A stretch of 63,619 bases of DNA, filler included, from Collodictyon triciliatum (Eukaryota), in NCBI GenBank assembly GCA_043381765.1. It is 7 parts of 7 records of this genome, joined end to end, with 100 filler letters (N's around TTAATTAATTAA, not from the genome) between each part and the next. Parts side by side here need not be neighbours in the genome. Positions count along the whole stretch, not along the records: positions 49,539 to 59,342 come from JBHJMP010002889.1; 6 more parts are not named here. One strand, given 5' to 3'. The notes below the pieces were generated by a model, which saw only the letters and a program-made list of their open reading frames with translations, searched no databases and was not told the origin of the DNA. The position numbers were made by a program, and so were the translations under genes. Positions 1 through 63,619 of the stretch are shown in pieces (position 1 is the first letter of the stretch; each line of letters opens with the position of its first letter).

Positions 1-34900: not shown

Positions 34901-35721
34901 ATGCCACAATCTGAGGATTTCGAGTGAATACGATAAATTGGTGGATTTTATGAAGAATGAAAAAGTTGGTGGATTTTATTCTTATTACTGTGACATGTGT
35001 TGTAATATGGTTTTTAGGTTGTTGTGAGTATGCTGGATGACAACTATCGCTTCGAGTTTTATGAATGCTGGAGAGCGCTGAATAAGAACGGATATGACCA
35101 CAAATGTATATCGTGAGTTGGCTAAGGTGATAAAACTCAATTACATATATCAATATTTAATTTATTTTAATGGGTATGTATAACAGCAATTAAATCCTGC
35201 TGGCTCTGCACTGGTTGAATACTTTCGAGAAATCCAAGAGAATTCCTTTTTGATTCCGATTCTTTTGCACTGCATTTCTGTTGAGACAGATGAAGGTTTG
35301 GTCATTTGTTTTGGATTTTTGTGACTGTGTTACTGCTGTTGGTATATTTATATTAGGTTCAAATAGTAGAAATATGAATATACTGGGAATTGTTTATCGT
35401 CAACTTGGAAAATATTTTTTTATTCGATTTTGTGCATTTTGTCTTTCATTAAAACATTTTTTAGTAAACATGACAAAGCCCTTGAGTACTTCCAAAAATC
35501 ATTGGAAATTGCAATGAAAGTGTTTGGAGAAAGCCATTTTGATGTTGCTTATTCATTTAATAACATTGGGCCGTTTACGATGAATTCGGAAATACCAAGC
35601 GGCTCTGGACATGTAGCAAAAAGCCAACATGATTTTCAAGACTGTCTTTGGTGCAGACCATTCCCACACCAAAGATGCAGAAGAGCAAATGATGAATGAG
35701 CAGAAGAAGCTGACCCAATAA
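31911..35721 (+). pseudogene. DUF4062-NACHT-TPR (NPHP3/TEP1-like STAND NTPase) pseudogene
   Basis: RIFMSSTFRDMQK*RD, FIDLRWG, CPYFLCTFGSRYGW, GLSVTDYE, Walker A GAESGIGKS, Walker B LVIDAFNQL, GHPLYLRIVLDELRVFG, KLC-type TPR ALEYFQKSLEIAMKVFGESHFDVAYSFNNIG. In-frame stops at 32139, 33175, 34514, 34818 and 35614, plus frameshifts and decayed splice sites. Confidence 0.88.
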
Positions 35722-38329
35722 GTGTCTCGTCTGTCACCAATCCGTCTAAACAATCCATTCATCCATCTCCATACACTCTCCTTTCCGCAAAATCAACTGC
35801 ATGTGAGCACTGTGACAATGACCGCCAAACCGAAAGGCTGCATATGATAGCTAGCTATGCAGGGGCTGGACGAAAATAATAAAAATAATCAACCAATCTT
35901 TACCAGCTGATGCCGATAAGCGTGACACATGTCCTGTTTGTTTTCTAATCGACGTTGAGAATGTGTCACATGCTAAGTGGATGATTATGTGTTGATTGTC
36001 TATGTTCTAATGAGACTGTATGCTTTCATGATTTTTCGTATTTTTCGCTTGGTTACAAGTCGCAATGTTAGCTTCATGAACACAATATTTTCTTTTCTTT
36101 TTGCGCATGACGAGGGCTATAACATTTCATGCACTGCTTTGTGTGCCTTTACTCTTTGTCTTATATTTTTCATTCATCGACTTGAAAGCTGTGCGTATCC
36201 TTACTGATTGCATTATTGTCCGTTAAATCTGCAGTTTTTTGTTCTTCGATTAAACGGCAGAGTGTTTTGTTGTTTTGTATATGAGTTAATGCCACAGTGG
36301 CATTGGTTTTGTTTATTCTTTAACATTCACCTGCTAACTGCAATTCAATTCTTTTCTTTTTCTTTAATCTTTTCTTCTCATTACAATCCTTTCAATTTGT
36401 GCGACATGTTTAAGGATTTGACTTCGAATCACTGATCATCTTTTGCATGGACCGTACTGGCTGCTGTTTGACTGGAGAAGTAGATTGTAATCAAGAATTA
36501 TGTACTGTGCATTGGCTTGTAGGTGAGGTCTTGTGCTTGCATGAGAAAGGTAAGGCCATATTTATATATTTCATAGGTTTTATTTTGTGTAGATAATCTT
36601 TCTATGCTAGGTTTCTACAGAAGCTTTTCTTAACGTGTATGTATCCCTGGAGAAATAAGCATGGTTGTTTAATCTCACTTTGTAGTGTAAACCTCTACTA
36701 AATCTCAGAGTTTAGTGTACAGCCAGCTTTGTATCTTTCGCAGGAATTGGCACCAGTGATTGATTATATCCACAACGCATATATTTGGTGACATGTCTCA
36801 TGAAGACGCAAACTCGTTCATTTATTTGAAGATTATTTGCATTTCTGTGACTTGCTTCTATCTTTCTTATGAGATTGCTTTTTTATCTCCATGTCACCCT
36901 CGTTATTGATATTTATGTTTTTATTTTCGACTTTATTTTCTTGTTTTCAAATCACAATATCTACACTTGCATAAGCATGCGTTTTCCATGATTTTCTCTC
37001 ACAGCTCACAAAGTTGTTTCCTCATAAACATTTTCCAAAAGCTAATGTACTACGCTTAAGTCTCTCCATATTAATATGTCATTTAAAAAGCTCATCGAAT
37101 TATGAATAACATTTTGGTAATGCATGCATAATAGTTGCTTTTGCCGCACAAGTGCTTGATGGTAACAGATTATTTGGTTATGTATTTGTCTTTATGTTTC
37201 ATTTGAACGGTGCATGTCAATGTTGTCCTCTGTCCACTTGCCACCTTTTTGTCTTTTGCTTGGAATAGTTGACGATATTTTTTCCATCATAGCAAGCATC
37301 GCCCTCTTACCTCGTAATTGTGTGGTAATATGAGCTTTAAAGTGGAACTTATCCCCAGAAAAAAAAGAGATCCAAAATTTCATTTGTGTAAGTTGTATCC
37401 GTAACGATTGCACATAAAGCGCTGTGGTTTTTTAATCCTCCTTTACCTTCATGTGCTTATGTCTTCATGTTATGCACATTTTATTGCACTATCGTAATTT
37501 CTTCCTTTTTCTTACGACCATATGTATTTTGCATTCAGCCATGTTTGTTCCAAACGATTAATTTTACCTCATTACGCTTTCTTGGATAGCTTCTGGTCAG
37601 TCGCTCTCATATCCTGACTGTTAAATTGATCTGATGACTCTCTTTTATCATCTTCTACCACGCTTTATTCCGTTTTGATTCATATTCAATATTTTTAGTC
37701 TTGTTGAAAAAGGGCCTTCAAAATTAAAAAATTAAGCAAAATTAATACATGGACTTTTGCTATAACAGAAACAACAAATGGTTTCCCTTTAATGATTAGC
37801 AATCGCTTCACCACTCATGTCATTCTCTTTTTAAAAAAAAATCACACAGATAGATAGATAGATTATGGGATAGGTATCTTTATCATAATATTTCAATCCT
37901 TATTTTCATTTTAGTATGTTTTTACAATTTATATATATGTACGAATATAATTTTTTCAGGCCGTGAGTTTTTTTCGTTGTCCATCAAGAGGTTGTCAGCT
38001 TTTATAATCAAGTTTAAAAAATATTGGTAAATAAAACCATTCACCCTCAGCGATTAAATTTCAAGAGAAAACAAGTAAACTCTACGATGATTATGATTCA
38101 AGCAAAAACTAAAATAGCATATGCAATTAAACGTAATGTTTCAACAAAACATGAAGGTGTTGGAAAGAAAATGCGGTATGTTTTAATTATTAAATATATT
38201 CCAATACAAAATTGTGCAGAAAAAGATGCTATGAAGTGAGCCTTTTCTATATGTCCAGTAATCATATGAATGGTCGTCCAGGGCATACCTTCTCACGACA
38301 TCATCAGGCTTGCCATTAAACCTAAACAA

Positions 38330-38790
38330 ATCAGAGCAATTAAAGCATGCTTATATACTTGGCACTTCGGACATGTATATAAAGAAAAAAAAGTTATGTG
38401 TCTTCTATTTCATCTAATATTATTCATTGAAGTGCTTCTCAATCCATCCATATCATTTCTTATATCCTCCCTTATAATTCTATTAACGAAGATGTATTAC
38501 ACTTTTTGGGTTTCTCTTCTCTTTTGCAATTATATCTTTTGATACATAGCCAAACGGAGGAAGCAAGAAGCATAAAGAAAAAAAAAAGAAAACTTTCGTT
38601 CGTGCGATTTCTGCCTAATAATTGATGAATTAAAAAACCTAATCAAGTGTGTTTTGCTTGTGTTGAGAATGCTCATCGTCACCCTCTTTTTGCGTCTATG
38701 TTGAGTAATAAGGGCTTTCTGTCGATCTACTTCGGCCTTTGTGTAGTTGTGTGAACGGAGTTGTGTGACTGTACCCCTGAAGCTGAACAC
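38330..38790 (-). mobile_element. Possible highly decayed piggyBac-like transposase 3' remnant
   Basis: HNYTKAEVDRQKALITQHRRKKR resembles the piggyBac YNxTKGGVDxxDQ..Y...RK motif, and downstream YTCPKCQVY resembles the C-terminal Cys-rich domain. No TIRs were identified. Confidence 0.25.
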
Positions 38791-39935
38791 TGTTGACTTG
38801 ATTGCCTATGCGTTGTTTGTCATGTATAATTGTACAAATCATTCTCTCCCGCTATGACAGATTGGCAATAACACAACCTTATGGATTGACTTTGCCAATA
38901 GTTTCCTATGCACGACACAACAAAAAAAAACAAAAAACAAAAATGATTTGCAGAAAAGAAACATGTCGTCTTTATTTTTTATCTATAGTTTTTTTGTTTT
39001 TCACCGTTTTTTTTTTGCTCACTTCATTTGCTCATCTACACATTTTTGTTGTGCTTTTAATTGGAGTAATTAACGTGAGTTTTAATGCTGTTAAGTCATG
39101 AGATAATATCTCGATATAATCCTTTTATAAACGATATCACCCTTATATATATTCAATGATGATAGTTATATTATTGCACTATTTATCAATAACTAACACG
39201 AAAAAAAGCTGGCGCAAAACACAGTAAGTAGCAATGTTTCAAACTTCTATCCCACTGCTAATATTACATATTAATGAACAGATCCGCATAGAGCTATCCA
39301 TGAAACATACCTCAAGTTAACTAAATCTGTGAGCATATTATTTTGGCATATCCTAATAATAAAATTTCATATAAAACCTTTATTTAAAAATTATAATATG
39401 CTAAACAATTACATTACACAGCCCCTTTATAATATTACATATCTAAGCACAACCGCTCTTAATCAAGCTCAAACAAACCTGAGTAGGTACCTGGAGTGAG
39501 TGTTTCTTCACCAAATATTTTGGTATNNNNNNNNNNNNNNNNNNNNNNNNNNNNNNNNNNNNNNNNNNNNTTAATTAATTAANNNNNNNNNNNNNNNNNN
39601 NNNNNNNNNNNNNNNNNNNNNNNNNNTTTTTCTTTTTCTTTTTCTTTTTCTTTTTCTTTTTCTTTTTCTTTTTCTTTTTCTTTTTCTTTTTCTTTTTCTT
39701 TTTCTTTTTCTTTTTCTTTTTTCTTATCATTTTTTTGATTAGTCCTTCAATTGCTATTTTATTGTTTTTGTCTGTCATCAAGCTAAGTATTTAATTTTTC
39801 ACAAACGAGGGAATAAATAATCTAAAGTGTTTATTTTTGAAAATATTATAAATTTGCTCCTCATTCTGCATCTTGATAGAAAAAATTAAATAGATTAAAC
39901 TGCCGTGTTAAACTGTTATTTTTATTTCCGTTCCT

Positions 39936-40742
39936 TTATTCGGCCTTTCTTGAGGAATGTGGGATGAAAACTAGCCTTCGTGCAAAGACATGTATGTTTT
40001 GGTTTTCCATCAAAAATCCCACAATTGTGGTTGCGATGTGATAAAAGAAAGCACAGTGAACGACGTATTTTTCTGTGTCTATTAATCCTATGGTCGTAAA
40101 ATAAAGAAGAATGATAGCCAAAACCAAACAGAAATTTGGATAGAAAATGTCCTTTTGGCGTGAGTAACTATGCAAAACTCCCTTACTCTGCATGACATAG
40201 AAGAAAGCAACTCCTGCTGTGTATGATTCTTTCAAAGGATATCCAAATGTTAAATGTGTAGTAAGAGACAGAGCACGAATAAGGACACCAGCAAAAAGAA
40301 TGTAGTAAGTAGTTTTCATTACTCTACGGTGGCTCTCATGCTGCCTATTCACTGCGTGAAGCACTCCTTTTAGCCCATAGAATGAAGGTACTGCTGCAAA
40401 AACCATGTTCGACCCTGCGACAAAATAGACTTGCCAGTCTTGCCCATCACTACCCCGCTCGGCTTTATCCTTGGCTGTTAGTAAACTTGAGACAAAACCT
40501 GTAAAACATGTCACCAATAGGAAAATTATGGATAGTATGCCCCTCAATTTGTGCCATTTCGAAAAGCCAGCGAGCTGAAGTTTTGATAGCACCACACATA
40601 AAGTAGATACTGTAATATGAAGGAGCATCCAAGGAGTCATTGACTCTCTAATCCATTCGTAATAAGCAAAGGAAAATATCTGTTTCTTCGGAGACATACG
40701 GTAGCTCAGCCACGTGATAGCTATGAATAAATAGCCAGTCAT
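39936..40742 (-). CDS. DUF2306-like His-containing multipass membrane domain (C-terminal half of a disrupted fusion)
   Basis: 268-aa ORF with several TM segments and His motifs LLHIT, KWHKLRG, HESHRRVMKTTY typical of DUF2306-type proteins. Confidence 0.65.
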   Translation of the reverse strand: MTGYLFIAITWLSYRMSPKKQIFSFAYYEWIRESMTPWMLLHITVSTLCVVLSKLQLAGFSKWHKLRGILSIIFLLVTCFTGFVSSLLTAKDKAERGSDGQDWQVYFVAGSNMVFAAVPSFYGLKGVLHAVNRQHESHRRVMKTTYYILFAGVLIRALSLTTHLTFGYPLKESYTAGVAFFYVMQSKGVLHSYSRQKDIFYPNFCLVLAIILLYFTTIGLIDTEKYVVHCAFFYHIATTIVGFLMENQNIHVFARRLVFIPHSSRKAE

Positions 40743-40826
40743 CTCGATTGGTGATGGAAACCAGCCACCAGCATTTCTTAGAATCTTTCGTTTTTCTGGG
40801 TGACTAATCGGAGATACATGACCGCT

Positions 40827-41691
40827 TTAAAGTTCGGTATTCTGCTCGACCCAAAATATATGTCTTCTTGGATCCCCATATGAATTTTTATTCCTCTCAT
40901 ACAAGGACTCGAGAGATTGAAAGAATGCGTCCGAAAGAGCCTGCAATGAGCTAAAGTCCCCAGGATGTAAAGGACTTCCAACCACCATGACACGTTTCTC
41001 ACGATTCTTGAACGTTGGAATCGCAAAGGGTATCAGAATCTTATAATTTCTCACGAGTAGAGAAAAATCGAAGCGGAGGAACATATTCATCGTAGAGCCC
41101 AAAGACAAAAACTGGGATAACGGGAGTGGCCGATTCGAAGGCAATCTTTAGGAATCCTGTGTGTGAGCGAAAGAGAAAGACGCAATCAGCCCCTGGTTGT
41201 GCGTACCCCATTTCCTTAGCACCACCTGGGAGCAGGGCTACTGGAGTTCCGCCAGCAACTGCGTCGTAGATTTCGTTGCGAGAGGCAAGCAACATATTAC
41301 CTTTCAAGATGGACAGCCGCCCCCGTGTCGGGATGTAAGACGCACCGGAGCTCTGGGCCAACCGCACATGGCTTACCTTCGGGTCGCTTAAATGCAAGAC
41401 TGCTGAGGCGGGATAGTGTCCATGCGGGAAGACTCCCATCACAAAAGACGTGTTTCTAGGAAGTGGAGCTTCCAGCTTCAGATCCATCTGTTTGGCCCTG
41501 GCAATCAATCGCAACAGTTTGATGAAAAAGCGGTTTTCGGTGTATGGAACCAAAAAGTGGCCGAAGGCAGCGGCTATTGGTATGAATTTGTAGGGCCAAG
41601 CCACCGCATATGCAAGCACTCCGAAAAGCATACTTGATAAGGAGACAAACGGCTCCCAAACAGATAGCAGGCAGTAATTTCTAAGACACAT
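40827..41691 (-). pseudogene. DGAT2/MOGAT-family acyltransferase domain, frameshifted near 41065
   Basis: GVFPHG, ALLPGGAKE, HTGFLKIAFESATPVIPVFVFG; the C-terminus VMVVGSPL..FFQSLESLYERNK lies in the +1 frame. A possible short upstream exon spans 42001-41975. Confidence 0.85.
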
Positions 41692-42590
41692 GGGCACCTG
41701 AAGGATTGTGCAGGTTAGAGACACCAGGCTAAGAAAAAAATGCGTGCATAGATTGTTCTCAAGTCCACTGAAAGAAGAAAAAAAAAAGGGCTTTTCGGCA
41801 CTTTCTCGAATCAGAAAGTATTTTGCAGGCTGCAAAAAGTATGGCTTGTTTATCATTTTGAAGAGAAATTGTGTGGGGCAATAGTACGGGGTTTCCTGTT
41901 GTGGAAATATGATCAAATATGGAATATATAATGAATGATACGACTACTGAACGAAAAGGATTATTGGAATTTACGTCTATAGATTTATGCATGTGCAGCA
42001 TTCATACAATGGTGTAGATGAGCTCTAAGCTTTTTCTCTTCATTCTATTTACGGCATCACTAGCCAGATAATTGTGGTTTCAGTGGATTTTGGCCAGTGA
42101 TACGACAATATATCTTTCCCCACATTTTTTCTCGCTTTTTCTCTGTAATAGAAATTTTTTTGTTTAAAGCACATATCTGAAAATTATCGGCTCGGCTCTC
42201 CAGAATATCACACATGCCGAAGAGAGCACATTCCACTTAATATAATTGCCGAAATAACCCTTTAGAATTCCCTCAGATGAATAATATATGTAAAACTAAA
42301 AACAAAAACAAAAACAAAAACAAAATATAAGCGAATTAAGATTCAAAAAAAAAATGGAGCATATATAAAATTGTGTGGCAATTTCCTGAAAAAGCAATGA
42401 TGCATCTACATTGTTCTTGAATCGACACCCGATTAATAAAAAAAAAAATGAATTCGTAGAAGAGCATATTTATTAGGGATACTCTATTTTTATTTTATTT
42501 TTTGCAAAGTTGATGTAACGATGAATTTTTTGTCTTCATTGGAAGGTTCAGGATTATCGAGAGATACCTTCATGAATATCGAAAATGGTT

Positions 42591-43481
42591 CTAATTACTA
42601 ATCGACTGGTTCTTTGGAGGCTTGATGAACAAATCTGGTCTCTCCTCGTGGAATAAAAATCTATCTCTTCGACTATTGTACTTAATCTTTTCTTCAGGGG
42701 ATAAAGATGTCCATTCATCAGCAATAATTTGCATTACTTCCTTGTTGGATTTTTGTGGATTAGCATTTCTGACTCGCTGCCTTGCTTCTGCACTAAACTG
42801 AATGAACGGTTTGACATAAGTGCGACGCTGAATCTTAGTCGAGTTCTCCATATCATGACAAGCCTGTGCACCTTTCTTCATGGACGATCTTTTTTTCTTC
42901 CTACGTGTATGAGGAATCGTGTTTCCACTAACCTGCTTCGAATAACATGAATTAGTGAATCCAAATCTGCTGCTGTTCTTTAGATGAAGCGAGTCTTGAA
43001 AACGGCAGACTTTAGCAGATGGAATAAGCCTAGCTTTTCCATCAGTTTCATACAAGCCAGATGATAGTGGTTTGCAGGGACATAAAAGTTGTGGTGGCTC
43101 TGTACAAGGACAAATAGTTGAGCTGTCTACCTCTCCATCACCTGTGCGAACCTCTGGATTGCGGTTCGTTTCTGGGAAGGAATGCCCACGGTGATTATCG
43201 AGGACAGGCTTGCTTGAATCAAAATATTCGGGCTCCCTTTCTGCCACACAAGGGGCTTGCAAATCGAGCTCGCTGCAGTTCTCCAGGTAATCCTCAACAT
43301 GGAAACCAGTTTCCTCCAAGTTGCGCTGCTTGTGAACTAGGCTGCCATCAGAAGAGTTGGCGTCCAGACGGGATTGAGACTGCGCACTCACTTCATCGAA
43401 AACGATGACACCGGGTGAGGCAAATCTGGCATGCTGTTCTTCACTCCCCTCTTCGATAAAATATAACAAAGGCAAATCCAT
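42591..43481 (-). CDS. HMG-box protein, intronless, 296 aa
   Basis: C-terminal PFIQFSAEARQRVRNANPQKSNKEVMQIIADEWTSLSPEEKIKY with an upstream basic NLS RRKKKR. Confidence 0.85.
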   Translation of the reverse strand: MDLPLLYFIEEGSEEQHARFASPGVIVFDEVSAQSQSRLDANSSDGSLVHKQRNLEETGFHVEDYLENCSELDLQAPCVAEREPEYFDSSKPVLDNHRGHSFPETNRNPEVRTGDGEVDSSTICPCTEPPQLLCPCKPLSSGLYETDGKARLIPSAKVCRFQDSLHLKNSSRFGFTNSCYSKQVSGNTIPHTRRKKKRSSMKKGAQACHDMENSTKIQRRTYVKPFIQFSAEARQRVRNANPQKSNKEVMQIIADEWTSLSPEEKIKYNSRRDRFLFHEERPDLFIKPPKNQSISN

Positions 43482-44694
43482 GGAACCCTAACTCGAGGAA
43501 GCGTCAGGAAATTAGAATAATAATAAAAAATAAAAAAAACCGAAAATAATAATAAAAAGAAAAAGAAAACAGATCGCCCCTGAAGCCCTTTCAAACCCGA
43601 AACTAATGGTTACGTGTGTTGAGTTTTAATATGTTTTACAGCATAATTATAAATTGGGCTTTTCTCAGTGACCGTCGATTGGTTAAACGACTAAGACCTT
43701 TCTTTACCACTACTTTGTACTGCAGCTGCTTGAGCAGCAAGCTTGTTCACAGATATCCTGCCTTCGGTCAATCAAAGCATAATGGTGTTCGCAACTCAAA
43801 AGGCGTCGCGCGCTTGTTCGTGTGTCGACATTTCCAAACAAGTCGATGGAGCCAAACCAATATTCGCTTCTGTCAGTTTTCTGTGCGCGCTCTCTGTGAC
43901 GAAAATTTGGCGGCTGTGCGATTTCGTTGACAAATACAGTCATGATATTATACGCAACTATCTTACTTAATTTGGGTTATGGTATCTTGGTAAGCTATAT
44001 AAATACACTTTGGATTGGTTTGCAATAAGACAGAATGAAAAGGGTGCAATCGCCTGTTAGAAGGGTATGTGCAGAGGTTAGAGAATCTGCTGAATGGGCT
44101 TGGCAGTTATTTGTCTGGCCCTAATCAAATAATCAATCCACTAGGTGATTTGACTACTTCCTAGTCTCTCGATGTGCAAAGAGGCCTTATTCATATAATC
44201 AAAGTATGTCGAAAGCATGCAATGGGATGGTGAGCGCTAAATCACATATGTAATAATCGTAATATCAATTACGACAACCGGTTTATTATTCAAGTATATG
44301 AAGAGGATAATTCAGAAAGACACATAACTTTGGATTTGAGATTATGTATTTGCTACATTTAATGACGGATTAGGTTTAAATCAATCTATGTTTAATCACT
44401 ACAGATGAGTCATGAAAACGCTGATTTCTCTTTGATGATGAAAATCAAGCATGTGTTGAATACACGATTGCGTGTGTTATAAACTGTTTCAACATAATCT
44501 AAAGTCAGTTCAAATCCTGGACTTAGTTTGTGAAACCTCAAGTAAGCAGAGATTAAACTTGGTTATGGAGGGATGAGCGCTATCGCACAGACGGCCAATC
44601 GTTGCCAGTCGAAATCCGAAAAAATAATTGTCTCGCTTTAACATAATTCAAATGGGAGGTTGAAAAAAACTGTGGGTGAAATTGTGGAATCTTT

Positions 44695-44963
44695 AACTCT
44701 ATTATATAGTAACAAGTCCTATCCTGAAAGGAATCCCTGGGCCTCTTATCAAGCCCCAGGGTCTTAACCTCCTTTTTTCTTCTCACCCCCTTCTCTCTTT
44801 TCTCTATTCCTCATCTCTATACTCCTCTGATGGCACATCCGCCATCACTATCCCCTTTTTACCTCGGAATACTTGCTTGGTGGTTGAAAAAAGATTGTTG
44901 GCATGGGCACCAACAGCTAAGTCTGTCGTGAATAAAAAAAAAAAAAAAACTCTATTATATAGT
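44695..44963 (+). mobile_element. Short poly(A)-tailed retro-insertion (5'-truncated LINE or SINE) with 16-bp target-site duplication
   Basis: AACTCTATTATATAGT at 44695-44710 and 44948-44963. The insert ends in hairpin TGTTGG-N8-CCAACA, then AATAAA and poly(A) at 44931-44949. Confidence 0.75.
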
Positions 44964-45434
44964 TAAAGATTCCACAATTTTTTTTCTGGTCGACTGCCTT
45001 CTGTATGGTTCATGCGAAATGTTTGCTTCTGTCCAACATACTATCTTGGATTGATATTTGTCTGCGTATTACTGCAGGTCATTATTTTTATTTTTTTTAA
45101 TAGGTAATCTCTTCGTTTTAAGATGTTTTGGTTGATCAAAGCCTGCTTCGCTTCCCTGTTTGCTTGCGTCCAGATTTGTATATGATCTATTTCCAAAATG
45201 GACGATGAATCAATCTTCTTTTTTGGTTTTGTTTATTTGAAGGAAAACGGATACTCGCAATAAAAAAAAAAAAAAAGAAAAGAAAGAGAAAGAAAAGAAA
45301 AGAAAAGGAGGCAGGTTGCCGCAGTACTGATATCGGACCGAGTCATTCAAGGCGAACGCGACAAATACACATTCAAAGACACCGATTCGTGAGTGTAGAT
45401 TTGATATAAAGAAAGAAGCTGGTTGAAGCAGGTC

Positions 45435-48400
45435 ATGTTTCGCGGAAAGGCGGGCGACAGTTCCGATGCGCGTTCGGGCCGATCGAAGGACAACAAAGGA
45501 AGCAAAGCAGGATCTGCGGCTGACTCAGACGCATCCAAGAGAAAAGAAGCGGCGGCTGACGGGAATGATGCAGACGAAGGAGGCGATGCGGAGGACGAAT
45601 TGGTGGAGGACATAGTGCAGCTTGTGGATGGCGACTACAGTGTGCAGGTTCACTTGCTCGAGGCTCGTGATTTAAAGCCCAGGTTGGCTCTATTTATGTC
45701 TCAGTCTTTTTCTCTTTTTCTCTTTTTCTCTTCTTTTTAATTTTCTCTTTCTTTGCTCTTTGTTTTCTTATTAATTTTTTTGTCTATTTTTTATGCTTTT
45801 TTGCTCAAAATATTTCATTTTTCTTTTCTTTTTGACTTATACAAGATGGTATGCTTGTTACTTTGTTGACTTATTCATTTATTATTACTAAAAAAACAAT
45901 TTCATAAAATAAAACACATAGAGATATGTCGGGAACGTCGGATCCGATATGCCAAGTGGAAGCCTTCGGTACAAAATACGTCACAAAAGTGAAAAAGAAA
46001 ACCCTCAGTTGTGTGTGGGACCAGACCTTTTTTTACGAAAAACGAGGAGCAAAGGTATTGATTAACTGGCTTTTGTGTATGTGAAGAATTGTCGATAAAG
46101 CTCATATAGAAAAGTGGATAATTACTCATGAGTCGGTTATTATTCTTATTCTTATTATGATTCTTATTCTTATTCTTATTATTATTCTTATTATTATTCT
46201 TATTATTATTCTTATTATTATTCTTATTATTATTCTTATTATTATTCTTATTATTATTCTTATTATTATTCTTATTCTACCTGTGATAGGTTATGGACAT
46301 AGAATGCGCAAAGATAAACGTGTCAGTTTTTGATCATAATGCAATTGGAAGAAATCAATTGATTGGTTCGTATGAACTTGGGATGGGATATGTATACCGT
46401 CAGCCAAATCATGAATTGTGGATGGTTTGGGTCCCTCTAACTGATGTCACAGACAAAAATGAAGGAGTTCAGGTATGACCGAGGGAAATGCTCATTTTAT
46501 TAATTTACATAGATAGATATTTGTAAACAAAGGTTATCCGCAAATAAATTTTAATGTTTGTGCCCGATTATGCAAAAGCGGAGTTGAAGTTTAGAAATTT
46601 CCTTTAAAATATTGACAGGGATATGTAAAATTGTCTGTTGTTGTATTGGGTCCAAATGATGAGATGGTGATTCATACCGAGGAGGAAATCAGAGAACGAG
46701 AAGGCAACCAAAAAGTACTATTGCATGTTCTCCCATCATTACTATATTCTAATGTAATATGATGTATTATATTTAAGAGGTTTCTTTTGAAATGGGCATG
46801 GATAGATTATCATGTCTCCAAAGATTAAGCAAGAAGGCCATTTATTGATGGTTGTCTGCTACAAAGCCGAGTCTCTCCCAAAATTTGATAAATGTATAAG
46901 TTATCTTCATTTTTTGGCACATTCCCATGACATATTGTTTTTATCCTTATATTTATTTGCCCATGAAAAAATTACTAATCCATAAAATAATGTTCACAAG
47001 TTGGAAAAAGCGATCCATTTATATCCGTGCTGTTTGCTGGAAATCCGCCATGCAAAACATCCACAAAAGGTTTTTGCACTTTTTTTCATATTTTCGGCTT
47101 AAACCACATTGTTTTGATTATTTCATTTATTCCTGAGATGGTTTCTCCGTGCAACTCTGATTCTTTTTGGGCGAGTCAAAAGGAAACCCATATTAATGAG
47201 GATATGATGAACTATATCTTCTTTTTTTGTAGAAAAATCTCTAAATCCCGTATGGAACGAAAGGCTAGAAGTTCCTGTCATGCTTCCAATTATGACTGAT
47301 ATGATTGAAATCATACTTTGGGACAGAGAGAAAGTTGGGGCCAATCGCAGAATGGCCACTCTCATCGTTCCATATTCGTCCATTCCGAAGGGAAAAAAGG
47401 GTGATGACGACCGGCAGGAGAAAGCCAAGCCTCGTTGGTATACCCTATATGGTACCTTGTTATTCATCTCATTCTACTTAATATATAACTAAAATCATGT
47501 TAATTGATTAAACCCATTCCCTATTACAGGACCACCGCTGGGCTATTCTGGGAAAGAAGTTGACGACGTCAGAAATGGAAGGTCGGATGGAACCTGCTAT
47601 TACGGAAGACTGCAGCTGAAATTATATGACATTCAAAAGGATGACCCTGAAGTATATCTTATCAAAAGATTTGAATTCTTATCGTCATACGCTCATTTTT
47701 CACCTGAATTCCACAAAGAAGCAAAGTCTTTTAAACTATTTTGTTTATAAATATGACAGAGAACTGTCACCAAGATTGATGTACCTTTGGCTGACTTGAG
47801 ACTGAAGTCAGTGGAATATTTTGTTACATTAGATATATATGATATCGTAGAGTTGCCTTTTGAAGGAGACAAAGTTCACGTAGGGAATTCTTTTGTATAT
47901 GCATGAGTTTACATGCCATTAATTTAATGATAATCCAGTATGTAAGATATCATACTTTCAGTTATGTGTCCTTTATTCTCTTGAGAATATTTGCCCCGTT
48001 TTTTTTTTTTTCATGGTTTTTTTTGAAAAAAAAAAGTTAACGTTGTATTATCCGATTCGAATTTAGGTTGTTTTAAGCTGGGGAGAGCAGCAAATGAAGA
48101 GCGAGACATCTGTTGTCCGAGTAAAGATTTGCTGTCGATTTATGAATTGTAATGATATCCTGTTTAAATTGATTTTTCTTTTTTCCTCTTTTTGTTATTC
48201 TTCTATAACCGAGTTCACATTCTAGAATGGAAAGGCTGTGATTGGTTCCGCCTTCCCAACGATGAAAGCTGATTATCCTGCTGACCCTACTGAATGCCCT
48301 GACATATTTATCTATATCGAAAAGGTTTGAAACATGAAAGTCTCTCAAAAAAAGGACAGGAAGAAGATCTCTACATATGTATGGATACTTCATCCTAATG

Positions 48401-49214
48401 ATATTGTGTGATGATATTCCGCTAGGTCGACATTTTTGAAAATACACTGAGACTGGCATACATTCGTTTCAAAGTAATCGCTCATATGTAACAAGTTGCT
48501 ACATTTTAATTCAAAGACTTTTTTCCTTTTTTTTTAAAAAAAAAATGGATATTGCTTGATTTGGTCAATTATTGAAGAACTATTCTTTTCGAAGGTCGCA
48601 AGTCTGCTTGATTCTTCTGATGGTCCTGATTGGCACCCTCTTAAGGAGGATAAAGTATTTTTATTTCTCTAGATATTGTGCTTAATAGATCTGCTGCGCA
48701 GATATGTATACATGACCTTTTTGATTTTCATATTATTTTATGCATATTTTCCTGAATATTACTAACATAGGTCGTCAATGCTATTCCCATAGGAGAGTAC
48801 CCCGGCAGCGCCTTGATGAAGTAACTATTAATATTTTTCTTTAGTTGCCAAAAAGGTGCTTCAGAACGATTAAAAACCTGTCGTATCAGAATCAACGGAG
48901 GGAAATCAAATGGATTTGTGAAGAGAACGCGGCTAATACCTTGGAAATTGAGGTCATACCTTGTTCGAGCAAACTTTTATCAGGTGATCTAATTACCCAT
49001 TATTAATTGGAATATAGATGCTCTTTTGGCTTCCAATGACTATTTGTAACTGGCACTGTTCTTATCTAAATTTAAATACTGTAATTCATGCATCAAAGGG
49101 ACGAAATCTTCTGGCAGCCGACGAAGATGGCACATCTGACCCATTTATAGTCATGAAAGTAAGCGGCCAAAAATACAACACAAAAACAAGATCGGACACA
49201 TTGTTTCCCATTTG
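45435..49214 (+). CDS. Ferlin-family multi-C2-domain protein, 5' part (cut by scaffold end)
   Basis: YSVQVHLLEARDLKPR|DMSGTSDPICQVE, LIGSYELGMGYVYRQPNHELWMVWVPLTD..GVQ|GYVKLSVVVLGPND, KAESLPKFD, PRWYTLYG|PP..EGTCYYGRL-like segment, YLVRANFYQ|GRNLLAADEDGTSDPF. Confidence 0.9.
46137..46277. repeat. (TTATTATTC)n-type minisatellite in a ferlin intron
   Basis: Direct reading. Confidence 0.9.
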
Positions 49215-50805
49215 GTGAGATTTTTTGACCTAATTTTTTCTTTTATCTCTTTTTTTCTCTTTTTTTCTCTTTTTTTTCTCTTTTTTCTCTCTTTTTTCTC
49301 TTTTTTTCTCTTTTTTTCTCTTTTTTTCTCTTTTTTCTCTTTTTTTCTCTTTTTTTCTCTTTTTTCTCTTTTTTCTCTTTTTTCTCTTTTTTCTCTTTTT
49401 TCTCTTTTTTCTCTTTTTTCTCTTTTTTCTCTTTTTTCNNNNNNNNNNNNNNNNNNNNNNNNNNNNNNNNNNNNNNNNNNNNTTAATTAATTAANNNNNN
49501 NNNNNNNNNNNNNNNNNNNNNNNNNNNNNNNNNNNNNNTTTTTCGTTTTTTGTTTTTCGTTTTTTGTTTTTCGTTTTTTGTTTTTCGTTTTTTTTTTTTC
49601 GTTTTTTGTTTTTCGTTTTTTATTTTTTCGTTTTTCGTTTTATTGTTTTTTTGTTACATACGTCCTGGGGTGATCTCTTCACTCCCCCTTCATTTTTTAA
49701 ATAAAAATAAAGAAAATGAATGATATAACTAGAAGAGTAGTTGCAGCCCACGGTGCTTGTTTTGTGTGAAGGAGTTGCCTGAGGGACAGCTTTCAAACAC
49801 CATGATGAAGGAGCAGAAGGTGACTCCGCAGCACTGGCGCGAACGAATAGATGAAGGGACTGATGTTGAGGAAAACTACTTGCACACAACGATGAGATCT
49901 AAAGTTTGTGTTCAACTTCTATTTGATAAAGAACCCTTTTGTTTTTTGGTTCCTGGGGTGTGTGGAGTGACTGGGCTTGCTTGTCATGAGTCAATTTTCT
50001 AGCAGAGGTCTCGTTCGGCGGACGATGCGGCAGAAGTCCTCTGCAAAAAGAGTAATGGCAATATATGCGAAAAATAGACAAGCGTGTTTTCTCATATTGC
50101 AATTTTTGAAATAGTGTGTGTATGTGTTACTGTTTTTAGAAGAAAAAAAGCAAGTAAATAGAAGCATCGTTTCTCTAGATGAGACCCTAGATTATAAAAG
50201 AACGAATGCATATCCCAAAAGAACACCAAGTTTTTCTTGGACACAGGGAATAAGGTGATTTTCTAAAATAATAATTATAATTATGATTGTCCTGCGCAAC
50301 TTTCGAGGTAATAAAAAAATTACCCAACCCCAATTAATATGTAAATTCCATATTTTCACTACAATTTGACAGAAGCCCCAAAAAGTTTAAACAAAACCAA
50401 TACGGAGCATATAGTCACAGAACTATAGGCACTGAGGGGTTTACTGTGACAATTTTGCTTTTACTTGCCTATTTGTCTCTATCAGTGTCGTCAGAGAAGT
50501 AAAGCTTTCAAAGGAAAAAAAGCATGAGTTGTATTATTTATCCCATGGATTAACCGTAATCAGTAGGTACGAGCTCACGGATGGCTGTGGTTACACACGC
50601 TCGGAGTTGATATCGATGGACATGAAGGATGCATTCAAAATACTTCTTAACTTACACCATGATATATGTGTGACATCTACAGTCAGTCATGAAACAAGTA
50701 ATTGAATGCAATCGTAAATTATATACTTGGTTTCAATAATACATTTCTTGGTCACGTTTTTGTATTTCTTCGGTAATGAACCTACTTAATCATTGATTTT
50801 GGATC

Positions 50806-53800
50806 ATGAAAATTGCGCAATATTATAAAAAAAATTGATTCTACACATTCCTTGTGTCATTATATATGTACCTACCGATGAAAGAGTCCATTGAAAAAAA
50901 AACTAGTGGGATCACCGGAGATAGTAATTCTTCACACGAATATGACCTCCTTGTAAGTCTCTATGAAACTCTCAATGGAGATAACTGGTTCGATAATTCT
51001 GGATGGAAAAACGAAAGCTTAGGAGTTTGCTCTTGGTTTGGGGTGCAATGCCACCCTGGATGCTCAACTGAAGATATGGAGGTTTGATTTGAGATTATAT
51101 ATTTAAAAATTTTTTAATGTCACCCTCACAAGACCAGCCTCTGACGTCTTAGTGCATAACGCCATCTAATTTTATGATTTTGCTGATTTTTCACATTTTT
51201 TTGATAGAGAAATTCATGTGCGGTTACAAACATATCTCTGCAAAATAACAACCTTTCTGGAGACATTGAGAAAGCATCTGAGATTTTCAGCAAATTTAAT
51301 TATCTAATGTCGCTAGACCTTAGTTATAACTCCATCTATGGATTTCTTCCTGATATCAATCTAGCATCTATGGAATATTTAGATCTTCATTTGAATGAAA
51401 TATTTGGAACAATACATGATTTCCAAAGAATACCGAATATCAGGCACCTAAAATTAGATGGCAATCCGCTTAGCGGAACAGTACCTGACTTCTCTGGAAT
51501 TCCGTCAACATCCTATATTTTGATCGGACAAAGCGGACTCATCAGAGGTTTGATTGGGTTAAAAGTCTATGTGTAATAGAAATTTGAATAGCAAGGTACT
51601 ATTTTACATATAAATACATATGGCCGTAGGTACGTTGCCAAATTTTTCTGGTATGCCGATCGCAAGAACTGTCGGAGTCTATGGAGCCGACCTTTTTGGT
51701 AGTGTATTGATAATTCAACATTATGAACGTACCCACATTTCAAAGTCTTGTTTTACGTACTAGGCAGTGTGCCCAATTTCAGCCATATGAAACTTGTCTA
51801 CGATTTATATTTATCCGGGAATAGATTTAGCGGTAATATATATAAAAGTTATCATCGTGTCATCTCTCTATTAGTTGTATTATTTTTTCACGGTATTGTC
51901 ATTTGTTTAGGGTCTCTACCTGACTTCAACAATATCTCAAATGTTGCGTTCATATTTCTCTCAAACAACAATTTGGTTGGTATGTCTTTTTTTTTTTTGT
52001 TGTTGTTGTTATTGTTGTTGTTGAATTATATATTTAAATAGGATATTTAATATTCATTTCGCTTCACTTCTATCACGATGTTATCACAATCATATTATCT
52101 TAGTCTATTACACGACTTGAGTGGTTGTGTGGCCACAAATTCATAAAAAAATTTTTATTACCATCTAATCATACAAACAAAAATTCCCAAGGAACTCTTC
52201 CTGATTTTACTTTCATCCCCAACATTGAAGTCCTCGCCCTTTATGACAATCAAGTGTTAGGTTCGAATAATTTTTAGAGCATAGTTTCATTTTTTTCCTT
52301 CATGATTGGGAATGGTGTCAGTTTCTCTTGTGGCAGTCTTTCAAAAAAGTCACATTTTTCTTAGTATTATGTAATTGAGTAATCAACCATATTTATCAAA
52401 CGCATACGTAGGGTCTCTGGTAGACTTTGTATTTACCCCCAAAATTTCTACGCTCGTTCTTTCGATTAATCAATTGAACGGTAATTTTTTTTCATAATTA
52501 TATATTATTTATACTATCCCGTGTATTTTTATCATACTCTTGGTGTGATTCTCCATTTAAAAAAATGTATAGCTGCATTAATTTGAAGGAATTCTTCCAG
52601 GTAGTATACCCGATTTCGAGAATCTTCCTATTTTACAAGTTTTACATATATCCAACAATAAGCTGTCTGGTAAGACCATTGGCTTTGATGAAATTCAATC
52701 TGTTGATAGAAATTATCCAATTAAAATAACGTTTCATAAAAAGGATCTATCCCTGAGTTTTCAAATCTGAGGTTTTTGTATAGATTGGATGTGTCCAGAA
52801 ATAATCTAATAGGTATTTTGACCGCACATAAATATTGCATCTCTAAAATACTAAAGTGTAATACTGATCACAATAGGTGAACTTCCCTTGCTCTCACAAT
52901 GCGGGTATCTGACACATTTACATTGCTACAGTAACAGAATTTTTGGAACTATCCCAAACTTTACCGACTTGAAGGAAATCGAGGAAGTTATAATGTTTAG
53001 AAACCAACTGTCTGGATCACTACCCATGTTAGAGCTACCTAGACTGAAGGTTTTTGATGTAAGCGATAATATGATATCCGGGGTCATTCCATTTAATTGG
53101 AATATATTATCTATCCAACATCTTGATCTATCAAGAAATAACTTGACAGGGATAATTCCTCTATACTTTCCAAATTTATTCAAGCTTGAGTCCCTCATTC
53201 TCTCCCACAACAATTTTTTTGGAAAAATTCCTTTAGAGTTTTGGAATTTGCCTGAACTGAGATCTATCGACCTAAAGAACAATTCATATTCAGAGGATAT
53301 CGGCGTATTCCTGAATCCGGGTATCGAAAGCTATAATTTTAAGTATGAGAATATTATAATGGACAATAATCACTTCTATGGCAAATTGGATTGGCTGATT
53401 TTTGATTTCGTACCAAATATTAAAGTCCTTAGTTTACGAAATAATCAAATAACAACTCTTGGTGATGTTACAAACCTCCTCAACTGGAAACGAATAGACC
53501 TAACGGGAAATCCCGTGATTGGTAGCATTCCAGAGTCTTATAGTCGATTTATTAAATTGGAATATTTGGGGCTCAAAAACACATCGATGAACCACGGTCA
53601 TGCCAACTTCTTGCCTGATTTTATGAGATACACAAATCCATTTAATTTACAAGACAAAAATAAGTCCTTTATTTGCCCTTCCATAGTCTCAGTTGTGGGA
53701 GCGAATGAAATAGATACTGATTTAGATTCAACCTACTATAACCATACATTTTGTCAATGTCTACCCAACTATTTTGGATTTGGAGAGAAATGTATTCAAT

Positions 53801-55518
53801 GCTCTAGGGAATGTGATTGTTTAGATGGAATTTCATTAAAAAAATGTCATGCTTCTCCTAATGTAATCGACATAAAAAGTATTATCTCCTGTCCGAGACC
53901 AGAATCATGTAACACTATTATTCCAGAAAAGACATCTAATACAAAAAGTATAATGGTTATTTCGAAATATTGCAAAAATGGATATGAAGAACGTGGCTGT
54001 TCAAAGTGCCAGCATGGTTACGGGAGGCAGGGAAGGTCTTGCGTGGAATGCTCTGAACCAACTGTTTATTCAACGATTGTACTTGGGACAATAGGGCTTA
54101 TTTTACTCATTTTTTATCTTTACTACACAGAAACATCCTCTTCAGGTATGTCCTTTTGTTATATATAAAAACATTAATCAAATCATACTTTAGACGTTAT
54201 TAGAAAAAATAATGCGCATACATTTTGAGGCGAAAAAATAGCTGAATTACATGCGAATAGATTATATATAACTGAAATCATCAAATAAAAACTAGGAAAA
54301 CTTCGAATTATGCTGTTTCACATGCAATCATTGTCAATAATTTCGTCTTCTCTAAACCAATCGGACGATACCAACAAATTTGCGGATATTTCTTCGTCAT
54401 TGGGCTCTATCCAATTACCCAATGGTTCATGTATTCTTGGTTCGTCAGATCTTTTTGATTTACTAATTTTCAGCTTCGGGCGAATTCCAATTATCGTATT
54501 GGTTGGATGGGTGGTGTATGCAAAAGGTTCAAGACATATAAAAAATAAGGTATTTTAGTCACATGGTAATTTATGGAATGCCTTTGTATCATCAATCTTA
54601 AGAATATCACAGCTAAATGATATTTTTACATATTAGGTTGTTTTCATCACTCTCAATATGCTTTTTTTGATCTATTATTCAATTGTAAGTGAAGTTTTGG
54701 GTGTTTTTGGATGTACTGTTCATGATGAAGGGCAAGAAAAATGGTATTTAAATTTTGGACCCTGGCTTGAGTGCAGCACAAAATCCCAAGAATACATGAA
54801 GATGGTGTGGTTGTCGTTGCCTGTCTTTATAATTTTTGTTATTGGGCTCCCTATCTATATTTGGTTCAAAATCAATCACGTAAGTGGATACTCAGACTAC
54901 GAATATGAAGCCCGATTTGGATTTTTGTATCTACCGTACAAGCAGGTGCGATTTTGTTGTATATTTGCGTCCGTCATGAAATTACGCTATCAAGTATATT
55001 TACTCATTCCTTTTTTTATAAAACCGAGTAGGATTACAGAAACTGGGAGTTTATTATAATTCTTCGAAGGATAGGGTTTTCTTTCGCAAATAGTATCATC
55101 CCATACACATATCCTTCTGTTTTCTTCCTCGCCATTATCGTTATAATCCAGGTATGTCTATTACTTTGCTGTTTTCAACCAGTTTGTATCAGTCTTTATT
55201 GTAACACCGCGGCCTTTTGTCCTTATATAGACGTCCATATGGGTTCAAGTGAATTGCAATCCTTACAAGAACTCGTTGGAGAATCAAATGGAAATGTCAA
55301 GTCTATATGTGATGTTTTTTTCCTTCTTTATAGCTCTTTTGTCAAGTTTACTTGGCGAACAGGAATGGATAACTGTCCTTTTTATATCAATGAACGCTAT
55401 ATGGATTCTTATATCATTCATCCTCATTTTTTTGATCCCCTTCCTTCGAAATCACAATTTTAAAAGAATATTAATTGAAATGAAAAGAGGCAAGAATTAT
55501 GATTCATACTTGGAGTAA
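50806..55518 (+). CDS. LRR / Cys-rich / TRP-like multipass membrane receptor, 14 exons including seven 69-bp single-LRR exons; in-frame TGA at 50836 in the putative signal region
   Basis: LRRNT cap LVSLYETLNGDNW..W..VCSWFGVQC and plant-type LRRs (LxLxxNxLSGxIP). Exons: to 51081, 51208-51547, seven 69-bp exons, 52877-54145, 54296-54549, 54637-54945, 55032-55151, 55231-55518. Cys-rich CQCLPNYFG..CKNGYEERGCSKCQHGY; TM region RFGFLYLPY..WEFIIILRR..NPYKNSLEN. Confidence 0.9.
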
Positions 55519-55729
55519 AATCCTGGCATCGCCCTAATTTTGGATTTTCTGGAATCCCTACTTTTAAAAAATATATAATAAAATAATACACGCACTCTTT
55601 TCTTCAAAAAAGTATAATATGAATGATGAATGATAAAGAAATAGGCACGAAAAAATGAATAAATCATATGTGTGATTTGCATTGTTCTTGTGCAAGGTAT
55701 CGATAGCATATGTATTTGTATCTAAAAGT

Positions 55730-57081
55730 CGAACCTCGGTGCAAGCCGCGACCTGTCGAAGGCTTTGCAAGTTGCAGCCAGTTCTTCTGGTTCCAACGCT
55801 GGTGCGGAAAACTTGAGTTCCACGTAAGTCCAGGAAGACCCGTGCAAGGAAGCCGCTTGCAAGTCTGTCTGAGCGGACAGTATTTTTGCACGGGGTCGAG
55901 CAAGTCGTATACAACAAGAACAAGTCCCGCAGGCTAACAGATGCGCTCGCCTCCTTCTTGAAAGCGAACAAACTTTGGGAAGAGTCCATCCAATTGCGAT
56001 TACCGGACAGCGAAGGCCTTTGCCTGATTGCCTTCCTCACTGCAGAGAACGCCTGAAAGCTTCTGGAGCTGAAGCAGGTAAGATTGGGCGATATCATAAC
56101 CAGCTTCAGCAGATGTAAACCAACAGAGACCTCGGTGATGCTCTACCAACTACCGCTGGACGTGTGGCCGCAACTCCTTCGTGAGGAGCTGAAGCTGTTC
56201 AGACCGACCCACGTGGACATCAAAAGGACAAAGGCTTCTTCACAGACACAGCCGTGGTGAAGCTTCTTTGTCACAAGAACCAGCTCCCTGCAAAGTTTAC
56301 GGTCACGGGTAAGAAGTGTCCAAAGCGCATCCTCAAAGAGTGTCCGCCAGCCGCGAACAACGAACGACAAGTAAAAGCCCCGCAAAAGAATACACCTGCC
56401 AAGCAGACAAGCAGCAACGGGGCCAAGGAAGCCAAAGCCAGGCAACAACAGAGTCCGCAAGACTCACAGCAGATACGCGCATACAGTAGCAGTGACGGTG
56501 ACATGGAAGGAAATCTCGGTTCCTCTTCAGAATCCTCGCACTCGAGCCCTTCATCGCCAACACCGGACACGCCCGCACATCGCAAGACCCAAGAGCAGCG
56601 CATCTCCAAACCCCGAAAGAAATACCCCTTAAACTACCCATTCAGACTGACGTGAATATGGTTAACATAGGAAGCCTCAAGGCAGTCTTCGTTACTTATC
56701 CGAAAGGATACTCCAAAGCGAAGCCAACACAAGAACAAGCACCCACCAAAGATAGTCCGTTTATCCTGTCCCAGCCCGCCGCACCGAGAACCAAGGAGCA
56801 AGAGCAGACAGAAGTCGAATCCAAGCTTAGAAACTCCACACACCAAAGACAGTTCGAGCATGCAGGAGTGTATGTTTCTAAAATCACAAACGCGTATCCA
56901 TACTCCAGTTAAGCAAAGTCCACTGCCGGCTACGCATGGTTCCGAAACCAGGGGACGGTCAAGCGTCACTTCCGATAATACCAGACAAACAACGATGTTT
57001 CTCTTTTTGTCAGTGTCGCCCAGCAAGAAACGCAAGGAAAGTGACCCGCTGTCCCCTCAAAAGACTCATCTTGTGGAATGA
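55730..57081 (+). mobile_element. Decayed non-LTR retrotransposon ORF1 (L1/Tx1-like) relic; no ORF2 seen
   Basis: GC-rich, intronless. Reads ..LIAFLTAENA*KLLELKQV..TSVMLYQLPLDVWPQLLREELKLF../GFFTDTAVVKL..QLPAKFTVTGK followed by a disordered tail ending KRKESDPLSP. Stop at 56054 and frameshifts at ~56230 and beyond. Confidence 0.5.
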
Positions 57082-57696
57082 AATAGGATGTAAACCTTGT
57101 CTGAGATAGATGGTTGAAAGGACTCGTCGGAATCGATTTGAGAAGTAACAGCCATGTGGGGTGCTCTCATTGACCCGACAACTATATCTGCTCTTCTGTC
57201 AGTCTCGAACACAACCAGAAACCGCGTTGGAGCTGATTCACCTCGGGCAGAATAGTCTGCGTGTGAGAACGCTTCCTTTTATATCTTGTTTTTTCTCTTT
57301 TCATTTCCTTCCAAAACAAAAAAACTCCAACCACACAATCCGGGGTTTTCCACTGTCTCGTCCAGAACTCATTTTTGTCCTAGAGGCGAAGGCAGTTTCC
57401 TCGGCTTTGTTTTCTTCGAACTCATCATAAGCATAGAAACGAATGAAGAAGGATACTCCAGAGCCCTTATCACACAGCTCGGCACACCACACCATTCGCT
57501 CTCCACAACTTGTCATCCGAAAGTCACAGACATCAATAAATGCGCCCACACTCGAAAGTGTAGACAAATAACACAATAACCAGGCAGAAACATACAAAAC
57601 CAAAAAGCAAAGAGCGGATTTTACTGAGTCGTTTTCACGCCAGCGCGAACCACAACAAAAACCAACCAAAGCGCCACAACCCAAACACACAGGCCC

Positions 57697-59149
57697 ATGT
57701 CGCAGCCCAAGGACGACGAATCTCGGGCACAGCGCAGCATGTCGAAGCCGAGCGCTCTTGGGACTCTCTACACACAAGAAGACGAAGGCGAAGAGGGCGA
57801 CTTTTACGACGATGATTCCAGCGGCTCCGATCAAGACGCCAGCCCGAGTGTGCGAAGGCCGCTTCCCCAACCCACGGCCGAGTTTCAGCCGCTCATCGAG
57901 GCGATCAATCCGGCCCGCTACGGAGCCATTGCCGAGGACGAAGAGGAGGACGAAGGGGAGGAGCCCGAAACTGCTTTGCTGGATGTCCCGAGAGACCAGA
58001 AGCCAAAGCCGGCCTCGTTTGCCTCGTCCAAAGGCGCTCAGACGCCGGGCAAAAATGCCGCAGCTCGCTCGGTAAGTCTGCAGGCTTCGATCGGCAGCGC
58101 GGCAAATGAAGCGGCGGCTTCGTCCTCTGCTGCAAAGGCTGCGTCTGTTGGGCGTGCAGGCGCTTTGCAGGGTGCCCAAGGGAAGACCGTGAATGCCTCT
58201 GCCTCGAAAGGTGATGCGGCCAAGGAAAAGGGCATGGGTGCTGCGCCTGCGGACGAGACGCTCAAGAAGAAGAGGAGGAAGAAAAAGGATTTGATTGGTG
58301 TCAATCTGACCCTGTGTAAATACGACTCGGGTAGGACACTGCGACGGACTATTCATCATCACACATACTATCGGGTCTCTGTATCTATTGAATTTTGTAT
58401 GGTTTTCTTTTCCAATTGATTCGCAGTGGTGGGGGGTTTTTTTTATCTCCCTCGACAATGACACAGTGAGAGAGTGCATTTCATGCTCTAAAACAAAGGT
58501 TGCGCCAATCAGTACGCAGGTGTATCGCCGATATGGGTTGGAGGGAAGTTGGAGATGATGAAGACTGGGTTATATTTTGGACTGATTCCTCTGTCTCGGT
58601 AGAGCGCTGCATGTCCTTGAAAAGATACCAGGTATATTATGTCATTCATAAAATCATGCTTGAAAATGTTTATTATTTAATATTTTGTGTACAGCGCAGT
58701 GCTTGTATTTATGAAGGTCACATGAAAACACAGAAAATCAATCATTTCCCTGGGACGATTGAAATATCAAGGAAGGCTAATATGGCTCGAAATCTAAGGA
58801 GAATGTACAAACACTTTCCAGATGATTATGACATTACTCCAAAAACTTGGGTTTTACCCCAAGAGTAAGAGAACTTATATCATTTACTTTACAATCCCAT
58901 CAGGGGTGTGTCAAAATTATCATTTTACTGCTTTCCCTTTGATTTTTCGTCATTAAAATAAAGACTTTATTTATATAGCCTCGAATCAATTCTTTTATCG
59001 TGAAATTCTTTATGAATACTTCATATCTACACGAATATATGTGCAGGATGACAGAGTTTAAGAAAGTTCTAAAGAGAAATCGAAACCGAACCTTCATTTT
59101 GAAACCCGATGCGGGTGCCCAAGGCCGAGGGATTTATTTGGTTCGCAAG
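57697..59149 (+). CDS. Tubulin polyglutamylase TTLL6/TTLL13-like, 5' part (cut by scaffold end)
   Basis: VNLTLCKYDS|VRRC..GWREVGDDEDWVIFWTDSSVSVERCMSLKRYQ|KINHFPG..RKANMARNLRRM..PKTWVLP|..FILKPDAGAQGRGIYL. Confidence 0.92.
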
Positions 59150-59442
59150 GTTGTTTCTTTTCTGTGAGCCATCATAATATTGCTGGCCTTTTGTTTGTTT
59201 TGTTTGTTTTGTTTGTTTTGTTTATTGTTTTTGTTTGTTTTTGTATGTTTTTGTATGTTTTTGTATGTTTTTGTATGTTTTTGTATGTTTTTGTATGTTT
59301 TTGTATGTTTTTGTATGTTTTTGTATGTTTTTGTATGTTTTTNNNNNNNNNNNNNNNNNNNNNNNNNNNNNNNNNNNNNNNNNNNNTTAATTAATTAANN
59401 NNNNNNNNNNNNNNNNNNNNNNNNNNNNNNNNNNNNNNNNNN

Positions 59443-62400
59443 ACAAAAAAGAAACTAAACAAACTAGACAAAATACAAGGAAACTTGTCGGTCACAGTAC
59501 CGCTCCCAGGTTTTTTTTTTTTTGTTCGTTCTCTTGTTTCTTTGTTTTGCACTTGTTCTGATTTACACTCGCAGTCTAATGGTCACCCAAATTATTTATT
59601 TCTTAAAACAACGCAAAGTTGTCGTATGAAAGAGAATAATAGCGTTTGAAGAAAGCATCTACATATATATTTTTTTGCATTAGAAACTGTAACCGAGCGT
59701 TTGGAAAGGCAGGTTGCATATGAGAAGACGAAAGAGGAAATAACTAAATGGGAAGACCTCGTGAACAGAAACGAAAGGGTGAATATCTACAGTTCCTCTT
59801 TTAGAAGAAAAAAACCTACTTAATCGAGTTGTTTGATCAATGCTTTTTCAAGTTTGAGACCAGCAGAAAAAAAATCCTTATCACTCCAGCACTAAAAGAG
59901 AAGTATTTTAGGCAGATTCTCTTTCATTTCCCTTGAATCCTGTCGTCTTACCGAAAACCACTCCGAGCACACTCGAGAAGACTTTCAAAGTACATGTTTA
60001 ATTCGGAAAGTTCAGTACTAAAGAGTCAAAAGCTTAATCTTGCACGAATTAACTTATTATCCTCTTCTTTTTTTCTTCTCTTTTTTTTCACCCCTAGCCT
60101 GTGAACGACTTTGAAAAGGATTTGCAGGATCTCTTCAACTCATCAAAGAAAATCGAAAAGATTGCCAAGAGCTCATCCGATATTGCTATTAAAAAACCAA
60201 CAAAAGAAGAGGTTTTCCCTCATCTTTAAGAACTGGCTGCGCGGAGTGTTTTTGAGTAATTTTTTCTTTTTATTTTCGTCTAGCTTAAGGAGCAACACGC
60301 CCAATTGGCAAAAGCACGCGATGCCATGTTCCACCAACAAAAGAAGTTGAAGAGAGAAAAGAAGATAAAAAGCAAATCGTACGAAATTAATTGCTTTGTT
60401 AAATATCCCATTTATTAGGTTAATAATAAAATGCTAAGACGCACCACTATGAAATAATCACATTCTATTTTTACTCAAAAATAGTTACCGAAAAGTACAT
60501 AAAGATAAAAAGAAGTCGATGACGGTACAGCTAAATTACATACTGGCATACAGTTTTATATTGCTTTATATATAAACATGGCAGTAATTATGACTAAATA
60601 AATGCGTTGTCAATAGGCTGATGAACTGGAACAATTAGACCCCGAGCTGGCAGAAAAAAAGAGAGAGAAAGATGAAATAAAAAGAATAGAGGTAATTATT
60701 TCAAATAGGATTATTATGATTATGCTCGCTTTATCAAAACAAAAATGGAAGGAAAAACAACAGAGCCACAACGAAACAACTCAATTATGGAGCCTCTCAA
60801 TATTTGATTAGGAAAGAATATCAATGAAGCATTCGGGCACTTCATCATGGGCGAAGAAGGCCCTTAAATCTAACAACCCTGCTGTATGTTTTTATTGTTG
60901 ATCTGCTCGATAAATTCTGACACCAGAAACAAATTATCCTACACCAACCATTCAATGATTTAGGCAAAGGTTGCCCTCTCCCAGCAGTCTAACTTGGCAC
61001 AAAGCCTGAAAAAGAAATCTGCAAAGATGTAACTCCTTCAACTCCTCCTCTTCCTTTTTCTCTTTGTCTTTATCTTTCTCTCAGACCTTACTAGAAAAAG
61101 TACGATTAAAATAGGTGTTGTATTTTTTCTTTTTTCTTCCTCCTACGATTTCATTCAGCAATATCGAGGATGAAGGAGATGAACAGATAGCAGATGTAGC
61201 AAGGAATGTAGGAATTTCTCCTTTTAATGCGTTGGTATTTCGTGATAGAGATATTTTATTTCAAAGAATTTAATTCATGGTAATAGAATATCAAAATTTA
61301 CAATATCCCTTGAAACAAAGGACAATGAAGGGGATGATGTGTCAGGTGCAAACGACGATGAAATTGAGTAAAGCTGTCTTTTCATTCTACTCCACTCGGT
61401 ATTACCAGCGGAACATTGAAAGGGAGTTTTTTTAGCATACTATTTTCTTGATGTATTCATATCATGTTCCATTATTCTGCAAATACAAAGGACAAAAGGA
61501 CTTAATGCAACCCAGAAGCTACTTTTGATTGAAGATGTAAGAATTTATTAGTAATTTCTTAATGTCGCCATTGTTGATATTCCCAGTCGAGTAATTTTTT
61601 TTAAAAAAAAAAATTCAACTATCTTGATAATAAATCTTCTGAGGATTGATATATGCTCATAAATGATGGAAAATTCAGATGCAAAACGACCCTGAATCCA
61701 CTCCTGTGCCGAAGAAAGGTCTTCTTGCTATGTCATTCATGAAGCGCTCTATAGAAAGACAAAAAGTTGAGGCGAAAAGACTGCTGGATGAACTAGATAA
61801 AGAAGGTCAAGAAAATGAAAGTATGTTGATTTTTTATGCCTCCTTTCGTAAATGACTAATCATAAAGACACGTGATGGTTAACGAATTCTAATAACATCT
61901 GATAAATTTACAAATACATTTCCCAGGGGATATGGCAGTCACATTGAAGGTAACGTATATTTAACTACGAATCACTCCGATAAATACTGCAGTTGGATAC
62001 ATGCCTTATTGATTTTTTTAAATTGGCCATTTGCTGTTTTTTGATCATTTTCCGAATAGCTCAGTACAAACGTCTTTTGTTTGAGCACACTGACATTGAC
62101 CAAACTATATATACATGACTATAAATATTGATTCAAAAAACACTATTTAGATTGTATCTCCCACTCCCAACAGAATTGAAAACGTAAGAGCTATTTATAA
62201 ATAGCTATTTATTATTTCAATTTTTTGTAATTATTTGTCTCTTGATTATAACCTTATTATTCTAAAAATAAAAAAATAGGATGATACGCCGCTTGTCTCC
62301 AAAATTAGAACAAGAGATGCTGTTTCTTTGTCAAGTCTGTAGAATTGAACATATTTACTTTTATTACTTTGAACTTTTTTTCTGATTCTTTTGAATTTGT

Positions 62401-63619
62401 GCGAGATGCTAGAGGTTTTGGCTTTATTTGGCTTTATTTCTTTGAACTTATTTGACTCCCCTGTTGATGTTTCCTTCGTATATTACCTTATTCTTGTTTC
62501 TAAACATTGATGGGGAAAAAAAAAGCAACAAAGCAAGCGACCCAAGAGAAAAACAAGGTGTTATTTGAGGTTGAAGAATTCCCTGAAGAGCCGAAAAACA
62601 TAAACAGCATTTCGAAATCTCTCCTTTCAGGTTAGTTGATCAGTTCCTGTAATCCTTAACGAAGAACCTATATCCAATACTGAAGGAAAAAAACTGTCCT
62701 TTACATGTACCCCACACAGAACTCTCGGTGGCCGATGTTGACTCTGATTCTAAAGGTTTGAATCAGCTGTAACTATTTAAAAAAATACATACTATATTCA
62801 TCCGTTTTTTAAAAAAAGAAAAGAAGAATGAGCCCTATGCTCTATATTCAGTAATATATATGTAGCCGAAAGACAAGAGCTCGCCGAAGTAGTACCCCCA
62901 CTCGTGGTTCTAGATAAAAAGAAAACACTGAAGGTATTTTTCTATATTTGCGCAAGATTGGTTTGTATAATGTTATCCTCCGATTAACTTTGTCTTCAGA
63001 AACAGAAAACAAAGGAAACAGTTGAGGCTCTGGTTCCTGAAGGTAGTTTTTTTTTATTTTCGTTTCTTTTGTACGTTCCTTTTTGTGTGCTTGCTTGGTA
63101 CATTTTACATGAACTCGGCTAATTTTTATTTAGTTTCTCTATGATTGACTTTATTGAATCGCTAAAATAGACCAAAACCCGTGGCTCAATCCATCTGGTG
63201 ATTAAAATTAGCGGGGATTTTTGCTTCCCAATACAATTAATACATATGTTGTTTTTCCTTACTAATATGGAATAGTTTTCATCAGATACAAAATATAAAA
63301 TTGGATATTTTTTACCTCTCTTTATATAATTATTGATTTGGCTTGATTATCTTTATGTTGAATGCAGTTGTAAAAGATGCAAAAAAGGCTCACAGCACCA
63401 AGAAAGTAAGTAGCTTCCGTCAAACCCAGACCTACGTGATTTGCAGCTGTCAAATAGAAGACACCTATGTATCCTTTTTTTTTTTTTTTTTACCAGTAAC
63501 GATCGCGTTGTGAATAGAAAAAAGATAACAAATCAAGTGCTGCCAGACTAGACCCGACCAAAGTTATATCAAAGGCTCGCGATGGTATAGCTCTCAAAAA
63601 AAAATCAAATGTTAAACAA
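59443..63619 (+). CDS. UTP14: U3 snoRNA-associated protein Utp14, internal multi-exon fragment
   Basis: ERLERQVAYEKTKEEITKWEDLV, SLSFPLN, LAKARDAMFHQQKKLKREKKIKSKS|YRKVHK, RIE|ERISMKH..SSWAK, KGLLAMSFMKR. The 3' extent is inferred from continuing short exons. Confidence 0.88.

What the first reader, a model, noticed from the sequence alone, without database searches (positions are those of the whole stretch)
51630..52812. Seven consecutive 69-bp, phase-symmetric exons, each encoding one LRR: candidate exon-cassette receptor diversification system
Seen: exons 51630-51698, 51764-51832, 51911-51979, 52192-52260, 52412-52480, 52601-52669 and 52744-52812 are all exactly 69 bp (23 aa). Each intron splits the same Gly codon in phase 1, so any cassette can be skipped, duplicated or swapped in frame. 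The scaffold is conserved (G-S/T-L/I/V-P-x-F..N..L) while the beta-strand face differs in each: ARTVGVYG, VYDLYLSG, VAFIFLSN, IEVLALYD, ISTLVLSI, LQVLHISN, LYRLDVSR. The flanking LRRs (51208-51547, 52877 onward) are in long exons, so modularity is confined to one block of the ectodomain. Known: one-repeat-per-exon LRR genes occur in Ectocarpus ROCO genes, Tetrahymena LRR genes and plant ERECTA. Inference: a variable-region/constant-region surface receptor family diversified by exon shuffling or alternative splicing, perhaps for prey, pathogen or self recognition.
Basis: partly seen in the sequence, partly recalled or inferred. Interest (0 to 1): 0.8.

Follow-up and report, generated by a model that had tools for sequence, protein, structure and literature searches.

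The report
One-repeat-per-exon LRR membrane protein gene
Seven consecutive 69-base exons each encode one leucine-rich repeat of an expressed protist membrane-protein gene, most likely an old trace of how the repeat array grew and not a working system for making receptor variants.

Summary
The seven exons are each exactly 69 nt, have GT..AG borders and split a Gly codon after its first base. A spliced, polyadenylated cDNA-like contig confirms 7 of the 8 introns around them, and its length fits inclusion of all seven exons.

The gene spans at least 50338-55518 in 16 exons. It encodes a signal-peptide-like segment, LRRNT_2, about 21 LRRs, a Cys-rich stalk and a multi-pass membrane domain with no Pfam or solved-structure match.

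The diversification reading is not supported by what could be tested:
- The seven repeats are old: mean 34% amino-acid and 45% nucleotide identity, about the same as to the intronless flanking repeats.
- The introns share nothing and hold no relic LRR exons on either strand.
- The window holds one family gene.
- 85 isoform pairs of the closest relatives (Diphylleia rotans transcripts) show no 23-residue cassette difference.

What is supported is a large, divergent family (18 D. rotans Trinity genes) with variable LRR number and apparently conserved intron positions. This is a new member of the known one-LRR-per-exon kind (Ectocarpus, Tetrahymena).

The parts
50338..50498 (+). First coding exon as far as it can be read, holding the signal-peptide-like hydrophobic segment. 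The 5' limit is unknown: an in-frame stop lies at 50335-50337 and there is no in-frame ATG in this exon.
   Evidence: (joint 50498/50567)
50567..50697 (+). Exon 2, an N-terminal conserved segment that is also present in the D. rotans relatives.
50885..51081 (+). Exon 3, holding the LRRNT_2 cap.
   Evidence: PF08263, E 6.4e-5, 23.6 bits against a cut-off of 20.7
51208..51547 (+). 340-nt exon with the first LRR cap and LRR units 1-4, with no introns between them. It ends with the first base of a split Gly codon.
51630..51698 (+). 69-nt exon, LRR unit 5.
   Evidence: 33.3 bits
51764..51832 (+). 69-nt exon, LRR unit 6.
51911..51979 (+). 69-nt exon, LRR unit 7. The 212-nt intron after it holds a T-run and a (TTG)n simple repeat.
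52192..52260 (+). 69-nt exon, LRR unit 8.
52412..52480 (+). 69-nt exon, LRR unit 9.
52601..52669 (+). 69-nt exon, LRR unit 10.
52744..52812 (+). 69-nt exon, LRR unit 11.
52877..54145 (+). 1269-nt exon with about ten further LRR units, the Cys-rich stalk and the first membrane helix. It ends in phase 1 in a Gly codon.
54296..54549 (+). Membrane-domain exon.
   Evidence: (joints seen in X1 and X2)
54637..54945 (+). Membrane-domain exon with a conserved Cys-containing loop.
55032..55151 (+). Membrane-domain exon.
55231..55597 (+). Last exon. The stop codon is at 55516-55518 and the 3' UTR runs to a poly(A) addition site near 55597.
   Evidence: stop; table 7 (loose end of A's behind 55597)

Best explanation
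This is one expressed gene for a multi-pass membrane protein with a large N-terminal LRR ectodomain. Its central LRRs (units 5-11 of about 21) are still encoded one per 69-nt exon, with each intron splitting the Gly codon that opens the repeat.

The most likely history is that the LRR array of this family grew by tandem duplication of a unit made of one 69-nt exon plus its intron. Because both borders are phase 1, every duplication or deletion kept the reading frame. Introns were later lost from the flanks of this gene, and from different places in its relatives. The seven exons are therefore an old footprint of how the array was built. They are spliced constitutively today.

Shown: the exon structure, the splicing, inclusion of all seven exons in the one contig that covers the block, the age of the repeats, and the absence of shuffling debris.

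Inferred: growth by exon duplication, differential intron loss, and a role as a surface binding protein (ligand unknown) that signals or anchors through its conserved membrane domain.
For: Exon anatomy and splicing:
- All eight block-bounding introns are GT..AG and phase 1 in a Gly codon.
- A spliced contig with a poly(A) loose end includes all seven exons.

Age of the repeats:
- Pairwise identity among the seven units averages 34% for amino acids and 45% for nucleotides. Against the intronless 23-residue units it is 31% and 42.5%.
- The introns share no repeats.
- An HMM of the units found no extra LRR in any intron, on either strand, or elsewhere in the window. The best score outside the gene was 8.0 bits, E 0.62, against 29.6-37.9 bits for the true 23-residue units it was built from (weaker partial hits also occur inside the LRR exons).

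Intron positions in the relatives:
- Truncated D. rotans isoforms part from their full-length partners at places that line up with window introns in 13 of 15 pairs examined.
- Two distinct sites in two genes lie directly after the Gly of an LRR (P0321 after residue 367, P0277 after residue 273). The P0277 site falls where the window gene has no intron.
- This fits old LRR-boundary introns that were lost differentially.

Selection:
- 8 of 10 listed differences between the window and the transcript contigs are synonymous, and none lies in the block.

Family:
- LRR-domain length varies among the relatives while the terminal units stay collinear.
Against: - No genome of this organism or of D. rotans was available, so intron positions in the relatives are inferred from isoform break points, not read from DNA.
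- Contigs drop rare variants, so low-level exon skipping is not excluded.
- 23-residue units are too short for a reliable tree, so duplication of exon-plus-intron units cannot be told with certainty from repeated intron gain at the G|G site of the conserved Gly codon.
- No in-frame ATG precedes the signal-peptide-like segment, so the 5' end of the model, or the coding status of this copy, is not settled.
Confidence: 0.75

Rival explanations
1. The block is an active diversification device. The symmetric 69-nt exons are skipped in combinations (cassette splicing), or are being reshuffled among paralogues, to give ectodomains of different length and specificity, as proposed for brown-algal ROCO genes.
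For: - Phase 1-1 symmetry makes any skip or duplication frame-neutral.
- The family is large and differs in LRR number in D. rotans.
- The central units show no positional orthology to D. rotans units, while the terminal ones do.
- Precedents exist in Ectocarpus (PMC3341825 section 15 read; PMC11378527 passages read).
Against: - The one contig across the block holds all seven exons, and no skipping joint is listed in two runs.
- 85 D. rotans isoform pairs show no 23-residue-multiple indel.
- The repeats are only 22-52% identical to each other.
- There are no relic or reverse-strand LRR exons and no intron similarity. Those are the hallmarks reported for shuffling loci in Ectocarpus.
- None of the 10 listed strain differences falls in the block.
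Confidence: 0.08
2. The introns were gained independently, after the LRR array already existed as continuous coding sequence. Each was inserted at the G|G proto-splice site offered by the conserved Gly codon. On this view the equal exon length only reflects the repeat period.
For: - All eight exon ends are xxG|G.
- The introns have unrelated sequences and lengths of 64-212 nt.
- The neighbouring LRRs, with the same Gly, lack introns.
Against: - Eight independent insertions at the same base of the same codon in consecutive repeats is unparsimonious.
- D. rotans isoform break points suggest introns at the same Gly position in two other family genes, and at five non-LRR positions shared with the window gene. 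That points to old introns.
- The same exon register and split-codon geometry is described for Ectocarpus type I LRR exons (PMC3341825 section 15; PMC11378527 passage).
Confidence: 0.12
3. This copy is a transcribed pseudogene or a mis-modelled gene, because it has no ATG before its signal-peptide-like segment.
For: An in-frame stop lies at 50335-50337. There is no in-frame ATG until exon 2, and the transcript contig is continuous over 50300-50498.
Against: - 1183 codons stay open across 16 exons.
- 8 of 10 strain differences are synonymous.
- All splice sites are intact and in use.
- A further upstream exon spliced to an acceptor inside 50338-50440, or a non-AUG start, would solve the problem.
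Confidence: 0.05

Closest known systems
Ectocarpus / brown-algal 'type I LRR exons' of ROCO and other LRR genes (Zambounis et al. 2012, PMC3341825, section 15 read; Teng et al. 2024, PMC11378527, passages read)
   Same: - One LRR per exon, of constant length.
- The exon starts at the Gly of GxxPxx...LxxLxLxxNxLx.
- Teng et al. state that nt 3-71 of the 72-nt exon hold the whole codons. That implies 2 nt at the exon start and 1 nt at its end belong to split codons, which is the geometry seen here. This is my inference; they label it 'phase 2'.
- The LRRs are plant-like.
   Different: - The exon is 69 nt (23 residues) here, against 72 nt (24).
- Only 7 of about 21 repeats are single-exon here.
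- There are no intronic or reverse-strand relic exons.
- No alternative isoforms were seen.
- There is no ROC-COR domain. The C-terminus is instead a Cys-rich stalk plus a multi-pass membrane domain.
Tetrahymena 90-bp-exon LRR gene arrays (Xiong et al. 2019, PMC6564038, abstract and passages read)
   Same: Tandem arrays of exactly equal-length LRR exons with a uniform intron phase, read there as clonal expansion and exon shuffling.
   Different: - The exons are 90 nt, and true phase 2 (two bases of the junction codon come from the upstream exon and one from the downstream exon).
- There are thousands of young genes, with repeat-element association.
- Here there is one gene in the window with old, diverged units.
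Vertebrate glycoprotein-hormone receptor / LGR genes (as cited in a passage of PMC11378527; otherwise recalled)
   Same: An LRR ectodomain encoded largely one repeat per in-phase exon, followed by a multi-pass membrane domain.
   Different: - The membrane domain here gave no Pfam 7tm hit.
- It gave no Foldseek match at E <= 0.001, and the GPCR rows there have TM-scores of 0.11-0.22.
- The membrane domain here is split over five exons.
- There is no evidence of homology.
Plant LRR receptor-like proteins and kinases (LRRNT_2 plus plant-specific LRRs; ERECTA's one-LRR-per-exon structure is recalled, not checked)
   Same: - LRRNT_2 is above Pfam's cut-off and LRR_1/4/8 match.
- Many plant RLP/RLK proteins appear among the LRR-only hits.
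   Different: - The repeat is 23 residues, not 24.
- There is no kinase.
- The protein has a Cys-rich stalk and about 7-9 membrane helices instead of a single pass.
Diphylleia rotans LRR / Cys-rich / multi-TM family (EukProt transcripts P0001-P0004, P0122-P0125 and others)
   Same: Same full architecture, 30-40% identity over 89-100% of the 425-residue long-exon query for six EukProt transcripts, with conserved Cys-rich and membrane-domain motifs. Isoform break points coincide with window intron positions.
   Different: - It is a different organism.
- The number of LRRs differs.
- No genomic sequence is available, so the exon structure is not directly known.

Membership tests
LRR proteins with a plant-type N-terminal cap (Pfam LRRNT_2 + LRR_1/LRR_4/LRR_8) | Matches above Pfam gathering scores | tested here: met
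   LRRNT_2 23.6 bits (cut-off 20.7). On the long exon, LRR_4 69.9, LRR_1 54.9 and LRR_8 57.5 bits.
One-LRR-per-exon symmetric exon arrays (Ectocarpus type I LRR exon kind) | Each LRR in a single exon of constant length with the same intron phase on both sides | tested here: met
   for 7 consecutive repeats. The other repeats, about 14, lie in two long exons.
One-LRR-per-exon symmetric exon arrays (Ectocarpus type I LRR exon kind) | Exon register beginning at the Gly of GxxPxx | tested here: met
   column table, compared with the consensus given in PMC3341825 section 15.
One-LRR-per-exon symmetric exon arrays (Ectocarpus type I LRR exon kind) | 72-nt (24-residue) exon | tested here: not met
   69 nt / 23 residues.
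One-LRR-per-exon symmetric exon arrays (Ectocarpus type I LRR exon kind) | Signs of active shuffling: relic or reverse-strand LRR exons in introns, near-identical exons | tested here: not met
   (no hit in introns or on the minus strand). (22-52% identity among the seven single-exon units). (no intron repeats).
One-LRR-per-exon symmetric exon arrays (Ectocarpus type I LRR exon kind) | Alternative transcripts with different LRR exon sets | tested here: inconclusive
   One search gives only contigs of two runs. All seven exons are included and no skipping joint is listed; none in 85 D. rotans isoform pairs.
ROCO proteins | ROC-COR GTPase tandem after the LRRs | tested here: not met
   Searches show no such Pfam domain. 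The C-terminus is a Cys-rich stalk plus membrane helices.
[quoted passage not shown] | Exactly 90-nt exons separated by phase-2 introns | tested here: not met
   69 nt, phase 1.
LRR-containing GPCRs (LGR / glycoprotein hormone receptors) | Rhodopsin-type 7TM domain | tested here: inconclusive
   No Pfam family on P0266 at E <= 10. Foldseek gave no match at E <= 0.001. The best VIA-align Z was 7.4 (Hrd1), below the level that is meaningful for helical bundles.
Diphylleia-type LRR / Cys-rich / multi-TM family (unnamed) | Collinear LRRNT, LRR array, conserved Cys-rich motif block, and conserved membrane domain | tested here: met
   19 of the best 150 representatives cover the query through the Cys-rich part and the first membrane helix.

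The most novel reading that the evidence does not exclude
In a little-studied predatory-flagellate lineage related to Diphylleia, a family of LRR / Cys-rich / multi-pass membrane receptors uses its frame-neutral 69-nt exons as splice cassettes, or as recombination units among paralogues. This would tune ectodomain length and specificity for prey or microbe recognition. It would be an independent, membrane-anchored counterpart of the brown-algal ROCO exon-shuffling system, and its membrane domain would be of a fold not yet solved.
Probability: 0.07. Interest if true: 0.7.

Novelty: new member of a known kind. Interest (0 to 1): 0.3.

Why it matters
The gene adds a further eukaryotic lineage, and a new protein architecture (LRR ectodomain on a conserved multi-pass membrane domain of unknown fold), to the short list of one-LRR-per-exon genes. 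The exon register and split-codon geometry match the Ectocarpus type I LRR exon. That bears on whether such exons are ancient or arise repeatedly at the conserved Gly codon.

It also flags an uncharacterised, expanded receptor-like family in collodictyonid-type protists. These could be surface recognition molecules, but nothing here shows somatic or splicing-based diversification.

Tried and rejected
- Whole genome of the window: not held.
- The look-up of sequencing runs: no RNA holder is listed on record. The three rows are marked 'RNA? (a guess)'. I treat X1 and X2 as cDNA-derived only because their contigs lack 14 GT..AG introns and carry a poly(A) loose end, plus loose ends that I recall as a template-switch oligo. 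X3 laid nothing.
- Exon skipping: no skipping joint is listed, but only contigs were laid. This is not proof of absence.
- tblastn of four D. rotans proteins against the window: only this gene was found.
- Metagenome scans: an alignment query found no relative. The P0127 query found only a weak 33% LRR match, L001, which I did not use.
- Membrane domain:
  - no Pfam family;
  - phmmer against PDB gave one row at E 0.8;
  - Foldseek against PDB gave nothing at E <= 0.001;
  - VIA-align wide gave a best Z of 7.4 to Hrd1, which is not meaningful for a helical bundle;
  - The search for homologous proteins with P0266 gave no hit in the 176-560 residue range;
  - Atlas feature hits (0.91-0.95) were to unnamed eukaryote clusters, a few members of which carry PF06011 TRP (12-13%) or Ephrin_rec_like. 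These are leads only.
- Positional orthology of the units to D. rotans units is weak because the units are short.
- Earlier findings of this scan: none for this genome or sequence. One unrelated rotifer finding turned up and was not used.
- Supplementary tables of PMC3341825, PMC11378527 and PMC6564038 were not seen. They may hold exon-phase and locus lists that bear on the comparison.
Full report
**Observation**

The window is eukaryotic DNA of low G+C. It holds 1320 N in short masked runs, none of them inside the gene. At the coordinates given, all seven exons are exactly 69 nt. Each follows an AG and precedes a GT. Joined, they give an open frame of seven 23-residue leucine-rich repeats. 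The six internal introns are 65, 78, 212, 151, 120 and 74 nt, and the two flanking ones are 82 and 64 nt. All eight split a Gly codon after its first base.

**Transcript evidence**

Two coded public runs hold the locus (the tool only guesses that they are RNA). Laid on 50300-55600, their contigs skip 14 GT..AG introns. They carry a poly(A) loose end behind 55597, and loose ends that I recall as a template-switch oligo, so I read them as cDNA.
- One 2540-nt contig of X1 spans the block, and 7 of the 8 block introns are listed as joints.
- The 51979/52192 joint is missing because the tool skipped the simple repeat at 51972-52030.
- The contig has exactly 480 nt between window positions 51545 and 52872. 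That is 2 + 483 - 5, so all seven exons are in and that intron is out (my arithmetic).
- No exon-skipping joint is listed. Contigs cannot show rare forms.

**The gene**

From the joints, the gene has at least 16 exons (50338-55518) and 1183 open codons. It encodes:
- a signal-peptide-like hydrophobic segment;
- a short conserved N-terminal piece;
- an LRRNT_2 cap;
- about 21 LRRs, of which units 5-11 are the seven exons;
- a Cys-rich stalk;
- seven strongly hydrophobic segments, with perhaps two weaker ones.

The 340-nt exon 51208-51547 holds units 1-4. The 1269-nt exon 52877-54145 holds about ten more units, the stalk and the first membrane helix. tblastn with four relatives found no second family gene in the window, and no whole genome is held.

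One oddity remains. An in-frame stop lies at 50335-50337, and there is no in-frame ATG before the signal-peptide-like segment, although the contig is continuous there.

**Relatives**

The long exon finds tens of thousands of generic LRR proteins (54,493 at E <= 0.001). Only 19 of the best 150 representatives also cover the Cys-rich part and the first membrane helix.
- 17 of these 19 are EukProt transcripts that the tool names Diphylleia rotans.
- The other 2 are short metagenome ORFs at 46% and 53% identity.
- Together with P0002, the D. rotans proteins come from 18 distinct Trinity genes.

A PP2C gene elsewhere in the window also has as its best hit a EukProt Trinity transcript, at 36% identity (its species was not looked up). 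The 30-40% identity of the LRR gene to its six EukProt relatives is therefore not unusual for this pair of organisms.

The distance from the LRRNT motif to the Cys-rich motif is 584 residues here. In the D. rotans genes it is 293, 601, 627, 699, 751-764 and 859-863, so LRR number varies in the family. Units 14-17 find their collinear partners in P0277, and units 16-17 in P0265. The central units do not find collinear partners, though units this short give a weak test.

**Tests of the diversification idea**

1. Age of the repeats. The seven single-exon units are 22-52% identical to each other (mean 34% amino acid, 45% nucleotide). Against the intronless 23-residue units the figures are 31% and 42.5%. 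They are old.
2. Shuffling debris. An HMM built from eleven units was searched against all six frames of the whole window. It scored the true 23-residue units at 29.6-37.9 bits (weaker partial hits also occur inside the LRR exons). It found nothing in any intron or on the minus strand, and nothing above 8.0 bits (E 0.62) outside the gene. The introns share no repeats. In Ectocarpus, relic and reverse-strand LRR exons inside introns, and recombined near-identical paralogues, are the evidence for shuffling (PMC3341825, section 15 read).
3. Splicing. The transcript contig includes all seven exons.
4. Relatives' isoforms. I compared 16 multi-member 90% clusters of D. rotans, 57 proteins and 85 pairs. 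I left out two singleton clusters, the two metagenome clusters and a 55-residue JGI member. No internal indel was 23 residues or a multiple. Differences were alternative or truncated C-termini and small indels of 1, 5, 9+5 and 12 residues.
5. Polymorphism. Of the 10 listed differences between the window and the contigs, none lies in the block (1.4 would be expected if they were spread evenly) and 8 are synonymous.

**Where the introns come from**

Truncated D. rotans isoforms, most simply intron-retaining transcripts, part from their full-length partners at places that align with window introns in 13 of 15 pairs examined.
- Directly after the Gly of an LRR: three pairs, two distinct sites in two genes. 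The P0277 site is at a repeat boundary where the window gene has no intron.
- After the conserved ...DKV: 2 pairs.
- After ...YK(E/Q): 3 pairs.
- After ...IQ: 3 pairs.
- After ...SSSG: 1 pair.
- After the LRRNT: 1 pair.
- A fourteenth pair differs by a 12-residue deletion that starts at an LRR Gly.

The two metagenome ORFs also run out just after the ...S(S/T)SG site. These are inferences from proteins, not from DNA. They suggest that the intron positions, including phase-1 Gly introns at LRR boundaries, predate the split of these lineages and were lost differentially.

The most economical reading is that the array grew by duplication of a 69-nt exon together with its intron, and that this gene keeps seven such units. 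Independent intron gain at the G|G of the Gly codon remains a lesser possibility.

**The membrane domain**

An AlphaFold2 model of P0266 was built with 20 aligned family members. P0266 is the D. rotans membrane part without the first helix. The model is confident (mean pLDDT 83.8, pTM 0.79) and consists of long helices plus a small three-stranded loop bearing conserved Cys. It has:
- no Pfam family;
- no sequence relative in the PDB;
- no Foldseek match at E <= 0.001;
- only Z 7.4 by VIA-align, below what is meaningful for helical bundles.

Atlas feature hits point to unnamed protist clusters. What the protein binds, and how it signals, is unknown. A surface recognition role is inferred from the architecture only.

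**Comparison with known cases**

One-LRR-per-exon arrays are described in several places:
- Ectocarpus ROCO and other LRR genes: 72-nt type I exon starting at the Gly of GxxPxx, with shuffling and alternative splicing (PMC3341825 section 15; PMC11378527 passages).
- Tetrahymena: 90-nt exons, phase 2 (PMC6564038 abstract and passages).
- Gonadotropin receptors, as cited in PMC11378527.

The present exons share the Ectocarpus register. By my reading of 'nt 3-71 encode the whole codons', they also share its split-codon geometry. They differ in length (69 nt), in lacking shuffling debris, and in the protein they belong to.

**Verdict**

This is a new member of a known kind, of modest interest.

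Noticed in passing
window 50300-50500: The signal-peptide-like segment has no in-frame ATG upstream. An in-frame TAA lies at 50335-50337, and the first in-frame ATGs are in exon 2. The transcript contig is continuous here and extends 464 nt further upstream of 50300. Possible explanations are an unseen upstream exon spliced to an internal acceptor, a non-AUG start, or start-codon loss.
   Followed up: partly
window 52586-52600: The last 15 nt of the intron before exon 52601 read in frame as a second 'G-I-L-P' directly ahead of the exon's own 'G-S-I-P-D-F'. This may be a remnant of a shifted 3' splice site or a small duplication of the exon start.
   Followed up: no
window 53831-53837: One X1 contig carries an extra A after 53837, in a run of A's, which would shift the frame. 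The X2 contig does not carry it. It is probably a homopolymer or assembly error.
   Followed up: no
window 9803-9902, 19715-19814, 29620-29719, 39527-39626, 49439-49538, 59343-59442: Pairs of 44-N runs, each pair separated by 12 bases, recur about every 9.9 kb. Larger N runs lie at 18230-18780 and 23730-23970. The regular spacing looks like masking or scaffolding, not biology.
   Followed up: no
window 9138-9800, 13100-13600, 16100-17600, 22100-22500, 25200-25700, 45900-46300, 49140-49700: Intergenic and intronic DNA is full of long simple repeats (CTT/TTC-type, poly-Asn/Lys-coding AAT/AAC runs, CA/GT-rich runs).
   Followed up: no
window 10588-11667 (-): A PP2C-type phosphatase ORF (PF00481 on its hits). 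Its best database hit is again a EukProt Trinity transcript, at 36% identity and 100% coverage.
   Followed up: partly
window 56000-58400: A stretch with higher G+C (0.51 over 56001-58000, against about 0.35 around it) and long overlapping ORFs on both strands, directly downstream of the LRR gene. It was not examined.
   Followed up: no
proteins P0127 and P0135 (metagenome ORFs): Both ORFs end a few residues after the ...S(S/T)SG site where the window gene has an intron. P0127 begins with a Phe-rich stretch directly before the Gly of an LRR, at a repeat boundary where the window gene has no intron; this would fit a polypyrimidine tract and acceptor there. It is inferred from the protein only.
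   Followed up: partly
D. rotans P0270 against P0003: These are two 97.6%-identical transcripts, Trinity g1 and g2. They differ by a 12-residue deletion that starts exactly at the Gly of an LRR, as an alternative acceptor 36 nt downstream or an allelic deletion would give.
   Followed up: partly
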